DNA of 64,000 bases from an uncultured Bdellovibrionales bacterium. GTDB taxonomy: Bacteria; Bdellovibrionota_G; JALEGL01; JAGRMV01. The stretch is from positions 33,176 through 97,175 of the forward strand of contig CAZCBX010000010.1 in NCBI GenBank assembly GCA_964497185.1, written 5' to 3'. This document shows, piece by piece, positions 1 through 64,000 of this stretch. The notes under the pieces were generated by a model. That model made no database searches. It was not told the origin of the DNA and worked only from the letters and a program-made list of their open reading frames with translations. Both the position numbers and the translations under genes were made by a program. Position 1 is the stretch's first letter, and each line of letters begins with the position of its first letter.

Positions 1-510
1 GCGGGTGCTGAGTATTTTATCCACAATTTTATCCACAATGAATGCAAATGCAAGTGTCAACACCAAGACAATGAGCGCAATCAGAATGTAGGGAACATGA
101 TTTTTAAATTTATTAATTATCGATGAGAAAGCGTCAAAATCAGGTTTTAAATCATCGATGGTGGCCTTTTGAATGTTCATTTGATCCACCCAGGCAATGA
201 CACCTTCGGTTTTTTTTAGCACTTCTATCAACCAATCTTTGTGCTCAAAGTGGTCAATTTCTCCTTTTAAGACGACGACCCCTTGCCGAACATCAATCGA
301 AACATTTTCGTACCATGGCGCAATGGTCATAATATCCCGTAAGCGCTTTTCGATGTTGGTGTCTTCGATGGTTTGGGGGATGGTAATTTGCGCATTTTCA
401 CTGATTTCAATGGTGTCTACACCGGTTTCTTCTTGGGAAAAACCATTGGAGATTGCACCTGCGCTACACACAAGGGACATCAATAAGGCTATGCGTGAGA
501 ATAAATTCAT
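1..510 (-). CDS. BON-domain protein with signal peptide and a TM helix, possibly the N-terminus of a mechanosensitive channel. Partial: the C-terminus lies beyond the window start.
   Basis: Reverse-strand translation from ATG (508-510): MNLFSRIALLMSLVCSAGA (signal-like), a BON-like stretch RQGVVVLKGEIDHFEH, TM helix YILIALIVLVLTLAFAFIV, then DKIVDKILSTR resembling the MscS N-terminal motif seen in 3584..4441. The frame is open to position 1. Confidence 0.5.
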   Translation of the reverse strand, partial: MNLFSRIALLMSLVCSAGAISNGFSQEETGVDTIEISENAQITIPQTIEDTNIEKRLRDIMTIAPWYENVSIDVRQGVVVLKGEIDHFEHKDWLIEVLKKTEGVIAWVDQMNIQKATIDDLKPDFDAFSSIINKFKNHVPYILIALIVLVLTLAFAFIVDKIVDKILSTR

Positions 511-588
511 AATCAGTGTATAGTCATGGATTGGATATCTTGTCCAAAAAATCTTTCCATTTAACCGTGGTTTGCTAGATACAGTGGG

Positions 589-1596
589 GTGAACATAAGC
601 CATAAACAAAAAATTTTTGCACTATCGGCCATTGGTATGACTGGTCTCTGTGCAGCGGGTTTTACATTGTACTTCATGAGTGTACTTTTTATACCATTAA
701 CAACCGCTATTTTTTTATACATGCTCGTTTTGCCGGGCATACAAAAGCTTTCTTTGGATTATCATTTGCCTGATTGGCTGGCTAAAACGTGCATGATGCT
801 GGTCGCTCTGCTCACCCTTGTGTTGCTTGGATTTGTCTTGGGTATTTCCATCGTCAATTTTGCAGACAATTTTGAGATTTATCGGGACAAAGTTATTGGG
901 GCTGTCACAGATGTGATCAATCGCGTTCCAGGTATAGAGGCGCCGTGGGATGCAAATGGCAATGGCAAAGGATTGCCGCTTAAAGATATGGTGAAAGCGG
1001 CCAAAGACGTGTCAGCGGCTGTATTTGAACAGCTCGGCAATTTGGGTTTGGTTTTCTTATTCTTATTTTTTATGTTGTTTTCCATTCATACACACCCAAG
1101 AGAAGGAAAGTTTGATCGATTGTGCTTAAAGATTGGCCGCTTTATGTTGATTAAAATAGCCTTGTCATTTGTATCTGCTTTTTGGGCAGGCATTGTATTT
1201 TTGCTGGTGGATTTGGATTTGGCCCTTACCTTTGCATTGCTGGTGTTTATTCTTAATTTTATTCCAAATATTGGTTCGATGATCTCTTCTGTTCTACCTT
1301 TGCCCATTGCGTATGCACAGTTTGGACTGGGTCCTTCTTTTTGGGTGGTATTGTCAGTGCCAATTTTTTTAGAAATGATCATTGGCAACGTAATTGAGCC
1401 AAAATGGATGGGCGATCGTTTTGGCATTCACCCAATTTCACTTCTGTGCATGTTGATTGTCTGGGGCGTATTATGGGGTATCGCGGGTGCGTTTTTGGCT
1501 GTACCCATTACGGTTGCCTTCTTCGAGCTGTCCAAACAATATGACTGGCTAGAACCGATCAAAGACTTTTTTGAGGCAAAATGGTTGTCTGACTAA
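589..1596 (+). CDS. AI-2E family transporter (PerM/UPF0118)
   Basis: 335 aa polytopic membrane protein; the C-terminal signature IGNVIEPKWMGDRFGIHPISLL...AGAFLAVPIT is typical of PF01594. Confidence 0.75.
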   Translation: MNISHKQKIFALSAIGMTGLCAAGFTLYFMSVLFIPLTTAIFLYMLVLPGIQKLSLDYHLPDWLAKTCMMLVALLTLVLLGFVLGISIVNFADNFEIYRDKVIGAVTDVINRVPGIEAPWDANGNGKGLPLKDMVKAAKDVSAAVFEQLGNLGLVFLFLFFMLFSIHTHPREGKFDRLCLKIGRFMLIKIALSFVSAFWAGIVFLLVDLDLALTFALLVFILNFIPNIGSMISSVLPLPIAYAQFGLGPSFWVVLSVPIFLEMIIGNVIEPKWMGDRFGIHPISLLCMLIVWGVLWGIAGAFLAVPITVAFFELSKQYDWLEPIKDFFEAKWLSD

Positions 1597-1600
1597 AGCG

Positions 1601-1828
1601 CTATTTCAAAATGCGATGAATGATAAAGGGGGCTGCACGAAAGAGCATTTTGCGAGGGCCAGAGAAAACAAGGCTGACTGCGGCCAAGCCCCAAACCAAA
1701 GGGTTTTTAGCCAATGAGTCTTGCTCCGGGTTTCCAGTGTTGTTTTCAAGAAGGGGTTTTTGTCCCAAGTGCAAAAGATAGCTCTTGTGAATATCGGTGT
1801 TTACTGGAGGAGTTTTAAAGATTTCCAT
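1601..1828 (-). CDS. small membrane protein, third gene of an ElaB/YqjD-YqjE-like operon
   Basis: Internal ATG at 1826-1828 is preceded by a strong GGGAGGAA Shine-Dalgarno; one hydrophobic helix (PLVWGLAAVSLVF). It overlaps the upstream gene by ~28 nt. The longer 1601..1909 frame has no RBS. Confidence 0.35.
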   Translation of the reverse strand: MEIFKTPPVNTDIHKSYLLHLGQKPLLENNTGNPEQDSLAKNPLVWGLAAVSLVFSGPRKMLFRAAPFIIHRILK

Positions 1829-2082
1829 GTGATTCCTCCCGCTACGATGATTAAAATTGCGCCAAGCAAACACTGTGCGGCCGCTGCGCCCATTTGGGAT
1901 ACAAGCCACTGATACAAAGGCAAGCCAAGGAAGTAAAGTCCAATGCCTGCAATGATGAAGCTAATAAAAATTAAAAAAAGTGAGATCACCAGCAAAAATG
2001 CTTTTTGCTGCATTCGATCGGTTTCCGCTTCGAGCAAGTTTGCGCTGGAAACGATAATTTGAGTTAAGCGTTCAAAGATCAT
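1801..2082 (-). CDS. YqjE-like (DUF1469 / phage-holin-like) inner membrane protein
   Basis: 93 aa with two TM helices; follows the ElaB-like gene by 11 nt, matching the yqjD-yqjE-yqjK arrangement. Confidence 0.45.
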   Translation of the reverse strand: MIFERLTQIIVSSANLLEAETDRMQQKAFLLVISLFLIFISFIIAGIGLYFLGLPLYQWLVSQMGAAAAQCLLGAILIIVAGGITWKSLKLLQ

Positions 2083-2093
2083 GAAGCGCGTCT

Positions 2094-2372
2094 CTAATCT
2101 CTACGAATCAAAAGACCCGCCAACAGTCCGATGGCTGTGGCGCCCATAAGCATGCTCCATGGGTGCTCTTTGGTCTGTTTTTCGATGTCGTTGGTCCAAT
2201 CAGAAGCCTTGTCTTGAACAGTGTTCACATGGCCTTGAATTTGATCAATTTTTTTAAGGACTTCCGAACGAATTTCATCCGTGATTTCAACTGCTTGAGA
2301 TTTGCCTGATGAAATCGAAGATGAAAGAATGGATTCAATGTCTTTAACCAGTTTTTGTATTTCTTTGTTCAT
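2094..2372 (-). CDS. ElaB/YqjD family (DUF883) ribosome-associated tail-anchored membrane protein
   Basis: The C-terminus EHPWSMLMGATAIGLLAGLLIRRD parallels E. coli ElaB HEKPWQGIGVGAAVGLVLGLLLARR, with a coiled-coil N-terminus. Start chosen at MNKEIQ. Confidence 0.65.
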   Translation of the reverse strand: MNKEIQKLVKDIESILSSSISSGKSQAVEITDEIRSEVLKKIDQIQGHVNTVQDKASDWTNDIEKQTKEHPWSMLMGATAIGLLAGLLIRRD

Positions 2373-2479
2373 AAATATCTCTGTACGTTTTCTTTGAAAG
2401 AATTGCAAAATTTTCCACATTGTATCGGCAACCCGCCCGTGACAAACCTAACCAAAGGAGAGTAGTTGGGGATAAAGGC

Positions 2480-3541
2480 TTAATCGTTACCAAGCCACCC
2501 TTTTCGATAAAAATAATAAAGCATCACAGCACTGATCAAAACCATAATACCGATGACAATGGGGTAGCCATAGTAGGCTTGAAGTTCGGGTAAATTCCAG
2601 GGCGATATTTCAGAATTGAAATTCATGCCATAGATGCCAGCAATGAATGTGATGGGAATAAAAATGGTGGAGATGATGGTTAATAGGCGCATCACTTCAT
2701 TCATTTTGTGGCTAATCATAGACATATAAATATCAACCATGGAGTTGGTAAGCTCACGGTAATTTTCAACAAAATCAAGTAGCTGAACACTGTTGCCGTA
2801 ACAATCACGAAGGTAGACTTGGGTGGAAGCCGATATAAATGTGTCGGGTTCCCGCAGAAGGGCGTTTAACATTTCCCGTTGCGGCCAAACCGAGCGGCGT
2901 AGCGTGATGAGATCCCGACGAATGCGATACACTTTTTCGATGGAGCTTTCATGGGGTGTTTGAATGATTTCGGTTTCTAAATCTTCCAATGTGTTACCCA
3001 GTTCTTCAAACAATGGAAAATAGGAGTCAATCAACGCATCCATGATGGCATAAAACAAATAGTCGGCTTTGGATTTACGAATGCGTCCAATATTATTGAG
3101 AATACGCTTGCGCACCGTACCAAAGCAGTCTTGATCGTTCTCTTGAAAGCTAAGCACGAACCCTTTGCCCAAAAACAAGCTGATTTGTTCTTTAGCCAAG
3201 CCCGGTTCGAGGCTGAAACGTTGAAGCACGGCAAAGAGGGTGTCGTTGAACTGTTCGATGTTGGGCCTTTGCGATAAATTGGTTACATCTTCGAGCGCCA
3301 ACTTATGCAGGTTAAACATTTGCTTTAATGCCAAAATGGTCGCTTCGGAGCCAAGACCCACCACGTCCACCCACATCACACTCCATTGATTTTTAATGGT
3401 TTGAAGTTCACTGACCTCTACATCAAACTTTTCAACATAATCGGATGCATTGTAAGCGAGCACATTAATTTTGGGGAAGGGCCATGAGGGATCAATGTTG
3501 ATTTGTCCCGGAACTTGATTGTAGATTCTATCGTTTGGCAT
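2480..3541 (-). CDS. corA: magnesium/cobalt transporter CorA
   Basis: 353 aa; YGMNF (GMN motif) in the penultimate TM, two C-terminal TM helices, CorA-like N-terminal domain. Confidence 0.85.
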   Translation of the reverse strand: MPNDRIYNQVPGQINIDPSWPFPKINVLAYNASDYVEKFDVEVSELQTIKNQWSVMWVDVVGLGSEATILALKQMFNLHKLALEDVTNLSQRPNIEQFNDTLFAVLQRFSLEPGLAKEQISLFLGKGFVLSFQENDQDCFGTVRKRILNNIGRIRKSKADYLFYAIMDALIDSYFPLFEELGNTLEDLETEIIQTPHESSIEKVYRIRRDLITLRRSVWPQREMLNALLREPDTFISASTQVYLRDCYGNSVQLLDFVENYRELTNSMVDIYMSMISHKMNEVMRLLTIISTIFIPITFIAGIYGMNFNSEISPWNLPELQAYYGYPIVIGIMVLISAVMLYYFYRKGWLGND

Positions 3542-3583
3542 ACCACTCTACCATAGCGATAAATCTGATATTTACCACTGAAT

Positions 3584-4441
3584 TTATGCGTTGGCGTTGA
3601 ACATATGGACATCTCGTTGAGGGAAAGGAATGCGAATGCCTTGCTGAAGAAAAGCCTCGTTGATCTGGCACCGAAGTTGGCTATCAATAATGCGGCCGCC
3701 CTTGATGGTGTTCATGTTTACCCAGTAGAGCAGCTCAAAATCCAAAGAGGAATCCCCAAACCCAGTCATTAGTGCAAAAGGTTCGATATCCGATAGAACA
3801 TCTGGATGGGCCTTGGCCGTTTGTTCTAGAATTTGTAATACATGCTTTGGATCAGACCCATAGGCTACACCCACCTGTATGCTTCTACGAATTTGCGGAT
3901 CTCGAAGCGTCCAGTTTACAACTTGATTTTCCAAGAACATGCTATTGGGCACAATGACATCGATGTTGTCTGGCGTGATGACCACCGTGCTTCTGGCTCC
4001 AATGCGAAAAACAGTACCGATCAGATTGTTGACTTCAATGATGTCACCGGGAGAAATCGGTTTTTCCACCATCAAGATGATGCCGCTGATAAAATTTTTG
4101 ATGATGTTTTGGCTGCCAAAACCAACCCCAATGGCCACAGCTCCTCCAATGAAGGTAAATGTTGTCAGAGGTATATTTGAAAGGCTCAAGGCAAAAAAAG
4201 TAAAAATGAGCAACAAGGTGTAATAACTAAATGCGCTGAGGGTGGCTTCGGAAGATGGAGATAGGCGCCCACGACGTTGAATAGAGCGTGTGAGCACTTT
4301 GCTTAGCATTTTTGATGCGATCACACCCATTATGATAAGCAGTATGGCCACTACCACATTGCTTAATAAAATGTCCTGATCTCCTACGGCAAAAACTTTT
4401 TTATGCCAAGAATTTCGCAACCAATGCACCAAATGATCCAT
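3584..4441 (-). CDS. small-conductance mechanosensitive channel (MscS family)
   Basis: 285 aa with three N-terminal TM helices followed by a beta-domain (GDIIEVNNLIGTVFRIGARSTVVITPDNIDVIVPNSMF), typical of PF00924. Confidence 0.8.
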   Translation of the reverse strand: MDHLVHWLRNSWHKKVFAVGDQDILLSNVVVAILLIIMGVIASKMLSKVLTRSIQRRGRLSPSSEATLSAFSYYTLLLIFTFFALSLSNIPLTTFTFIGGAVAIGVGFGSQNIIKNFISGIILMVEKPISPGDIIEVNNLIGTVFRIGARSTVVITPDNIDVIVPNSMFLENQVVNWTLRDPQIRRSIQVGVAYGSDPKHVLQILEQTAKAHPDVLSDIEPFALMTGFGDSSLDFELLYWVNMNTIKGGRIIDSQLRCQINEAFLQQGIRIPFPQRDVHMFNANA

Positions 4442-4547
4442 ACGTAAGATTTATATCTCAATTTTGTTAAAAATCATACAACCTCAGCGTTTGTATTTAA
4501 TAAAATAGGGGCTTGGCAGTTAGAGGAACTTCAACTAAAAGAAAGAA

Positions 4548-6308
4548 GTGAATAAAAAACACAAACTCAACGAATTGGCTTCCACCGCCATTTGTGGCAA
4601 CGATATTACATCTTCCGTACTGTATGTGTCGGCGCTCGCCATTGCTTTTGCTGGGCAATATGCGTGGATTACTTTGTTGATCGTGGCGGGGGTGCTTTTT
4701 TTATTTCGAAAAATTTACGCCGAAGTCGTGGGAGCCATCCCACTCAATGGAGGCGCTTATAACGCGCTATTAAACACAACAAGCAAGTTTATGGCTTCAT
4801 TTGCGGCCACCTTGACCATTTTGTCCTACATGGCCACGGCTGTTATTTCCGGCAACGAAGCCATGCACTATTTGCATCACTTGGTTCCATCTTTGCCGAT
4901 TATTGCAGCAACAGTGGGCTTGTTATCTTTATTTGCCATTTTGGCCCTGAGCGGGATTGGTGAGTCTGCCAAAGTGGCCATTGGAATTTTTATTTTTCAT
5001 TTGGGGTCTTTGTTGGTGTTGAGCGGGTCCATTGTTTTGTATCTGTTTCGCAATGGTTTTGGACAACTCATTGAGAATCACCAGATGCCAGTAGCCAGTG
5101 GCAGCATCACCACGGCAATCTTTTTGGGTTTTGCGGCTTCTATGTTGGGCGTATCCGGCTTTGAAAGTTCAGCCAATTTTGTGGAAGAACAAAAACGCGG
5201 TGTATTTCCAAAAACACTTCGGAACATGTGGATCATCGTATCCATCATTAATCCACTGATGGCGATTTTTGCGTTGTCTCTTTTTGCGGTTCCCACTTTG
5301 CAATCGGGTGCCTATCAAAATACGCTGCTGGTCCAAATGGGTAAACTGGCCGGCGGCTCATGGATTGCTGCGTTGGTATCGATTGATGCCGTTTTGGTAC
5401 TTAGTGGTGCGGTGTTAACCAGTTATGTGGGCGTGACGGGTTTGCTTGAACGCATGACCCTGGACCGAATTCTACCCAATTATTTTTTAGAAAAAAACCG
5501 GCGCGGCAGTTCTTATCGCATTATTCTCATGTTTTTGGCCATGTGTATTTCTGTTTTGCTTATCACCGGGGGTGACGTTCGACTTTTGGCAGGCGTATAT
5601 ACACTTTCTTTTCTTTCGGTGATGGCGCTGTTTGGCATCGGAAATATCTTATTAAAAATCAAACGTGGCGCGCTTCCTAGACCTGTAAAAGCCAGCTGGT
5701 TATCGGTGTTTTTAGCCATCGCAGCGGTAAGCGTTGCCCTATTGGGTAACATCGTGATGGAGAGAGAGGGATCCACGCAAAGCAATGTTCAAGTATTTTT
5801 AAATTACTTTATTCCTTTTATGGCTTTTATCATCATTATGCTTAATCGCACGCTGCTGCTTCACCTCGTTTTAAATGCAGTGGAGGCTATTTTTCAACCC
5901 ATGTTGCAAAGTGTGGAAAAAGTAAACCGGTCACTGACCGCTACGATCAATGAGATTAACAATCAAGAATTTGTGTTTTTTACCCGTGGAGAAAACATTG
6001 CCACGCTCAACAAAGTCATGCTCTACATTAGCAACAACGAACATACCAAACAAATCAAAATCGTAACTGTTTTAAGGGAGAACGAAGCACTGCCCAAAAT
6101 GATGGATCAAGAAATTGATTTTTTGGATAGAGAATACCCTGAAATTAGCATTGAGTTTGTGGTGCGTAGAGGGGAATTTACCCCTGAATTGATTCGTGAA
6201 CTTTCCAACGAGTGGGATATTCCCATTAACTTTATGTTTATTGGTTCGCCCAGCGATAAATTTCCTTATCGCGTAGAAGAGCTTGGCGGCGTTCGCCTTA
6301 TTATTTGA
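4548..6308 (+). CDS. APC-family amino acid permease with a ~120 aa C-terminal cytoplasmic domain
   Basis: 12-TM APC-like core (GNDITSSVLYV..., GAIPLNGGAYNALL) followed by a soluble C-terminal domain. Confidence 0.65.
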   Translation: MNKKHKLNELASTAICGNDITSSVLYVSALAIAFAGQYAWITLLIVAGVLFLFRKIYAEVVGAIPLNGGAYNALLNTTSKFMASFAATLTILSYMATAVISGNEAMHYLHHLVPSLPIIAATVGLLSLFAILALSGIGESAKVAIGIFIFHLGSLLVLSGSIVLYLFRNGFGQLIENHQMPVASGSITTAIFLGFAASMLGVSGFESSANFVEEQKRGVFPKTLRNMWIIVSIINPLMAIFALSLFAVPTLQSGAYQNTLLVQMGKLAGGSWIAALVSIDAVLVLSGAVLTSYVGVTGLLERMTLDRILPNYFLEKNRRGSSYRIILMFLAMCISVLLITGGDVRLLAGVYTLSFLSVMALFGIGNILLKIKRGALPRPVKASWLSVFLAIAAVSVALLGNIVMEREGSTQSNVQVFLNYFIPFMAFIIIMLNRTLLLHLVLNAVEAIFQPMLQSVEKVNRSLTATINEINNQEFVFFTRGENIATLNKVMLYISNNEHTKQIKIVTVLRENEALPKMMDQEIDFLDREYPEISIEFVVRRGEFTPELIRELSNEWDIPINFMFIGSPSDKFPYRVEELGGVRLII

Positions 6309-6316
6309 TCGAGATG

Positions 6317-7753
6317 TTAAGTCCCACAAAAGGTTCGTAAAACGACCTGGTCCGGGTTTGGAGGCTGCAACCATTCCGGATTTTTACCTTCGATGCAATA
6401 GGGTGTTTGCCACGCCTTGTGAAGCTGATGACATAAATCGTCTTGGCCTTGATAGGCCTGCTCAATGGCTTGCTCAATGAGGTGATTGCGTGCAATGCAA
6501 ACCGGATTAACCTTACGCATGGTGCTTTGAGCTTGCTGGATGTTCAAGGTGTGGCGGCTCAAGCTTTGCTCCCAACGTTGATAAAAATCGGCGGCGGCGG
6601 CGGAATGACGCAAGGGCGGTTGGCCAGGCAAATGATCGTGAAGCATTAAAAACGTTTGTGTGAAATCCAGTTGTTCTTCATGAAACCATTGTAAACATGC
6701 CTGAATCAGTTGCATGTCCTGGTCATCCGCCTTTAAAATGCCCAGCTTGCGCCCAAAACGATGCAGCCATTGCTGCTCGAAATATGCCTGAGCCTCCTGA
6801 ATCACTTCACCCAAGCGTTCAAAGGCATGTTGCTCTTGGTCATCCACCAGTGGTGCCAAAGATTGCGCGAGGACTGATAAGTTCCAAAGCAAAATAGAGG
6901 GCTGCTGATTGTAAGCATAACGACCTTGCTGATCAATGAAGCTAAAAGTTTTGTCTGCCTGAAAATGATCCATGAACGCACAAGGCCCGTAATCAATGGT
7001 TTCTCCGCTGATGGCCATGTTGTCGGTGTTCATCACGCCATGGATAAATCCTACGCTCATCCATTGAGCGACCAAGCGGGTCAGCGCGAAACTTACAGCT
7101 TTGAAAAAGGCCAGTGGTTGATTTTCACTGTCGCGCGCTTCTGGATAATGCACATCGATGCAGTCATCCATCAGTCGTTTCATTGCTTTATGGTCTTGCC
7201 GGGCATGAAGATACTCAAACGTGCCAATGCGTATATGACTGGTGGCCACCCGTGCCAGTATGCCCCCTGGCTCCAATGTTTGTCGCTGCACTTGTTGTTT
7301 AGTTCTGACAACACTCAAAGAACGGGTTGTAGGAATGCCCAGTCCATGCATGGCTTCACTAACCAGATATTCACGAATGGCAGGTCCCAAAGCACTGCGC
7401 CCATCGCCCCGGCGGGAAAAAGGGGTTTGACCGATGCCTTTGAGTTGTAAATCCAAGCGTTGCCCCGCGTTTGTTTGAAGCTCGCCCAACATAAGAGCTC
7501 GGCCGTCGCCCAAAATAGGCACAAAATGACCAAATTGATGCCCAGCATAAGCCAGCGCGATTGGATCGGCACCGGATGGAAGTGGCTGAGCGGCCGCAAA
7601 AGAAAGTTTTTCAGCGGTGGAAAGATGGCGCAAGCCAATTTGTTGGGCAAGTGGCTCGTTCCACATCAAGATGGATGCGTCAGGAAAAAGCGCGGGCTGA
7701 CTTTTTCGAAATAAATGTTCAGAGACGTTCTGAATGCGATGCGATTGAATCAC
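6317..7753 (-). CDS. selO: protein adenylyltransferase SelO (YdiU/UPF0061)
   Basis: 478 aa; conserved HQFGHFVPILGDGRA and GVMNTDNMAISGETIDYGPCAFMD motifs. Confidence 0.85.
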   Translation of the reverse strand: MIQSHRIQNVSEHLFRKSQPALFPDASILMWNEPLAQQIGLRHLSTAEKLSFAAAQPLPSGADPIALAYAGHQFGHFVPILGDGRALMLGELQTNAGQRLDLQLKGIGQTPFSRRGDGRSALGPAIREYLVSEAMHGLGIPTTRSLSVVRTKQQVQRQTLEPGGILARVATSHIRIGTFEYLHARQDHKAMKRLMDDCIDVHYPEARDSENQPLAFFKAVSFALTRLVAQWMSVGFIHGVMNTDNMAISGETIDYGPCAFMDHFQADKTFSFIDQQGRYAYNQQPSILLWNLSVLAQSLAPLVDDQEQHAFERLGEVIQEAQAYFEQQWLHRFGRKLGILKADDQDMQLIQACLQWFHEEQLDFTQTFLMLHDHLPGQPPLRHSAAAADFYQRWEQSLSRHTLNIQQAQSTMRKVNPVCIARNHLIEQAIEQAYQGQDDLCHQLHKAWQTPYCIEGKNPEWLQPPNPDQVVLRTFCGT

Positions 7754-7799
7754 GAACCCAAAATCCGAGCTTCATAACGATGGTGGATGTATAACATGT

Positions 7800-8150
7800 T
7801 TATGGGTTGATCCAGTGGAGTAATGAAGCTGCTACAAATAAACTAAGCCAAAACAGGCAAAAGGAAGGGATGTATTTATGGATGGGGTTTTTGGCACGAA
7901 AGTGGGTTATTTGAGCGGCCAACATCAGCGCAGCCATCAACAATGCTGGGTAGGCGGCCAATTTGGGATACCAAATGCCCGCCGCAATGAGGGTTGCAAG
8001 AGACATTTTGACCATGCCAATGAAGTTCCTAAAAAAGTCTGAAAAACCATACTGGTGAAATTCAGCGACGATGTTGTGGTAGCGCACAATCCAAACAAAA
8101 AAGATGGACAAAGCGATCATGGCTTGGGCTATCCATATATATTGATTCAT
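7800..8150 (-). CDS. DoxX-like family membrane protein
   Basis: 116 aa with four TM helices; DoxX-like hydropathy pattern. Confidence 0.4.
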   Translation of the reverse strand: MNQYIWIAQAMIALSIFFVWIVRYHNIVAEFHQYGFSDFFRNFIGMVKMSLATLIAAGIWYPKLAAYPALLMAALMLAAQITHFRAKNPIHKYIPSFCLFWLSLFVAASLLHWINP

Positions 8151-8331
8151 AGTGGCGTACTCTTTTCTGTTGGTGAGGCAATGTAAGTTCTTCCTTCATA
8201 AAACAGAGCATGCTGTGCTGCAAGAGATTTATTGGATTGTAAATGGGGGTGTGATAAGCACAGCCCCAACAAAGATGGTTGATCCACTCATCATACCATC
8301 CGTTGTTTAGGATATTTGTGTTAATCTTAAA

Positions 8332-9759
8332 ATGATTCGAATTGAAACCATGCATATTGTTTTTTTATTGATCACAGGAATTTTGAGTCTATTGGTAGGC
8401 CCTCATGCATATGCCTCCACCAGTTCATTGGAACCTGTTTTGGATTTAACCCATCATTGGGCTGGCATTACAGCGTTGGTTTTGTTTGTGCTGTCCTATA
8501 TTTTCGTGATTCTGGAGGAAAAGCTGCACTTAAGAAAATGCAAGCCAGTGCTGCTGGCTGCGGGTTTAATTTGGCTTTGTATTTCAGTGGCCTATAGACA
8601 TCACGACACCCTTGCCATTGGGGAGGCCATTCGACATTACTTGCTTGAGTTTGCGGAGCTTTTTTTCTTTCTTTTGGTGGCGATGACTTACATCAACGCC
8701 ATGATTTATAAAGGCGTATTCATTGAAATGAAAAAAAGACTTGTTCGCAAACGGTTGAGCTATCGCCAGTTGTTTTGGTTTACAGGGATACTGGCTTTTT
8801 TACTGTCGCCCATTGCAGATAACTTAACCACGGCCCTGATTTTTTGTGCGGTGGTCATGGCTTTGGGCAAAGACCAACCCAAGTTCATTGGTTTGGCATG
8901 CATCAACATTGTGGTGGCATCCAATGCCGGAGGCGCGTTTAGCCCCTTTGGGGACATTACCACATTGATGGTGTGGCAACGCGGGGTGGTCAATTTTTGG
9001 GAATTTTTCCATCTGTTTCTACCCTCGGTGGTTAATTTTGCAGTGCCCGCTGCGGTGATGCAATTTTTTGTTCCCCGTGGCATGCCATCGGACATTGAAA
9101 AGCAGAGCAGCGGCATGCGAAAAGGTGGGGGCGCAATTGTATTTCTATTTTTGTTTACCGTGGCCAGCACAGTGGCGCTGCACACCTTTTTTCATATCCC
9201 ACCGGTGTTTGGCATGATGATGGGCTTGTCTTATCTCAAGATTTACGATTACTTCTTGCAACAGCGCAATCGACGCTGGACAAGGTTTATGCGCAAAGTG
9301 TTGCAAACGCCCGATGACCCTCATAAATTCAGCGTCTTTGACAGCGTGGCCCAAGCAGAGTGGGATACGCTTTTCTTTTTCTACGGTGTGATTATGGCCG
9401 TCGGTGGTCTTGGGTTTATTGGCTACCTCGAATGGACCTCAGTATTTATGTATCAGCAACTGGGCCCCACCACCGCCAACATCTTGGTGGGCTTTTTGTC
9501 GGCCCTCATAGATAACATACCGGTCATGTTTGCTGTGCTGGCCATGCGGCCCGAAATGTCCCACGAACAATGGCTGCTGGTCACTTTAACCGCCGGTGTT
9601 GGGGGCAGCATGCTCTCAGTCGGCTCGGCCGCTGGCGTGGCTCTAATGGGCCAAGCCAGAGGACACTATACATTCATGAAACACCTACGCTGGACCCCCA
9701 TCATCGCATTGGGCTTTGGCGCCAGCATCTGCACCCATATTTGGATCAATGGGCTTTAG
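8332..9759 (+). CDS. NhaD-type Na+/H+ antiporter (ArsB/NhaD permease superfamily)
   Basis: 475 aa polytopic protein with signal-like N-terminus, repeated GG/AG helix-breaking motifs, and size and pattern consistent with NhaD. Confidence 0.5.
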   Translation: MIRIETMHIVFLLITGILSLLVGPHAYASTSSLEPVLDLTHHWAGITALVLFVLSYIFVILEEKLHLRKCKPVLLAAGLIWLCISVAYRHHDTLAIGEAIRHYLLEFAELFFFLLVAMTYINAMIYKGVFIEMKKRLVRKRLSYRQLFWFTGILAFLLSPIADNLTTALIFCAVVMALGKDQPKFIGLACINIVVASNAGGAFSPFGDITTLMVWQRGVVNFWEFFHLFLPSVVNFAVPAAVMQFFVPRGMPSDIEKQSSGMRKGGGAIVFLFLFTVASTVALHTFFHIPPVFGMMMGLSYLKIYDYFLQQRNRRWTRFMRKVLQTPDDPHKFSVFDSVAQAEWDTLFFFYGVIMAVGGLGFIGYLEWTSVFMYQQLGPTTANILVGFLSALIDNIPVMFAVLAMRPEMSHEQWLLVTLTAGVGGSMLSVGSAAGVALMGQARGHYTFMKHLRWTPIIALGFGASICTHIWINGL

Positions 9760-9788
9760 AAACCTCTGCAAAGGGTGGCAAGCCGTGG

Positions 9789-9868
9789 GGTAAGTGTAGT
9801 GGTTAGAGGGCAATGGCTCGCTGCGCTGCGCTTTACTTGCCCTCTAACCACTACACTTACCGAGTACT
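9789..9868 (+). terminator. long perfect hairpin with a T-run; probable bidirectional terminator between convergent genes
   Basis: ggtaagtgtagtggttagagggcaa (9789-9813) is the exact reverse complement of ttgccctctaaccactacacttacc (9836-9860). The loop is 22 nt, followed by ...tactttttttt. Confidence 0.55.
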
Positions 9869-9895
9869 TTTGACAGATACTTTTTTTTGCAGAAG

Positions 9896-10612
9896 CTACT
9901 GATCGTCGCTAGTAAAAAAACCTCTCCATTTACCATTAATCCAGTACGAAACACCGCTGCTGTCGAATCCTAACTTGCTGTCATCTACAAAGTAGGAAAG
10001 TTTGTAGCGCTCATTGTCAGCCAGTTCACCATAAGTTTCCTTGGCGAGTGATTTACATTCTTCGTACACGTTATCAGACGGACTTACGATCAATTTTAGT
10101 TGTTTACTTACAAGAGGAAGGCGGATTGGTAAAATAGCTTCAGTACTCCAATCTTCAAGCTTAAAAGAACATACAAAAATTGTTTTTTCAGCCTTATGTA
10201 CTCGCTGATCGCCCCCAAATGACTCAGGTTCGTCTGTATTCATATCAGGATCATAATCAATTTTACCCTCATAAAGATGCAGACCAGTTCCACCGAAATC
10301 TGAATTTTTCTGGTTGCGATTATAGTGTAAAGGGCGGATGGCATAATACCAAGTGAAGTAAACTAAATCATATCCTCCTACGGACTCAAAGTGATTAACG
10401 GCCATTTCGTAAGCCATTTTACCGCAGCGCTGAGCAGCTTTGTAGTTTTCAGCGGTTCCTGCATTTGAATTGGATCGAAGGTCTAGGCCTTGAACCAGCC
10501 AGTAGGGCATGGTCTCAGAAACATTAAAGAATTCGCCCACGCTTTGAGCAATATCGGTCACAGTCGCTTCGTATTGCACTCTGCCAATATAACAATCTTT
10601 TCCCGGGACCAT
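9896..10612 (-). CDS. hypothetical protein, probably secreted (possible in-frame N-terminal extension to 10672)
   Basis: 238 aa with no recognisable family. In frame upstream of the ATG: IIKPTLILLSCLFSLSVYA|DMVPG, a textbook signal peptide with no ATG/GTG/TTG (see findings). Confidence 0.55.
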   Translation of the reverse strand: MVPGKDCYIGRVQYEATVTDIAQSVGEFFNVSETMPYWLVQGLDLRSNSNAGTAENYKAAQRCGKMAYEMAVNHFESVGGYDLVYFTWYYAIRPLHYNRNQKNSDFGGTGLHLYEGKIDYDPDMNTDEPESFGGDQRVHKAEKTIFVCSFKLEDWSTEAILPIRLPLVSKQLKLIVSPSDNVYEECKSLAKETYGELADNERYKLSYFVDDSKLGFDSSGVSYWINGKWRGFFTSDDQ

Positions 10613-10830
10613 ATCAGCGTAGACTGAAAGTGAAAATAGGCATGAAAGTAAAATTAAAGTTGGTTTTATTATGGTCTCCGATAGATTTTTGTTGTTTATG
10701 ACAAAGCGTGTAGCAGAATATAATGCATTAAGTCAATAAGATTGTTCGAATTTAAGTGAGTTTTGGACGGGTCAGACATAAGTGTGAAACCTTTATTTGT
10801 ACATGTAATCGCGTATGCTTTTGCGGTATG

Positions 10831-12201
10831 AAAATTGCCATTGCAGGAGCTACGGGATTTGTGGGGAGTCACTTGTTGAGAAAACTTGTGGCCGAAGGGC
10901 ATGACATTGTGGCGTTATCGCGTAGGGATTTATCGGACCAAAATACCGATCAGGTGCAGTGGAAGACTTGCGATTTGTTTTCACGTTTGGATTTGCTAGA
11001 GAGCATGAAGAACTGTCAGGCTGCTTTTTATTTGGTTCATTCGATGCTGCCTTCAGCTCGGCTGACGCAAGGGAGTTTTGCAGATTACGATTTGGTGTTG
11101 GCGGATAATTTTGCGCGGGCGGCCCGCATGCTTGAGTTGCAACACATTGTGTATGTCAGCGGCATCATTCCCGATGACTTTCAACTCAGTCGGCATTTGT
11201 TAAGCCGATTGGAGGTCGAACGCACCCTGAAAGCCAGCGGTGTGCCTGTCACCACGTTTCGGTCGGGCATTGTGTTGGGCATGGAGGGCTCTTCGTTTCG
11301 CATGATGGTGTCATTGGTGCATCATTTGCCCGTGATGATTTGTCCCAGTTGGACCCAGACATTGTCCAATCCAGTTTACATCGATGACCTGGCCGATGCC
11401 ATGGCTTTGGTGATCAGTGACGCTTCGCTGCAGGGGAAAACCTATGATGTGGGTGGTGACACCACACTTTCCTACCAGGACATGATGCAAAAATTGGCCA
11501 TCAAAATGAAAAAGAAGCGGTATTTTCTTTCTGTGCCGTTTTTTTCGCCGACCATTTCTCGTTGGTGGGTGGCACTGATTACAGGCGCACCCAAAGCATT
11601 GGTTTACCCTTTGGTGGGCAGTTTAAAAACCCATATGGTGCCCAATGTTCACAGACGTATTCCATCCGATAAGCTGCGGTGGCGAAGTTTTGATCAAGCC
11701 ATGGAGACCATTTTTAACAAACCCAAAACACCGGATGTCCAACCCCGCGCGTTTCAATATACGGGTACGGGCAAGGAAGCTGAAGTTCGATCCATTCAGC
11801 GGTTGGAAACTTTATATCGGTTTACAGCCAAAGAGGTGGCCGAGCTGTATTTTCAATGGCTGCCCAAGTTTTGTCGACCATGGGTAAGAGTGGAGGCCAA
11901 AGATAGCGAAATACAGCTTTTCGGCTGGGGCATGAAAAAACCTCTGATGACATTTGTCTATAGCAGCAAGGTCAGCCAAGAGGCACACCAGGTGTATTAT
12001 ATTCGCAAAGGTTATTTGACCCATGGTCGTGGAAGAGGGCGATTGAGCTTTCGCAGCATCATTGATCTTCGGTACACCATGGTTGAAATTCATGAGTTTC
12101 AACCAAGTTTGCCGTGGTATGTATATAAATATACGCAGGCTATTTTGCACTTATGGGTGATGCGACGCTTTAATCGTTACCTGTTAAGTATTAAAAAATA
12201 A
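10831..12201 (+). CDS. NAD(P)-binding SDR/NmrA-like protein with a C-terminal DUF2867-like domain
   Basis: Start at MKIAIAGATGFVGSHLLRKL (Rossmann GxxGxxG); ~456 aa with an extra ~170 aa C-terminal domain. The 10756 start in the ORF track is probably too early. Confidence 0.5.
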   Translation, partial: KIAIAGATGFVGSHLLRKLVAEGHDIVALSRRDLSDQNTDQVQWKTCDLFSRLDLLESMKNCQAAFYLVHSMLPSARLTQGSFADYDLVLADNFARAARMLELQHIVYVSGIIPDDFQLSRHLLSRLEVERTLKASGVPVTTFRSGIVLGMEGSSFRMMVSLVHHLPVMICPSWTQTLSNPVYIDDLADAMALVISDASLQGKTYDVGGDTTLSYQDMMQKLAIKMKKKRYFLSVPFFSPTISRWWVALITGAPKALVYPLVGSLKTHMVPNVHRRIPSDKLRWRSFDQAMETIFNKPKTPDVQPRAFQYTGTGKEAEVRSIQRLETLYRFTAKEVAELYFQWLPKFCRPWVRVEAKDSEIQLFGWGMKKPLMTFVYSSKVSQEAHQVYYIRKGYLTHGRGRGRLSFRSIIDLRYTMVEIHEFQPSLPWYVYKYTQAILHLWVMRRFNRYLLSIKK

Positions 12202-12319
12202 TCCACTTTTTATAATGCCGATTTTTTTTAAAATGGCCAATGGAGGATGCATTTTATTGTTGTGTTTTGAAAACGCGCCAGGTAGGCTACTTTTCATTAC
12301 ATTAACCAAGGATTACAAA

Positions 12320-12517
12320 ATGAGTACAGGTACCGTTAAATTTTTTAACACAGATAAAGGTTTTGGTTTCATCACCCGTGAAGGCGAAAGCGAATTATTT
12401 TTCCACATTTCAGACGTTCGAGGTCAAGAGCCCCGCGAAGGTGATAAAGTCGAATTTGAAGTAGGCGAAGGCCGAAAAGGCCCTTGCGCGCAAAACGTTA
12501 GCGTTTCTGGTAGCTAA
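12320..12517 (+). CDS. cspA: cold-shock protein, CspA family
   Basis: MSTGTVKFFNTDKGFGFITREGESELFFHISDV: RNP1/RNP2 motifs, 65 aa, AAGGA Shine-Dalgarno 8 nt upstream, long 5' UTR. Confidence 0.9.
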   Translation: MSTGTVKFFNTDKGFGFITREGESELFFHISDVRGQEPREGDKVEFEVGEGRKGPCAQNVSVSGS

Positions 12518-12530
12518 ATACCAGTCGATA

Positions 12531-12567
12531 GCCACTTTTATACAAGTGGCAACATTGCATTTTATTT
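12531..12567 (+). terminator. Rho-independent terminator of the csp gene
   Basis: gccactttta/tacaagtggc hairpin followed by aacattgcattttattt. Confidence 0.6.
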
Positions 12568-12631
12568 AGGCCATTGTGATGTTTTATCTTGGTTTTAATT
12601 TTGAAGACAACGGGTCAGAGAAATTTTTAAT

Positions 12632-13258
12632 TTGATAAAACGCATTTCCCCATTGATCCATGCGTTGGTGCCTTGGAGCATACTGTTGTATGTGTGCACC
12701 TATGCATTGTCTGCTTGGTATTATCCAGGTGGTCATCATTGGGACCATGACGCATTGGGCTTTCACTGGTTGCACAATTATGGATGTGACCTATTGGACC
12801 CCTTTACGCATAGCTTGAGGTTTCATTCGACTTTTTGGCTTGCCCGCGTAGGGCTGCTTGGGCTGTTGATCGGGCTTGGTATTTTTTTTATCAGCTTGCC
12901 ATGGCCTACGCATCCTCAATGGCGCGTCGTCATGATTGCGATCAAGAGCACGGGCCTTATTTCCATGATTTCTGCAGGGCTGATGTTTAGCCCATGGCAT
13001 GATGCTTCGGTTATTGTTGCTTTTTGCTTTTTATTGATCAGCATATCGGGTCTTGCAGTTTTGTATGGTTTGAATCAATCAAAGTCAGTTATGCTTCGGC
13101 TTTTGCCCGCCTATGGGGTGGGATGTCTGTGTTTTTTAATGTGGATCACCCAAACTTATTTGATGTGGGTGCCATTGTTGCAAAAGATTGCAGTGGCCTT
13201 TTTTTTATACTGGGTTTGGCATGTTCATCACACCCACCGACAAACGCAGCGGGCGTGA
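12632..13258 (+). CDS. hypothetical polytopic membrane protein
   Basis: 208 aa with five to six hydrophobic helices, His/Trp-rich; no family recognised. Confidence 0.4.
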   Translation: MIKRISPLIHALVPWSILLYVCTYALSAWYYPGGHHWDHDALGFHWLHNYGCDLLDPFTHSLRFHSTFWLARVGLLGLLIGLGIFFISLPWPTHPQWRVVMIAIKSTGLISMISAGLMFSPWHDASVIVAFCFLLISISGLAVLYGLNQSKSVMLRLLPAYGVGCLCFLMWITQTYLMWVPLLQKIAVAFFLYWVWHVHHTHRQTQRA

Positions 13259-13278
13259 TGAACAAGGGGTTTTGAGGC

Positions 13279-13617
13279 TTACGCAACGCTTTTGAGGTGC
13301 GGCCTCGAATCGTCATTGTCTTTTGTGGGTGGACAAAACGGTGTTTGTTGACTTATTTTTTTCGCCAGTTGATCCACCAGGTCAAAAAAACCAGCGCTTC
13401 GGCTTTCCAGCATGATGGGGTGGGTGCCGTTGGTCGACATGAGCACTCTGAGAAACAGATCTTTTTCATGCGCATCGTCTTCAAAACGAAAAAGACGAAT
13501 CACCATTTTATCAATGCAGGATCGCTGTGGTCCCAACGCTTGCTCCAAACGATGCAAGATGTGTTGGTGCATGGAAAGTGTAATGTTGAGGTTGCGACAG
13601 CCAAAATCAATTTTCAT
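13279..13617 (-). CDS. hypothetical protein, divergent from the LysR regulator
   Basis: 112 aa ORF with consistent codon usage; divergent partner of the NhaR-like regulator; no family recognised. Confidence 0.35.
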   Translation of the reverse strand: MKIDFGCRNLNITLSMHQHILHRLEQALGPQRSCIDKMVIRLFRFEDDAHEKDLFLRVLMSTNGTHPIMLESRSAGFFDLVDQLAKKISQQTPFCPPTKDNDDSRPHLKSVA

Positions 13618-13719
13618 GGTGGGCTCCTTTGTTACTTATACTATCTCAAAAACAACATTCATAGACAAATAGAAAGTTTATATGAGACATATAGATTTTG
13701 ATTATGTATAATGGTGCCC

Positions 13720-14640
13720 ATGCAACAACTTAATTATCATCATTTGCAATATTTTTGGATGGTGGCCAAGGAGGGCAGTATTACCCAGGCCGCTAAAAAA
13801 CTCCGAGTGTCTCAACCCACGGTGAGTGCGCAGCTGGCGCAACTAGAGGAGAATATGCAAGTGGTTTTGTTTACCAAGGCAGGTCGAGGCCTTCGTTTAA
13901 CCGACACCGGTAAGGTGGTTTTTCGCTATGCGCAGGACATTTTCTCCACGGGGGAAGATTTGCTGCATGCCATGGAGAGTGCAGGCTCCACCAGTGCCAG
14001 AAGGTTGCACATTGGGGTGGCGATGGTCATCCCCAAACTGGTGGCCAGTCGGCTGATTGAAATTACGCTTCAAAGTAGTCCAGCGGTGGTCCCGATATGC
14101 ACAGAAGACAACCTAGAGCAGCTTTTGGCAAAACTTTCGGTGCACGAATTGGACGTTGTGTTGTCCGACTCGCCGATTCCACCTTTGGTAAACGTAAAAG
14201 CGTACAATCATCGCTTGGGGCAATCGGGCATTTCATTTTGTGTGGCCAAAAGTCAGGCCAAAAAATACAAAGATTTCCCATCTTGTTTGGATCATCAACC
14301 CATGTTGATGCCCACCGAAGGTACCATGCTGCGTCGATCCCTTGAGCAGTGGTTCGAAAATCATCAAGTTCAGCCGCACATCAAAGCTGAATTTCAAGAT
14401 ACAGCGCTTTTGAAAGTTTTTGGACAACAGGGCCATGGCGTATTTCCCGTTCCTACGCTGATCGATCAGCAAGTTGAAAAGCAATACAATGTTAAAGTGA
14501 TCGGCCGCACAAAGGAAATTATGGAAACCTATTATGCCATTTCTGTGGAGCGAAAGATCTCTCATCCAGCTGTTCAGAAAATTGCCAAGCAGGCCATTGC
14601 TCGCATATTCGACCCCAAAGGAGGAAGCAGTAAGAAATAA
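13720..14640 (+). CDS. LysR-family transcriptional regulator, NhaR-like
   Basis: QQLNYHHLQYFWMVAKEGSITQAA parallels E. coli NhaR INYNHLYYFWHVYKEGSVVGAA, and ETYYAISVERKISHPAVQKI parallels EYHAIFAERMIQHPAVQRI. A TATAAT box lies at 13700-13705. Confidence 0.8.
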   Translation: MQQLNYHHLQYFWMVAKEGSITQAAKKLRVSQPTVSAQLAQLEENMQVVLFTKAGRGLRLTDTGKVVFRYAQDIFSTGEDLLHAMESAGSTSARRLHIGVAMVIPKLVASRLIEITLQSSPAVVPICTEDNLEQLLAKLSVHELDVVLSDSPIPPLVNVKAYNHRLGQSGISFCVAKSQAKKYKDFPSCLDHQPMLMPTEGTMLRRSLEQWFENHQVQPHIKAEFQDTALLKVFGQQGHGVFPVPTLIDQQVEKQYNVKVIGRTKEIMETYYAISVERKISHPAVQKIAKQAIARIFDPKGGSSKK

Positions 14641-14720
14641 GTCCATCTCTTTTTTTGTTTTACCGGCACGGTTTCATTTGACCCTAGCCGGTTATTGACC
14701 CAAAATGGAGGGGCCACTGG

Positions 14721-16418
14721 TTGACTATGAAAAAATCCAATCCCAATACGCTAATTTTCGAAAAGCTGTATCGCGCCGTTGTGGCGATGTTAAGCCCTGA
14801 ACATTCATTTTACATTGTGGCGATTATCTATGGTGCGGCCGTAAGCTTGCTGACGCTGGCCATCCCCATTTCGGTACAGGCATTGGTGAACACCATTGCT
14901 TTTGGTGTTTTGTTTCAACCCCTCATGATTTTAAGCTTGGTGCTGTTTTTGCTGCTTGTATTTTCTGGGGTCCTCAATGCCTTGCAAACATATGTTATAG
15001 AGATTTTTCAGCGTAAATTTTATGCGCGCACCACTTCTGACATTGCCATTCGTCTGATCAATGCAGACATCCATGCCCTGGCAAAGCGCAACGGGGTGGA
15101 ATTGGTGAACCGGTATTTTGACGTAATGACAGTGCAAAAAAGTGTTACGCATCTTTTGACCGGCGGTGTATCGGTGCTGCTGCAATCGATGGTGGGGCTG
15201 TTGCTTTTGGCTTTTTATCATCCATACTTTTTGGCATTTGATGTGTTGCTTTTGATTTTGCTTTGGTTGGTGTGGGCGCTATACGGCAAGAAAGCCATTT
15301 TATCCGCCATCAAGGAATCGACGGCCAAGTATGAAACAGCCAGCTGGCTAGAGGATATAGCCCACGCCAATCTCTTTCTGCAGTCCACGGCCAAAAAAGA
15401 GTTTGCGCTAAACCAGGCCGATGATCGGATTTTAAATTACTTGTCCCATCGTAAGTTTCATTTTCGACGGGTCTTTAAGCAGATCATCATGCTGTTGGTG
15501 ATTTACGCATTGATGAGTGCGTTGATTTTGGGCTTGGGGGGGTTTTTAGTAGCCGACGGGCAATTAACCCTGGGCCAGCTGGTGGCGGCAGAGTTGATTA
15601 TCACAGTCATATTGGCCAGTTTTGCCAAGTCTGGCAAATACCTTGAGTCTTTTTATGATTTGGTGGCAGCGGTCGATAAATTGTCCGCTTTTTATGAGCT
15701 GCCCACCATCGAAAGCTCAGACAGTAAGCTGCAGTTAAAAGGGCACGATCTTGTGCTTGAAAATGTGGAGGTGCGCGTCAACCAACGGTTGCTTCACCTT
15801 GATCTCCAACTGGATGAAGGCAAAAATTATGTGGTTTACTCCTCTTTCTATTCCTCTACCTGCATGATGATGGATTTGCTCAATGGTCATTTGCAGAAGT
15901 ACACGGGAAGTCTTCGTCTTGGTGACATTGACTATCAAGATGTGGCCATGCTGGATATTCGAGACCAAGTGCGTTTGGTGGATCGACCTGTTTTTTTTCG
16001 TGGCTCCATTGCCGACAACCTAACGCATGGCATGCAAGATATCGAACGGTCCAAAATCATCCATGCTTTGGAAACAGTGGATATTGACATTCACAGTGAT
16101 TATTTGCCTGAAGGGCTTGATACGCAGATTTTTGCTTCAGGATATCCACTATGGCCCTCGCAATTGATTCGATTGGACATTGCCCGAGCCCTATTGTCGG
16201 AGCCCAAAGTGTTAATGTTGTCGCCCGCTTTTGATCAAATAGAAGATCAACGAAAAGTGAAAATTTTGCTGGCGCTAAGGCGCATGTCCACCACCGTCAT
16301 TTTATTCAGTCATTTGGAACAACAGGTGGTGGATTTTGATCAATACCTTTGGCTCAAGCGTGAACAGCTTCTCCTATTCGATACCGCTCAAGCATTTCAG
16401 GAGAGCAAGGCATCATGA
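14721..16418 (+). CDS. ABC exporter-like protein (type I exporter TMD) with a degenerate nucleotide-binding domain
   Basis: Six-TM HlyB/MsbA-like transmembrane domain. In the NBD, Walker A is replaced by KNYVVYSSFYSSTCMMMD, the LSGGQ signature by YPLWPSQ, and Walker B LILDE by LMLSPAFD. The H-loop His is retained (FSHLEQ). No C39 peptidase domain. Confidence 0.7.
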   Translation: MTMKKSNPNTLIFEKLYRAVVAMLSPEHSFYIVAIIYGAAVSLLTLAIPISVQALVNTIAFGVLFQPLMILSLVLFLLLVFSGVLNALQTYVIEIFQRKFYARTTSDIAIRLINADIHALAKRNGVELVNRYFDVMTVQKSVTHLLTGGVSVLLQSMVGLLLLAFYHPYFLAFDVLLLILLWLVWALYGKKAILSAIKESTAKYETASWLEDIAHANLFLQSTAKKEFALNQADDRILNYLSHRKFHFRRVFKQIIMLLVIYALMSALILGLGGFLVADGQLTLGQLVAAELIITVILASFAKSGKYLESFYDLVAAVDKLSAFYELPTIESSDSKLQLKGHDLVLENVEVRVNQRLLHLDLQLDEGKNYVVYSSFYSSTCMMMDLLNGHLQKYTGSLRLGDIDYQDVAMLDIRDQVRLVDRPVFFRGSIADNLTHGMQDIERSKIIHALETVDIDIHSDYLPEGLDTQIFASGYPLWPSQLIRLDIARALLSEPKVLMLSPAFDQIEDQRKVKILLALRRMSTTVILFSHLEQQVVDFDQYLWLKREQLLLFDTAQAFQESKAS

Positions 16419-17500
16419 TCACGCCCGAAAATCACCCAAAGGATGAAAAGTTTTTTCAATCCCTTTTGCTGTACCATCCCCCGCGATGGATGCGGATATT
16501 ATCCAACCTTTTGATTGGCGCGCTGGTGCTTATGGTTTTAATGCTAAGCTTAACCCCTTGGCAGCAAACCTCGCGCGGCAAAGGTCAAGTCATTGCATTT
16601 GATCCCAATGATCGATTGCAAAATATTAACTCGCCTGTGCCTGGACGGGTAGAGGAGTGGTTTGTTCAAGATGGCTCAGATGTGAAAAAGGGAGATCCCA
16701 TTGTTGAGATCATTGACAATGACCCCCAGTACATGGAGCGACTCACTTTGGAACGAGACGCCGCTTTTCGTGAATACGATGCAGCAAAGTCTGCCAGTGA
16801 AACAGCCTTGCTTAATTACCGTCGGCAGAAGGATTTGTTCGACAAGGGATTAAGCTCTAGGCGTGAATTTGAAAAATCAAACATCGAATATAAAAAACTT
16901 CTGTCCACTGAAGCCCAAGCTGCTGCTGGACTAGCCAAAGCTGAAGTCAAGTTGTCACGTCAACAAAACCAGCTCGTAACCGCGCCCCGTGATGGAACAA
17001 TTTTAAGAGTGCTTCATGGCGCTGGCTCTATCATGGTCAAAGAAGGGGATGTGCTGGCTTCCTTTGTGCCCAAAACGGCCAAACCGGCGGTGGAAATTTA
17101 TATTCGAGGCAATGATTTGCCGCTGGTCTATCCTGGCCGTCACGTTCGTTTGCAGTTTGAAGGGTGGCCCGCTGTGCAGTTTAGTGGTTGGCCTTCGGTT
17201 GCGGTCGGCACGTTTGGCGGGGTGGTGTCGGTGGTGGATTCTTCAGCAAGTCACGGTGGTAAGTTTCGTGTCATTGTGGTGCCAGAAGAAGGAGAGTCGT
17301 GGCCAGACAATCAATTTTTAAGACAGGGCACACGGGTGTATGGGTGGGTATTGCTCAACACTGTCAAATTGGGATACGAGCTGTGGCGACAATTTAACGG
17401 TTTTCCCCCAGCCATGGAAGAGGCCCCCGATCCCAAACAACAACCATTTCAGCAACCCACCTTTGAGCCCAAAGCTTCAAAAGCAGAGGAATCCTCATGA
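16415..17500 (+). CDS. HlyD-family periplasmic adaptor (membrane fusion protein)
   Basis: N-terminal TM anchor, lipoyl-like GRVEEWFVQDGSDVKKGDPIVEI motif, coiled-coil middle; 4-nt overlap with the upstream ABC gene. Confidence 0.8.
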   Translation: MITPENHPKDEKFFQSLLLYHPPRWMRILSNLLIGALVLMVLMLSLTPWQQTSRGKGQVIAFDPNDRLQNINSPVPGRVEEWFVQDGSDVKKGDPIVEIIDNDPQYMERLTLERDAAFREYDAAKSASETALLNYRRQKDLFDKGLSSRREFEKSNIEYKKLLSTEAQAAAGLAKAEVKLSRQQNQLVTAPRDGTILRVLHGAGSIMVKEGDVLASFVPKTAKPAVEIYIRGNDLPLVYPGRHVRLQFEGWPAVQFSGWPSVAVGTFGGVVSVVDSSASHGGKFRVIVVPEEGESWPDNQFLRQGTRVYGWVLLNTVKLGYELWRQFNGFPPAMEEAPDPKQQPFQQPTFEPKASKAEESS

Positions 17501-18894
17501 AGCCAATGGCATGGCTGATCATGGTCTGCTTCATCACGGTTGGGGTTCAAGCAGCTGAAAAAAAAGTGGTGTCTGAAGAGGCGGTGATCCAATCGATGTC
17601 CAGACATTATCCAGCTGTCATGGCAGAACTGGAAAATGTAGAGGCCGCCAGTCAAGCAGCCATTGAGGCTCAAGGGGCTTTCGATTTTACGCTGCGATCC
17701 AAGGCGGATATTCGAACCAAAGGCTTTTATGATGGTCGATCGGTCGGTTTGCAGGCTGTCAAACCTTTTGCTCCTCTCAATGGTGAAGTGTACGGCGGCT
17801 ATCGGGTGTCGGATGGGCAGTATCCTTCGTATGAAGGAAAAATAGATACATTAAGTCGAGGGGAATGGAACGCTGGGTTGAATCTATCTTTGTGGCGAAA
17901 TCTTGGCATCGATTCAAGGCGATTGAATCAATGGAACGCCCGTTTGGATGTGCAGGGCGCTGAGTACGATTTGGCACAAACCAAACTGGAAGTGTTTCGC
18001 AAGGGTTTAGAAGCCTATTGGCGGTGGGTGACGGCCACCAAAGTTTTAAGTGTGTATCAGCGATTGTTGACCATTGCGCAAGCACGCAATGAGGCCTTGA
18101 GCCAGCGGGTGCGTAAGGGAGATCTGGCGGATATTTATTTAGAGGAAAATCAGCAGTACATTGTTCGACGAAAAGCGCAGCTGCTGCAAGCTGAAAGAGA
18201 TTGGCAAACACAAACATTTGAGCTTTCTTTGTACCTTCGCGATGACAATGGGCAACCCATGATTTTAACCCATGAAGCTGTGCCGTCTCAGCGAGATGAG
18301 TTTTTTAAAATTACCATCGATCAAATGCAAGAAGATGTTGCCTATGCATTGAATCATCATCCGTTGGTACAGGGTGTAGAAGTCGAAATGGAAAAGCGAA
18401 ACAACGTAGCACGTTTGGGGCAAAATTTACTTCAACCCAAAGTGGATTTATCGGTTGAGGTGTCCAATGATGTAGGCCAGGGCCCCAATGAGCTGGAGCC
18501 CATGGAAAATCGTGCAATGTTGCAAGTTGAAATCCCCATCGAAAGACGAAAAGGGCGTGGTAAAAGAGACCAAGCCCGAGCGGAGATTCGTGCCCTTGAA
18601 TGGCAAAAGCAGTTGTTGATGGATCAAATCAAGGCAGAATTTGCCACTTTGGTTCAAGAAATGAATTTAATGGCCGAAACCATTGAACTGACAGAAAAAG
18701 AAATGCAGCTCGCCATGGTTTTGGAAGACGCTGAGCAAGAACGGTTTGATAGAGGCGCGAGTGACTTTTTTGTGGTCAATCTTCGAGAACAAAACACCGC
18801 CAGTGCGCAGATTGGCAATTTGAAAGCCAAATTGGAATATGAAAAAACCTGGGCACAGTATCGGGCGTTATCGATGTTGTGGCTGCGACCTTGA
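17497..18894 (+). CDS. TolC-family outer membrane efflux protein
   Basis: 465 aa with signal peptide and two TolC-like repeat halves with coiled-coil segments; 4-nt overlap with the HlyD gene. Confidence 0.75.
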   Translation: MKPMAWLIMVCFITVGVQAAEKKVVSEEAVIQSMSRHYPAVMAELENVEAASQAAIEAQGAFDFTLRSKADIRTKGFYDGRSVGLQAVKPFAPLNGEVYGGYRVSDGQYPSYEGKIDTLSRGEWNAGLNLSLWRNLGIDSRRLNQWNARLDVQGAEYDLAQTKLEVFRKGLEAYWRWVTATKVLSVYQRLLTIAQARNEALSQRVRKGDLADIYLEENQQYIVRRKAQLLQAERDWQTQTFELSLYLRDDNGQPMILTHEAVPSQRDEFFKITIDQMQEDVAYALNHHPLVQGVEVEMEKRNNVARLGQNLLQPKVDLSVEVSNDVGQGPNELEPMENRAMLQVEIPIERRKGRGKRDQARAEIRALEWQKQLLMDQIKAEFATLVQEMNLMAETIELTEKEMQLAMVLEDAEQERFDRGASDFFVVNLREQNTASAQIGNLKAKLEYEKTWAQYRALSMLWLRP

Positions 18895-18951
18895 TATTTC
18901 ACTTTATTGACAAAATATACAGATTTTAAGAAATTTGGTAGGCTCCAGCCT

Positions 18952-19488
18952 ATGATGAACTTACGAAACATATTGCTATTGTTAATAACTGTATCTACAT
19001 CCACATTTGCTTTTGCAGACAAAACAGTTTGTAAAGCCAGTGGTGTAGAGCGTCACATTGAAGTGGTCTCCCTTGCGGATGGCAAAGACGTGCCCTGTGA
19101 GGTGCGCTATACCAAGCAAGGAGATACCAAAACCCTATGGACAGCTGAAAATGATGCGTCTTATTGCCTGACCAAAGCCAAGGGCTTGGCTGAAAAGCTC
19201 AGTGCTGCTGGTTGGGATTGCGGCATGTCTGCAAGTCAAACGCAAGAAGCTGCGCCAATGGCCCAAAAGGCAGAGGCAGATGACATGGCCAAAACAGTGA
19301 CCGATGAGCCTGCGGGTCAGAAAAAGCCATGCTGCGAAGGCAAAAAAGAAACATGCAAAGCATGCGAAAAATCAGACCGAGCTTATAAGAAAAAAATGAG
19401 AAAAAAAGCCCGTGCTGAAAAACGAGCTGAAAAACGCCGTGCCAAGGAAATGTCTGACACAGAAGACACCAAAGAGGAGATGCAATAG
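18952..19488 (+). CDS. secreted hypothetical protein with a Cys cluster and a Lys/Glu-rich tail
   Basis: Signal peptide MMNLRNILLLLITVSTSTFAFA; CCEGKKETCKACEK motif; C-terminus KKKMRKKARAEKRAEKRRAKE. Confidence 0.5.
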   Translation: MMNLRNILLLLITVSTSTFAFADKTVCKASGVERHIEVVSLADGKDVPCEVRYTKQGDTKTLWTAENDASYCLTKAKGLAEKLSAAGWDCGMSASQTQEAAPMAQKAEADDMAKTVTDEPAGQKKPCCEGKKETCKACEKSDRAYKKKMRKKARAEKRAEKRRAKEMSDTEDTKEEMQ

Positions 19489-19513
19489 AATTTTTTGCCA
19501 GATTTTGAGCAAA

Positions 19514-19557
19514 CAAAAAAGGGTTCATGAGCATTGGCTCATGAACCCTTTTTTTTA
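19514..19557. terminator. bidirectional Rho-independent terminator
   Basis: aaaaaaa-gggttcatgagc-attg-gctcatgaaccc-ttttttttt: a 12-bp perfect stem flanked by an A-run and a T-run, between convergent genes. Confidence 0.8.
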
Positions 19558-20943
19558 TTCAGGCTGACAGCTGCCGTTGATGCATCGGATTTCAATGCTT
19601 GTGGGGTCGGATGGGTCCCGGTTATCTACATCATTGATCGCTCGAAGGGTAAACACAATCGAGTGATCATCCGATTGAGTGCCAAAGTAACTCAGATGAA
19701 TGAAAAAGTCATCCTTATGCGTAACGGGCGCAAAAACGGCAGTTGAGATGGGAGCACTGGTTTCGTTGGTCAAGTTGTCCACCCCATGAATGTCGATGAG
19801 AAACATATCCACCTGGTCAATTTCACCAAAGGTATACGTCCAATCGAGATCCACAAACAATGTACCGCTGCCATTGACATAGTAATAATCAAAATGGAAG
19901 TTGCCTGGGGTGTCCAATTGATTGTTAATTGGGGTGACAGGTCCTGCTTCTGGCGTGGTAAACACATCGCCGTTGTCATAGGTGATGACCAAACGGTATT
20001 TGTATGATGAGCTGCTGCTAACCAGGGTGTCCATGTAGGACGTGGTGGTGGTTGCCAAAGGAAGGCCTCGGTCCATCCACTGTCCCTCATTGGCTTTTAT
20101 TTGCAATTGAACCTCATCCACCAAACCAAGGCTGCCTTGTGTCCAGTCCCACGTTACTTCGATGGCGCTGGGTTGAGCGGTCAAAGCAAGATTGGTGGGT
20201 GTGGGAAAATCCTCATCCAACAATGGTGAGACAGGCCCTACAGGAGATGTTTGATAGGTAGTGCCGTCGGTGTAAGTTAGCAGAAGGCGGTAGGTATAAT
20301 TTTGTCCGACTTGAACCAGGGTATCGGTGAAAGTTTGATTGTTGGTGTTGTATTGAGGCACGCCATAGTTTGCCCACGGTCCTGTGCCAACTTTGCGTTG
20401 AATGCGGAAAAAACTTAAAAGACCCGCATTGCCTGTGGTCCAATTCCAGGAGAGGTTGATGGTACCTTGTCCTGCTTGTGCGGCTAAACCATAAGCGACT
20501 ATGGCGTCTTCAGCGACATCACTGTCGAGCGTGGTCACCAAAATGCCATCGGTGTAGGAGGAAGCTTGGTCTGTGGATCTTGCTTGAATGCGAATTTCAT
20601 ATTCTTGGCTGGGGTTGAGGTTGGTGAGTTCAAATTGTACGGTTGTTGCGTCAACAGTGTCCCAATGCTCATACGCGCCATCGGCTTGATCTGAAGTTTT
20701 GCCCTCAATGCGAATGTCAATTTCTTCGGCCTGGTCGGGCTGATCCCATTGGATGGTGATGGAAGTGCTCGATGAAGCATAACCCACCAAGCCATTGGGA
20801 ACCCCTAGCTCCTTGGGGTCGGGGTTGCCGCTGCCACTGGTGGTGGCATTTTCGTCCTGTAGTGTCATGGGCACATTTCGACAAGCCTGTGTGCCAAACA
20901 ACACGATGGAAAACATAAGAAAGGTGGTGATGGTCTTTTTCAT
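19555..20943 (-). CDS. secreted protein with tandem fibronectin type III-like domains
   Basis: Signal peptide MKKTITTFLMFSIVLFG; repeated Fn3-like units (ITIQWDQP...YEIRIQARS, EVTWDWTQG...YKYRLVI). Confidence 0.55.
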   Translation of the reverse strand: MKKTITTFLMFSIVLFGTQACRNVPMTLQDENATTSGSGNPDPKELGVPNGLVGYASSSTSITIQWDQPDQAEEIDIRIEGKTSDQADGAYEHWDTVDATTVQFELTNLNPSQEYEIRIQARSTDQASSYTDGILVTTLDSDVAEDAIVAYGLAAQAGQGTINLSWNWTTGNAGLLSFFRIQRKVGTGPWANYGVPQYNTNNQTFTDTLVQVGQNYTYRLLLTYTDGTTYQTSPVGPVSPLLDEDFPTPTNLALTAQPSAIEVTWDWTQGSLGLVDEVQLQIKANEGQWMDRGLPLATTTTSYMDTLVSSSSSYKYRLVITYDNGDVFTTPEAGPVTPINNQLDTPGNFHFDYYYVNGSGTLFVDLDWTYTFGEIDQVDMFLIDIHGVDNLTNETSAPISTAVFAPVTHKDDFFIHLSYFGTQSDDHSIVFTLRAINDVDNRDPSDPTSIEIRCINGSCQPE

Positions 20944-21118
20944 GCTGATATAAAGAGCAATAGTTGTGCCAACGTGGTTACTTTATAAGTATTTGAATTT
21001 ATTGGATTATATTTATTGAAACCTGCTTATTTTTTGCACAATCATGCAGCAGGGATGTCCAGCCCCTCCAAGGGCCAAAAGGGATGAAATCACAGCGCAA
21101 AAAAGGTAGAGAGAAACC

Positions 21119-21631
21119 ATGCCCATTGTAGAAGATGTCATTAAACCCAATTTGCCCCTTTTGATCTGTGGGTCTGCGCTGGGCAATGTATCGGCTCAGA
21201 AAAAAGCTTACTATGCGCACCCCCAAAACCGATTTTGGAAAACGCTTTATGAAGTAGGGCTGACCCCTCACATCATTGCGCCTCAAAACTATGGCACCTT
21301 GTTGAAGTACGGCATCGGCTTAACCGATTTGTGCAAAGAAGAATCTGGACTGGATTCTCAATTGTCCAAACAAGCCTATGATGTACCTCGCTTAGCAAAC
21401 CTCATTGAACAATACACGCCTGGCATGCTTGTATTTAGTGCGCTGGCGCCGGCACGTGCATTCATGCGGGGGCACTTTGGCGTGGCAAAACAACGTGTAT
21501 CCACCGGCCTTCAACCCCAAAGCCTGACCCATACAAAGATTTTTATTTGCACCTCTACATCGCCGCTTTATCCGAACCAAAAGAGAACGCTGACTCTGTG
21601 GCGTGAGGTAGCGCGTTTGATACGCGCTTGA
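21119..21631 (+). CDS. mug: G/U mismatch-specific uracil-DNA glycosylase (Mug/TDG family)
   Basis: PNLPLLICGSALG, AHPQNRFWKTLYEVGLT and LLKYGIGLTDL closely parallel E. coli Mug (GLRVVFCGINPG, AHPANRFWKVIYQAGFT, LLDYRCGVTKL). Confidence 0.8.
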   Translation: MPIVEDVIKPNLPLLICGSALGNVSAQKKAYYAHPQNRFWKTLYEVGLTPHIIAPQNYGTLLKYGIGLTDLCKEESGLDSQLSKQAYDVPRLANLIEQYTPGMLVFSALAPARAFMRGHFGVAKQRVSTGLQPQSLTHTKIFICTSTSPLYPNQKRTLTLWREVARLIRA

Positions 21632-21712
21632 ATAAAAATTGCACTTCTTGAGTGCTTGCGTTACTACTTTGTTTTTTATTTACTCAAATTCATTGAAGGG
21701 GCTATTTTTACA

Positions 21713-22153
21713 GTGAATTTTCAAATCCATCGGTACCCACTGTTGGTTCAAGAGCATCATTTGGATTCATTTGGTCACATGAACAATGCCACCTATTTGC
21801 AAATTTTAGAACAAGCCCGCTGGGATATGATTACTCAGAGGGGCTATGGCTACAAAGAAATTCAAGCCACCGGTTTGGGGCCAACCATTTTAGAGATTCA
21901 TATGAAATTTTTAAAAGAGCTGCATCTTCGTGATGAAGTTACCATTGAAACCCAAGCCTTGTCGTACAACAAAAAAATTGGCTACGTGCGGCAGCAAATT
22001 AACCATGCATCGCGTGGACTCTGTTTCGAAGCAACACTAACGTTTGGTTTGTTTGATATCCATAAAAGAAAATTGGTTACAGCCACATCACAGTGGCTCA
22101 AAGCGTTGGGCATTGATCCCAAAGATTATGCTGGGCAGGAAAATCAGTCATGA
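21713..22153 (+). CDS. acyl-CoA thioesterase, 4HBT/YbgC-like
   Basis: Hotdog-fold motifs (DSFGHMNNATYLQILEQARWDMI); start uncertain (GTG 21713 or TTG 21656). Confidence 0.6.
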   Translation: MNFQIHRYPLLVQEHHLDSFGHMNNATYLQILEQARWDMITQRGYGYKEIQATGLGPTILEIHMKFLKELHLRDEVTIETQALSYNKKIGYVRQQINHASRGLCFEATLTFGLFDIHKRKLVTATSQWLKALGIDPKDYAGQENQS

Positions 22154-23910
22154 ACGAAAAGCCGGCACTAACGCGACTGATTCGTTATGCCAAAGACGAT
22201 CGAAAAAATGCCATTTGGGCTTCCATTTATTCATTTGCCAACAAAGTCTTTGACATTGCACCGGAGATTTTAATTGGTTTTGCCATTGATGTGGTGGTGT
22301 CCAAACAAAATTCATTTGTGGCCAGGATGGGCATTGAAGACCCCTGGCATCAAGTCATTGCGCTGGGCGTACTGACATTGGTGATCTGGGTGTGTGAGTC
22401 GCTTTTTGAATACTTGCATCTGATCTCGTGGCGTAACCTTGCGCAAAACATTCAGCATAAGCTTCGCACGGATGTGTATAGCCATGTACAAAATTTGGAC
22501 ATGGCTTACTTTGAAGATCAAAGTTCAGGCAATCTGGTATCGGTGCTCAATGACGACGTGAATCAACTGGAGCGTTTTTTGGATGGGGGCGCCAATGATT
22601 TTATTCAAACATTAACCGCTGTGGTTTTGGTGGGCGCGGTTTTTATATTCATATCGCCCACCATTGCATGGGTGGCTTTTATGCCCATTCCACTGGTGAT
22701 TGTGGGTGCTTTTTACTTTCAAAAAAGAGCGGTGCCCATGTATGCCCAAGTACGGGAGAAAGTAGGGCTTTTGGCCTCGCGTTTAAACAACAACATAGCG
22801 GGTATTTTAAGCATTAAAAGTTTTACACGCGAAGCCCAACAGGCCCAATTGCTGCGTGATGAAAGTTTGGCCTACGTACAAGCCAACCACAAAGCCATTG
22901 CAGTGAGCTCAGCATTTACGCCCATCATTCGAATGGCCGTGTTGGCGGGCTTTTTGGCGACATTTTTATTGGGTGGGTGGAAAGTGCTGCAAGGGGATTT
23001 GCGCGTGGGGATGTATGGCGTCTTGGTTTTTTTAACGCAGCGACTTCTTTGGCCACTGACGCGCCTGGCCACCACGGTAGATTTATACGAGCGGGCCATG
23101 GCATCCACACGGCGAATTTTGGATTTAAAACAAGTGCCCATTGAAATTGTATCGGGGCATTTTAAACCCGATAAACTCAAAGGCACGTTTGTGCTTAAAA
23201 ACGTTGATTTTAAATACCAAACGGGGGGCCCCGTACTCAAAGATATCTCTCTGCATATCCCTGCCAAAAAAACTGTGGCCTTTGTAGGCGCAACAGGTTC
23301 AGGCAAGAGCACGCTGATCAAACTGCTTTCTCGTTATTACGAGCCAACCTCGGGCGATGTGTGGTTGGATGCCCGACCGCTTTCGGATTACGATTTGCAA
23401 AGCTTGCGACAGCGCATTGGCTTGGTAAGTCAAGATACGTATTTGTTTCACGGCAGCGTAAAAGAAAATTTGCTATTTGGTCAGCTGGAGGCATCGGATG
23501 AGCAATTGATCGAGGCGGCGACCATGGCCGAAGCCCATGACTTTATTCAGGCCTTGCCCGAAGGGTATGACACGATCATTGGCGAACGCGGGCAAAAATT
23601 ATCGGGTGGTCAACGTCAGCGATTGTCCATTGCACGGGCCATTGTCAAAAACCCCGATGTTTTAATTCTGGATGAAGCCACTTCGGCGGTCGACAACGAA
23701 ACCGAGGCAGCCATTCAGCGCGCCATGATCCACATTGCCAAAAACCGAACCACCATCATGATCGCCCATCGACTGTCCACCGTGGTGCAAGCCGATCAAA
23801 TTTATGTTTTGGAACAGGGCCGTATTGTTCAAGAAGGCAAGCACGCGCAGCTGCTTTCGCAAGAAGGCCCCTATCGCCAGCTATGGCAAGTACAAACCGG
23901 CCAGCGATGA
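22150..23910 (+). CDS. ABC transporter ATP-binding/permease protein (MsbA-like exporter) with canonical motifs
   Basis: Six-TM domain plus NBD carrying Walker A GATGSGKST, signature LSGGQRQR, Walker B LILDEATSAVD, and H-loop IAHRL. Confidence 0.85.
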   Translation: MNEKPALTRLIRYAKDDRKNAIWASIYSFANKVFDIAPEILIGFAIDVVVSKQNSFVARMGIEDPWHQVIALGVLTLVIWVCESLFEYLHLISWRNLAQNIQHKLRTDVYSHVQNLDMAYFEDQSSGNLVSVLNDDVNQLERFLDGGANDFIQTLTAVVLVGAVFIFISPTIAWVAFMPIPLVIVGAFYFQKRAVPMYAQVREKVGLLASRLNNNIAGILSIKSFTREAQQAQLLRDESLAYVQANHKAIAVSSAFTPIIRMAVLAGFLATFLLGGWKVLQGDLRVGMYGVLVFLTQRLLWPLTRLATTVDLYERAMASTRRILDLKQVPIEIVSGHFKPDKLKGTFVLKNVDFKYQTGGPVLKDISLHIPAKKTVAFVGATGSGKSTLIKLLSRYYEPTSGDVWLDARPLSDYDLQSLRQRIGLVSQDTYLFHGSVKENLLFGQLEASDEQLIEAATMAEAHDFIQALPEGYDTIIGERGQKLSGGQRQRLSIARAIVKNPDVLILDEATSAVDNETEAAIQRAMIHIAKNRTTIMIAHRLSTVVQADQIYVLEQGRIVQEGKHAQLLSQEGPYRQLWQVQTGQR

Positions 23911-24368
23911 AAGCAGTCCATTTGAACCACAGCGCGAAAGGGTATGCAGGGGCTGTTTTGGGTGGCTTATGCTTAACTGCCATGCTTTATCTCAATGGCA
24001 CCTTGGCCCAATATATTACCTCTAGCGTTGCCTCATTGGTTGTTCATGGCGTAGGGACAGCGGCTGCGGCATTGTTTTTAATGATGTTTCGACCCATGCG
24101 GCCCACCACAGTTCATAAAGCACCGCTATGGTCTTACGCAGGAGGAATATTGGGAGCCATCATGGTGGTGGTTTCCAATTATACGTTTAACAGTCGGCTT
24201 GGCATCACAGGCACCTTTGTGCTGATGCTGGCGGGGCAAACGGCTGTGAGTTTGTGGATTGACCAACGGGGATTGATGGGCATGCCTCAGCGCAAAGTGG
24301 ATCGCGTAGACGTTATACAAATTTTTCTGGTTCTTTTGGGGTGCGCCATGGTGATTTATGCCAAATGA
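23907..24368 (+). CDS. DMT-superfamily membrane protein, DUF606 (YdcZ-like), copy 1
   Basis: ~150 aa, four to five TM helices; paired with a paralogue downstream; start codon overlaps the ABC stop. Confidence 0.5.
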   Translation: MKAVHLNHSAKGYAGAVLGGLCLTAMLYLNGTLAQYITSSVASLVVHGVGTAAAALFLMMFRPMRPTTVHKAPLWSYAGGILGAIMVVVSNYTFNSRLGITGTFVLMLAGQTAVSLWIDQRGLMGMPQRKVDRVDVIQIFLVLLGCAMVIYAK

Positions 24369-24816
24369 ATACCTGCTGTTTGTTTTGACTGCTGTGGCTT
24401 TGATCAACGGTGGCAACATTGTTTTTAATCGCATACTCAACGCACGACTGGCCATGCATGTGGGCGCCATGCGATCTTCCTATTGGAATCATTTGGTGGG
24501 GTTACTGTTTATGGTGGTGTACGTTGGCTTTTTTCCAGCCAAAGAAATAACCGGACAGGATTGGGCTTCTGTGCCTTGGCACCTTTGGTTGGGGGGCGTG
24601 GTCGGCGTGGGTTTTGTATGGTTGATCAACCGGGTCATTTTGCTTCTGGGTGCAGTGCAAACCATGCTGGTGCTCTTGGTGAGTCAAATGATTTTTGGTT
24701 TGGTGGCCGATGTGCTGTTGGGCAAAGTGCGATCGTTGGGATGGGCTACGGCAGGCGTGGTTGTGCTTTTGATGGGCATGGCGCTGCGCGTGCGCTGGAA
24801 GAAAAAAGTATATTAG
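24358..24816 (+). CDS. DMT-superfamily membrane protein, DUF606 (YdcZ-like), copy 2
   Basis: 152 aa with similar hydropathy to copy 1; 11-nt overlap with the upstream gene. Confidence 0.5.
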   Translation: MPNEYLLFVLTAVALINGGNIVFNRILNARLAMHVGAMRSSYWNHLVGLLFMVVYVGFFPAKEITGQDWASVPWHLWLGGVVGVGFVWLINRVILLLGAVQTMLVLLVSQMIFGLVADVLLGKVRSLGWATAGVVVLLMGMALRVRWKKKVY

Positions 24817-24819
24817 CCT

Positions 24820-25491
24820 TTAAGGCTGTAGCTCAATTTTATTCACCATAACTTTATAATCAGAGGCCGTGTCGTCACCATCGCTGCTGAGCCATATCGC
24901 GAGAATGGGCGACTTGTTTTGGATGGGTACAGTGATGTTGTACTTGCCACTGTCTTGGGTGGGCGCAACATAATATTCATGAAGCAGGTCCGATAAGGGA
25001 TGGGTGCGGTTTTTGTTTTTGAGGGCCGGGTCAGAATGGATGGTGTAAAAATCAATTCGGTTTACACCCGTGTCGGGTGCCAACGAAAACAAGGTTTTGA
25101 TCCAGTCAGCGGCAAGCATTTTTTTCAATCCACTTAATTTTTGTTTGCCTTCATGCACCAAGCCCAATCGAAATAAAAAATCATCGGCTCCTTTTTCACC
25201 TTGGGCTTGCTGGCCCAAACTGAGCTTGCCTTCAATGGATAGCTGAAACGTAAGTTGATTTGCGTTGGTGGGTTGGGGCAGAGGGTAAATGAGTGGACTT
25301 GCGGATTTGTTCACGGCAATGCGCATGCCTTGTTTGGAAAAATCAACTTCGTTGGGCGTAATTTTTCGATAGGTTAGCAGCTGCCATTTCTGTTTTTGTG
25401 TTAGATCAATGCGGACCGCTTGGCTTGTTTGGGCCAATGAAAAAGCGCTGCTAAGCAGGGTGAGGCTAAATAAAAGTGGGAGGTGTTTCAT
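24820..25491 (-). CDS. secreted hypothetical protein
   Basis: Signal peptide MKHLPLLFSLTLLSSAFSLAQ; no family recognised. Confidence 0.45.
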   Translation of the reverse strand: MKHLPLLFSLTLLSSAFSLAQTSQAVRIDLTQKQKWQLLTYRKITPNEVDFSKQGMRIAVNKSASPLIYPLPQPTNANQLTFQLSIEGKLSLGQQAQGEKGADDFLFRLGLVHEGKQKLSGLKKMLAADWIKTLFSLAPDTGVNRIDFYTIHSDPALKNKNRTHPLSDLLHEYYVAPTQDSGKYNITVPIQNKSPILAIWLSSDGDDTASDYKVMVNKIELQP

Positions 25492-25502
25492 GGTTTTGCT
25501 CC

Positions 25503-25694
25503 TCATTGTACACGTTGAATGGTTGTGCTTTCAATGGTTTCATTTGGGGTGACTTGGTATTGAATTTCAATGGGGTTGCAACACACTTGACAATCTTCAA
25601 TGTATTTTTGGGGGCCGTGGAGGGTCTCCAATACAAATGAGATGGTTTCAAAACAGTAGGGGCAGGTAAAAAAATATTCTTGGGTGCCCTGCAT
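25503..25694 (-). CDS. CPXCG-motif cysteine-rich small protein
   Basis: MQGTQEYFFTCPYCFE...CQVCCNP: two Cys pairs in ~60 aa, as in the CPXCG family. Confidence 0.5.
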   Translation of the reverse strand: MQGTQEYFFTCPYCFETISFVLETLHGPQKYIEDCQVCCNPIEIQYQVTPNETIESTTIQRVQ

Positions 25695-25696
25695 GG

Positions 25697-27244
25697 CTAT
25701 TTTTTCCACTGAATTTCATAAAGATCGTGACGACGATCTTTTAAATTTTGCACCGCGCCGGATTGCCGTGCGCTTTCCAAATCTTGAATGCGTAGATCGG
25801 CAAAGGATACGGTTTCTACATTGGGCGTGGTGTCGGCCGCAATGCCATCACGCGCAAAGGCAAAATCACACGGGGTGAGAATGCAACTTTGGGAGTATTG
25901 AATGTCCATATTTTCCACGCCAGGCAGGTTGCCTACATTGCCCGACAACACCACATAAATTTGGTTTTCAATGGCGCGGGCATGGCAGCTGTAACGAACC
26001 CGCATATAGCTTTTTCGTTCATCCGTACAAAAGGGAACAAACAAAATTTTCATGCCCTGATCGGTTAAGTGACGTGCCAACTCTGGAAACTCCGAATCAT
26101 AGCAAATCAGCACCCCAATGGTGCCACAATCGGTTTCAATGGCATGGAGTTTATCATCGCCTTTCAAGCCCCACCAAAAAACTTCATTGGGCGTGGCATG
26201 AATTTTGGATTGTTTGTGAATGGCGCCATCGCGTAAAAAAACGAAACACGTATTTTTAATGGATTGATCTTCATCAATTTCCGAGGTGGATCCACCAATG
26301 ATATTGATGTTGTAATCCATGGCCATTTTTTGCAAAACGCTGCAAAACTCTTGGGTGTAGGTATCCAGGTGGCGTACCGCTTTGGCGGGTGGCATGGGAT
26401 CGTTTTGAATGGACAGAAGCTGCATGGTGAACCACTCAGGAAACACAACAAAGTCAGCATGATAACCGCTGGCAACGTCCACAAAGTAACGAACAAATTT
26501 GGTAAATTCTTCAAACGATTGTACTTTTCTTTGCTCAAATTGAACCGTGGCCACCCGTACATACGGTTTGACGGATTTCACTTCGGTTCCTTGTTTAAAC
26601 TTTGTGGAGATGTATTTGGTATTTTTCCAATGCATCAACAAGCCATAGCCTTTGGAGTCGATGTCCGAAGGCAAATAGCGCTCAATGGGCCGAATGACTT
26701 CAAAGTCATTTCGAAATTGAAACAAAAGTGTGGAATCCCGAATTTTTCGGTTTTTGACCGCCTCTACATAACCCTCAATGCTTTTAACCCGTTTGGCATT
26801 TTTGTTGTAACGGGGCATGCGCCCCACAATGTAAATGCCTTTGAGGTTGAGTTTCTCACATAGGTTTTTGCGCGCTTGATAAAGCCGTTTGCCAATTCGC
26901 TGCCCCCTCGCATCAGGATCCACACACACCTCAAAGCCATAGAGACTATCGCCTTTGGGATCATGTCGAGACCCAAAACCGCCACCGGTAATCTCACCCC
27001 AGCTATGATCTTCCAGCGCCTGTTTAGAATTGGTTCGAAAGGTTGCGCAGTACCCAACAATCTGCCCGTTCTGCTCAACAAGCATTTGTCCTTCTGGAAA
27101 ATGATTAAGCTGCCCACGGATTTGCGCCGGTGAATAGGCGGACATGTTTTTGTAAACTTTTTTACACAGCGCAATGATGGCTTCAATGTCTTTTTCAGAA
27201 GCGATTTTAACAACGGTTTGAATTTTTCGAGCCTGTGTTTTCAT
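25697..27244 (-). CDS. bifunctional GNAT N-acetyltransferase / carbon-nitrogen hydrolase (nitrilase superfamily)
   Basis: N-terminal GNAT motif (QRIGKRLYQARKNLCEK), then a CN-hydrolase domain with catalytic-triad context (VVFPEWF, VLICYDSEFPE). Confidence 0.8.
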   Translation of the reverse strand: MKTQARKIQTVVKIASEKDIEAIIALCKKVYKNMSAYSPAQIRGQLNHFPEGQMLVEQNGQIVGYCATFRTNSKQALEDHSWGEITGGGFGSRHDPKGDSLYGFEVCVDPDARGQRIGKRLYQARKNLCEKLNLKGIYIVGRMPRYNKNAKRVKSIEGYVEAVKNRKIRDSTLLFQFRNDFEVIRPIERYLPSDIDSKGYGLLMHWKNTKYISTKFKQGTEVKSVKPYVRVATVQFEQRKVQSFEEFTKFVRYFVDVASGYHADFVVFPEWFTMQLLSIQNDPMPPAKAVRHLDTYTQEFCSVLQKMAMDYNINIIGGSTSEIDEDQSIKNTCFVFLRDGAIHKQSKIHATPNEVFWWGLKGDDKLHAIETDCGTIGVLICYDSEFPELARHLTDQGMKILFVPFCTDERKSYMRVRYSCHARAIENQIYVVLSGNVGNLPGVENMDIQYSQSCILTPCDFAFARDGIAADTTPNVETVSFADLRIQDLESARQSGAVQNLKDRRHDLYEIQWKK

Positions 27245-27351
27245 GTAGTTTAGCTTATCGCATGTTACCGGGTATGCCCAATTTTTGGGTTTATTGGCGT
27301 TTTTGTTTGGTTTTATTTGTTGGTTCTTTTTTTAAATATAAATCTGTGGGA

Positions 27352-27485
27352 CTTTGGGCTTGCCCCAGAAAAGCTCCACGAACTCCATGACGCGCCCTCC
27401 TGTCGAAGGTATTCTGAGTTGGTTGAGGGGTTTTCTTCGGCCAGGGTATCCCTTTTGTCAGACACATTCCGCTTTTCTGGGGCAA
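27352..27485. repeat. perfect 23-bp inverted repeat pair separated by 88 bp
   Basis: ctttgggcttgccccagaaaagc (27352-27374) is the exact reverse complement of gcttttctggggcaagcccaaag (27463-27485). Confidence 0.8.
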
Positions 27486-27778
27486 GCCCAAAGCTCCCCT
27501 GTAAACTTGACGGGTGGGGGTATGGTAAGCAGTCAAACGCCAAAGGCGTTTGTCTATATTCTATTTCCTACCCCAATACGTATGGTTAACAGGGCGCAGG
27601 TTCCGGAAAACTCATTGGCCTAAGATCGGCTGTATGAAAACAAAGCATGTACATCGGCAGAAAAAGCCATAAAGTTTCACCCGTTTTCGGGATGGCGTCC
27701 GGCAATCAGCAGGGGCAAAGGCCCCTGCCAATATCATGCGGCAAGGCTGTCCGAATAAGGAAAATCTGAAATCGCAGA

Positions 27779-27806
27779 AAGGGGACACACCTAAAGGTAT
27801 GTCCCC
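27779..27806 (-). terminator. candidate Rho-independent terminator downstream of the isocitrate dehydrogenase gene
   Basis: ggggacacacc-taaa-ggtatgtcccc hairpin; on the minus strand it is followed by ttctgcgatttcagatttt. It lies 115 nt past the stop. Confidence 0.4.
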
Positions 27807-27919
27807 CTGTAGCATCTTATTAGACAGGAGGAAACATCCGCGAGTCCGCGCAGCGTTTCCCCGGGGCGTGCACCTCGCCACAAATCTCTATTTAAAAAAA
27901 CCTAAACAAAAGAAAAAAA

Positions 27920-29380
27920 TCAATCCTCACCCTGAGCCATACTATAAGCCCGCTCACCATCAAACTCCCATAGCTTTTCAATATGCATCCACTCAAAAGT
28001 TTCAGCGATTTTCTGCGTCAGGCCCAAAATGTCTTGATGGGTGGCTTGGGTGCCTTGCTCTCGAACAATAAAGCGACAACGCCAATGATCAATGCAGTCT
28101 GTATAAGCGCCCATGTCTGGATACACTTTGGTACCGCGATTCGAAATCATTTTTAATTTAAGCTTGGTGTCCGCACAAATCTGATCCAACGTTTCACCCA
28201 CCACTTGACTGGGTTTTTCGCTGTCGACGAAAATATCCGCCCCCACACATACGCGATCATCGGTTTTGACAAAATCAATGTCGGGTGAGACTTCGGGCAT
28301 TTTGATTTGTTGCACTTCGCGTTGGGTCCAGTTGCTGGGAGCTTGGCCCAAATTGTCGATCACTGCTTGGGTGAAGGCATCGGTGCCCACACAGCCTTGC
28401 GTGTTTACATCGCCTGTGTATACACCTTGCTCCAGTGTATACAGGAGCGATTGTTGAATTTGGTCAGCGGCTTTCATTTCTCCGATGTGGCGAAGCATCA
28501 TCACACCCGCGAGCAATAGGGCTGTGGGGTTGGCCAGATTTTTGCCTGCGATGTCTGGGGCGCTTCCGTGAACCGCTTCGAACATGGCGGCGCGTTGTCC
28601 GATATTGGCGCTGGGAGCGAAGCCCAAGCCACCGATGAGGCCTGAGGTTAGATCGGAAAGAATGTCGCCGTTCATGTTGGTGGTGACAATGACATCAAAG
28701 GCTTCGGGGTAGCGAACCATTTGATGCGCACAATTGTCGATGATGATGTGGTCGGCTTCGATGCTCGGATACTCGGGCGCGATGTCTTCAAAAGTTTTTT
28801 TCAGCAGACCTTCGGTGAATTTCATGATGTTGGCTTTGGTGGCGCAGGTTACTTTTTTTCTTCCTTCGGCCACTGCAAATTCAAACGCAAGGCGAACAAT
28901 TTTTTCGCAGCCTTTTCGGGTGATGAGTTTAAGACATTGTGCCACGCCGGGGGTTTGCATGTGCTCGATGCCCGCATACAAATCTTCCACGTTTTCACGG
29001 ACCACCACGAGGTCAATGTTTCTGCCCGAAAATACGGTTTTGACGCTGGGCAATTCGCGAACAGGCCGAATGTTGCCATAGGTTTCAAAAAGCTTGCGCA
29101 AGGTTACGTTGGCCGATTTTTGACCGAATCCGACAGGCGTTTCCAAAGGGCCTTTAAGGGCAATGCCGTTTGTTTTAATGGAATCCAGTGTTTCGGAAGG
29201 TACGCCCGATTGGACGCCTTTTTCAAAAACCTTTTTGCCCGCCAGTTGGCGATCCCAGGTGACTTTTGCACCCGAGGCTTCGATGACTTTGCATGAGGCC
29301 TCTACCACTTCGGGACCGATGCCGTCGCCTTCAATAAGAGTGATGATTACGTTGTTGTTTTCGTCTCGTTGTAGTTGCAT
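27920..29380 (-). CDS. icd: isocitrate dehydrogenase, long-form NAD-IDH-like with a ~140 aa C-terminal extension
   Basis: IIDNCAHQMV, GSAPDIAGK and the NGDILSD-type isocitrate/isopropylmalate dehydrogenase motifs; 486 aa. Confidence 0.75.
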   Translation of the reverse strand: MQLQRDENNNVIITLIEGDGIGPEVVEASCKVIEASGAKVTWDRQLAGKKVFEKGVQSGVPSETLDSIKTNGIALKGPLETPVGFGQKSANVTLRKLFETYGNIRPVRELPSVKTVFSGRNIDLVVVRENVEDLYAGIEHMQTPGVAQCLKLITRKGCEKIVRLAFEFAVAEGRKKVTCATKANIMKFTEGLLKKTFEDIAPEYPSIEADHIIIDNCAHQMVRYPEAFDVIVTTNMNGDILSDLTSGLIGGLGFAPSANIGQRAAMFEAVHGSAPDIAGKNLANPTALLLAGVMMLRHIGEMKAADQIQQSLLYTLEQGVYTGDVNTQGCVGTDAFTQAVIDNLGQAPSNWTQREVQQIKMPEVSPDIDFVKTDDRVCVGADIFVDSEKPSQVVGETLDQICADTKLKLKMISNRGTKVYPDMGAYTDCIDHWRCRFIVREQGTQATHQDILGLTQKIAETFEWMHIEKLWEFDGERAYSMAQGED

Positions 29381-29498
29381 GATGCTCGATCTTTTATACG
29401 AAATGGACCGGAAAGCAAGTCAGCTCGTAAAAAACCGTATGGATGGATGAGCGGCAGAGTTTTTCTTATGGAAATCGCTTTTATGGCTTGTTTTTGGT

Positions 29499-30365
29499 AT
29501 GCACAAAACCATGATTTCGATTACGCCTGTTCGCATTGATTTGGGCCAAGGGGCTTTCGTGCAACGCGCACTGCCCATGGATGCCATGGAGGCCATTGGA
29601 CCCTTTGTTTTTTTTGATCACATTGGCCCGGTTCCACACAAGACAGGCGATGAAATTCAAGTGCGGGCCCATCCACACATTGGTTTGGCCACCATCACCT
29701 ACTTGTTTTCGGGTGAACTCGTGCATCGAGACAGTTTGGGCAACAAACAAGTGATTGTGCCCGGAGAGGTCAATTGGATGACGGCTGGGTCAGGCATAGC
29801 CCACAGCGAACGATCCCAAATGCCTCAAAAAGGAAGTGCATTGGAGGGCATTCAAATATGGGTAGGCCTGCCCAAAGACAAGCAAGAAATGGCGCCCAGT
29901 TTTCAACATTACCCGGCCGATGCCGTGCCCACCGTGCGGCAAGATCGAGCCACCTGGCATGTGGTGGCCGGCGGTATGTTTGGTCAAACCTCTCCAGTCA
30001 AAACAGTGTCGCGGTTGTTCTATGCGCAGGGTCAATTGAAGGAAGGTTATGCTGCGTGTTTGCCCATGGATGCTACAGATCAATGGGGTTTATACCTGGT
30101 CCGTGGCCAAGTGCAGGTGGAAGATCAAGTGGTGAAGGCCAACCACTTATTAACCGGCCAAGGAGAAAGCCAGTTACACTTAAAAAGCAGCACCGATGCG
30201 CACGTCATTTTTTTTGGTGGGCCACCATTTCCAGAAAAAAGACACAAATGGTGGAATTTTGTATCCACCAGCAAGGATCGAATCGAACAAGCCAAGCAGG
30301 ATTGGCGCAAAGGTCTTTTTGCCAAAGTCGTAGACGAGGGTGAAGAGATTCCTTTGCCGGAGTGA
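29499..30365 (+). CDS. pirin family protein
   Basis: Bicupin with an N-terminal HPHIGLATITYLFSGELVHRDSLG motif (metal-binding His cluster). Confidence 0.8.
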   Translation: MHKTMISITPVRIDLGQGAFVQRALPMDAMEAIGPFVFFDHIGPVPHKTGDEIQVRAHPHIGLATITYLFSGELVHRDSLGNKQVIVPGEVNWMTAGSGIAHSERSQMPQKGSALEGIQIWVGLPKDKQEMAPSFQHYPADAVPTVRQDRATWHVVAGGMFGQTSPVKTVSRLFYAQGQLKEGYAACLPMDATDQWGLYLVRGQVQVEDQVVKANHLLTGQGESQLHLKSSTDAHVIFFGGPPFPEKRHKWWNFVSTSKDRIEQAKQDWRKGLFAKVVDEGEEIPLPE

Positions 30366-30371
30366 CCGACC

Positions 30372-31004
30372 ATGGCCATGAAGAAACCATTTTCCCCAGC
30401 TGCCCAGCGCAATCAACAAGCCATTTTGGAAGTGCTGCAGGATTACATTGATTCTTCGGTCACCAACTTACTTGAATTTGGTGCAGGCACGGGCCAGCAT
30501 GCGGTGTACATGGCTCCTTTTTTTTCGGAAACCACATGGGTGGTGTCGGATATTGCAGGCAAACATGCGGGCATACGGATGTGGCTAAAAGAAAATCCCG
30601 CCGCCAACATTGAGGGACCGATTGCCTTTAAAGTGGGCAGTCATCCATTTCCCACGGATCGTTGGTATCAAGCATTTTATACAGCCAACACCTTTCACAT
30701 CATGCCCTGGAAAAAAGTTAAAACCTTGATCAAAATGCTGGGACATCGGCTGCGCGAAGGTTCAAAAGTATTCATTTATGGCCCTTTTCGGGATGGGTCG
30801 GATTACCGCGGACAAAGCAATGTTGATTTTGATCAGGCGCTGAAACAGCAAGACCCTGCCATGGGCATACGGGACGAAAACGATGTGATTCAGACCATGT
30901 TTAAACAAGGCTTTGATCTACTGGAAAATAGAGCGATGCCCGCCAACAATCGCATCTTGGTGTTTGAGCGGTTGGAACACATTTCAGACCATCTGAAAGC
31001 GTAA
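30372..31004 (+). CDS. DUF938 domain protein (SAM-methyltransferase-like)
   Basis: KPFSPAAQRNQQAILEVL N-terminus and LEFGAGTGQHAVY Rossmann-like motif; 210 aa. Confidence 0.5.
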   Translation: MAMKKPFSPAAQRNQQAILEVLQDYIDSSVTNLLEFGAGTGQHAVYMAPFFSETTWVVSDIAGKHAGIRMWLKENPAANIEGPIAFKVGSHPFPTDRWYQAFYTANTFHIMPWKKVKTLIKMLGHRLREGSKVFIYGPFRDGSDYRGQSNVDFDQALKQQDPAMGIRDENDVIQTMFKQGFDLLENRAMPANNRILVFERLEHISDHLKA

Positions 31005-31070
31005 CCACTGGCGCATTTTGCATGGCGTAAATGGCTTGAAAAAGCAGTGAATTATTGATATGTTGCGTCA

Positions 31071-32267
31071 ATGAAGAATTTTTTCACTTTTATCATTTTA
31101 TCCATGGGCCTAACCGCTTCGGCCCATGCACAAGAGCCCATATCCTTTACGCTGGTGGGAGAAATTGCCAATGCCCAAACTTCCAAGGTTCACTCATCGA
31201 CGATTTTGCGATGTCATGCCCAAAGTGGCTGCCCCAAATATTTGCTCAATGAAAATCACTTTGAATCTTACTTTCAATACAACCGAGATATTTTGATCGA
31301 CAGAGATGGCGCGCAGTTTCGTCTGCCTGACTTCATCCTTAAAGGTGATCAAATGAATGTTTTTTTCTTTGATGCCCTGGGCCGCATGGCCAAAGTTCAT
31401 GTTACCAGGGATTTGATCCAAGACGCAATGGTGGATGCGGGGAGCATTGTGCTTCAAGAGACTGTTCAGGTCTCTGGTCAGGTGCGTTCAAGCTTTGCGG
31501 ATACGACACTGGACCTAAGCCAAATGACCATCATGGTTTCAGAAGTGAAAGCAAAAGGGGCTTTATTGTTAACCGCCGTTTCTCAAGCCACGGCCAACAA
31601 CCAATTTCATTTGAATCTTTTGCCTGGTCGCTACACCATTTTTTTTGATGCGCCGGATACATCCGATCGTTGGTTGCGAACCATTGAAACCATTGACGTC
31701 GAGGCTCAGCCCATCCATATCGAAGAAGTGTCTTTTGAAACGCCCATGGATGCTTTGATGGAGCAAAAAGCTTCTTTGTCACAAGTGTTGAAAGATTTTA
31801 ACAAGCATCAGCTCACGCCCGATCAAATTCAAGTCTATGAGCAAATCTTGCAAGCAGAAGGCAAAACGTTGGTGTATTTTACAGCCGGCTATTGTGGCCC
31901 ATGCCTTGGCAAAGATGGGTTGGCACATTACATCAACCTTGCCCATGCTTCAAACGCTGATTTTTCTGTGCTGGGCATCCACTCTGATTCGTACGGCGTC
32001 CTCAAAAATTGCCCACAAAGTCAAGATGAGATGGAAGATTATCTGGATCACAGAGAAACCTGGACGCACATTGCAAAGAGTTATCAAAAAGCCAAACAAG
32101 CCCAAGCACCTGTTCTGCTTGCGTATCAGGCACCGTCGTTGGCGAAAAACTTAGAAATCGTTGGCTACCCAACGATGCTGGTGTTTCAAGATGGCAAGCT
32201 TCAAGATTGGTTTACCGGCAGCAGCGATGAGACCAAAGAACTTCTTGAAAAATTATTGCAGCCCTGA
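31071..32267 (+). CDS. secreted thioredoxin-like (TlpA-like) domain protein
   Basis: Signal peptide MKNFFTFIILSMGLTASAHA; C-terminal thioredoxin fold with a CGPC active site (VYFTAGYCGPCLGK). Confidence 0.5.
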   Translation: MKNFFTFIILSMGLTASAHAQEPISFTLVGEIANAQTSKVHSSTILRCHAQSGCPKYLLNENHFESYFQYNRDILIDRDGAQFRLPDFILKGDQMNVFFFDALGRMAKVHVTRDLIQDAMVDAGSIVLQETVQVSGQVRSSFADTTLDLSQMTIMVSEVKAKGALLLTAVSQATANNQFHLNLLPGRYTIFFDAPDTSDRWLRTIETIDVEAQPIHIEEVSFETPMDALMEQKASLSQVLKDFNKHQLTPDQIQVYEQILQAEGKTLVYFTAGYCGPCLGKDGLAHYINLAHASNADFSVLGIHSDSYGVLKNCPQSQDEMEDYLDHRETWTHIAKSYQKAKQAQAPVLLAYQAPSLAKNLEIVGYPTMLVFQDGKLQDWFTGSSDETKELLEKLLQP

Positions 32268-32294
32268 TGAGGGGATCTTGCCATCTTTGGTGCG

Positions 32295-33623
32295 ATGGCA
32301 TACAAAGTGATCATGGATGCAAAGTCGAACATGGATCACTACGTGATACAAGATGTAACCATTTGGAATGCCGATGGCGTGGCAGAGCATCAAGACCTTG
32401 CAATCGCCCATCATAGAGTTCAATCCATTCAAGATACCAAGCCAGACCAAAACCATGGCACAACGCAAGTCATTGATGGCAAAGGATTAACTTTGTTGCC
32501 AGCCGGCATTGATTTGCACGTGCATTTGCGAGTGCCGGGACAACCTGAAAAAGAAACCCCCGAGACCGGTTTAAAAGCAGCCATGCATGGTGGGTATGGC
32601 GTGGTCATGACGATGCCCAATACCTATCCTGTCATCGATGGTTTGGAAGCGCTGGAAGAAGGCAGAGCACAAATGCAAGCCTGGGAAGAGAAAACGGGTG
32701 TTCAAGTATATTGGACCTCGTGTATCACCGAGCGCATGGATGGGCAAAAATGCGTTGATTTTGATGCCATGGCCCAAGCGGGCGTTCGCGCATTTACCGA
32801 TGATGGCAAGGGCGTGGACTCGGATGATGTGATGCGAGAAGCCTTGGCGTATTCGGCAGCATCGGGCATGCCCATTTTGCAGCACGCAGAATTTTCTGGG
32901 CATGGCGGGGTGATTGCGCCTTGTGATGTGCAGAAAAAACTAAAAGTGGGGGCATATCCGGCTGAGCCTGAGTGGACCATGGTGGAGAGAGACCTTCAAC
33001 TGCTCGAATCGTTTCCCAAAGCGCGTTATCATGTGCTTCATATTTCAAGTGAAAAAACTGTGGCATTGCTTCGACAGGCCCAGGCCAAAGGTCTGCAAGC
33101 TACAGGCGAGGTGACCCCGCATCATTTGTACTTTGATGTCACAGCCATTAATCCAGACAATCCCTCATTTAAGATGAATCCACCGCTGAGAGAAGCATCG
33201 GATCAAGCTTTTCTTTGGGAAGGGCTTCGCGATGGCACATTAAGCTACATGGCCACCGACCACGCGCCCCATGAACCAGCGGCCAAACCCAAAGATTTTG
33301 GCTGTTGCGCCTTTGGCACCACAGGTTTGGAAACGGGTTTGCGCGTATTGTTGGATGGTTATCAAAAAGGATGGCTTTCGCCGCCACGTTTGGTGGAAGT
33401 GTTTTCAACCCAACCCGCTGCATTTCTTCATCTGCAAGATACCCATGGTAAAATTGAAGTGGGCAGACCCTTTTATGCTGTACTGGTGGATGCGCAGGCC
33501 CAACCAAAACCCATTGGCCCCGATGACTTGCAAAGCAAATCAAAAAACAATGTTTTTTTGGGTGCGCCATTGGCTGGTCAGATCAAACAAGTTTTTCTAT
33601 CGCACGCCCGTGATTCCCAGTGA
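32295..33623 (+). CDS. pyrC: dihydroorotase (cyclic amidohydrolase)
   Basis: GIDLHVHLRVPG, MTMPNTYP, TPHHLYFD and ATDHAPH motifs of class I dihydroorotase. Confidence 0.7.
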   Translation: MAYKVIMDAKSNMDHYVIQDVTIWNADGVAEHQDLAIAHHRVQSIQDTKPDQNHGTTQVIDGKGLTLLPAGIDLHVHLRVPGQPEKETPETGLKAAMHGGYGVVMTMPNTYPVIDGLEALEEGRAQMQAWEEKTGVQVYWTSCITERMDGQKCVDFDAMAQAGVRAFTDDGKGVDSDDVMREALAYSAASGMPILQHAEFSGHGGVIAPCDVQKKLKVGAYPAEPEWTMVERDLQLLESFPKARYHVLHISSEKTVALLRQAQAKGLQATGEVTPHHLYFDVTAINPDNPSFKMNPPLREASDQAFLWEGLRDGTLSYMATDHAPHEPAAKPKDFGCCAFGTTGLETGLRVLLDGYQKGWLSPPRLVEVFSTQPAAFLHLQDTHGKIEVGRPFYAVLVDAQAQPKPIGPDDLQSKSKNNVFLGAPLAGQIKQVFLSHARDSQ

Positions 33624-33709
33624 GAAAATTTGTGAATTGCTTGTTCCATACAACTTCCCCCATCTACCGTAGCCATGAACCAAAATTTTAAAAGTCACTT
33701 TTTCATTTC

Positions 33710-34960
33710 ATGACCCGTACCCATGACATGGTCGTGATCGGCGGCGGGGCAGCTGGATTTTTTGGCGCCATCCGCGCAGCTCAGTGTGCAAAGGACCAGG
33801 GTCGACCCGTGGACATCCGTTTGTTGGAAGCGTCCTCTCGCTTTTTACAAAAGGTAAAAATATCGGGGGGCGGGCGCTGCAATGTAACCCACCATGATTT
33901 TTCCATTCGTGATTTTGTGGCACGGTATCCACGGGGCCAAAAAGAAATGATTTCGCCCATGCATCAGTTTCAGGCAAAGGACATGGTGCAATGGCTGGAA
34001 CGTCACGGCGTGGTGTTAAAAACAGAAGCCGATGGCCGAATGTTTCCAGTGACCGACCGCTCACAAACGGTGATCGACTGTTTGATGCATCAAGCACAAC
34101 AAAACGGCGTAAAAACCGATCTTCGTGTTCACGTCAACGACATAACGTATCAAAACAAAATCTTTAGCGTTGGGCTTGGGTCGCAAAAAATTCAAGCGAG
34201 GGCGGTATTGCTGGCGACCGGCAGTGCGCCAATGGGCTACAAGCTGGCTTCGCGATTGGGTCACCATATCACTCCAAGGGCGCCATCGTTGTTTAGCTTT
34301 AAAATTGCAGACCCAGACCTTCAGGCCATGCAGGGCATTGCATTTCCACAAGCCAAAATTCATCTCCATTTGCCACAAAAAACCTTTACGCAAGAGGGGC
34401 CCTTGCTGCTAACCCATTGGGGTGTTAGTGGCCCTGTAATTTTAAAACTTTCTGCATGGGCTGCGCGCGAGATGATGGACCAAAATTACAAGGCCAGATT
34501 GGAAATCAATTGGGTCAACCAACCGCCACAAGATGTCTTGGCGCAGTTGGCCGCACTGGCCAAACAATTTCCCAAAGCGGCCATGCAAAATCATCGCCTG
34601 CTCAATACCACGCAGCGCTTTTGGCTTTATTTGTTAAAAAAGAGTGAGGTGGACCCTCAACAACAATGGGCCCAACTGTCCAAAAAACAAAGCCAGGCGA
34701 TCTGCGATTTGTGTACCCGGCAATCTTTATCCATCGAAGGCAAAAACCGTTTTAAAGATGAGTTTGTAGAATGTGGCGGTGTTGATCTTCGCGAAATTGA
34801 CTTGAAAACAATGCAAAGTAAAAAGGTGCCAGGTCTTTATTTTGCTGGAGAGGTGATGGACGTGGATGGACTAACGGGTGGTTTTAATTTGCAACATGCC
34901 TGGACCAGTGGCTTTGTTGCGGGGAGTCATATGGCGCAATCTATTGAAGATATTCGTTAA
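33710..34960 (+). CDS. HI0933/BaiN-like NAD(P)/FAD-dependent oxidoreductase (aminoacetone oxidase family)
   Basis: MVVIGGGAAGFFGA dinucleotide fold, KISGGGRCNVTHH signature, 416 aa. Confidence 0.75.
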   Translation: MTRTHDMVVIGGGAAGFFGAIRAAQCAKDQGRPVDIRLLEASSRFLQKVKISGGGRCNVTHHDFSIRDFVARYPRGQKEMISPMHQFQAKDMVQWLERHGVVLKTEADGRMFPVTDRSQTVIDCLMHQAQQNGVKTDLRVHVNDITYQNKIFSVGLGSQKIQARAVLLATGSAPMGYKLASRLGHHITPRAPSLFSFKIADPDLQAMQGIAFPQAKIHLHLPQKTFTQEGPLLLTHWGVSGPVILKLSAWAAREMMDQNYKARLEINWVNQPPQDVLAQLAALAKQFPKAAMQNHRLLNTTQRFWLYLLKKSEVDPQQQWAQLSKKQSQAICDLCTRQSLSIEGKNRFKDEFVECGGVDLREIDLKTMQSKKVPGLYFAGEVMDVDGLTGGFNLQHAWTSGFVAGSHMAQSIEDIR

Positions 34961-35023
34961 TTTTCCATGCTTTTTTAATTCTTGTTTGACCCCCGTCCGC
35001 CGTGGTAATTCTAAAAGTAGACC

Positions 35024-36127
35024 ATGGAACCATTAAAAAACGTATACAACCGCACCTACATTCAAAAATTGGCTTTGGGGCTCAAAAAAAGCGAACCAAA
35101 GTTTGATGCGGTCGCGTTTGAAAAGGCGGTCTTTGCGGGCGACTGGAAAGATTTAGAGCTGAAAGGTCGGATGCGTCGCATTTCGATTACGATCGGAAAG
35201 TTTCTGCCCAAATATCCACGCGCACTGTCGGTGCTCTTGGATGTTGCCCCTTTCTTTCGAGACTACCACGGAATGTTTATCCCAGACTTTGTGGAAGTGT
35301 ATGGCATGTTGTCCAACCATCGTCGCAAATATTGGGATGTTTCCATTGAGATGCTGGGCGAATACACCAAATATTCATCCTCTGAATTTGCCATTCGTGC
35401 CTTTTTACTGGAGGATTTGAACGGTGTGATGAAACAAATGAAGCTTTGGTCCAAGAGTGAAAATGAACATCAGAGACGGTTAAGCAGTGAAGGCTGCCGC
35501 CCCAGATTGCCCTGGGCCGCGCAACTGCCGGAACTGAGAAAAAACCCCAAACTCATACTTCCAATTTTAGAAAATTTAAAAACCGATCCCTCAATATACG
35601 TTCGTAAAAGCGTGGCCAATAATTTAAATGATATTTCCAAAGACCATCCACAATGGGTGTTGGATGTCGCGCATCGATGGTACGGCGAGAATCTAGAGAC
35701 CGACAAAATTGTGAAACATGGTCTTCGCACGCTTTTAAAGCAAGGCAACCAAAAAGCCATTGGTTTACTGGGGTATCAAAATGCCAAAGACATTAAAGTA
35801 AAAGATTTTGTGCTTCGCACCCCGGTGGTTACTTTGGGCCAAGCACTGGACTTTTCATTTTCTTTTGAAATGCAGAAAAAAGGAAAAGTTCGTTTGGAAT
35901 ACGGAATTTATTATTTGCGCAAGAACGGTCAACACAACAAAAAAGTGTTTAAGATCAGCGAAGGCGATTTTGATACGGGCGTTTATCAATATGACCGCAA
36001 GCAAGCATTCCGAAAAATATCAACCCGTCGGCATTATGCTGGAAGCCACAAAGTTTCATTGATACTTAATGGGGAAGAAAAATGGCTTCATGAATTTGAC
36101 GTGCAGCCTCCTTCGCCCAACTCGTAA
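35024..36127 (+). CDS. DNA alkylation repair protein (AlkC/AlkD-like HEAT-repeat) with a C-terminal extension
   Basis: DPSIYVRKSVANNLNDISKDHPQWV motif characteristic of PF08713. Confidence 0.55.
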   Translation: MEPLKNVYNRTYIQKLALGLKKSEPKFDAVAFEKAVFAGDWKDLELKGRMRRISITIGKFLPKYPRALSVLLDVAPFFRDYHGMFIPDFVEVYGMLSNHRRKYWDVSIEMLGEYTKYSSSEFAIRAFLLEDLNGVMKQMKLWSKSENEHQRRLSSEGCRPRLPWAAQLPELRKNPKLILPILENLKTDPSIYVRKSVANNLNDISKDHPQWVLDVAHRWYGENLETDKIVKHGLRTLLKQGNQKAIGLLGYQNAKDIKVKDFVLRTPVVTLGQALDFSFSFEMQKKGKVRLEYGIYYLRKNGQHNKKVFKISEGDFDTGVYQYDRKQAFRKISTRRHYAGSHKVSLILNGEEKWLHEFDVQPPSPNS

Positions 36128-36173
36128 CACTCGAATCATTGGTGATTGCCGGCGATCATGATAAAACAGCTTC

Positions 36174-37100
36174 ATGAGTCGCCCTTTGCCCAAATTTTCA
36201 GACCCGAAATGGACGGCAGATGGACAAGCGCGCGCATGGGTAGAGCCTACCCAGCTTCAAACACTTTGGTTAAACACGGGAACGCAATGCAATCTTGCCT
36301 GCAAACATTGCTACATTGAATCCTCGCCCATTAACGATCGATTGGTGTATCTGACCATGCAAGATATTCAGCCCTACTTGGATGAAATTCAAGCGCATCA
36401 TCACACGCCACGGGAAATAGGTCTAACCGGTGGTGAACCATTTTTAAACCCAGCCATCATGAATATTTTGCAAAGCTTATGCGCGCAGGGCTACAGCATT
36501 TTAATCTTAACCAACGCGATGAAACCCCTGCAAAAAAAGATCAACGCGTTGAAAGATTTGTCTCAAAAGTATCCCAAAAAGCTTTCATTTCGAGTCTCAG
36601 TGGATCATTACACCCAGCAAGTCCACGAGCAAGAACGAGGTCCTCGGTCGTGGCAGCCCATGGTTGAGGGGATTCATGCGCTTTTTCAAGCCAATATGCA
36701 GGTGTCTATTGCTGGAAGATCGCTGACCGATGAGTCGCAAGCGCAAGTATTAAAAGGCTATCAAAAGCTTTTTGATCGGGAGCAATGGCCTTTGCAAGCC
36801 GAAGATTCTACTGACTTGATTGTGTTTGCAGAAATGGAGCCCAACGCCCAAGTCCCTGAAATTACCACTGGATGTTGGTCTATTTTGGGCAAAGATCCGA
36901 AAGACATCATGTGCGCCAGTTCGCGCATGATTGTCAAAAGAAAAGGGAAAAAACAGCCCGAAGTCATTGCTTGCACTTTGCTGCCTTATGAAGAAGAATT
37001 TTCACTGGGCACCACGTTTCAACAAGCGTGGCAGCCTGTTTATTTAAATCACGTTCACTGCGCTACATTTTGTGTGCTGGGTGGATCATCTTGCAGTTAA
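36174..37100 (+). CDS. radical SAM / Cys-rich domain protein (ArsS-like, TIGR04167-type)
   Basis: CNLACKHC (CxxxCxxC) near the N-terminus, GGEPFLNP motif, and a Cys-rich C-terminal tail (CWSILG...CASS...CTLL...HCATFCVLGGSSCS). Confidence 0.55.
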   Translation: MSRPLPKFSDPKWTADGQARAWVEPTQLQTLWLNTGTQCNLACKHCYIESSPINDRLVYLTMQDIQPYLDEIQAHHHTPREIGLTGGEPFLNPAIMNILQSLCAQGYSILILTNAMKPLQKKINALKDLSQKYPKKLSFRVSVDHYTQQVHEQERGPRSWQPMVEGIHALFQANMQVSIAGRSLTDESQAQVLKGYQKLFDREQWPLQAEDSTDLIVFAEMEPNAQVPEITTGCWSILGKDPKDIMCASSRMIVKRKGKKQPEVIACTLLPYEEEFSLGTTFQQAWQPVYLNHVHCATFCVLGGSSCS

Positions 37101-37123
37101 ACCAAAAAAACTAGGAGGCTCTT

Positions 37124-37717
37124 ATGTCAGAATCATTGTTTCACAAAAGACTCGAACTCGATCCATTGGCAGATGACTTTTTTATAGAACGTTGGTCCCC
37201 ACGTGCGTTTGAAGCGCATGAGGTGAAAGATCAGACCGTTCAAAAAATAGTGGATGCGGCCCGCTGGGCGCCTTCTTGTTTTAACGAACAACCCTGGCGC
37301 TTTGCCATCAGCACGCAAGACACATTTGATGCTTTTTTATCGCTATTGGTCGAAGCCAATCGAGGCTGGTGTCAGCATGCTTCACGCCTTGGTTTTATTG
37401 CAGCGAAAAAAAATTTTTCACAAAATGGCAAAGCCAACCAGCACGCCTGGTTTGATTGCGGCGCTGCATGGGTGAGTATGGCATTTCAAGCTCAAAGCCT
37501 TGGTTTGCATATGCACGCCATGGCGGGCATTCAAAAAGATAAAATTATATCTCATTTTAACATGGATACAGATCAATACGATGTGGTGTGTGGTTTTGCT
37601 TTGGGTAAACGATCATCGGATTTGTCTACGCTGTCAGAGGACATGAGAGAAAAAGAAGTACCCAATACGCGAAAAAAGCGCGACGAGATTGCATCCATGG
37701 GAGAATTTCCATTTTAA
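37124..37717 (+). CDS. nitroreductase family protein
   Basis: RWSPRAF...APSCFNEQPWRF, typical of FMN-dependent nitroreductases. Confidence 0.75.
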   Translation: MSESLFHKRLELDPLADDFFIERWSPRAFEAHEVKDQTVQKIVDAARWAPSCFNEQPWRFAISTQDTFDAFLSLLVEANRGWCQHASRLGFIAAKKNFSQNGKANQHAWFDCGAAWVSMAFQAQSLGLHMHAMAGIQKDKIISHFNMDTDQYDVVCGFALGKRSSDLSTLSEDMREKEVPNTRKKRDEIASMGEFPF

Positions 37718-37721
37718 AAAC

Positions 37722-37994
37722 TTACGTTTTTTTATTTCGTAAACTTTCCAGCTGTTTGAGCAATTTTTCTTTTTGGCTCTGAGGGATTTTGCGCCAATCC
37801 GTGTCAGTAAGCGCACCCTCCAAAGATAAGAGGTAATAACAAACAGGAAGATGATGGGGATGCGCTTTGCGTGCCATTTTTAAATAAGCTTTGACCGGGC
37901 CCATCTTTTGAAGCGCTTTGCGGTTGCGGATGCCAATGTTGGTGAGCTTTTCAGCGATGGTTGGGCCTATGTTGGTTAAGCTGGTTAAACTCAT
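37722..37994 (-). CDS. TfoX C-terminal-domain protein (stand-alone)
   Basis: LTSLTNIGPTIAEKLTNIGIRNRKAL...GALTDTDWRKIP matches the TfoX/Sxy C-terminal HhH-like domain; 90 aa. Confidence 0.5.
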   Translation of the reverse strand: MSLTSLTNIGPTIAEKLTNIGIRNRKALQKMGPVKAYLKMARKAHPHHLPVCYYLLSLEGALTDTDWRKIPQSQKEKLLKQLESLRNKKT

Positions 37995-39283
37995 GGCGTA
38001 TTATCTTGCTGATCATTGTCGGCAGTCGATGCGTCATCGGTGATGATGGTTGGAAAATCCGAGCGAATGGGGATGTCGCTGAGTTCAAGATAATTGGGGC
38101 CGTCCAAAAAGGCTTCCCAACGGCTTAATTGGCTTTGATCTTCTGAAGTCAGGTCCAAAAATTCAAGCAGTGTTTGCGAATCCCAAAAGCCATCATTTTG
38201 GTCAAAAAATTCCGTAAGCTCTTGTTCAAATGTGACGCAGTTTTCAGTGGTCGAAAAAGAGGGCGTGGCATCATTGTTGATGCAAAACTGTCTTTCAAAA
38301 AATGTTTCCTCTTCAGCATTGATCAGCCGACCGCGAAAGCTGTATTGGCCCTGGGTGAAAAGCTGCGCGATCACATCAAAACCACCTCGACCCAACATGA
38401 CCCAATCTTGAGAAGGCGTGTACAGCTCGTTGGTCAATGCTTCTCTTTGTTTTTCACCATACTTGCCAATGTAATTGCCGGTTTGTGTATTGATGATGAG
38501 AATCAAACGGCTGCTTTGATCTCGGTTGTCAGAAGAGAGGGCTTCTTGAGCCAACATGATGTTCCATGCAATGATTTCAGGCTCATCGTCCGAAGCTTGC
38601 GCTTTGCGTGCGTACATGTCCACCCAGGCGTTGGTTAAGTACGCGCTGGTTTCTGCATCCAAAGAAACATGGGTGAGTGCATAGGTTGTTTGATTGGTGG
38701 CTTGAGAATAAAGTGTATAGGTTTGGCTGTTGTTGTTGCTTTGGCGATCTTCCAGGCAGGTCCAAAGATCATCGGGAAGCAGGGAAAAGTTACGTGTATC
38801 TTCCGGTGAAAAACTGGCCTCACCTTCAAGGGGGCTGCTAAAAATGGACTGATTACAGTCTTGATAGCTGGCGTCGTTGGGATAAATTTCAAACACCCTT
38901 TCAAATGCAGTGGCTACTTGGCCATGCAATGTCTGGGGGGTGTAGGTATTGCTGGTGAGCAAATTGACACTTTCTGGACAGTAGTTGATGGTAAAAATGG
39001 TGTTGGGCAAATGACACTGAAATTCCAGCCACTGATTAAGCTGCTGGACCAAGGCTTCATCGCCATCATTGTCTATGCTGGGCACATCGATGGTCAGCCC
39101 ATTTTCAAGCTCGATGGCATCTTGAAGCTGTGGCAGAGCCGATAAACTGGATGTTAATACATTTTCTATTTCACTGTAAGCCGCGCTTTGATCGCCGTCA
39201 CCGCCTTCACAGTGGGCAAAGAGCGCAACCAGGCCCAGAAGGCCGATGCATCGATAAACATATGAGCAATTGCGCTTGAGCAT
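37991..39283 (-). CDS. secreted hypothetical protein (possible lipoprotein)
   Basis: N-terminal hydrophobic segment GLLGLVALFAHC; acidic, Asn/Gln-rich; 430 aa; no family recognised. Confidence 0.45.
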   Translation of the reverse strand: MLKRNCSYVYRCIGLLGLVALFAHCEGGDGDQSAAYSEIENVLTSSLSALPQLQDAIELENGLTIDVPSIDNDGDEALVQQLNQWLEFQCHLPNTIFTINYCPESVNLLTSNTYTPQTLHGQVATAFERVFEIYPNDASYQDCNQSIFSSPLEGEASFSPEDTRNFSLLPDDLWTCLEDRQSNNNSQTYTLYSQATNQTTYALTHVSLDAETSAYLTNAWVDMYARKAQASDDEPEIIAWNIMLAQEALSSDNRDQSSRLILIINTQTGNYIGKYGEKQREALTNELYTPSQDWVMLGRGGFDVIAQLFTQGQYSFRGRLINAEEETFFERQFCINNDATPSFSTTENCVTFEQELTEFFDQNDGFWDSQTLLEFLDLTSEDQSQLSRWEAFLDGPNYLELSDIPIRSDFPTIITDDASTADNDQQDNTP

Positions 39284-39352
39284 ACTGGTAGATGTACCAT
39301 AAGTTTTTTATCTTGGATATTATCGTCATGCTCACGTATGTAGGGTTTCGCA

Positions 39353-40240
39353 ATGAAAGAATTGATCATTTTTGGCGAAACCATTTGGGACTTATTTGAA
39401 GATGGATCCAAGCATTTGGGCGGTTCTGGCTTAAACGTGGCCTGGCATTTGCGCGGCTTGGGTCATGATTGTCATTTTTTAAGCAGAGTGGGGCAAGATG
39501 ATTTGGGCCAAGAGATGCTTGACTGCATGAAGCAGTGGGGCATCAGCACGCGCCACGTTCAATCCGATCCCACTTATCCCACAGGTCATTTGACCGTGAT
39601 TCTGGACGAAATCAATGGCCATCGGTACCCCAGTCCACCGCAGCTGGCTTTTGATTTTATTGAGTGGCAAGACCAATGGGCTCATTGGCCCAAGGACGCC
39701 TACATCTATCATGGTACCTACATTCTTCGAAATCCAACCACTCAGCGCACCATCGCCAAAATGAAAGAAGCAGGCTTTCCAATTTTTATGGATTTGAATC
39801 TACGAGAAAATTACTGGAGTAGCGCCCTGTTGGATGAGTGGGTCAAAGATGTGGCTTTTGTGAAAGTGAGCGATCAGGAACTCCCGCTTTGGTTGCAGCG
39901 TCCATGCGGCCCTGTAGAGGCGGATGTTGAAGCCATCCAAAATTTAATGAAAAAGCAAAACATTGAAAATGTTTTGTACACGTTGGGCCCCGCAGGTTCC
40001 ATTTGGATTGAACCCAACCAACATTACGTTCAAAAACCACTTCAGGCCTTGGCCAATGTGGCCAATACGGTGGGCGCAGGAGATGCCTATTGCGCAGGCG
40101 TGCTGGCTGGTTTGATTCAAAATTGGACGCCTAAAAAATGCTTAACTCTGGGGACTATGTTAGCCGAAGCTATCTGCCACGTGCCTGGTGCGACTTCTCA
40201 CGATCCAGGTTTTTATAAGACAATCGATTGCGAAGTTTAA
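39353..40240 (+). CDS. PfkB-family carbohydrate kinase (fructokinase/ribokinase-like)
   Basis: N-terminal GG motif (LGGSGLNVA) and C-terminal GAGDAYCAGVLAG signature. Confidence 0.75.
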   Translation: MKELIIFGETIWDLFEDGSKHLGGSGLNVAWHLRGLGHDCHFLSRVGQDDLGQEMLDCMKQWGISTRHVQSDPTYPTGHLTVILDEINGHRYPSPPQLAFDFIEWQDQWAHWPKDAYIYHGTYILRNPTTQRTIAKMKEAGFPIFMDLNLRENYWSSALLDEWVKDVAFVKVSDQELPLWLQRPCGPVEADVEAIQNLMKKQNIENVLYTLGPAGSIWIEPNQHYVQKPLQALANVANTVGAGDAYCAGVLAGLIQNWTPKKCLTLGTMLAEAICHVPGATSHDPGFYKTIDCEV

Positions 40241-40295
40241 AAGCGAAAATAAAAAATTCAATTTATATCAAGCAACGAAATATCCAAATGTAGTA

Positions 40296-40333
40296 AAAAG
40301 CCCATGTCAAAAAATGACATGGGCTTCATTCAT
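40296..40333. terminator. bidirectional Rho-independent terminator
   Basis: aaaaagcccatgtca-aaaaa-tgacatgggcttca between convergent genes. Confidence 0.7.
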
Positions 40334-40349
40334 ACATATCAGAAATTTT

Positions 40350-40739
40350 TTACATGCTGGAGCGACGTTTTTGTTCGTCGAGGTATTCTTTGTATTCGAT
40401 GGAATAGCGGGTCCAGGGGCGAATGTTTAGGCGTTCTTTGTTGATGTAATCGCCGGTGCCTTCGCAGATTCCAAATTCGCCAGTGTCAAACTTATGCAGA
40501 GCATTGGTGACTTCATTGAGCAGTTTGCGGTTTTTGTCATGGATTCGGTAGTGGAGGGTGTTGGCGATTTCTTCAGAGGCTGCATCCGATACGTCGGCTG
40601 GGGGCTTGTGATCACCGCGTGTGCGTTCTTTTTCCTCAAATTCTTTCATCAGACTGATCAATTCCTCTTTTTTGGATTCAATCGCTTTTTTATACTGATT
40701 GAGTTCCTTTTTGGTGAAGTACGCTTTTTTCGCTGCCAT
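40350..40739 (-). CDS. DksA/TraR-family regulator lacking the canonical C4 zinc finger
   Basis: Coiled-coil N-terminus and a DksA-like C-terminus, with only one Cys where CxxC...CxxC is expected (GICEGTGDYI). Confidence 0.55.
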   Translation of the reverse strand: MAAKKAYFTKKELNQYKKAIESKKEELISLMKEFEEKERTRGDHKPPADVSDAASEEIANTLHYRIHDKNRKLLNEVTNALHKFDTGEFGICEGTGDYINKERLNIRPWTRYSIEYKEYLDEQKRRSSM

Positions 40740-40931
40740 GTTGAATATCCTCCAATGAATTTTCTAGCTAAAGGGTCTACAGAAATTGAAGCTCTTTGTA
40801 AAAGGATATTTTAGTAAAAATTATGCGCTGACTCAACCGTGTTTTGGACGGTAAGCCCTGTTTTTCCTGGTTAGCGCTGTCCTGAGTTTTTAAAAAATTG
40901 TCTACAAGCTTGAATCTGATACAAAAGTTGA

Positions 40932-41276
40932 ATGAGTTGGACCATTTATCACCACCCCCGCTGTTCCAAAAGTCGTGAAACGCTTAAACTCCTTCAAGAC
41001 AAGGGCATTGAGCCCACCGTGGTTGAATATGTAAAAAATCCCCCCAGCGAAAAAACGTTGTGCACCATCCTTGATTTGTTGGGTGTATCGGCCACAGATC
41101 TTATCCGCACCAAGGAAAAGGTGATAGAGGAGCAACAATTGGATGTTTCCACACCCAGCAAAGCGCTTCAAGCCATGTTGGACCATCCCATTTTGATGGA
41201 AAGGCCGATTGTGGTCAAAGACAATCAAGAAGCGGTTATCGGCCGTCCGCCGCAGAACGTGCTTGGTTTGTTATAA
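40932..41276 (+). CDS. ArsC/Spx-family protein (arsenate reductase / YffB-like)
   Basis: YHHPRCSKSRETLKLL N-terminal Cys motif; 114 aa thioredoxin-like fold. Confidence 0.75.
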   Translation: MSWTIYHHPRCSKSRETLKLLQDKGIEPTVVEYVKNPPSEKTLCTILDLLGVSATDLIRTKEKVIEEQQLDVSTPSKALQAMLDHPILMERPIVVKDNQEAVIGRPPQNVLGLL

Positions 41277-41285
41277 GTCACCCCT

Positions 41286-42074
41286 ATGCAGCTGCAATCC
41301 AAAGCACTTCGAACAGACATTGTGATGGACTCCCTGGGGTCCAAAATTGACAATCGAGCGGACTGCGTGGTGATTCGCACACCTTCTGTGGCAGATCATG
41401 GCCCAGACAACCGCATTATTTTTCCCCACGCGCCCGAGACCACCCAGGCTTTTCAACAAATGGTGGATCAATACCGTCAGGATTTTGACGTAGAAGCGCA
41501 AGGCTTTATGCACATCACTTGGGATCAACAGCCCAGTGATTACCAATTGCCACCGTTAGAGGACGATCGGTGGACCGCCCAAACCGTTGTGACTCTGGCT
41601 GCGGACACTTTAACCAAGCCCAACCAATATCAAGATCAATTACCCATCCGCACCATTGAGTGGAACCATGACTTGCCTTCTTTTGTGGATTTGCATGTGG
41701 ATCCACAAAGGCAAGATGTCGATGTGGCATGGCAGCGAAAATACTGGCAGATGAAAGGCTTGAAATTGCAACAATTTCAAGAAATTTTTGAAGGTCAACG
41801 CTGGGTGGTTTCAGAAGGATCCACCCTGGTGGCAGATGTTGGATTGTATGCCATCAAAGACATGGCGCGATTTCACGCGTTGGTGGTTGATCCTTCAAAA
41901 CAAGGGCAAGGATGGGCCAGGACAATGCTTTACAATGCGTTTGCGCATGCAAAACAACATTGGCATGTTCACGAATGTTTGTTGGTCACGGATGCAAATG
42001 CACAGGCGCTGTATGAAAAAATTGGGTTTGGGCGGATCGAACAGCGCATTGATTTAACTTGGGTGGCTGGCTAG
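41286..42074 (+). CDS. GNAT-family N-acetyltransferase
   Basis: C-terminal GNAT motif VVDPSKQGQGWARTMLYNAFAHAK...LYEKIGF. Confidence 0.55.
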   Translation: MQLQSKALRTDIVMDSLGSKIDNRADCVVIRTPSVADHGPDNRIIFPHAPETTQAFQQMVDQYRQDFDVEAQGFMHITWDQQPSDYQLPPLEDDRWTAQTVVTLAADTLTKPNQYQDQLPIRTIEWNHDLPSFVDLHVDPQRQDVDVAWQRKYWQMKGLKLQQFQEIFEGQRWVVSEGSTLVADVGLYAIKDMARFHALVVDPSKQGQGWARTMLYNAFAHAKQHWHVHECLLVTDANAQALYEKIGFGRIEQRIDLTWVAG

Positions 42075-42081
42075 GCAGACC

Positions 42082-44346
42082 CTAATACCCTGGCACCAGC
42101 GTTTGTTTGCGGCGGAAAGTTTTTTGAATGGTTTCAAGCTTTAATGGAAAATGAATGTATTTTTTCTGCTGCCATAGGGGCACCTGATTGAAGTTGTTAC
42201 GATCAAATGCGTAACCACTCTGGCCGCCATAAATCAGAAAATAATTTTCATCGGGCGAGGATAAATCCGACAGCTGTCTGGCGTTGGCGCCATAGGTGAC
42301 TTGTCCATTTTTTGGATTGTACGCTCTTTTATATACGGTCTGCATACCACCGCTGGTGGGTACCTTTTCAAATTGAAACACGTTGCCCACCCAGGGCAGG
42401 TAGCCAAAAACGTGCTGCATTTGAAGTTGGTGGTAATCACCCCAAGTTTTTACCGGCAAAGATTCAATGGCATCCAAGCCTGTTTGAATGATGGTTTGTT
42501 GCTGATCGATGGGCAGTGTTTGAAACTTTGCAAGTGCCCATCTTTTGATGTGGTTGGATCTCAACATGGTTTTTTGAGCGGCGTCATTGGTTAAAAGTTG
42601 TGCGAGGATGGCTTTGGCCACGGGGGCAAAAAACATTTCGAAAAGATAGGGGGCTTGGAGCTTTTGATCATAGTGCCCCTTCCACTCAAGCATTGCTTGC
42701 CCTTGACGATGGTCTTTGGGAATCGCGTTTTGTTGCGCAAGCCATTGAATCCAAGCCAGGGAGTCTTGATCCATGGTATCGCGCTGAATTTCACTCAAAT
42801 CAGACAAGGTTAATCGGTTTTTGCTTTGCAAAAGGTCTGTGATGCGTTGATGCCTGGCGGGGCCAGAGAAAAACCAACCGGCTTCCTGTGATAAAACGGT
42901 GGGGCGGTTGTTGGTAGACACAAGAATATGATCCGGCGGATTATAGCGATAAGGAAGTTCAGTGGGTTTCTTGCTTTGCAGTGGATGCTGTGTGGATTGA
43001 TAAAACGGTTTTTTATCCTTAGTGGACATTTGTGGCTGACGATAAGCCATGATTTGTGCAATGTTGCCTTGGCGGTCTGCGTACAGGTAATTCATGGCAG
43101 AAACGGCATAAGTGTCAAACGCTTGATAGAATTCTTTAAAATTGTCCGCTTGCATGACTTGCAAAAAAGTGGAGATTTCATCCGATGGTTTGTGTCCCTC
43201 CCAATGCATGGCTAGGTCGTGCATGGAGTGAATCAACGGCGCATCGGAGAGAATGGGGCCATAAGGAGATTGCCGCAAATGGGCCCATTGCCCACGCCAA
43301 AAGCGCGCTTGAATAAATGTCTGGCTGGTTTCCATGGGTGTTTGCATCGGGTCAATCTCAAAAAAGTAAGTGCTGGCGCCATACATATTGGTGCCACCCC
43401 ACGATATCGAGGAATTGCGCCCCAACACCAAGGCTGGCACCCCTGGGATGCTCATACCTACGGCATGGAACGATGGCGATTGGACGCCGATTAACATCCA
43501 AACCGATGGAATAAAAATGCCAATGTGTGGATCATTGGCCATCAATGCAGCATGGTGTGTGGACTTTTGTTTGCCCACCACAAAGCTATTGCTGCCGCTT
43601 TTGGTCCAGCTGTAAGGTAGCTGCATGGCTGGATCTACAGCTTCATAAGAAGGAGAAGAAGTGTGTGCCATGTCTAGATAGAGATCCCATAATTTTTGCC
43701 AGTCTGGGTCTTCCTTGATTAAATTTAAAAACTGAATCAAATACAAACCATGAACATCCATGCTTCCCATTCGTATGAGTTGCGCAACATCTTCCAATGA
43801 CCAAGGGGTGAGATGGGCATCCAATAGAGCCAGCTCTGCTGCGGGTTCAGGATTGGCCTTGAGCCAAAAGTTAATGCCTTGCCGATACTGCTCCAGCCAG
43901 CGATGCGTTTTGGGTTGGATGGTTGAAAGCATTTGTGATGCTGCCAGGTCCAGTCGAAAACTGGCGATGGTGTAATCAATGGCGCGTGCTTTGGGTCCGA
44001 AATGTTGAGCCAGCTGACCTTTGGCGATGATGCGCATGATCGCCAACTGAGGATATCTCAATTGGGCATGAACCATGCCCATGGCAAAGGCAAGATCAGC
44101 ATCGGTTTGGGCGTGAATGTAGGGTACATCCCATTCATTCCAATAAATGTCTACCGGGCGTTGCGTGGGTACATTTTGCGTGGGGAATACGGGGGCAACA
44201 AACGTGCGCTGAAAATACCATTGATAAGGAAAAAAGACGATGCCCGCCAACAAGGCTACGAGAATCGAGGCAACCATGAAAACAATTTTTAATGACTTGG
44301 CGCGTTTTTGTTTGCTCCAAATAGAAAATGGGAAGGGCATGTTCAA
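42082..44346 (-). CDS. penicillin acylase-family Ntn-hydrolase (possible acyl-homoserine-lactone acylase)
   Basis: 754 aa; internal GSNSFVVG where the Ser would become the beta-subunit N-terminal nucleophile; overall penicillin amidase architecture. Confidence 0.75.
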   Translation of the reverse strand: MNMPFPFSIWSKQKRAKSLKIVFMVASILVALLAGIVFFPYQWYFQRTFVAPVFPTQNVPTQRPVDIYWNEWDVPYIHAQTDADLAFAMGMVHAQLRYPQLAIMRIIAKGQLAQHFGPKARAIDYTIASFRLDLAASQMLSTIQPKTHRWLEQYRQGINFWLKANPEPAAELALLDAHLTPWSLEDVAQLIRMGSMDVHGLYLIQFLNLIKEDPDWQKLWDLYLDMAHTSSPSYEAVDPAMQLPYSWTKSGSNSFVVGKQKSTHHAALMANDPHIGIFIPSVWMLIGVQSPSFHAVGMSIPGVPALVLGRNSSISWGGTNMYGASTYFFEIDPMQTPMETSQTFIQARFWRGQWAHLRQSPYGPILSDAPLIHSMHDLAMHWEGHKPSDEISTFLQVMQADNFKEFYQAFDTYAVSAMNYLYADRQGNIAQIMAYRQPQMSTKDKKPFYQSTQHPLQSKKPTELPYRYNPPDHILVSTNNRPTVLSQEAGWFFSGPARHQRITDLLQSKNRLTLSDLSEIQRDTMDQDSLAWIQWLAQQNAIPKDHRQGQAMLEWKGHYDQKLQAPYLFEMFFAPVAKAILAQLLTNDAAQKTMLRSNHIKRWALAKFQTLPIDQQQTIIQTGLDAIESLPVKTWGDYHQLQMQHVFGYLPWVGNVFQFEKVPTSGGMQTVYKRAYNPKNGQVTYGANARQLSDLSSPDENYFLIYGGQSGYAFDRNNFNQVPLWQQKKYIHFPLKLETIQKTFRRKQTLVPGY

Positions 44347-44415
44347 AGTAAAATTAGACCTTAAAAAAATAGGGGTTGATCCGTTTTGGAGGGTTCGATA
44401 GAGGTGGTATCACTT

Positions 44416-45135
44416 ATGAACGTTGTTCTTCTACCCTCATTTGAAGATAACTATATCTTTATCTTGGATGATCCGCAATCATCCAAGCTGGTTGTGGTCG
44501 ACCCTGGGGATCCAGCGGTGGTGCACGGGTATGCTCAAACCCATCAGAAAACCATTGGCGACATCTTAATTACGCATCATCATTGGGACCACACCGATGG
44601 CGTGGGCCCTTTGCGTAAACTTTATCCCAACTGCCGCGTGTGGACGCCCTCCGCTGATCCGCAACGCTTCAAAGATTCAACGGATGTGGCTGCCCCACAA
44701 AGCCAAATAGAAGTGGGCCCTATTCAATGGACTGTTTTGCCACTGCCTGGCCATACGCATGATCATGTGGGCTACTGGGACGCGGCAAACAAAAGACTTT
44801 TTTGCGGAGATACGCTTTTTAATATCGGTTGTGGCCGCATCTTTGATGGAAGCTTAAAAACGCTATGGCAGAGCCTTCAAACCATGGCCCAACTTCCACC
44901 CGATACCTGGATTTACTGCGCCCATGAATACACGTTGGACAATATTGCTTTTGCCCAGCAGCACGTGCCAACACTTGAACTTGATTCATACGCAAAGCAA
45001 ATGGAAGCTTTGCGCGAAAAAGGCCTGCCCACCATTCCTTTTGAGCTTTCGACCAACTTACAGCGCAATCCTTTCTTAAGCGCACCCGATTACGAAACTT
45101 TTGCTGCACGCAGAAAGGCCAAAGATCAGGCATAA
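44416..45135 (+). CDS. gloB: hydroxyacylglutathione hydrolase (glyoxalase II)
   Basis: FEDNYIFIL and THHHWDHTDG metallo-beta-lactamase motifs; C-terminal GloB-like domain. Confidence 0.75.
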   Translation: MNVVLLPSFEDNYIFILDDPQSSKLVVVDPGDPAVVHGYAQTHQKTIGDILITHHHWDHTDGVGPLRKLYPNCRVWTPSADPQRFKDSTDVAAPQSQIEVGPIQWTVLPLPGHTHDHVGYWDAANKRLFCGDTLFNIGCGRIFDGSLKTLWQSLQTMAQLPPDTWIYCAHEYTLDNIAFAQQHVPTLELDSYAKQMEALREKGLPTIPFELSTNLQRNPFLSAPDYETFAARRKAKDQA

Positions 45136-45197
45136 GCCGAAGGTTTAAGCGCATGAAATAGTCGATTTATCTGTAAAAATTCGGTACATGTATTTTT

Positions 45198-45698
45198 ATG
45201 AGTGATTCATCTTCAAGTCCCTTGATTTCAGTCATTATGGGTAGCAAAAGTGATTACGCCACCATGCAAGCAGCAGTGGATATATTGGATTCGTTTAAAG
45301 TGCCGTTTGAAACCAAAATTATTTCTGCACACCGAACCCCAGATCTTCTTTTTGAATATGCCCAAACAGTGCAAGAACGCGGTGTGCGGGTAATTATCGC
45401 TGGTGCCGGCGGGGCAGCCCATTTACCAGGGATGGTGGCTGCAAAAACGATTGTGCCTGTATTGGGCGTGCCGGTAGAGAGCAAAACGCTTCGGGGTGTT
45501 GATTCTCTGTATTCCATCGTTCAAATGCCCAAGGGCGTGCCCGTGGGCACATTGGCTATTGGCGAGGCGGGTGCCACCAATGCAGCCCTGTTGGCTTTGG
45601 CCATTTTGGCGACCACCGATGAGGCCGTGGCAAAAAAACTCGATTTATTTCGGCAAAAACAAACACAGTCTGTTTTGGAAGCGAAACTGCCCCAATGA
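45198..45698 (+). CDS. purE: 5-(carboxyamino)imidazole ribonucleotide mutase
   Basis: [12 protein letters not shown]...[16 protein letters not shown]...GVPV motifs. Confidence 0.9.
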
Positions 45699-46819
45699 TG
45701 GCACCCGGCTCCATCATTGGCATCATCGGCGGTGGACAGTTGGCCCGCATGATGATTTTGGAAGGGCGAAAATTTGGATATCGGTTCATTGTGCAAGACC
45801 CCAACGAGGATTGTGCATGCGCCAATTTGGTCGATGAACTGATTGTAAAATCCTGGAGTGATTTGACCGGCGCGATTGCCTTGAGTAAAAAATGCGATGT
45901 CGTCACCATCGATACCGAACACGTGCCTTGGCAAAGCATGGAAGCCATGGAAGAACATACCCAAGTATTTCCCACGTCCAAAACCTTGAAGACCATCCAA
46001 GATCGCTGGCGACAACGTGAATTTTTGACCCAACACAACTTATCTCAAACAAAGTATGCCAATGTTGAAACCGCTGAAATGCTCACCGCCGCCGGTCAAC
46101 ACGTGGGCTATCCATGCGTGCTTAAAACCAGAACGTCAGGCTATGATGGCAAAGGGCAGGTATTGATTCAACGAGAACAAGATCTGCAAGCAGCTTGGCA
46201 AAGACTCAATGAGGTGCCCTGCATTTTGGAAGCTTTTGTTCACTTTGATGCGGAAGTCTCTGTTGTGATCGCACGCACACCCAAAGATACCAAAACCTAT
46301 AACCTCGCGCGCAACATTCACAAACATCACATTTTGCATCAAACCATTGTGCCCAGCGGATTTCCAGATGATATTCAAGAACGCTGCTTTGCTTTGGCAC
46401 ACACGATTGTCGATGGCTTCCAATACGAAGGCGTCATGGGCATTGAAATGTTTGTTACCCGCAAAGGAGAAGTGTGGGTCAATGAACTCGCCCCCCGAAC
46501 CCATAACAGCGGCCATTTCACCTATGGCGGTTGCATTACGTCTCAATTTGAACAACACATTCGCGCCATCACGGGGCAAGCTTTGGGCAGCACCGATTTA
46601 ATCAGTCCCGTGGTCATGACCAATCTTCTGGGCGAGCAATTTCAAGCGGAAAACAACCATTTTGCTGCCCTTACCAAGGATCCCAACGTCACTCTTCATG
46701 TGTACGGCAAGCACCCAGCCAAACCGGGCCGAAAAATGGGACACTTTTTGGTACGGGGCTCATCGGTAGAAAACATACAGCAACGCGCAAACCAACACTT
46801 TCAAAGCATCAGCGCGTAA
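45695..46819 (+). CDS. purK: N5-carboxyaminoimidazole ribonucleotide synthase
   Basis: [14 protein letters not shown]-terminus, ATP-grasp domain, 4-nt overlap with purE. Confidence 0.85.
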
Positions 46820-46859
46820 TTGGCTTGAGAATTTTTAAGAAGCAGGTAAGCTGCCCTGT

Positions 46860-48194
46860 ATGAGACATTCACCCGTTCCTTCTTATTATGCCCAACGACG
46901 TCAGACGATGTTCGAGCAAAGCGGCGCAGATTCCGCATGGCTTTTTTTTGCACCCCCCATCATGTCCCGCAATTCCGATGTCAATCATCCGTTTCGGCAA
47001 GAAAGCAATTTTTATTATGCCACAGGTTTTGACCAAGCCCATTCAATCGCTGTCTTGACCTGGGATCCAGAACAAAAAAAAGACGTATTCCATTTATTTT
47101 TACAGCCGCGCGATCCAAAAATTGAATTGTGGGAGGGCGAAATGTACGGCTTGGAACGAGCCAAACAGTGGTTTGGTGCCGACCATGCTTATGACATTGC
47201 TTCGTTTCAAAAAGAAGCCCCCGCGATTTTGAAAAAGGCACAAAGCGTCTATTATCATTTTGGCATTCATCCTCAGCAAGATCAAGAAGCCATTGAAGTG
47301 CTTGGCAAAGCCAAAAAATTGGGCGGCCGAACAGGCAAAACCTTTCCGACCGTGATGGACCCCAATGAAATCATGGGCAAAATGCGTCAGATCAAGGATG
47401 AACATGAGATCAACCTGATGCGTGAAGCAGGCAAAGCGTCGGCTCAAGCACACAAACAAATCATTGAAACCATTCAGCCTGGCATCAATGAACGTGTGAT
47501 CAGTGGCCAAATCGATGCGGAGTTTCGCCGCAATGGATGCGATCGAAACGGTTATCCCAGCATTGTGGCCAGTGGGAAAAATGCCACCTGTCTGCATTAC
47601 AACACCAACGATCAAACGTGCAAAGATGGAGACTTAATGTTGTTGGATGCAGGGGGCGAATATCAATACTACACGGCTGACATTACCCGAACATATCCTG
47701 TTGGGCGCTCGTTTAGCCAAGAACAAAAAGCGCTCTACAACATTGTTCTTGAAGCCCAGCTTGCTTGTGTAGATGGCGTAAAACCAGGCGTAACCATGGT
47801 GGCGCTTCAAAACAAAGCCATTGAAATCTTAACCCAAGGCTTGATAGACTTGGGTCTACTAGAAGGCACTGTCGCGGATTATTTAAAAGAAGAGCGATAC
47901 AAAAATTATTATCCCCATGGGTTGGGGCATTTTATTGGCTTGGACGTTCATGATGTGGGCCCGTATCTCGATGATCAGGGGGAGCCCATCAAACTTCAAT
48001 CTGGTATGATTGTGACCATTGAACCAGGCATTTACATTCAGCCCGATGATCAAACATTTCCTGAAGCATACCGCGGTATTGGTATTCGCATTGAAGACGA
48101 TGTGTTGGTGACCGACCAAGGACACGAAAATTTAACCAAAGATGTGCCCAAAACCGTTGAAGACATTGAAAGTCTCCGTCAAGGTTCCAACTAG
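46860..48194 (+). CDS. pepP: Xaa-Pro aminopeptidase (aminopeptidase P)
   Basis: M24 pita-bread motifs DLMLLDAGGEY, HGLGHFIGLDVHD and VTIEPGIY. Confidence 0.8.
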   Translation: MRHSPVPSYYAQRRQTMFEQSGADSAWLFFAPPIMSRNSDVNHPFRQESNFYYATGFDQAHSIAVLTWDPEQKKDVFHLFLQPRDPKIELWEGEMYGLERAKQWFGADHAYDIASFQKEAPAILKKAQSVYYHFGIHPQQDQEAIEVLGKAKKLGGRTGKTFPTVMDPNEIMGKMRQIKDEHEINLMREAGKASAQAHKQIIETIQPGINERVISGQIDAEFRRNGCDRNGYPSIVASGKNATCLHYNTNDQTCKDGDLMLLDAGGEYQYYTADITRTYPVGRSFSQEQKALYNIVLEAQLACVDGVKPGVTMVALQNKAIEILTQGLIDLGLLEGTVADYLKEERYKNYYPHGLGHFIGLDVHDVGPYLDDQGEPIKLQSGMIVTIEPGIYIQPDDQTFPEAYRGIGIRIEDDVLVTDQGHENLTKDVPKTVEDIESLRQGSN

Positions 48195-48220
48195 TTTTTG
48201 ATCTTCGTATTGACCAAACG

Positions 48221-49018
48221 CTATTGGTCTAGGGGTTGGCCCAGGCCATACTTTGGACTGCGTTGATACATGCGCAGGGCTTCATCCATTTTTTCCTGTA
48301 GGTCGTTGATGCGTGTGCCTGACCCAGGGTGGGTAGATAGAAATTCTGGTGGCGCTTGCCCGCCGGTGGCCTGCGCAAATCGTTGCCAAAACGCGACGGC
48401 TTGTCGTGGATCATATCCCGCCTGAGCCATGTATTCCAAGCCAATGCGATCGGCTTGCGTTTCGTGTTGGCGGCCATAAGGAAGCAGTAAGCCCAAATTG
48501 GTGCCCACACCCAATAGTCCCATGATTTGGTCGTGATTGGGTGAGTTTTGTAAACCGCCACTAACCACGCCCAACACCGTTTGCAGGCCCATTTCCTGAG
48601 AAATACGCTGGCCCGAATGTCGTAGGGTGGCGTGTGCAACTTCGTGACCAATCACGGCAGCCATACCGGCTTCGTTTTGCATGTAAGGTAGAATGCCGGT
48701 GTAAACTGCAATTTTCCCACCAGGCATGCACCAGGCATTGAGTTCATCCGATGCAATGAGGTTGTATTCCCAGTTAAAATCTGGACGATTGGCCACATCG
48801 GCAATGCGGCGGCCCACGCGTTGCAAAATGCTGTAGGCGGGCTCGATTTTAACAATTTTTTCTTCTTTTAAAACTTCTGCATAGCCCTGTGCGCCCATTT
48901 CATTTTCTTGTTCAACGGTGGTGAGCATAAATTTGCTTTCACCGGTTTCAGGAATTTTCACGCACCCAGTTGTGGTCGCAAAAAGTAAAATCAGAGTTGT
49001 TATTTGCCATGGTTTCAT
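48221..49018 (-). CDS. M48-family zinc metalloprotease, predicted lipoprotein
   Basis: HEVAHATLRH (HExxH); signal peptide with a lipobox-like TTTGC. Confidence 0.75.
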   Translation of the reverse strand: MKPWQITTLILLFATTTGCVKIPETGESKFMLTTVEQENEMGAQGYAEVLKEEKIVKIEPAYSILQRVGRRIADVANRPDFNWEYNLIASDELNAWCMPGGKIAVYTGILPYMQNEAGMAAVIGHEVAHATLRHSGQRISQEMGLQTVLGVVSGGLQNSPNHDQIMGLLGVGTNLGLLLPYGRQHETQADRIGLEYMAQAGYDPRQAVAFWQRFAQATGGQAPPEFLSTHPGSGTRINDLQEKMDEALRMYQRSPKYGLGQPLDQ

Positions 49019-49139
49019 AGAAGCTACCTTTCATTCTTTTAAAAAGGATGTAAGCGGCCTCTACGCAAAAGTCAACTTACTATCAGAGGGAAAGAAAAAT
49101 GGTTAAAATCAATCAGCGCGATATTGGATGCATCGGCTT

Positions 49140-49793
49140 TTACACATAGGAATCGGCCGAAATAAGGCCATTGTCCAATGCGTAACGAACCATCTTGGCG
49201 CGGGTATCGAGGTCTAATTTTTTACTGATGCGAGACCGATAGGTTTCAACACTTTTGACACTCAAAAACAATTTTTCAGCGATGTCTTGATAAGTGTAGC
49301 CATATGCAATGTATTTTAGAACTTCCAACTCTCGTTCGCTTAGAATCTCTTTGCCTTTTTTCTTGACGATGGGTTTGCCGTCCAAATAATCACCTTCAAT
49401 ATCGTTGGTTTTAATAAAAGGCTGTCCCGCCAGAACAGACCGAATCGCACGTTTGAGTTCTGTTTCAGCAAATTGCTTAACAATAAAACCAGATGCGCCA
49501 GCGGTAACCGCTGAACGGACCCAACCAATGTCAGAATGCATGGTTAACACAATGATTTCGGTATCTGGCACCTGGTTTTTAATTTTTTTGATGGCGGGGA
49601 TGCCTGCGCCGTCGGGCATAGAAATATCAATGATGATAATGTTGGGTTGGTGTTCAATGCAGGCATTGATGGCCGCATGGCCGTTGGCCACTTCTTCCAC
49701 AACTTCGATGTCCCTCTCTGAGCTGAGCAACATTTTTAAACCAGAACGTAAAATAGAATGATCGTCGGCAAGGACAACTTTGATTTTATTCAA
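49140..49793 (-). CDS. NarL/LuxR-family response regulator (REC + HTH_LuxR)
   Basis: VVLADDH...IIIDISMPDG receiver motifs; C-terminal LSERELEVLKYIAYGYTYQDIAEKLFLSVKSVETY. Confidence 0.9.
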   Translation of the reverse strand: MNKIKVVLADDHSILRSGLKMLLSSERDIEVVEEVANGHAAINACIEHQPNIIIIDISMPDGAGIPAIKKIKNQVPDTEIIVLTMHSDIGWVRSAVTAGASGFIVKQFAETELKRAIRSVLAGQPFIKTNDIEGDYLDGKPIVKKKGKEILSERELEVLKYIAYGYTYQDIAEKLFLSVKSVETYRSRISKKLDLDTRAKMVRYALDNGLISADSYV

Positions 49794-50446
49794 CGGGCTC
49801 TCCGTAGGGGGATTTCAATCTGAAAATGGCTATTGCCATCCTCATATCGCAAGATGGGTTGATATTTTTGGACCAGAAGTTTGGTTGCTTCATTTTCTTG
49901 AAAGTATTTTTCAATCTCTCGGGTGCAATCTTCTCCTTTTTCATAAATATAAATGGCCAGTGATTCATGACTGCAGAGCACATTGCAGGTGATTTCAAAA
50001 TTAAGTCGAGCCAAGGCATTTTCCACGTAAAACCATAAAGTTTTAACCGCAAACGAACTAATGTGAAAGGGAATTAATTCAACCTCGATATCTTGGTTGT
50101 ATGTAACGTGAATGGAAATGGGATAGCGTTCTTGATAATAGGCCTGGACGCTTTTTATTTGCTGTTCAAGGCTCTGGTTCGAGTCAATGGGTAAATCCTT
50201 GAGTGTTTGGTGAAAGGACACCACAGCCGATTGCAAATCTTTGATCTGCTGGTAGAGCTGATCAATTCGCTGCTCGGATTCATACTGCTCGGACAGAGAT
50301 TTAAGCTGAAGGGACAGGGCAGTTAGACCCGAAGCCATTTGATCATGAAAAAAGCCGCGCGTGCGCAGACGAGTCTCCTGATGACTTTCTACCAAGGATT
50401 GAATAACTTTTTTTGCATTTCGTCTACATCTTTCGAGTTCTTCCAT
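49790..50446 (-). CDS. soluble NarL-type histidine kinase (HisKA_3) with a degenerate ATPase domain
   Basis: H-box ETRLRTRGFFHDQMASGLTAL; no TM segments; the C-terminal region lacks clear G1/G2 (DxGxG / GxGLxG) boxes; 4-nt overlap with the regulator. Confidence 0.6.
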   Translation of the reverse strand: MEELERCRRNAKKVIQSLVESHQETRLRTRGFFHDQMASGLTALSLQLKSLSEQYESEQRIDQLYQQIKDLQSAVVSFHQTLKDLPIDSNQSLEQQIKSVQAYYQERYPISIHVTYNQDIEVELIPFHISSFAVKTLWFYVENALARLNFEITCNVLCSHESLAIYIYEKGEDCTREIEKYFQENEATKLLVQKYQPILRYEDGNSHFQIEIPLRRAR

Positions 50447-50461
50447 AAGCTTAAATTATAG

Positions 50462-50482
50462 TTTGTAAGGTAAAAACTTACA
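50462..50482. promoter_or_regulatory. palindromic candidate operator in a divergent promoter region
   Basis: TTGTAAG-n7-CTTACAA, 16 nt upstream of the histidine-kinase start and 170 nt upstream of the DUF481 gene. Confidence 0.3.
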
Positions 50483-50653
50483 AGGAAATGTCACTGCTTT
50501 TCTAAGGCTAGGATCAAATCTTACTTATTAAGAGTGAAGCCTTGAAAGCCTAACCTAGGTTAGAAAAAGGGTTAATCGGCGCAAGACTACTTGCATTTTT
50601 AAAAAGCTACCTGTATCTGTACAAACACATTTGAGGAAAGGAATAAGAAAAAC

Positions 50654-51388
50654 ATGAATAAAATAACGGTATTACTTCTGGCCATGACGGCTTCATTGCA
50701 TGCTTTTGCACAAGAAGGCGCAGAAGAGAAATGGACCGCCACAGCAGGTGTGACAGGTATTATCAACACAGGTAACGCTGAAAATACAACCATTGGTGGT
50801 AACGCCATTGTTTCTTATCAGCAAGATGAAAATCTTTTGACCTTCAATGCTGATGGTGCGTATGGACGCGCTGAAGTCAACGGTACCAAAGAAACCAACA
50901 CCAAAAACTGGACGATTCAACTTCGATATGACCGTTTTTTAGCTGAACATGTGTCCATTTATGGTCTAACCCGCGTAAATCAAAACAAACCTTCGGGTTT
51001 CGATTTGCGTTATGGTGGTGCCACCGGTTTATCGCTGTACATTATCCGTAATGACGACACGACGCTCAAAGCAGAAGCTGGTTACGACTACAGCCGTGAG
51101 GAACGAATTGGCACACCCGATGCGAGCATCCATTCTGCACGTTTTTATGCGCAATTTACCCGAAAAGTGAATGAAAACGTATTTTTTGGCCAAGATGTTG
51201 AAGCACTTTTTAACTTGGAAGACAGCGATGATGTGCGTATGAACACGTTAACATCATTGAATGTCGCTTTGAGTGAAGATACTTCATTGGCATTAAGTTA
51301 CATAGTGCGATGGGATAACCAACCAGTGGCAGGGTTTGAGGAAGTGGACACAACCACGCAAATTGGTTTGAACGTCAATTTTTTATAA
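50654..51388 (+). CDS. DUF481 (YdiY-like) outer-membrane beta-barrel protein
   Basis: Signal peptide, alternating beta-strand pattern, terminal aromatic residue (NVNFL), ~244 aa. Confidence 0.5.
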   Translation: MNKITVLLLAMTASLHAFAQEGAEEKWTATAGVTGIINTGNAENTTIGGNAIVSYQQDENLLTFNADGAYGRAEVNGTKETNTKNWTIQLRYDRFLAEHVSIYGLTRVNQNKPSGFDLRYGGATGLSLYIIRNDDTTLKAEAGYDYSREERIGTPDASIHSARFYAQFTRKVNENVFFGQDVEALFNLEDSDDVRMNTLTSLNVALSEDTSLALSYIVRWDNQPVAGFEEVDTTTQIGLNVNFL

Positions 51389-51425
51389 ATTAAATGAATG
51401 AACAGAATATAAAAGGAGATAAATT

Positions 51426-52649
51426 ATGATTAGAAAAGTAGGATTATTTGCTTTTGCTGCCATGTTTGCAGCAACCGCATTCGCTCAAAGCGTGCAAACA
51501 GGCTTTGAGTTTAGCCCATATTTTGGATATCGTTTTTCAGACGATTATGGATCTTTGAACCCCGATGATGCACCCATGGCTGGTGTTCGTCTTGGTTATT
51601 TTTTAACCGAGTTTCTTAGCTTAGAGGCTTCAGTTCAGCGCGCTTTTGCAGAAGCAGACAACGTTGCGCCGTTTAATGGAGAAAACATTGATTTTGACTC
51701 CATTCGACTCAATGCGTTGGTTCACTTGACCGATACCCGCGTTCGTCCTTTTGTGACTGTGGGTGGTGGTTATGAGTATTTTGACTCTAGCAACACCGAC
51801 TCCCAACATGATTGGGGCGTAAACGGTGGTGTGGGTGTTCGCTTTTTCGCAGGCGATTCTGCGGGCGTACGTCTTGATGGTCGATACATCGGTGTCAACG
51901 TTGATGGTGTAGGCGATGATTGGCAACACAATTATGAAGCGCACGTTGGCTTGTTCTTCCTATTTGGAACAGACAATGAAAAAGAAGAAAAACCCGTTGA
52001 AGTTGTCAAAGTCATGGACGCAGACAAAGACGGCGTGGTGGACAACATGGACGAATGTCCCAACACACCCACAGGCGTTGTGGTCAATGCCAAAGGCTGT
52101 GAAGAAGAAACATTTGTGGATGAAGACAGCGACGGCATTTCCGATGCCGAAGATCAATGTCCTGCAACACCTGCCAATGCTCCAGTGGATGAAAATGGTT
52201 GTGCTTTGGATTCAGACAATGACGGTGTAAAAAATTACATGGACCGTTGTCCCAACACTGCTGATGGTGAAGAAGTGGATAACAATGGTTGTCCAGTGGT
52301 CAGCAAAGCACGTGGTGCTTTGGAAGGCGTTGTCTTTAAAACCAACAGTCCTGACCTTACACCCAATGCAGAGCAGGTGCTCAATGGCGTAGCTGAGGAA
52401 CTTTCACAGTTTCCTGGCGTGAAAGTTGAAGTGGAAGGCCACACCGACAGTGTGGGTGATGAAAGCTACAACTTGCAGCTATCACAAAAGCGTGCCGAGT
52501 CTGTATTGGACTACTTGGTCAGCAAAGGCATCAGCCGTGATAGACTAACTGCTGTTGGTTATGGTGAAACCCAACCAATTGCGGATAACTCAACCAAAGA
52601 AGGTCGATTCAAAAACCGTCGCGTTGAGTTGGAGTGGTTGGATAACTAA
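51426..52649 (+). CDS. OmpA-family outer membrane protein with thrombospondin type 3 (Ca-binding) repeats
   Basis: N-terminal beta-barrel; four DxDxDGxxDxxDxCP repeats; C-terminal OmpA domain (TDSVGDESYNLQLSQKRAESV...NRRVEL). Confidence 0.85.
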   Translation: MIRKVGLFAFAAMFAATAFAQSVQTGFEFSPYFGYRFSDDYGSLNPDDAPMAGVRLGYFLTEFLSLEASVQRAFAEADNVAPFNGENIDFDSIRLNALVHLTDTRVRPFVTVGGGYEYFDSSNTDSQHDWGVNGGVGVRFFAGDSAGVRLDGRYIGVNVDGVGDDWQHNYEAHVGLFFLFGTDNEKEEKPVEVVKVMDADKDGVVDNMDECPNTPTGVVVNAKGCEEETFVDEDSDGISDAEDQCPATPANAPVDENGCALDSDNDGVKNYMDRCPNTADGEEVDNNGCPVVSKARGALEGVVFKTNSPDLTPNAEQVLNGVAEELSQFPGVKVEVEGHTDSVGDESYNLQLSQKRAESVLDYLVSKGISRDRLTAVGYGETQPIADNSTKEGRFKNRRVELEWLDN

Positions 52650-52684
52650 TCTTACCGCTCTACCTAACATAGGTAAGCACTTGA

Positions 52685-52725
52685 AAGGGGCGAATGGCTT
52701 TTGGGTCATTTGCCCCTTTTTTTAT
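52685..52725 (+). terminator. Rho-independent terminator after the ompA-like gene
   Basis: ggggcgaatg...catttgcccc hairpin followed by ttttttta. Confidence 0.65.
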
Positions 52726-52854
52726 ACCGCGTTGGGGCCGATTCGACCCTATTGGTGTTTCTGGGTTTTGGGCTGCTTTATAGATCGTTAAAACCAAAGC
52801 CTGAGGGTGATTCGGCCTTTGGAAAGTTTAAATAGTGTAGTATAGGGGAGCGTT

Positions 52855-53616
52855 ATGTTTGCTCAAACAGCTCAAACGTTTTTATGGATTTTGTTCAGTG
52901 GATTGTTGATGAGTGCCATCGCGCTGATTGGCCTGGTGGTGATTTGGATTCCGCCCAAATTGTTGGATCGCATGTTGATTCCTTTGGTTGCATTTGCTGC
53001 AGGTTCACTGTTGGCCGGCGCGCTTTTTTTCCTATTGCCCGAAAGCATTGACCACATCGGCAATCGACCATCCGTGTACATTTGGCTGGTGGTGGGCTTT
53101 TTAACGTTTTACATTATGGAGCAGTTTCTGCATTGGCACCATTGTCATCATGCCACGCATCACCAGCCACTGACCTATTTGGTACTTTTGTCGGATGCGG
53201 TTCATAACTTTATTGGAGGCATGGCCGTAGGGGGTAGTTTTATGGTGGACATTCGCGTTGGCCTTACAGCCTGGGTGGCTGCAGCCATGCATGAAATCCC
53301 CCAAGAGCTGGGAGACTATGGCATTTTGATTCATGGCGGATGGGAAAAACGAAAAGCCCTGCTATTTAATTTTTTAACAGCGCTCACGTTTCCGCTGGGC
53401 GGCATCACAGTATTTTTTATGGCCAGGGTCATTGACGTATCTTTTTTACTTCCCTTTGCCGCAGGTAATTTTTTGTACATTGCGGCCGTGGATCTGGTGC
53501 CAGAAATTAAAAACCACGACAAACTTTCCAAAAATTTAATCCATTTTGTCTCTTTTGTGGCAGGTATGGGCATTATTCTTTTAACCCATACATTTTTTGG
53601 ACACAGCCACGCATGA
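52855..53616 (+). CDS. ZIP-family metal cation transporter (ZupT-like)
   Basis: HEIPQELGDYGILIHGG and His-rich loop HWHHCHHATHH. Confidence 0.8.
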   Translation: MFAQTAQTFLWILFSGLLMSAIALIGLVVIWIPPKLLDRMLIPLVAFAAGSLLAGALFFLLPESIDHIGNRPSVYIWLVVGFLTFYIMEQFLHWHHCHHATHHQPLTYLVLLSDAVHNFIGGMAVGGSFMVDIRVGLTAWVAAAMHEIPQELGDYGILIHGGWEKRKALLFNFLTALTFPLGGITVFFMARVIDVSFLLPFAAGNFLYIAAVDLVPEIKNHDKLSKNLIHFVSFVAGMGIILLTHTFFGHSHA

Positions 53617-53993
53617 CCCATCGCCTTCAAGCTTTTATAGGAAGTATCGCGTGCATGGCCGCCATTGGCCTGGGTGCATTTGGCGCCCATGGACTAAAAA
53701 ATATTCTTTCTGAATCCTATTTAAACGTGTTTGAAGTGGGCGTTCGGTATCAATTTTATCATGGGGCCGCCCTGATCTTGCTGGCCATTGTCGGTCAAGT
53801 CGGTCTTTGCCATAAAACTTCTAGGGCTGCCTGGTGTTTTCTTGTTGGGATTGTGCTGTTTTCAGGATCTTTGTATGTGCTATCGCTAACAGGTGTTAAA
53901 CAGTGGGGGATGGTTACGCCGATCGGTGGTGTAACCTGGCTCATTGGCTGGAGCTTGACGGCGTATCAAATCTATTTTACCAATAAACCATGA
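53613..53993 (+). CDS. DUF423 (YgdD-like) membrane protein
   Basis: IGLGAFGAHGLKN...YQFYHGAALI motif; 126 aa; 4-nt overlaps with both neighbours. Confidence 0.6.
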   Translation: MTHRLQAFIGSIACMAAIGLGAFGAHGLKNILSESYLNVFEVGVRYQFYHGAALILLAIVGQVGLCHKTSRAAWCFLVGIVLFSGSLYVLSLTGVKQWGMVTPIGGVTWLIGWSLTAYQIYFTNKP

Positions 53994-54253
53994 TCTCCAA
54001 GTACAAATTGCATTATGGTGGCAGTCTTTTTTGGCTTATTTTTTGGGCAATATTTTTCTTTCCCATGGCGGTGCTTTTTCTTTATCTCAATGCTCAATTT
54101 GAATCGCCCGAGACGCGCTATTTTTTCGAATACAATGGCAGTGTCTTTTGGCTTGGGTTCTGGTTGATTGTTTTTTTCCCCTTGGCCATTGTGCTGCTCC
54201 TGCTCAATGGGGTGACACTCTGCAGGCAACTGCAACAGCCAGGAATCAATTAG
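53990..54253 (+). CDS. small membrane protein made of an internal tandem duplication
   Basis: GGSLFWLIFWAIFFFPMAVLFLYLN is repeated as NGSVFWLGFWLIVFFPLAIVLLLLN; 87 aa; translationally coupled. Confidence 0.45.
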   Translation: MISKYKLHYGGSLFWLIFWAIFFFPMAVLFLYLNAQFESPETRYFFEYNGSVFWLGFWLIVFFPLAIVLLLLNGVTLCRQLQQPGIN

Positions 54254-54257
54254 ATTC

Positions 54258-55055
54258 ATGAGGGCTTTTTTTCAGGGCATTCGTACGCCGTTTCGAGGTT
54301 TTTCGGTATTGCTTGCCCATCGCTCTTTGCAGCTTCGCCTGCTTATTCCTTATGCATTGATTGTTTTGGTGTTGGTGGTGGGTTTGGCTGTTTTTTTTCA
54401 ATGGGGCACCCATCAAATTCACCTCTTTACCGACGCACTGCTTGAAACCATTGGATTGGATATCGATGCAGCCGCGCAGTACCGTTGGTATAGCAAAGCA
54501 TTTTTGTATGCATGTTTCTATGCATTAACGGGTTTGTTTTGGGTGATTGCATTGGGCCTTTTTGGCGTATTGACCATGGTGCTGAGTAACATTCTTTGTT
54601 CGTTTTTTTGGGAAGTATTGATTGAAGAAGTTTTTTCAATTTTTAATAAGAACCATTGGATTTACCAAGAAACGTCATGGCTAAAACGCGTGATGATCCC
54701 CATGGGCCGTGAAATCTTAAAAGAATGCATCTATGTTGGTCTTTTTTTGGGGGTATGGCTGCTGAGTTTTATCCCAGTGTTGGGTCCGTGGGGAACCATT
54801 CTCTTGGGACCACCTTTATTGTGCTATTGGTATGGTTTTATGGTCAATGATTTTGCGCTATCGGTGATGGCCATGCCCGTGGCCAAACGCATGGACTATG
54901 GTAGAAAACAATGGCTTTATTTTTTAGGCATAGGCATCTATGCATTGGTTCCTTTTTTGGGCGTGCTGATTTATCCATTTTTAATCGTGGGCAATGCCCA
55001 TCAGATGGTTCAGGCAGATGGCGGCGAGCCCTGGTCTTTAGGCAGCCGACAATAA
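54258..55055 (+). CDS. EI24/CysZ-like membrane protein
   Basis: 265 aa; topology and C-terminal pattern resemble CysZ / the EI24 domain. Confidence 0.4.
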   Translation: MRAFFQGIRTPFRGFSVLLAHRSLQLRLLIPYALIVLVLVVGLAVFFQWGTHQIHLFTDALLETIGLDIDAAAQYRWYSKAFLYACFYALTGLFWVIALGLFGVLTMVLSNILCSFFWEVLIEEVFSIFNKNHWIYQETSWLKRVMIPMGREILKECIYVGLFLGVWLLSFIPVLGPWGTILLGPPLLCYWYGFMVNDFALSVMAMPVAKRMDYGRKQWLYFLGIGIYALVPFLGVLIYPFLIVGNAHQMVQADGGEPWSLGSRQ

Positions 55056-55169
55056 GCATCACATTGAACAACGGGCTGTGGTGGATATTTAACAGCCAGT
55101 TTGGTGCATCGAAAAAAAGTGGAGGTTTTGGTGTATACGGGCGCCATGTGTTGGCAGGTTCGACACAAG

Positions 55170-55991
55170 CTATTGCGATGCAAGCACATCCGTGAATCCT
55201 TCTTTGTAGCTCGAAAACATGAGTTTAAAACCACTGTTGAGTATCCGCGCATTGTCAAGCGCTTTGCCACTGCGTGACGTGGGTGCAGGGTGCTCAAAGG
55301 TCTTATCAAGCTTGTCGTGAAGCCAAGCCATGATTTCCCAATAGTTTGCAGGATGAGAATCTGTACCAATGTAAAGCGATTGAGGCTGCGCCAGGTTTGC
55401 GAGATGCACCATCAACCGAGCGGCATCTTGGACATGAATGCGGTTGGATATTTTTTGAAAATCCAAGCGATTCACCTGTCCTTGTTGCACCATGCGGATC
55501 AACCTAGAGGAAATTTTGCCATACAAGCCAGAAAAACGCACGACTGTAGCGTTGTTGACATGGTCGGCAAGCCACTGCTCGGCTTTGAGCATGGTTTGAC
55601 CGCGGTAGTTTTGGGGGTTGGTGGGCGATGCTTCGGTGACTTTTTCTCCATTGTTTTGGTCATAAACCGCTGTGCTGGAAGCATACAACAAGCGGGTGTC
55701 GGCATGCATCCAAGATGCGATCTGGGGCAATGATTTGTAGTAAATGTCGTGATAGGCCTCCGGTGAAGCCTGGTCGGGCGCCGCTGTAAAAAAAATCCAA
55801 TCAAAATGGGTGGGCAAATCCAATGTGGAATGGGGCAAACGCCAGTCAAATGCCAAACCCTGAACGTAATTGGGTAGACGGTAGGGCGTTCGGGATATGG
55901 CAAACACTTGGGTATCGCGGCTTAAAAGTTGAGCAATGCGTGTGCCGACATCGCCGCACCCAACAATTAATGCTTTTTTAGAATGGCTCAT
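55170..55991 (-). CDS. NAD-dependent epimerase/dehydratase-family protein
   Basis: KALIVGCGDVGTRIAQ Rossmann motif; the start codon overlaps the malic-enzyme stop. Confidence 0.6.
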   Translation of the reverse strand: MSHSKKALIVGCGDVGTRIAQLLSRDTQVFAISRTPYRLPNYVQGLAFDWRLPHSTLDLPTHFDWIFFTAAPDQASPEAYHDIYYKSLPQIASWMHADTRLLYASSTAVYDQNNGEKVTEASPTNPQNYRGQTMLKAEQWLADHVNNATVVRFSGLYGKISSRLIRMVQQGQVNRLDFQKISNRIHVQDAARLMVHLANLAQPQSLYIGTDSHPANYWEIMAWLHDKLDKTFEHPAPTSRSGKALDNARILNSGFKLMFSSYKEGFTDVLASQ

Positions 55992-57676
55992 TCTGCCACA
56001 AGATTGGGATATGAAGGTTCCCACATAAAATCATCCACAATTTGTCGGGCTTGGTCCTTGGATAAATCTTGAATATCGCACAAAGTCTCAATGGCAATTT
56101 GTCGGGTTACGCTTCGCAGTCGTTGAATGTCAGGAAACAACATGCCTTTTTCTTTTTCTTCGGCGGTGACGCAATTGGACAGTGCTTTGGATGCCGTAAA
56201 AAATACTTTGGCATCAATGCATGAATGATTGCCCAAAATGCTGCTCAAGCCTACCCCAGGAAAAATAAAAACATTGTTGCCCTGACTGATAACATACTCT
56301 TTATTTTCATAGTGATACGAAGGAAAAGGACTGCCCGTGGCAATCAAAGCTTTGCCCTGACTCCATTCGATCACATCTGAAGGATGGGCTTCAGAGAGAT
56401 GATTGGGATTCGAAAATGGCATGATCATGGGACGCTGGCTTATCTTGCACATTTGTTCCACCATTTTTTGATCAATGATGCCTTGCTGTCCAGATGTACC
56501 GATGACGACTGTTGGCTTAAAAGCATCAATCATGGCGTGAAGGTCTTTTGAAGTTTCAGCCGTGATGCCCGCTTTTTCCATTTGCTCTGCGCTCCAGCCA
56601 AAATTCGCTTTGTATGGGTCCATGCGCGCACGGCCTTGATACAACAAGCCTTGTGAATCCGTGAGGGCCAGATGATCCATAGGGGTCACTTCAGGATGTT
56701 CAAGTTGAAGGGTTTGCTCAATCAATCGCGCGATTCCAATGCCCGCTGCCCCAGCGCCCATGATCAATATGCGCTGTTGTTTCAGTGACTCTTTTTTGAT
56801 CGAACAGCCAGTTAAAATTCCAGACAGTGCGACCGAGGCCGTGCCTTGGATGTCGTCATTAAAAGATAAAACGTTGTTTTTGTGCCGGTCCAGGATATCA
56901 AAGGCATTCTGTTTTCGAAAATCTTCCCATTGAATTAAGGCTTTGGGAAACTGAACTTTTACGGCTTCTACAAATTCATCTACAAGCGCATGATAAGGCT
57001 CACCGGTTAAACGGGCTTTTTTGTAGCCAATGTACAGTGGATCTTGAAGCAACCGATTGTTGTTGGTGCCCACGTCCAAACTGATGGGTAACACTTGCGT
57101 GGGATGAATGCCGGCCGCCACACAATACAACGCCAGTTTACCAATGGAAATGGCAATACCCCCCGCGCCTTGATCGCCAATGCCCAAAATGCTTTCATTG
57201 TCGGTGGCAACGATCAGTCGCACATCTTGTACAGGTGCATTTTTGAGCCGCTCCTGAATGTGCCCTCTATCATCGGGGGTGATCCAAAAACCTTTGGACC
57301 GGCGAAAAATTTGGCTGAACTCTTCACATGCTTGCCCAACAGTTGGGGTGTAGACCAGCGGCATAGCTTCCGCCAGATGATCCATTAAAAAGCGATAATA
57401 CAGCACTTCATTGCGGTGTTGCAGCGACAGCAGGGTGGTGTATTTTTCAAGATCTGTTTTCTTCTTTTGAATCCGTTGATAGGTTCGTTGGCATTGTTCT
57501 TTCAAGGTCGATACATGGGGGGGAAGAATGCCGTGCAGACCAAATGTTTCACGCTCTTGTGCATTAAAAGCGCTGCCTTTGTTAAGCGTGGGTTGATACA
57601 AAACATCGTATCCACGAAGGGGGGTTGTAATGGTCACGCCATTTTCATTTTTGCTTAAGGTGTAGCTAGCTTTCAT
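55988..57676 (-). CDS. maeA: NAD-dependent malic enzyme
   Basis: FNDDIQGTASVALSGIL, GAGAAGIGIA and malic-enzyme N/C domains; GAGGAG Shine-Dalgarno before the ATG at 57676. Confidence 0.85.
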   Translation of the reverse strand: MKASYTLSKNENGVTITTPLRGYDVLYQPTLNKGSAFNAQERETFGLHGILPPHVSTLKEQCQRTYQRIQKKKTDLEKYTTLLSLQHRNEVLYYRFLMDHLAEAMPLVYTPTVGQACEEFSQIFRRSKGFWITPDDRGHIQERLKNAPVQDVRLIVATDNESILGIGDQGAGGIAISIGKLALYCVAAGIHPTQVLPISLDVGTNNNRLLQDPLYIGYKKARLTGEPYHALVDEFVEAVKVQFPKALIQWEDFRKQNAFDILDRHKNNVLSFNDDIQGTASVALSGILTGCSIKKESLKQQRILIMGAGAAGIGIARLIEQTLQLEHPEVTPMDHLALTDSQGLLYQGRARMDPYKANFGWSAEQMEKAGITAETSKDLHAMIDAFKPTVVIGTSGQQGIIDQKMVEQMCKISQRPMIMPFSNPNHLSEAHPSDVIEWSQGKALIATGSPFPSYHYENKEYVISQGNNVFIFPGVGLSSILGNHSCIDAKVFFTASKALSNCVTAEEKEKGMLFPDIQRLRSVTRQIAIETLCDIQDLSKDQARQIVDDFMWEPSYPNLVAE

Positions 57677-59225
57677 TTTTTGGCTCCTCTGGCTGAGATA
57701 AATCAACATAATGGTCGGCTCGGATGATTAAAAAGATGACAGGCAGGCCCATCAAGGCAGTGATGAGAAAAAATTGGGTGTAGCCCAAAGCATCCACCAT
57801 CGACCCAGAATAACCGCCGATAATTTTAGGAAAAAGCGTCATAATTGAACTGAAAATGGCATACTGCGTGGCCGTAAAACGAATGTTGGTCAGCGCCGAT
57901 AAAAAAGCAATGTACGCAGCCAAAGACAAACCAGCAGACAAGTTATCTGCAACAATGACCCCAATGAGCATGCCCGGCGCATAACCGACTTGCGATAACA
58001 CCATAAAGAGCAAATTGGTGGCCGCCGACAAGATGGCACCCCATAACAATACACGCAGCACACCCCAACGCACGCACAATAAACCGCCCAGCATGCTGCC
58101 CGTCAGGGTCATGATCAAGCCAAATGTCTTGGATATGGCAGCTATCTCAATTTTGCTAAATCCCATATCCTGATAAAAAACATTGGCGATGACGCCCAAC
58201 ACAATGTCGGATATGCGATAAAACGCAATCAACAGTAAAAGAAAACAAGCACCTTTAAAATGATAACGGTTAAAAAAGTCTTTGATTGGATCAATGTAGC
58301 TCGTGTCCAATGTCTTTTGGCTGACAAAGCCTAACTGGACCATTGTTTTGGCCAGGCCCAAAGCCACAGCCAAAGCTGAGATCAAACGAATCAATTCCAC
58401 AAGAAAAGCCGCCAAATGTGGATTGTTGAACATGTTAGCCAGGTTTTGTTTGAATGAATCCGCCAGCCCATCCGTCCATATAAAGCAAAAGATGAAACCC
58501 AACGCCGATACCGCAAACATGCATGCAAAACGCACCAGGTTTTGTGTGGTTAACTCGGATGTTTGGATTTTATTGCGTTCAGGCTCAGGAATGCACAAGG
58601 TGGTAACAATGCCCACCAACATGCTCAGTGACATGATCAAATAAGTCCATTTCCATGCAGAATATTGGTAAGCACCCATTTCACTGCCCAACTTTTGCGC
58701 AAGAAACAAAGCGCCGGCACCAGCGGCAATCATCCCAATTCGATACCCTGCAATATAAGTGGAAGACATCAAGGCTTGCAAACTGGTGTCGGCCGATTCA
58801 ATGCGGTAGGCGTCAATCACGATATCTTGCGTGGCAGAAGAAAAGCCCAGAAACACTGCACCCAACGCCATATAAGTTAAAGACATGGGGCCTTGGGTTG
58901 GATTAGAAAATGCCATCCACGCAATGGCAGCCATAATCATGAGTTGAGAAAACAAAATCCACGCCCGGCGTCGCCCAAGCAGATGGGTCAAATAAGGAAG
59001 GGGTAACCGATCCACCAGGGGGGCCCACACAAATTTAAATGAATAGCCCAATGCAGCCCAGCTAAAATAAGTAACCGCGCTTCGCTCAATGCCTGCCTCA
59101 CGCAACCAGAGAGACAAGGATGAAAATATCAGCAAAATCGGAATGCCCGCTGAAAAACCATAAAACAGCATGGTGACAACCCGAGGGTGCAAAAATGGTT
59201 GAATGATGGACATTGCCGCCTTCAT
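57666..59225 (-). CDS. ampG: AmpG-family muropeptide MFS permease
   Basis: MLFYGFSAGIPILLIFSSLSLWLREAGI...KFVWAPLVDR...GRRRAWIL parallels E. coli AmpG. Confidence 0.7.
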   Translation of the reverse strand: MKAAMSIIQPFLHPRVVTMLFYGFSAGIPILLIFSSLSLWLREAGIERSAVTYFSWAALGYSFKFVWAPLVDRLPLPYLTHLLGRRRAWILFSQLMIMAAIAWMAFSNPTQGPMSLTYMALGAVFLGFSSATQDIVIDAYRIESADTSLQALMSSTYIAGYRIGMIAAGAGALFLAQKLGSEMGAYQYSAWKWTYLIMSLSMLVGIVTTLCIPEPERNKIQTSELTTQNLVRFACMFAVSALGFIFCFIWTDGLADSFKQNLANMFNNPHLAAFLVELIRLISALAVALGLAKTMVQLGFVSQKTLDTSYIDPIKDFFNRYHFKGACFLLLLIAFYRISDIVLGVIANVFYQDMGFSKIEIAAISKTFGLIMTLTGSMLGGLLCVRWGVLRVLLWGAILSAATNLLFMVLSQVGYAPGMLIGVIVADNLSAGLSLAAYIAFLSALTNIRFTATQYAIFSSIMTLFPKIIGGYSGSMVDALGYTQFFLITALMGLPVIFLIIRADHYVDLSQPEEPKNES

Positions 59226-59317
59226 GGAGCTGTATGTACCTTAATTGATTGAAGAAAGCCATGGTGTTTTGGCTTTTGCCTTGAAGAATACAGAGGCAAG
59301 AGGTAAAAGAACCGGCA

Positions 59318-61261
59318 ATGTTGGCCATTGAAAATCTGACCAAGCGGTTTGGTCCTCAATTGTTGTTCCAGGGAGCTTCTTTTTCGTTGGGACAGCAAGA
59401 GCGTATTGGCATTGTAGGCCCAAACGGGGCGGGAAAATCAACATTTTTTAAAATGTTAACGGGCGACGAAGACGCGGACGGTGGACAGATCCACATTCCC
59501 AATCAGTACACCATGATTTTGATGAAACAAGAATGGACGCCCAAAGAAAACGATTCCGTCCTCACTGCAGCGCTGCGCGAGTTTGACCCTTGGTTTCAAG
59601 CCCGACACCATCTATTGCAACTGACCCAAGATTTAACCGATGATCCCGAAACGCTCGCGGCTTATCAAGCTGCTGAGACGGCCTTTTTATCCTACGGCGG
59701 GTATCAAGTTGAATACGAAATGAAAGAAATTTTATTTGGCCTGGGCTTTGATGAAGAAAAAATGGCCATGAAGGCCACCGATCTTAGCGGCGGCTGGCGG
59801 ATGCGCTGTTATTTGGCGGGTCTTTTGGTGCAAAAAGCCGACTTGATGCTTTTGGATGAGCCCACCAACCATTTGGATATTTCGTCGGTGGTTTGGTTTG
59901 AAAAGTTTTTACAAACGTACCCATACTCTTACATGATGATCAGTCACGACCGTCGATTGATTCAAAAAACGGCCAAAAAAATATTGGAATTTGCCCCTCC
60001 CAAGCTAACACTCTGGCCCGGTGGTCTCCATAAATATGAGGCCAACAAAGAAGTGCGCATGGAACAAGTTCAAAAAGAGATCATTAGCAAACAAAGAGAG
60101 ATCGATAAATTAAAAGACTTTGCACGACGCTTTGGCGCCAAAGCCACCAAAGCCCGGCAGGCACAAAGCAAACTCAAAAGCGCTGAGTCCATTGAAAGTG
60201 ACATGGCTGAACTTGTGCAAGCCATGCCCATGGAAGCCAAAAGACAGAGTCAGTTTTCGCTTGCGCTGAATCGACGCCAGCCCAAAGTGTGCATCGAAAT
60301 CGAAGAAGCACAATTTGGTTACGAACCCAGCAACCCGCTGTTTTCCATTGACCGCTGTTGGATTGAATCGGGTCAAAAAATTGGGGTCATTGGAGAAAAT
60401 GGTGTGGGCAAGTCGACCTTTTTAAAAACCTGTGCCCAGGAACTCAAGGCACTCAGTGGTAAAATCCGACCCCACTCATCGTGTAAAATCTCTCTTTTTG
60501 CACAGCACCGAATGGAAGAACTGCCCCTGAGTCAAAAAGCCATTGATTACTTGGTGCGTGAAAGCACCAATGAGTCCATCACACAGATTCGGGCCATCGC
60601 GGCCAGCCTTGGTTTAAACGAACACGATTTGGACAAGCCTTTAGAAGTCATGTCGGGTGGAGAAAAAGCCAGGGTGAGTTTAAGCCGCATTCTGCTTCAA
60701 AAACCCGATATTCTCCTGCTCGATGAACCAACCAACCATCTTGACATGGAAGCTTGCGATGCCTTGGTGCAAGGTTTAAAAACGTACACTGGCACCGTGC
60801 TGGTGATTTCCCACAACCGGGATTTTTTGGATGCGCTGGTGGATCACATTTATTGGATTGGTGAGGGAAGGGTGGACGTGCACATTGGCAACTATTCTGA
60901 CTACGCAGAAAAAGCACTGGCAACCGCCAAGGCCCATCAGCCCACACCCCAGCTATCAACCAACACATCAAAAACGCGAAAATCAAAAGAAGAAAAGCGC
61001 CTGGCGGCACAGGCCCGCCAAGCCAAATCGGATCAGCTTAAAGACTTAAAAAAAGAATTGGCCCAGTTGGAAAAGAACATGGACGAATTTGAACAAAGCC
61101 TTCGAGAGATGGATGCCTATTTGGTGGATCCCGCCAATATGCAAAAACCAGAATTCAGTCAAACGCTCAAAGAGCGAGCACGCATGGAAGACAAAAAAGA
61201 CTTGGCTGAGAAAAAGTGGCTTGAAATACAAACCACGATGGAAGCCATCGGCACCGATTGA
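59318..61261 (+). CDS. ABC-F family ATPase (tandem ABC domains, Uup/YheS-like)
   Basis: Two NBDs (GPNGAGKST / GENGVGKST; LSGGWRMR / MSGGEKAR), an inter-domain linker, and a C-terminal coiled coil. Confidence 0.85.
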   Translation: MLAIENLTKRFGPQLLFQGASFSLGQQERIGIVGPNGAGKSTFFKMLTGDEDADGGQIHIPNQYTMILMKQEWTPKENDSVLTAALREFDPWFQARHHLLQLTQDLTDDPETLAAYQAAETAFLSYGGYQVEYEMKEILFGLGFDEEKMAMKATDLSGGWRMRCYLAGLLVQKADLMLLDEPTNHLDISSVVWFEKFLQTYPYSYMMISHDRRLIQKTAKKILEFAPPKLTLWPGGLHKYEANKEVRMEQVQKEIISKQREIDKLKDFARRFGAKATKARQAQSKLKSAESIESDMAELVQAMPMEAKRQSQFSLALNRRQPKVCIEIEEAQFGYEPSNPLFSIDRCWIESGQKIGVIGENGVGKSTFLKTCAQELKALSGKIRPHSSCKISLFAQHRMEELPLSQKAIDYLVRESTNESITQIRAIAASLGLNEHDLDKPLEVMSGGEKARVSLSRILLQKPDILLLDEPTNHLDMEACDALVQGLKTYTGTVLVISHNRDFLDALVDHIYWIGEGRVDVHIGNYSDYAEKALATAKAHQPTPQLSTNTSKTRKSKEEKRLAAQARQAKSDQLKDLKKELAQLEKNMDEFEQSLREMDAYLVDPANMQKPEFSQTLKERARMEDKKDLAEKKWLEIQTTMEAIGTD

Positions 61262-61295
61262 CGAAAAGCGTTATATTTGCTAGAGAAATGTCACA

Positions 61296-62423
61296 ATGCG
61301 ACATTTTCTTTTCTTATCGATATGTATGTTTGTGGTTGTGGCATCGTCGCAGCAAAGTCCCCCACCGAGGTTGGGTACGAATGTCCTGCCATTTAAAGAA
61401 AAACTACAAAACAAGCAGTTGCTCGAAAAGCTTCATGAGGGCGTGACTTGGGAGACTTTTTTTAATGGGTGGTTGCATGTCAATCAACAGCTCAAAGTTG
61501 AGCTTGATGCCAGTGCGGCGCATCCAGTCGTTGAAATTTCGCAGCGTGGTGAGCCACTGGCAAAGTATACGGATCGTTTTTACGTTTACGACGGCCATCA
61601 GGACTTCGTGAATGAAGTCAATCACAGCGACGCAGAGACAAGCCCGTTTCAAACCCATCTGTTTCAAGCCAATCCATATCAGCTCAAAGTGCGCGAGGTT
61701 TCTCCCGCATCCAACATGGTCACCATGCAAGACATTGAATGGGGCGACGGCCTCTTGGCTCTTAAGGGAGTTTTTTATGGCCGCCATATGAGAAGAGAGG
61801 CTGTCGATGCCCAACCGAAAAAAAATTCTCGTTGGAAAGATTCCGAATCATTGTCGATTCAAATTGTGCCCTTGTCCGCCTTGATGAAAAAAATGGATCA
61901 AGTGGAAGCAAGAGATAAAGCGCTACTGATTGATGTAGAGGGCCCTCAAGAGTTGCTTTCGCAAGAATTGTTATATCAAGCTGATCTGCCCAGCCAAAGA
62001 AAACGCGATGTCGTGCTGGGCGCCTTTGCGCAGTTTAAAAAATCCAAAAAATATGGGGGCGCCCGTATCAGCGGTCCCTTTTTAATGCCCGATCCATGGT
62101 CTCTTTGGCTGGATGGTCAATGTGAATTTTATGACTGTGCTCAAGTGGGGGCGCAATCGATCGCGTACATGGATGCAGATGATCCTGAAAATTTATTTGG
62201 CCTCGCTTCATGGGAAAAGCTCAAGGCTTCTTCGAAAGATGATGTATTTGTGGTGGGGGTGCATGCCGTAGGCCCCGATGATTTTAAAAATGACTTTTTG
62301 GTGGCCGTGTTTGCGGTGTACCGATCCACGATTGAGTCTCAACAGCGAATTTTTTACCGTCAAAAAAACACCAAGGGCGGCATTGATTTTATGATGGAAC
62401 TTCAGCTGGTCGCCAAAGAGTAG
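61296..62423 (+). CDS. secreted hypothetical protein
   Basis: Signal peptide MRHFLFLSICMFVVVASS; 375 aa; no family recognised. Confidence 0.45.
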   Translation: MRHFLFLSICMFVVVASSQQSPPPRLGTNVLPFKEKLQNKQLLEKLHEGVTWETFFNGWLHVNQQLKVELDASAAHPVVEISQRGEPLAKYTDRFYVYDGHQDFVNEVNHSDAETSPFQTHLFQANPYQLKVREVSPASNMVTMQDIEWGDGLLALKGVFYGRHMRREAVDAQPKKNSRWKDSESLSIQIVPLSALMKKMDQVEARDKALLIDVEGPQELLSQELLYQADLPSQRKRDVVLGAFAQFKKSKKYGGARISGPFLMPDPWSLWLDGQCEFYDCAQVGAQSIAYMDADDPENLFGLASWEKLKASSKDDVFVVGVHAVGPDDFKNDFLVAVFAVYRSTIESQQRIFYRQKNTKGGIDFMMELQLVAKE

Positions 62424-62429
62424 CTGGAA

Positions 62430-63329
62430 TCATTCATTTTTTTTCTTAGCGCGCGGATGCGCGTGTTCGTAAACTTGTGTCAATGTGGTATTGCTTACGT
62501 GCGTGTAGATTTGTGTGGTGGTTAAGTTGGCATGCCCCAACATTTCCTGCAACGATCGAAGGTCTGCGCCGCGTTCCAGTAGATGGGTTGCAAAGCTATG
62601 GCGCAGGGTGTGCGGACTGATATCGTGCAGGCCACACGCTTGGCATCTTTTTTGGATGCGATGCCAAATGGTTTGTCGCGTGAGCTGTCGACCATGGCGA
62701 CCAATAAAAACATAGGCGCAGGCTGGTTTGTCTTTCATCCAAAGTTTTCGCGTGTGCTGAAAGTAATCCGTTAACGCTTGTTTGGCCTGGTTTGAAAAAG
62801 GCATGATTCGAATCTTATTGCCTTTGCCGTGCAGACGAAACAGCATTTCTTCCATATCAATGTCGGTTAACTTTAAGCCCACCACTTCACTTACGCGTAA
62901 CCCGCTTGCGTACATGCATTCTAAAAAAGCCTGATCCCGGATTTCGATGGGGGTGTCGTTTATCGGGCGAAGCAATTGATCGATGGCTTGAATGGAAACC
63001 GCATGAGGCAAGTGTTTGGGTTTTTGAATGGTGGGAAAAACGGGTGCTGCAGTGGCAGGCAGATGACCCCGCGCAATGGCAAATTTGACAAACGTACGTA
63101 CACTGCTCATCACCCGAAGCATGGTTTTGGTTTGCAGTTTTTTTTCTTTGGATAAGTGTGCCACAAAGTCACTGTAAGCTGCTGGCTTGAGATCTGACGG
63201 CGAAGCACGTGCGCCCATAAATTGAATAAAAAGCCGTAAGTCTCTGTCGTAAGCGTCAATGGTGTGAGGGGAAAGTTGAACAATGGTGCGCTGGTTTGCA
63301 AGAAAGTCTTCCAACCATTGGATCCACAT
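62430..63329 (-). CDS. XerC/XerD-family tyrosine recombinase
   Basis: R...HxxR...Y catalytic context: RHSFATHLLERGADLRSLQEMLGHANLTTTQIYTHV. Confidence 0.85.
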   Translation of the reverse strand: MWIQWLEDFLANQRTIVQLSPHTIDAYDRDLRLFIQFMGARASPSDLKPAAYSDFVAHLSKEKKLQTKTMLRVMSSVRTFVKFAIARGHLPATAAPVFPTIQKPKHLPHAVSIQAIDQLLRPINDTPIEIRDQAFLECMYASGLRVSEVVGLKLTDIDMEEMLFRLHGKGNKIRIMPFSNQAKQALTDYFQHTRKLWMKDKPACAYVFIGRHGRQLTRQTIWHRIQKRCQACGLHDISPHTLRHSFATHLLERGADLRSLQEMLGHANLTTTQIYTHVSNTTLTQVYEHAHPRAKKKNE

Positions 63330-63338
63330 AAAGCTGGC

Positions 63339-64000
63339 CTAAGACACTAAGTTTAATCGTTTGACTTTGGTAATGGGCTCTTGCGAAGACATCACGCGGT
63401 TTCGGCCGGCCTCTTTGGCTGCATACAGTTGACGATCCGCCGCTTTGATCAGCGTGGCATAATCGGCATAGTTGCTGTTGATAAAAGTTGCAACGCCGAC
63501 ACTAACCGTAATGGCCAGCTCATCTTTTTCAGCATAGAAAGGCGTGGATTCAACTTTGGTGCGAATTTTTTCCGCGATGCGCGTGGCCGTGCTCATTTTG
63601 GACCCGCGCAAAAGCAAAATAAATTCTTCACCACCGTAGCGGGCAAATAAATCTTCTTGTCGTTTGGTGTGGCTGAGAATGGCTGCAAACTGCTTTAAAA
63701 TACCATCGCCAGCCAAGTGGCCGTAGGTGTCATTGATTTTTTTGAAAAAATCGATGTCAAACATCATGATGGAAAGCGGGGTGTCGTGACGTTTGGAGTA
63801 GCTAAATTCCATTTTTAGCCGGTCGATAAAGTATTTTTTATTGTAAACCTGGGTAAGGTAATCTTTGTTGGCAGCATTGTACAGCTGCTCGTTGAAGGTT
63901 TCTTCAATTTCATCCACATAATTGAATTTGAGCACGGTTAAATTGCCCACTTGAATGCGGTCGCCATCTTGTAATTTGTGTCTTTTAATCTTTTCGCCGT
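63339..64000 (-). CDS. FHA-domain / GGDEF diguanylate cyclase, partial (N-terminus beyond the window end)
   Basis: GGEEF active site and an RHDTPLSIMMFDIDFFKKIND motif. The frame stays open to position 64000, and ...DGDRIQVGNLTVLKF looks like the end of an FHA domain. Confidence 0.7.
   Translation of the reverse strand, partial: GEKIKRHKLQDGDRIQVGNLTVLKFNYVDEIEETFNEQLYNAANKDYLTQVYNKKYFIDRLKMEFSYSKRHDTPLSIMMFDIDFFKKINDTYGHLAGDGILKQFAAILSHTKRQEDLFARYGGEEFILLLRGSKMSTATRIAEKIRTKVESTPFYAEKDELAITVSVGVATFINSNYADYATLIKAADRQLYAAKEAGRNRVMSSQEPITKVKRLNLVS

Follow-up and report, generated by a model that had tools for sequence, protein, structure and literature searches.

Can a tripartite export machine work when its ABC component has lost every catalytic motif of the nucleotide-binding domain (NBD)? 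The question is raised by four genes in a 64,000-nucleotide stretch of DNA (hereafter the window) from an uncultured Bdellovibrionales bacterium (contig CAZCBX010000010.1). An earlier note on this DNA had described them as a co-directional, tightly packed run with 4-nt overlaps, and all four open reading frames (ORFs) are present as described (13711-18894, all on the plus strand), encoding a LysR-family regulator, an ABC-like protein, an adaptor and an outer-membrane factor (OEP). The ABC-like/adaptor and adaptor/OEP junctions were each confirmed to be a 4-nt ATGA overlap. The features of the locus are:

13711..14640, plus strand: NhaR-type LysR-family transcriptional regulator, 309 aa (Pfam HTH_1 and LysR_substrate)
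14641..14720, plus strand: intergenic region upstream of the pseudo-ABC gene, with a candidate promoter, ribosome-binding site and inverted repeat, all weak
14721..16418, plus strand: pseudo-ABC exporter, 565 aa from a TTG start, with a six-helix type-I ABC exporter membrane domain and a degenerate NBD
14778..15695, plus strand: transmembrane domain (TMD), residues 20-325 (Pfam ABC_membrane 33.8 bits, cutoff 28; helices from the AlphaFold2 (AF2) model)
15216-15224, plus strand: family-invariant YHP motif of the membrane domain
15537-15593, plus strand: invariant TM5-TM6 turn of the membrane domain, GGxLVxxGQLTLGQLVAAE, which includes Q286 and E291
15753..16385, plus strand: pseudo-NBD, residues 345-555 (sub-cutoff match to Pfam ABC_tran; NBD fold predicted)
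15834..15869, plus strand: Walker A equivalent VYSSFYSSTCMM, residues 372-383 (from alignment to canonical ABC exporters)
16146..16163, plus strand: signature (LSGGQ) equivalent PLWPSQ, residues 476-481 (same alignment)
16209..16244, plus strand: Walker B/D-loop equivalent VLMLSPAFDQIE, residues 497-508 (same alignment)
16415..17500, plus strand: periplasmic adaptor, 361 aa (Pfam Biotin_lipoyl_2 and HlyD_3)
17497..18894, plus strand: TolC-like outer-membrane factor, 465 aa, with a signal peptide (Pfam OEP 98.8 bits, in two stretches)

In the JGI gene call the ABC-like gene starts at ATG 14727, giving 563 aa. An independent metagenome assembly is 100% identical to the window across 15132-23717, and the cassette sequence is identical in a 437-kb contig. 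With one operon, an efflux-type adaptor and a conserved gene order, the cassette qualifies as a generic tripartite efflux pump, and its last gene as a TolC-family outer membrane factor by its OEP score.

The C-terminal domain of the ABC-like protein falls below the Pfam ABC_tran cutoff of 25 (14.3 bits, E=0.064). It aligns end to end with the NBDs of T1SS, PCAT and MsbA models (NCBIfam) and of PDB chains, and AF2 predicts an alpha/beta NBD (pLDDT about 85-92); at full length, Foldseek matched the protein to PCAT1, TM287/288 and HlyB (E about 1e-22 to 1e-20). This profile check on the 565-aa protein thus identifies the C-terminal domain as a homologue of NBDs and not as a non-ABC domain. Within the fold, the Walker A equivalent (VYSSFYSSTCMM) lacks both the glycine-rich loop and the Lys, the GxxGxGK[ST] columns reading SSFYSSTCM; the Walker B equivalent (VLMLSPAFDQIE, LMLSP) has Ser in place of Asp and Pro in place of the catalytic Glu, with an FD motif conserved; the signature column has the family consensus L[WS]xx[QE]; and the Q-loop Gln is missing. 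Close homologues also lack the motifs (Walker A is missing in 108/108), so the loss is not a strain-specific decay. The residues that the pseudo-NBD does conserve are structural (G396, G465, T468, G474, P476, A488, P495 and D505), and its length is steady across the family at 201-221 aa. The central claim of the earlier note, that all catalytic motifs have gone while the fold is kept, is borne out: the strings it quoted are present, the aligned columns are non-canonical and the fold is confidently predicted. A His that it regarded as a surviving H-loop residue does exist (FSHLE, residues 529-533), but is incidental, the column being mostly Asn with His in 11/108 family members. With Walker A, the signature and the Walker B Asp and Glu all gone, a homodimer of the pseudo-ABC protein can form no canonical ATP site, as had been proposed.

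The membrane domain is, as claimed, that of a type-I exporter: it exceeds the ABC_membrane cutoff, shows six long helices in the AF2 model and is covered by the full-length Foldseek matches, and its best profile scores are to T1SS/PCAT ABC models (NCBIfam). H167, Q254, Q286 and E291 are 100% conserved in 80 sequences, at positions where the canonical ABC carries S, P, M and V. For E291 and H167, membrane depth and pore exposure were derived from helix boundaries and hydropathy rather than from coordinates. Conservation is higher in the TMD than in the NBD in every clade, the opposite of what canonical ABC proteins show.

The pseudo-ABC protein belongs to a family of 1,306 cluster representatives (50% identity clusters, E<=1e-30), found in at least 570 species representatives from five or more phyla, among them Bdellovibrionota, Alphaproteobacteria, Planctomycetota, Acidobacteriota and Myxococcota. 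The order pseudo-ABC, adaptor, OEP is intact in 78/83 loci, with four of the five exceptions cut at contig ends, and no genes other than these three and LysR were found to recur beside the cassette. Genes of the family are annotated "ABC transporter ATP-binding protein/permease", a label that is misleading for about half of them.

Against ABC_tran the canonical ABC scores 124 bits; the range is 61-85 for clade A and drops to 14-25 for clades B and C. Clade A, a sister clade from Planctomycetota and Acidobacteriota, passes the ABC_tran cutoff and retains both Walker A and the Asp of Walker B, but its signature has no glycines, and the His of the H-loop and the Gln of the Q-loop are missing. The fully degenerate clade arises by a single branching in a neighbour-joining tree rooted by one outgroup on a long branch and computed without support values. 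In the alphaproteobacterial degenerate clade a new conserved motif, HG[VIL]QRLF, occupies the Walker A position, and the pseudo-NBD is under strong purifying selection, with a dN/dS of 0.03-0.14, about equal to that of the TMD, as measured in this clade only, the window's own clade being too divergent (dS saturated). In conservation of the pseudo-NBD the window clade ranks last (mean identity 32%). The degenerate state is ancient, spans phyla and is under purifying selection. The view of the window protein as an isolated oddity was rejected, given a large, ancient family with graded NBD degeneration. Decay of the gene, or a sequencing or assembly artefact, has nothing in its favour beyond the missing motifs themselves and is refuted by the intact ORF (which the earlier note had also read as no pseudogene), the 100% identical second assembly, the family-wide motif loss and a dN/dS far below 1.

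The earlier note had called the locus T1SS-like, which holds for its three components and its T1SS/PCAT-like membrane domain, but not for its adaptor or its surroundings. As in HlyB-HlyD-TolC, an ABC-fold inner-membrane protein is joined to a TM-anchored membrane-fusion protein and a TolC-like factor, and the fold matches HlyB (8dck, 7sgr) as well as PCAT1; in contrast to that system, the window protein has neither ATPase motifs nor a C39 or C39-like N-terminal domain. The AF2 model of the adaptor comprises an N-terminal TM anchor, a lipoyl domain, an alpha-hairpin of about 40 residues per helix and a beta-barrel, with no membrane-proximal domain. Both of its NCBIfam scores, 68.9 bits to RND_mfp and 57.5 bits to type_I_hlyD (TIGR01843, cutoff 208.65), are sub-cutoff; its best Foldseek matches are MexA, MacA, AcrA, ZneB and EmrA, with HlyD missing among the top 50, and its homologues share 56-73% identity. 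As a membrane-fusion protein the adaptor is short, TM-anchored and of the efflux type, not the HlyD type. No gene for an RTX, C-terminal-signal or GG-leader substrate was found near the cassette, the flanking ORFs having Sec or lipoprotein signal peptides or unrelated domains. A type I secretion system of the conventional, ATP-driven kind, with an NBD that binds nucleotide through an unrecognised non-canonical site, would fit the T1SS/PCAT-like membrane domain, the PCAT1- and HlyB-like fold and the Walker A and Walker B Asp kept by the sister clade. We regard it as very improbable: the P-loop glycines and Lys, the Walker B acidic residues and the signature are all gone, the adaptor and the lack of a substrate gene do not fit, and the motif positions vary within the window protein's own clade, so no alternative nucleotide site is conserved there.

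Could ATP instead act on a partner? The sole canonical ABC exporter in the window (22150-23910, ABCB-type) lies 3.7 kb downstream, where it forms a separate unit together with two DMT genes and a thioesterase gene, and 59318-61261 encodes a soluble ABC-F protein, so the claim that the former is the only canonical ABC exporter, in a separate unit, was correct. Many ABC exporters are heterodimers in which one site is degenerate (PMC7756269), and the pseudo-ABC protein could in principle be the inactive half of such a pair, with ATP-binding energy supplied by an unlinked canonical half-transporter, possibly the 22150-23910 product. The screen for partners covered the +-10 kb flanks rather than whole genomes, which leaves room for this arrangement, as does the proximity of the ABCB-type gene. 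Several observations make it doubtful. Known heterodimeric ABC exporters are encoded by adjacent gene pairs; the cassette operon contains no second ABC gene, and just 3/83 loci have a relative of the 22150 gene, or a canonical NBD of any kind, within 10 kb. The three cassette genes stay together from locus to locus with no canonical ABC gene linked to them, and the suggested pairing with the 22150-23910 product is left without comparative support in the window or in relatives. Furthermore, with Walker A and the signature both lost, such a heterodimer would have one dead composite site and one without a signature, so neither would be fully canonical. TM287/288, TmrAB and BmrCD (PMC7756269) likewise have substitutions in the signature, H-loop and catalytic Glu, and the Planctomycetota/Acidobacteriota sister clade resembles their 'degenerate site', which could bind ATP and hydrolyse it poorly. 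Those exporters, however, retain Walker A and in every case have an adjacent, catalytically competent partner, whereas the window cassette has a single gene, which leaves both homodimer sites degenerate, and the window clade has lost even Walker A and the Walker B Asp.

A further possibility is that the complex does not pump at all, serving either as a channel across the envelope, passive or gated, or as a scaffold, structural or regulatory, that ties the inner membrane to the outer, with the pseudo-NBD sensing a ligand or partner. CFTR and SUR are ABC-fold proteins that act as channels or regulators, no energy module is evident in the pseudo-ABC protein, conservation is highest in the adaptor and in the loops that face the periplasm, and the HG[VIL]QRLF motif fixed in place of Walker A in the alphaproteobacterial clade hints at a new binding function. 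We nevertheless consider this unlikely, if more plausible than a heterodimer: invariant polar and ionisable residues in TM5 and TM6 fit a transport pathway better than a scaffold, an open duct across both membranes would be costly unless tightly gated, and a ligand for the pseudo-NBD is purely hypothetical.

The reading that we favour, with a little less than even confidence, is a homodimeric, ATP-independent tripartite exporter, probably ion-gradient coupled or gated, in which the pseudo-NBD is retained as a clamp or regulator. ATP-binding motifs have been lost, and the proteins kept by selection, in hundreds of species, which suggests that the machine probably runs without ATP. Under this proposal, 14721-18894 would encode an envelope-spanning export system in which a transporter of the inner membrane is combined with a TM-anchored adaptor and a TolC-like duct. 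The transporter would be a homodimer with an ABC-exporter fold whose NBD has turned into a pseudo-NBD, and transport would not be driven by ATP hydrolysis on it. Its membrane domain would most likely act as a secondary-active, ion-gradient-coupled exporter or as a gated one, with the invariant membrane-embedded Glu291, His167, Gln286 and Gln254 as candidate coupling or gating residues; the pseudo-NBD may have been kept to clamp the dimer together on the cytoplasmic side or to act in regulation. With an adaptor of the efflux type, the cargo seems likelier to be a small molecule or an ion than an unfolded protein.

Known systems offer partial parallels. EmrAB-TolC, which is PMF-driven, also has a TM-anchored adaptor without a membrane-proximal domain, a likeness that we count for the favoured reading, together with a TolC-type duct and an inner-membrane transporter without a large periplasmic domain; in both sequence and fold, EmrA ranks among the best matches of the window adaptor. 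Its inner-membrane part, however, is MFS and not ABC-fold, and the EmrA hairpin is much longer. MacAB-TolC likewise combines a member of the ABC superfamily with an outer-membrane factor and an efflux-type adaptor, and MacA ranks high among the top fold matches of the window adaptor, but MacB has a type VII fold, a large periplasmic domain and an active ATPase. SbmA/BacA (SLiPT) and LmrA-MD are ABC-type membrane domains that transport by proton or ion gradient and not by ATP (PMC8442886, PMC2704374), LmrA-MD carrying out H+-Na+-Cl- transport tied to salt stress. SbmA differs in having wholly lost its NBD and in being an importer that is not tripartite, and LmrA-MD is an engineered truncation, whereas the window system has a full-length pseudo-NBD under selection in an exporter-type tripartite operon, with ion coupling only a supposition.

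The salt-stress link of LmrA-MD fits the regulator beside the cassette. This protein scores 248.9 bits against the NCBIfam NhaR equivalog NF008284 (cutoff 219), and six further loci, from Planctomycetota and Myxococcota, have an NhaR-type gene next to the cassette or close to it (L044, L045, L047, L069 and L079 at 229-243 bits; the truncated L057 at 198 bits), giving 7/84 loci and three phyla with the window included. Genes for NhaR typically adjoin their targets, as in nhaA-nhaR of E. coli; the window regulator, though above the equivalog cutoff, has an export cassette rather than nhaA as its putative target. The intergenic region holds a GGAGG candidate ribosome-binding site (14708-14712), a weak promoter-like site (14678-14706), with site counts in the region at shuffle level, and a weak inverted repeat with arms of only 6 nt (ACCGGC-N19-GCCGGT, 14662-14692). 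The regulator would probably control the operon on Na+, alkaline or osmotic stress. The link to the operon suggested by the earlier note thus gains from the equivalog score and the six recurrences, but the adjacency is missing from the closest relatives of the cassette, and a NhaD antiporter gene 4 kb upstream could be the true target instead.

More broadly, we think it slightly less probable than our reading of the window, yet a serious prospect, that the family is an ancient, multi-phylum tripartite class in which an ABC exporter became a nucleotide-independent transporter, ion-gradient-driven or channel-like, with the NBD only structural or regulatory and with living intermediates of the conversion preserved. 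The signature and H-loop would have been lost while Walker A and B were kept, and all motifs later. We found no published description of such a system. ABC exporters are defined by ATP-driven alternating access, and tripartite envelope systems are now classed as ABC, RND or MFS powered. If true, a natural and widespread lineage that keeps the full ABC fold, including a pseudo-NBD, but no longer binds nucleotide would allow tests of the role of the ABC membrane domain by itself, of the physiological relevance of the ion-gradient coupling reported for LmrA and MsbA, and of the origin of pseudo-enzymes within membrane machines. The graded clades would serve as natural mutants that separate the structural from the catalytic role of the NBD, and a fourth type of energisation, or none, would be added to the tripartite envelope systems.

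The locus comprises a regulator gene and a three-gene cassette, all on the same strand (window coordinates):

13711-14640, + strand, NhaR-type LysR regulator (309 aa; HTH_1 and LysR_substrate, Pfam)
14721-16418, + strand, pseudo-ABC, an ABC-exporter-fold protein with a degenerate nucleotide-binding domain, or pseudo-NBD (565 aa from a TTG start; the JGI gene call begins at ATG 14727)
16415-17500, + strand, adaptor (361 aa; lipoyl and HlyD_3 domains, Pfam)
17497-18894, + strand, TolC-like OEP (465 aa; OEP 98.8 bits, Pfam)

The regulator scores above the NhaR equivalog cutoff (248.9 vs 219 bits, NCBIfam), and the pseudo-ABC/adaptor and adaptor/OEP junctions are both ATGA overlaps. A promoter and terminator scan was uninformative, since site counts were at or near shuffle expectation. 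An inverted repeat between the regulator and the cassette (ACCGGC-N19-GCCGGT, 14662-14692) overlaps a promoter-like -35 hexamer; its 6-nt arms are too short to be distinguished from chance.

Pseudo-ABC passes the Pfam cutoff for ABC_membrane (33.8 bits, cutoff 28) and fails that for ABC_tran (14.3 bits, E=0.064, cutoff 25), and none of the NCBIfam models searched reached its own cutoff. The protein aligns end to end with the NCBIfam T1SS, PCAT and MsbA models at ~75-105 bits, far under their cutoffs, and with PDB chains of ABCB4, BmrA, TM287/288 and PCAT1 through residue ~550. An AlphaFold2 model built on a 27-sequence alignment has a mean pLDDT of 77.5, with values of 85-92 in the C-terminal alpha/beta domain, and Foldseek returned full-length matches to PCAT1, TM287/288, HlyB, TmrAB and MsbA (E ~1e-22 to 1e-19). 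On these alignments and the predicted fold, the C-terminal domain descends from an NBD and folds as one, as the earlier note had proposed; a non-NBD identity is ruled out by the same results together with the ABC_tran scores of clade A relatives (table below).

Within this fold, the catalytic motifs reported as replaced are indeed degenerate: the Walker A columns read SSFYSSTCM, the LSGGQ column LWPSQ and the Walker B LILDE column LMLSP, and the Q-loop Gln has become Arg. An H-loop-like His had been singled out as surviving; it is present but incidental, as most family members have Asn in that column. Given this motif loss, a homodimer of pseudo-ABC is without a canonical ATP site, as had been expected.

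A word-indexed search with pseudo-ABC found 2,019 relatives, the best 120 of which match at full length with 37-54% identity and come from Halobacteriovorax and Bacteriovoracaceae MAGs, Erythrobacter and Qipengyuania. Exhaustive phmmer searching of 1.84 billion cluster representatives gave 1,306 at E<=1e-30; among the best 150 of these, 77 lack G....GK[ST] and 73 have it. At least 570 loci, from a scan of one genome per species, span Bdellovibrionota, Alphaproteobacteria (Erythrobacter, Kordiimonas, Parvularcula, Caulobacterales), Planctomycetota, Acidobacteriota (Bryobacteraceae), Myxococcota and some Gammaproteobacteria. Source databases call these proteins "ABC transporter ATP-binding protein/permease", "ABC transporter transmembrane domain-containing protein" or hypothetical. 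Degeneration across the family is graded.

Table. Grades of NBD degeneration (motif table of 80 loci; ABC_tran from Pfam)
Clade A (Planctomycetota, Acidobacteriota, some Myxococcota): Walker A GxxGxGK[ST] retained; Walker B Asp retained, catalytic position G/E/D/Q; signature PL[ST]xxQ, without glycines; H-loop His and Q-loop Gln both lost; ABC_tran 61-85 bits
Clade B (Alphaproteobacteria and allies): new conserved motif xS.HG[VIL]QRLF in place of Walker A; Walker B Asp changed to S/N/T; signature PLSxxE; H-loop and Q-loop lost; ABC_tran 17.6 bits
Clade C (Bacteriovoracales, window included): no recognisable Walker A, positions variable; Walker B Asp lost; signature degenerate; H-loop and Q-loop lost; ABC_tran 14-25 bits

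For comparison, the canonical ABC exporter of the window (22150-23910) scores 124 bits on ABC_tran. In an NJ tree rooted on that protein, clade A is sister to a single B+C clade, a branching compatible with the ATP site having been lost once, long ago; with one outgroup and no support values in the tree, this reading is provisional. Walker-A-keeping members from Planctomycetota and Acidobacteriota are extended at the N-terminus by ~130-220 aa without a Pfam match (clade A loci L022-L078, e.g. L044:9350-11623 and L025:9404-11641, and family representatives P0246-P0378), and 25 of the best 150 representatives have the long form without a strict Walker A.

The NBD region is constant in length across the family (201-221 aa), and conservation within it falls on structural residues (G396, G465, T468, G474, P476, A488, P495 and D505). 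Ordinary ABC proteins are most conserved in the NBD; here the reverse holds, with the membrane domain more conserved than the NBD in every clade (49.7 vs 32.3%, 71.8 vs 55.3% and 60.1 vs 41.7%). For close pairs in clade B, Nei-Gojobori dN/dS was 0.03-0.135 in the pseudo-NBD (e.g. loci L081/L026, dS 0.386, omega 0.084; L083/L065, dS 0.498, omega 0.135) and 0.04-0.17 in the membrane domain; the pseudo-NBD values indicate that the dead domain is being kept. The motif-less state is ancient and selected, with selection in the window's own clade carried over from clade B because dS to its nearest relative, L004, is saturated.

The operon had been described as T1SS-like, which fits its T1SS/PCAT-like membrane domain but not its adaptor or its surroundings. 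In the adaptor model, residues 24-46 form a TM anchor; the other elements are a lipoyl domain, a pair of ~40-residue helices that make a hairpin, a beta-barrel and a disordered tail, and there is no membrane-proximal domain. Its top fold matches are MexA, MacA, AcrA, ZneB and EmrA, with HlyD absent from the top 50, and by sequence HlyD is outscored by a TriAB fusion, EmrA, MexJ and MacA. Near the cassette there is no substrate gene of the RTX or GG-leader type, and the ORFs downstream encode Sec or lipoprotein signal peptides. The cassette thus resembles less a protein secretion system than a tripartite efflux pump whose membrane domain is T1SS/PCAT-like. Adaptor homologues share 56-73% identity (mean column identity 64%), well over the 37-54% of pseudo-ABC, whose best-conserved parts are periplasm-facing turns (YHP; GGxLVxxGQLTLGQLVAAE); this conservation suggests a tightly co-evolving periplasmic interface.

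Four membrane-domain residues, in hydrophobic segments or periplasmic turns, are 100% invariant and family-specific: E291 and Q286 (TM6), Q254 (TM5) and H167, within a YHP motif at the TM3-TM4 turn. The corresponding residues of the window's canonical ABC are V, M, P and S. Ion-coupled transporters typically have an invariant buried carboxylate and histidine. We infer that pseudo-ABC works without ATP hydrolysis, and tentatively favour a homodimeric exporter that would be coupled to an ion gradient or gated, with the pseudo-NBD as a dimerisation or regulatory module, because LmrA-type precedents exist. LmrA and the NBD-less LmrA-MD mediate salt-stress-linked H+-Na+-Cl- symport (PMC2704374), a precedent for such an ATP-free mechanism.

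That this ABC-fold protein instead forms a passive channel or scaffold seems unlikely, though worth weighing. Pairing with an unlinked ABC as a heterodimer is distinctly improbable, and a linked partner was rejected: only 3/83 loci (L017, L058 and L073) have a canonical ABC/NBD gene within the +-10 kb searched. The claim that 22150-23910 is the only canonical ABC exporter in the window held up, as 59318-61261 encodes a soluble ABC-F protein and none of the other large ORFs examined is an ABC exporter. Cryptic use of ATP by the motif-less domain is very doubtful. Decay or artefact can practically be dismissed, as implied by the earlier view of an intact gene: the window has a counterpart in a 437-kb contig of a JGI metagenome, a second sample yielded a contig with 100% identity across 15132-23717, pseudo-NBD included, and motif loss is family-wide. 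The sole differences from the 437-kb contig, three substitutions and one 1-nt indel, fall within 34 nt (27393-27426), possibly a variable or error-prone spot.

The order pseudo-ABC, adaptor, OEP is kept at 78/83 loci; four of the five exceptions are cut by contig ends, and L039 has no adjacent OEP. Clustering of all ORFs from the loci yielded, beyond the three core genes, just antisense shadows and clade-specific neighbours, with no universal extra gene and no common substrate clue. LysR genes are such clade-specific neighbours in 16 loci. Regulators passing the NhaR equivalog cutoff occur near the cassette in Planctomycetota (L044, L045, L047, L069) and Myxococcota (L079), adjacent and divergent except in L045, where the gene is on the same strand, 3.4 kb upstream; a copy in L057, also adjacent and divergent, is cut short by a contig end. 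With usually a single NhaR-type gene per genome, this adjacency, recurring in three phyla, is unlikely to have arisen by chance. The proposed NhaR-cassette link gains from that recurrence, but the adjacency is absent from the window's closest relatives. Another plausible target of the window's regulator, in place of the cassette or besides it, is an NhaD-type Na+/H+ antiporter (8332-9759, +; NCBIfam NF038006, 548 bits, cutoff 80) encoded ~4 kb upstream, the genes between the two being of mixed orientation. Alphaproteobacterial loci have an OxyR-like LysR at the position of the NhaR-type gene instead.

The OxyR-like gene adjoins the cassette in L008, L009, L012 and L014. Erythrobacter-type loci (L010, L013, L016 and ~17 more) have a conserved pair of pyridine-nucleotide-disulfide oxidoreductase genes upstream on the opposite strand, one of them with a fused VTT/DedA membrane domain. 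In Alphaproteobacteria these neighbours suggest a redox-stress setting. In Qipengyuania (L002/L003, 1-21752) the cassette sits inside a Wzx/Wzy-type exopolysaccharide cluster (Wzy_C, Polysacc_synt, Wzz, Poly_export, glycosyltransferases), with a divergent gene upstream for a 987-aa protein without a Pfam match. Sphingan clusters presumably have the order atrD-atrB, which differs from that of the family cassette. The Qipengyuania cassette may be related to AtrB/AtrD of those clusters (PMC9197254), a possible named relative.

Directly past the OEP gene, 18907-19488 (+) encodes a small secreted protein with a signal peptide (178/193 aa; the 178-aa JGI call starts at 18952), several Cys pairs including CC...C..C, a very Lys/Glu/Arg-rich tail and no Pfam or NCBIfam match; it was rejected as a cassette component, not being conserved at other loci in the ORF clustering. 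Convergent with the cassette, 19555-20943 (-) encodes a 462-aa predicted lipoprotein with a lipobox-like N-terminus and fibronectin type III repeats. The canonical ABC occupies its own tight unit (21656-24816, +), with a 4HBT thioesterase upstream (4-nt overlap) and two half-size DMT_YdcZ membrane proteins downstream, a hint that the exported product is acyl- or thioester-derived.

In the literature searched in full text we found no description of a fully degenerate NBD in a T1SS or efflux ABC protein, and no such system appears in reviews on tripartite/T1SS systems (PMC8277102) or on degenerate sites in type I exporters (PMC7756269). The new feature is a probable tripartite envelope exporter whose ABC-fold engine no longer has its ATPase, which would interest ABC-transporter specialists.

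Follow-up and report, generated by a model that had tools for sequence, protein, structure and literature searches.

Several kinds of bacterial sequence resemble the element considered here. Prokaryotic miniature elements of the MITE type are short, carry terminal inverted repeats, lie at AT-rich intergenic sites, and give rise to transcripts with very stable stem-loops, a published definition that the element fits (PMC10969869). Like the Correia elements of Neisseria (CREE/NEMIS), the QMITEs of Coxiella, and the ERIC sequences of enterobacteria, it is non-coding and bounded by terminal inverted repeats, and like them it occupies AT-rich intergenic sites at unrelated loci and is predicted to form a stem-loop of extreme stability. 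Within read-through mRNAs, Correia elements are cut by RNase III, and they can carry promoters (PMC10969869), the same mode of action that I propose below for the element. It departs from the MITEs in length (about 450-650 nt, whereas MITEs are typically under 500 nt and often 100-250 nt), in having terminal repeats that are long and only 70-87% matched, in the inverted repeats nested within it, one of them a perfect stem of 23 bp with a loop of 96 nt, and in being known from two copies only.

Other comparisons are instructive. The pneumococcal BOX, RUP, and SPRITE repeats and the REP/BIME sequences share with the element a modular build with conserved ends and a variable middle, a position in spacers between co-directional genes, strong secondary structure, and a concentration of strain variation within the repeats. 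There is no sequence relationship, however, the copy number of the element appears to be low, and its modules far exceed REP (~35 nt) and the BOX subunits in length. The mRNAs of hok/sok-like type I systems and leader-peptide attenuators have, as does the element, a small ORF with a strong ribosome-binding site in a long and tightly folded RNA whose 5' and 3' parts pair over long range, and they share with it the character of a multi-copy intergenic module. The peptide encoded by the element is not a membrane helix, in contrast to type I toxins, there is no evident antisense RNA gene, and the evidence for coding consists of three synonymous sites. Finally, CRISPR spacers resemble the element in that 23-24 nt identical to a phage gene are kept in the host chromosome, and eukaryotic hpRNA loci and young plant miRNA loci resemble it in that a segment derived from a target forms an inverted duplication with a perfect stem. 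Unlike CRISPR, the element has neither an array of direct repeats nor cas genes, and the same "spacer" is present in both copies; its match may be passive capture or, less likely, chance. No bacterial machinery is known to use such hairpins.

The Locus and Its Flanking Genes

The element was found within a 64-kb stretch of DNA (the window), where the region from 27245 to 27919 separates two genes on the minus strand:

27920-29380, minus strand: icd (NADP-isocitrate dehydrogenase), the upstream flanking gene, outside the element
25697-27244, minus strand: fusion of a GNAT acetyltransferase and a carbon-nitrogen hydrolase, the downstream flanking gene, outside the element

The region had been singled out in an initial annotation as the longest noncoding stretch of the window, and at 675 nt it is so by a wide measure, since no other gap exceeds 207 nt. 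It is also coding-free, as had been claimed, to the extent that none of its 8 ORFs has a match in Pfam. Comparison with all the loci of this study by tblastx and blastn gave matches only to the region itself and to its paralogue, and blastn against plasmids and isolate phages, including hits up to E≤10, gave no significant match. A 44-aa ORF called by JGI has a frameshift in the window allele, i.e., it is broken between strains, and changes between copies in the frame of the long ORF are mostly non-synonymous. The possibility of a pseudogene is contradicted by the presence of a second copy elsewhere, and there is no protein similarity in any frame.

Nor is the region a conserved leader or trailer, because close relatives of both flanking genes have short spacers. 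Homologues of the GNAT gene (76% and 71% identity) are preceded by only 85-105 nt, an icd homologue at 81% is followed by 32 nt, and both sets of relatives (81% and 71% for icd, 76% and 71% for GNAT) have other neighbours. A scan for icd synteny amongst GTDB representatives found no close relative, the best (82%) being on a contig of 1.4 kb.

Architecture and Predicted Fold

From the icd stop codon the element stretches to a point ~35 nt before the GNAT start codon, with A/T-rich inverted complementarity continuing to 27923. Its parts are as follows (no strand is given where none applies):

27279-27925: the whole repeated palindromic element; homology to the second copy begins at 27279, and the boundaries are approximate
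27327-27349: left terminal inverted repeat, with the core TAAATATAAATCTGTGG after a T-run and a diverged part to 27407
27352-27374, plus strand: left arm of the perfect inverted repeat of 23 bp, CTTTGGGCTTGCCCCAGAAAAGC, found in identical form on the sense strand of a phage major-capsid gene
27375-27470: loop of the long hairpin, 96 nt, its ends invariant between copies
27471-27494, plus strand: right arm, 23 nt of it paired, 24 nt of it the antisense of the phage capsid gene
27531-27555: domain-2 hairpin, AGTCAAACGCC-AAA-GGCGTTTGTCT, with the stem 27534-27541 / 27545-27552
27593-27612: 5' strand (C) of a long-range helix in the minimum free energy (MFE) fold, closing the variable middle domain
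27613-27833: variable middle domain, about 220-230 nt, with local hairpins
27853-27879: 3' strand (C') of the long-range helix, within the conserved right module 27834-27891
27878-27900: right terminal inverted repeat, its complementarity with the left core being 87%
Element ends (terminal repeat): carry TAAATRTARATYTGTGG

The terminal inverted repeats, previously given as 16 of 20 positions matching, are complementary at 20 of 23 positions (27327-27349 / 27878-27900). They form the core of a longer and more diverged repeat, ~70% matched over ~81 nt (27326-27407 / 27820-27900), in that a diverged inverted copy of the left ~80-115 nt occupies about 27800-27900. The perfect 23-bp inverted repeat exists as described, except that its second arm lies at 27471-27493 rather than at 27463-27485, and what it encloses is not an 88-nt GC-rich domain but a loop of 96 nt that is only mildly GC-rich (53%). 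The centre of this loop (~27390-27445) is hypervariable, and an inner hairpin is kept there with a different sequence. The coordinates of the initial annotation were in part off by about 8 nt.

Further hairpins are found to the right. That reported at 27526-27544 is present, its true position being 27531-27555. The middle domain contains local hairpins at 27681-27692, at ~27709-27728 (corresponding to the GC stem placed at 27708-27727), and at 27781-27806. The last is a 12-bp hairpin, 92% paired, close to the 27779-27806 expected of it; the terminator on the minus strand that it was said to form did not pass the terminator scan. One terminator-like hairpin was found on the plus strand (27534-27552). 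Over the region as a whole there were no promoter-like sites, and terminator-like sites did not rise above the expectation from shuffled sequence.

The region is predicted to fold with an MFE of -232.6 kcal/mol (plus strand) or -239.3 kcal/mol (minus strand), as compared with -185 +/- 7 kcal/mol for 150 dinucleotide shuffles, giving z-scores of -6.4 and -7.9, respectively. Fifteen other 626-nt stretches of the window ranged from -159 to -212 kcal/mol. The fold is thus far above chance. As to the earlier suggestion of an unmodelled structured RNA, there is no Rfam match and no useful covariation. Nothing in the window reached the gathering score of any Rfam family, and the region gave chance-level matches only, at E≤10; the second copy gave none at E≤1. 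The families of Rfam 15 that were looked for and not found include SRP, RNase P, tmRNA, 6S, OLE, GOLLD, HEARO, ROOL, raiA, and riboswitches, and ARAGORN found no tRNA or tmRNA. The SRP-like CAGGTTCCGGAAAAC seen by eye has no support from Rfam and turns out to be a strand of the long-range helix 27593-27612 / 27853-27879.

A Second Copy between hup and nuoA

A second copy occupies the spacer between hup and nuoA, ~100 kb away on the same metagenomic contig (Ga0450804_2074418, 436,929 bp). It was reached by way of a spurious ORF of the element, through which two entries, P0243 and P0246, were found, the latter on the contig that carries the icd locus (P0246 locus at 275-288 kb, icd locus at 373-385 kb). 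The element is therefore not single-copy in its genome: there are at least two copies on one chromosome-scale contig, in unrelated intergenic spacers. Each spans a spacer between co-directional genes, from the stop codon of the upstream gene to a few tens of nt before the start of the downstream gene, and the second copy (in L095) has the same orientation relative to its flanking genes as the copy in the window.

The left ~320 nt (window 27279-27601, L095 6020-6345) are 82% identical between the two, and the right module of ~58 nt (window 27834-27891, L095 6444-6502) is 88% identical. The modules are common to both copies and comprise a terminal repeat, a hairpin of 23(+3) bp with a loop of ~96 nt, a second hairpin, and a long-range helix, equivalent but longer in L095 (6348-6358 / 6468-6478). 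In both, the terminal inverted repeats are imperfect and the middle part enclosed by the long-range helix varies in length, measuring about 220-230 nt in the window and ~100 nt in the second copy. The core of the terminal repeat is common to both (left end in L095 at 6074-6090), the right end of the second copy being degenerate. The stem of the domain-2 hairpin is identical, with its 3-nt loop flipped (AAA in one copy, TTT in the other). The predicted three-domain fold is likewise common to both and has strongly negative z-scores in each.

The most conserved parts are the arms of the long hairpin. Neither arm (27352-27374 or 27471-27494) differs at any position between the copies, and the surrounding blocks, of 46 and 52 nt, are likewise 100% identical, although the copies otherwise share only about 82% identity, which argues for either selection on the sequence or recent conversion.

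Further copies were sought in several ways. No third copy lies in the 64-kb window. Six degenerate patterns found no match in the viral and JGI metagenome collections, the window's own locus being absent from the collection as well. A pseudo-protein made from two spurious ORFs found no match in viral or JGI metagenome contigs, five spurious ORFs sought by exact look-up are absent from the collection, and a profile of a spurious ORF matched P0243 only.

Variation between Strains

Differences between strains cluster in the element, in patches that look like gene conversion. Between the window and L001, compared over 11.4 kb, 4 of the 6 differences fall within 35 nt of the loop. At the three substitutions, L001 has the base of the paralogue, and at the indel it has the length of the paralogue. 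At the other locus, L094 and L095 differ at 11 positions, all within the element and none in nuoA. In none of the seven sequences from the two loci is the 96-nt segment inverted relative to the others.

Identity of the Hairpin Arms to a Phage Capsid Gene

The right arm (24 nt) and the left arm (23 nt) match exactly two viral contigs, representing one phage, IMGVR_UViG_3300044676_003227. The match is in frame inside the major head gene, and the identity ends 0-1 nt from the boundaries of the stem. The codons concerned encode GFGLAPEK, a motif conserved across Mu GpT-like capsids, and so the phage sequence is the ancestral one. For a 24-mer, about 1e-5 to 1e-4 matches would be expected in the viral set, and at most 1e-3 once the seven patterns tried are allowed for; a random 16-mer gave one match in that set. 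A 20-mer of the arm occurs one other time in 241 million metagenome records.

Six other patterns, amongst them the terminal repeat, a 20-mer of the right module, the loop block, and the hairpin-2 pattern, had no viral match, isolate phages gave no significant match, and comparison of the element with 14.4 + 7.8 kb of phage sequence showed no further similarity. Two weaker matches were set aside as chance: one of 20 (+5) nt in L093, in the region of a sulfatase-like gene that encodes a signal peptide, its length being what that database would be expected to yield, and one of 14 nt to a second phage gene.

A Candidate Small ORF

The minus strand of the element contains a candidate ORF preceded by a possible ribosome-binding site:

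27332-27388, minus strand: candidate 18-codon ORF, MEFVELFWGKPKVPQIYI followed by a stop, with its ATG at 27388-27386
27396-27401, minus strand: AGGAGG, Shine-Dalgarno-like, 7 nt upstream of the start of the micro-ORF

The ORF overlaps the left arm and terminates inside the left terminal repeat. AGGAGG occurs 10 times in 64 kb, two of them within the element. The peptide is the same in the copy at the nuo locus, the three differences (27338, 27341, and 27344) all being at synonymous third positions. It is too short, at 18 aa, for profile tools.

Discussion

The reading I favour, with moderate confidence, is that the region is one copy of a non-coding, AT-flanked palindromic family, MITE-like, and most likely a non-autonomous mobile element. 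It is short and codes for no transposase or other protein (about 640 nt in the window, about 520 nt for the second copy); it has terminal inverted repeats, 87% matched in the core and ~70% over ~81 nt; and it is dispersed, if at the minimum of two copies, in different gene contexts. Its length of about 640 nt and its diverged terminal repeats of ~80 nt exceed those of typical MITEs. The initial annotation had proposed a MITE-like remnant, and the second copy, in the unrelated context of hup-nuoA, speaks for that proposal, but no convincing target-site duplication was found. TTTAAA flanks both ends of the window copy and is missing at the right end of the second; as TTTAAA is palindromic, it is indistinguishable from a continuation of the terminal repeat. 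The search over +/-18 kb revealed no transposase, integrase, or recombinase, and neither in the 64-kb window nor in the +/-6 kb around the second copy was an autonomous IS or transposase with matching ends found. The complete identity of the blocks around the arms counts against a purely selfish element, which has no obvious need for it.

The same data may be read in other ways. The fold of ~500-600 nt in three domains might be the functional product, i.e., the two copies might be paralogous structured ncRNAs, or they might be cis-acting 5' leaders regulating the downstream operons, GNAT/nitrilase and nuo. Taken jointly, these seem to me unlikely, despite the very negative z-scores in both copies, the enclosure of insertions of variable length by the same helices, and the position of both copies directly upstream of, and co-oriented with, a gene or operon. 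Within the loop, the inner hairpin keeps six pairs on the plus strand through G-U/A-U or G-C/G-U changes, and of the 11 transition mismatches of the terminal helix, 9 would pair as G-U in an RNA of the minus strand. This asymmetry favours opposite strands in different helices, as is expected for decaying DNA palindromes, and a strand assignment by G-U asymmetry was rejected for the same contradiction. Amongst about 75 pairs, compared over two paralogues and strain variants only, none on the plus strand and 2 on the minus strand are compensatory. Furthermore, neither copy has a match in Rfam even at E≤10 or E≤1, relatives lack the region at both places, upstream of the GNAT orthologue and downstream of that of icd, and a perfect 23-bp stem without wobble pairs is more typical of a repeat at the level of DNA. 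If instead the 18-codon ORF and its AGGAGG were what is selected, the hairpins would control translation as they do in type I toxin mRNAs or leader peptides: part of the ORF falls in the 3' arm of the 23-bp stem, with its AUG within a small hairpin. Type I toxin-antitoxin loci are typically multi-copy intergenic modules with heavily folded mRNAs. The arrangement AGGAGG-N7-ATG is present although such sites are rare (11 of 44 genes), and an identical peptide with three consecutive differences at synonymous third positions would arise by chance about 4% of the time. Against this, most of the ORF lies in blocks that are already invariant, so that only three sites are informative, and the 18-aa peptide, with four charged residues (two E and two K) as well as two P, has no stretch of transmembrane length and is not a hydrophobic transmembrane helix. 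The inverted right-hand copy also reads '...PQI(S)I*', without a start codon, and the pattern may therefore derive from the coding end of the C-terminus of a parent transposase; transposase coding ends often fall inside the terminal repeat. I consider a selected small protein quite improbable.

The arms themselves may have been copied from the major-capsid gene to make an antisense or double-stranded RNA, or a sensor of capsid mRNA, thereby constituting a heritable, chromosomal, non-CRISPR memory of phage that would act through RNase III-type cleavage or a block of translation. More specifically, a MITE-like carrier would hold a multi-copy hairpin in which the antisense or double-stranded RNA against capsid mRNA is caged, or in which a sensor gates translation of the 18-codon ORF. 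The exact identity over 24 and 23 nt, in frame and delimited by the stem, and the complete conservation of the arms between copies speak for this. The match is a single one, however; the same arms appear in both copies, so there is nothing like a repertoire of different "spacers"; no Argonaute, Cas, or reverse transcriptase lies near either copy; and the picture would be no different if a phage fragment had been taken up passively as filler DNA and then duplicated in inverted form. Both the general notion and its specific form strike me as very unlikely. A CRISPR array was considered and rejected, as direct repeats, whether tandem or interspaced, were not found and none of the annotated neighbours has a cas domain, the only CRISPR-like trait being the resemblance of the phage-identical 24-mer to a spacer. 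Least credible, to the point of being extremely improbable, is a plain spacer or gene remnant, whether terminators and promoters that have accumulated between two genes, a pseudogene in decay, or an inverton with the 23-bp repeats at its ends. The terminator-like hairpin on the plus strand is in keeping with it, and perfect inverted repeats around ~100 bp are the hallmark of invertons. The same modules recur at a second locus, though, which is unexpected of a locus-specific sequence, the scans for promoters and terminators gave nothing above shuffle level, and similarity to protein is absent in any frame. The inverton in particular is rejected in view of the constant orientation of the loop (7 of 7 sequences of the two loci) and the lack of an invertase nearby or of a recombinase domain in the neighbouring genes.

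If the element is indeed MITE-like, it would have spread by transposition in trans, by means of a transposase encoded elsewhere, and gene conversion would homogenise the copies. The copies are probably transcribed by read-through, as each follows a gene of the same strand. Such an RNA would take the form of a three-domain cruciform, its long perfect stem would be a substrate of the RNase III type, and the likely effect of such a stem would thus be to end or process the upstream transcript and to insulate the downstream gene. The A-rich end may also provide an outward -35 element, with TTGAAT-17-TATATA ahead of nuoA and, ahead of the GNAT gene, a far weaker match.

As a MITE-like repeat, the element would represent a new family of intergenic repeats with strong structure, from a Bdellovibrionota-like lineage that has hardly been sampled, and would be fairly ordinary apart from the arms of 23 bases identical to part of a phage capsid gene. 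Repeats of this kind alter the boundaries of operons and can readily be taken for RNA genes, and the spurious ORFs on them can reveal further copies in protein catalogues when DNA searches are lacking. Should the memory of phage turn out to be real, it would be an RNA-based anti-phage mechanism without CRISPR repeats or cas genes, and if the identity with the capsid gene is more than passive capture, it would suggest that phage sequence can be stored in host genomes in a way not recognised before.

A Structured Gap between Two Genes

The gene-free gap at 27245-27919, which the initial annotation took for the longest coding-free stretch of the window, is indeed so: it spans 675 nt, while all other gaps in the 64 kb are of 207 nt or less. 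The inverted repeats described at its two ends are also present, with complementarity that extends over about 81 nt or more at about 70%. The perfect 23-bp repeat exists, but its second arm lies 8 nt further right than first described and encloses, with the first, a loop of 96 nt rather than 88. With coordinates so corrected, the observation of a structured gap is real.

Features of the gap and its flanks (repeats from a repeat finder)
25697-27244, minus strand: GNAT + carbon-nitrogen-hydrolase fusion gene, flanking the gap
27327-27349 / 27878-27900: terminal inverted repeat, 87% complementary
27352-27374 / 27471-27493: perfect 23-bp inverted repeat, loop of 96 nt
27531-27555: hairpin, the second hairpin domain
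27781-27806: hairpin
27920-29380, minus strand: NADP-isocitrate dehydrogenase gene (icd), flanking the gap

The minimum free energy of the fold is -232.6 kcal/mol on the plus strand and -239.3 on the minus strand, as compared to -185 ± 7 for dinucleotide shuffles (z of -6.4 and -7.9, respectively, from 150 shuffles) and -159 to -212 kcal/mol for 15 other 626-nt pieces of the window.

Elsewhere in the window, a perfect 25-bp inverted repeat with a 23-nt loop (9789-9813 / 9837-9861) lies in the 136-nt spacer of convergent genes; its sequence is not related to that of the element, and one 20-mer taken from this repeat found no viral match. Also between convergent genes is a perfect palindrome of 18 bp (19515-19554), whose loop is 4 nt and whose flanks are A6 and T6; it looks like a bidirectional intrinsic terminator.

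Comparison with Known Classes

The search of Rfam, proposed in the initial annotation for a structured-RNA family, matched none: there are no gathering-score matches anywhere in the window, and those in the region at E ≤ 10 are chance matches to eukaryotic or viral families. No tRNA or tmRNA gene was found, nor a CRISPR-like array, and blastn against plasmid and isolate-phage collections returned nothing for the region. No domain of a transposase, recombinase, reverse transcriptase, Cas protein or Argonaute was found out to about 18 kb from the window copy and 6 kb from the second copy described below.

A protein-coding remnant was rejected, since a Pfam search of eight ORFs returned no match; a 44-aa ORF called by JGI has its frame broken in the window allele by a 1-nt indel. 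A conserved leader or trailer is ruled out by the short spacers at relatives of the flanking genes. The source organism is an uncultured Bdellovibrionota-like lineage, and in its closest icd relatives (81-82% and 71% identical) unrelated genes start 0-32 nt downstream of icd; GNAT orthologues (76% and 71% identity) have upstream spacers of 85-105 nt. Where icd is 71% identical (relatives L085/L086), that gene adjoins FeThRed_B-nitroreductase-PfkB, while in the window (29499-37100) nitroreductase and PfkB lie about 8-10 kb from icd, with Pirin, DUF938, DHOase and others intervening. Because gene order differs in this way, this lineage has undergone rearrangement on either side of icd.

A Second Copy on the Same Contig

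The translation of a spurious ORF within the element (27317-27586, plus strand) served as query against 1.84 billion representative proteins. It matched a "hypothetical protein" of 91 aa (P0243), with 78% identity in the left part, on a contig (L094) where the element adjoins nuoA. The second member of that protein's 90% cluster (P0246) is encoded on the 436,929-bp contig of the icd locus, at 275-288 kb as against 373-385 kb. The MITE-like reading of the initial annotation thus gains an extra copy in the same genome, which fills the 557-nt spacer from the HU gene (hup) to nuoA, where the nuo operon begins (L095). The two loci are on opposite contig strands, and both copies are oriented alike relative to their co-directional flanking genes.

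The copies have in common the left 320 nt or so (27279-27601 vs L095 6020-6345, 82%) and a right module (27834-27891 vs L095 6444-6502, 88%), while the middle domain measures about 220-230 nt in the window as against about 100 nt in the second copy, whose right end is degenerate. The core of the left terminal repeat occurs in all copies and nowhere else within the window. The fold of the second copy has z of -7.0 (minus strand) and -5.7 (plus strand), and the predicted architecture is identical in both.

Predicted architecture common to both copies
A/T-rich closing helix with the terminal repeat
23(+3)-bp hairpin with a loop of about 96 nt
27531-27555: second hairpin domain
27593-27612 / 27853-27879: long helix C/C' around the variable middle

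Differences between strains are patchy. The same locus from another sample (L001) differs from the window at 6 positions in 11.46 kb, and 4 of these (three substitutions, at 27393, 27409 and 27411, and an indel at 27426) fall in 35 nt of the hairpin loop. L001 agrees with the nuo-locus paralogue in the base at each substitution and in length at the indel, so that the four look like one conversion patch and not like independent mutations. Likewise, all 11 differences between L094 and L095 (935 nt) fall inside the element, at L095 6371-6438, with none in nuoA. The patches (27390-27427 and L095 6371-6438) suggest that the copies undergo gene conversion or that the sequence is locally hypermutable. 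The paralogues are 100% identical over blocks of 46 and 52 nt that surround the two arms, and in the loop centre about 17 of 60 positions differ, with an inner hairpin retained. The loop of hairpin 27531-27555 reads AAA (27542-27544) in one copy and TTT (L095 ~6290-6292) in the other, on identical stems, a small hairpin-mediated inversion or "flip".

The element behaves like a repeated DNA element. Prokaryotic MITEs are short, with terminal inverted repeats, AT-rich intergenic sites and very stable stem-loop transcripts, and the Correia elements among the published cases undergo RNase III processing and have promoter effects (PMC10969869); the element's behaviour fits that description. No convincing target-site duplication was found, the sole repeated flank being TTTAAA, itself palindromic; nor was a parent IS, in the window or within 6 kb of the second copy, and the copies found number two. 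The second copy and the repeat-type dynamics support assignment to the MITE-like palindromic intergenic repeats. That the copies are instead paralogous structured non-coding RNAs or cis-acting leaders, as the stable folds and common architecture might be read, I regard as unlikely. Among about 75 pairs, none is compensatory on the plus strand and two are on the minus strand, numbers that leave covariation uninformative, and wobble asymmetries favour different strands in different helices.

Hairpin Arms and a Phage Capsid Gene

Two IMG/VR contigs that represent one phage (99% identity) match a 20-mer of the hairpin arm, at L090 3798-3821 and L091 6689-6712. The identity covers 24 nt of the right arm (27471-27494) and 23 nt of the left (27352-27374), stops 0-1 nt from the stem boundaries and lies in frame within the major head gene (phrog_371). 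The matched codons specify GFGLAPEK, a motif conserved across distant phages with Mu GpT-like capsids, and therefore the phage sequence is the ancestral one. As calibration, a random 16-mer matched the viral set once, and six other patterns did not match it; for a 24-nt identity in that set my chance estimate is about 1e-5 to 1e-4 for each pattern, and at most 1e-3 once multiple testing is allowed for. The rest of the element bears no resemblance to the 14.4 + 7.8 kb of phage sequence compared.

In 241 million metagenome records the arm 20-mer occurs once more, at an unrelated site where the exact match ends at 20 nt. This site (L093 720-744, Ga0209013_10001321) has 5 further matching nt beyond a gap of 1 nt; it falls where a sulfatase-like gene encodes its signal peptide, and was judged a chance match. 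Negatives from the JGI metagenome collection are weak for this organism, since the window's own locus was not returned although three contigs (L001-L003) carry it.

The mundane reading is that a phage fragment was passively captured and then duplicated in inverted orientation. An antisense or hairpin role against phage would make use of the same identity, but I think it very improbable: both copies have the same arms, and so there is no spacer-like repertoire.

A Candidate Micro-ORF

One arm is crossed by a candidate reading frame that ends inside the terminal repeat.

Features of the candidate micro-ORF
27396-27401, minus strand: AGGAGG, a strong ribosome-binding-site motif, preceding the micro-ORF
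27388 to 27332, minus strand: candidate 18-codon micro-ORF with an AGGAGG-N7-ATG start, MEFVELFWGKPKVPQIYI

The lineage is one of low Shine-Dalgarno usage, given that such a motif precedes about one quarter of 44 putative gene starts in the window and there are 10 occurrences of AGGAGG in 64 kb. The second copy (L095 ~6073-6129) would encode an identical peptide, and the only nucleotide differences are three consecutive synonymous third positions, a pattern expected by chance about 4% of the time. Since the inverted copy at the right end, though decayed, retains "...PQISI*" but no start codon, the micro-ORF pattern may be a relic of the C-terminal end of a parent transposase. It is this micro-ORF, together with the phage-identical and perfectly conserved hairpin arms, that makes the element worth following up.
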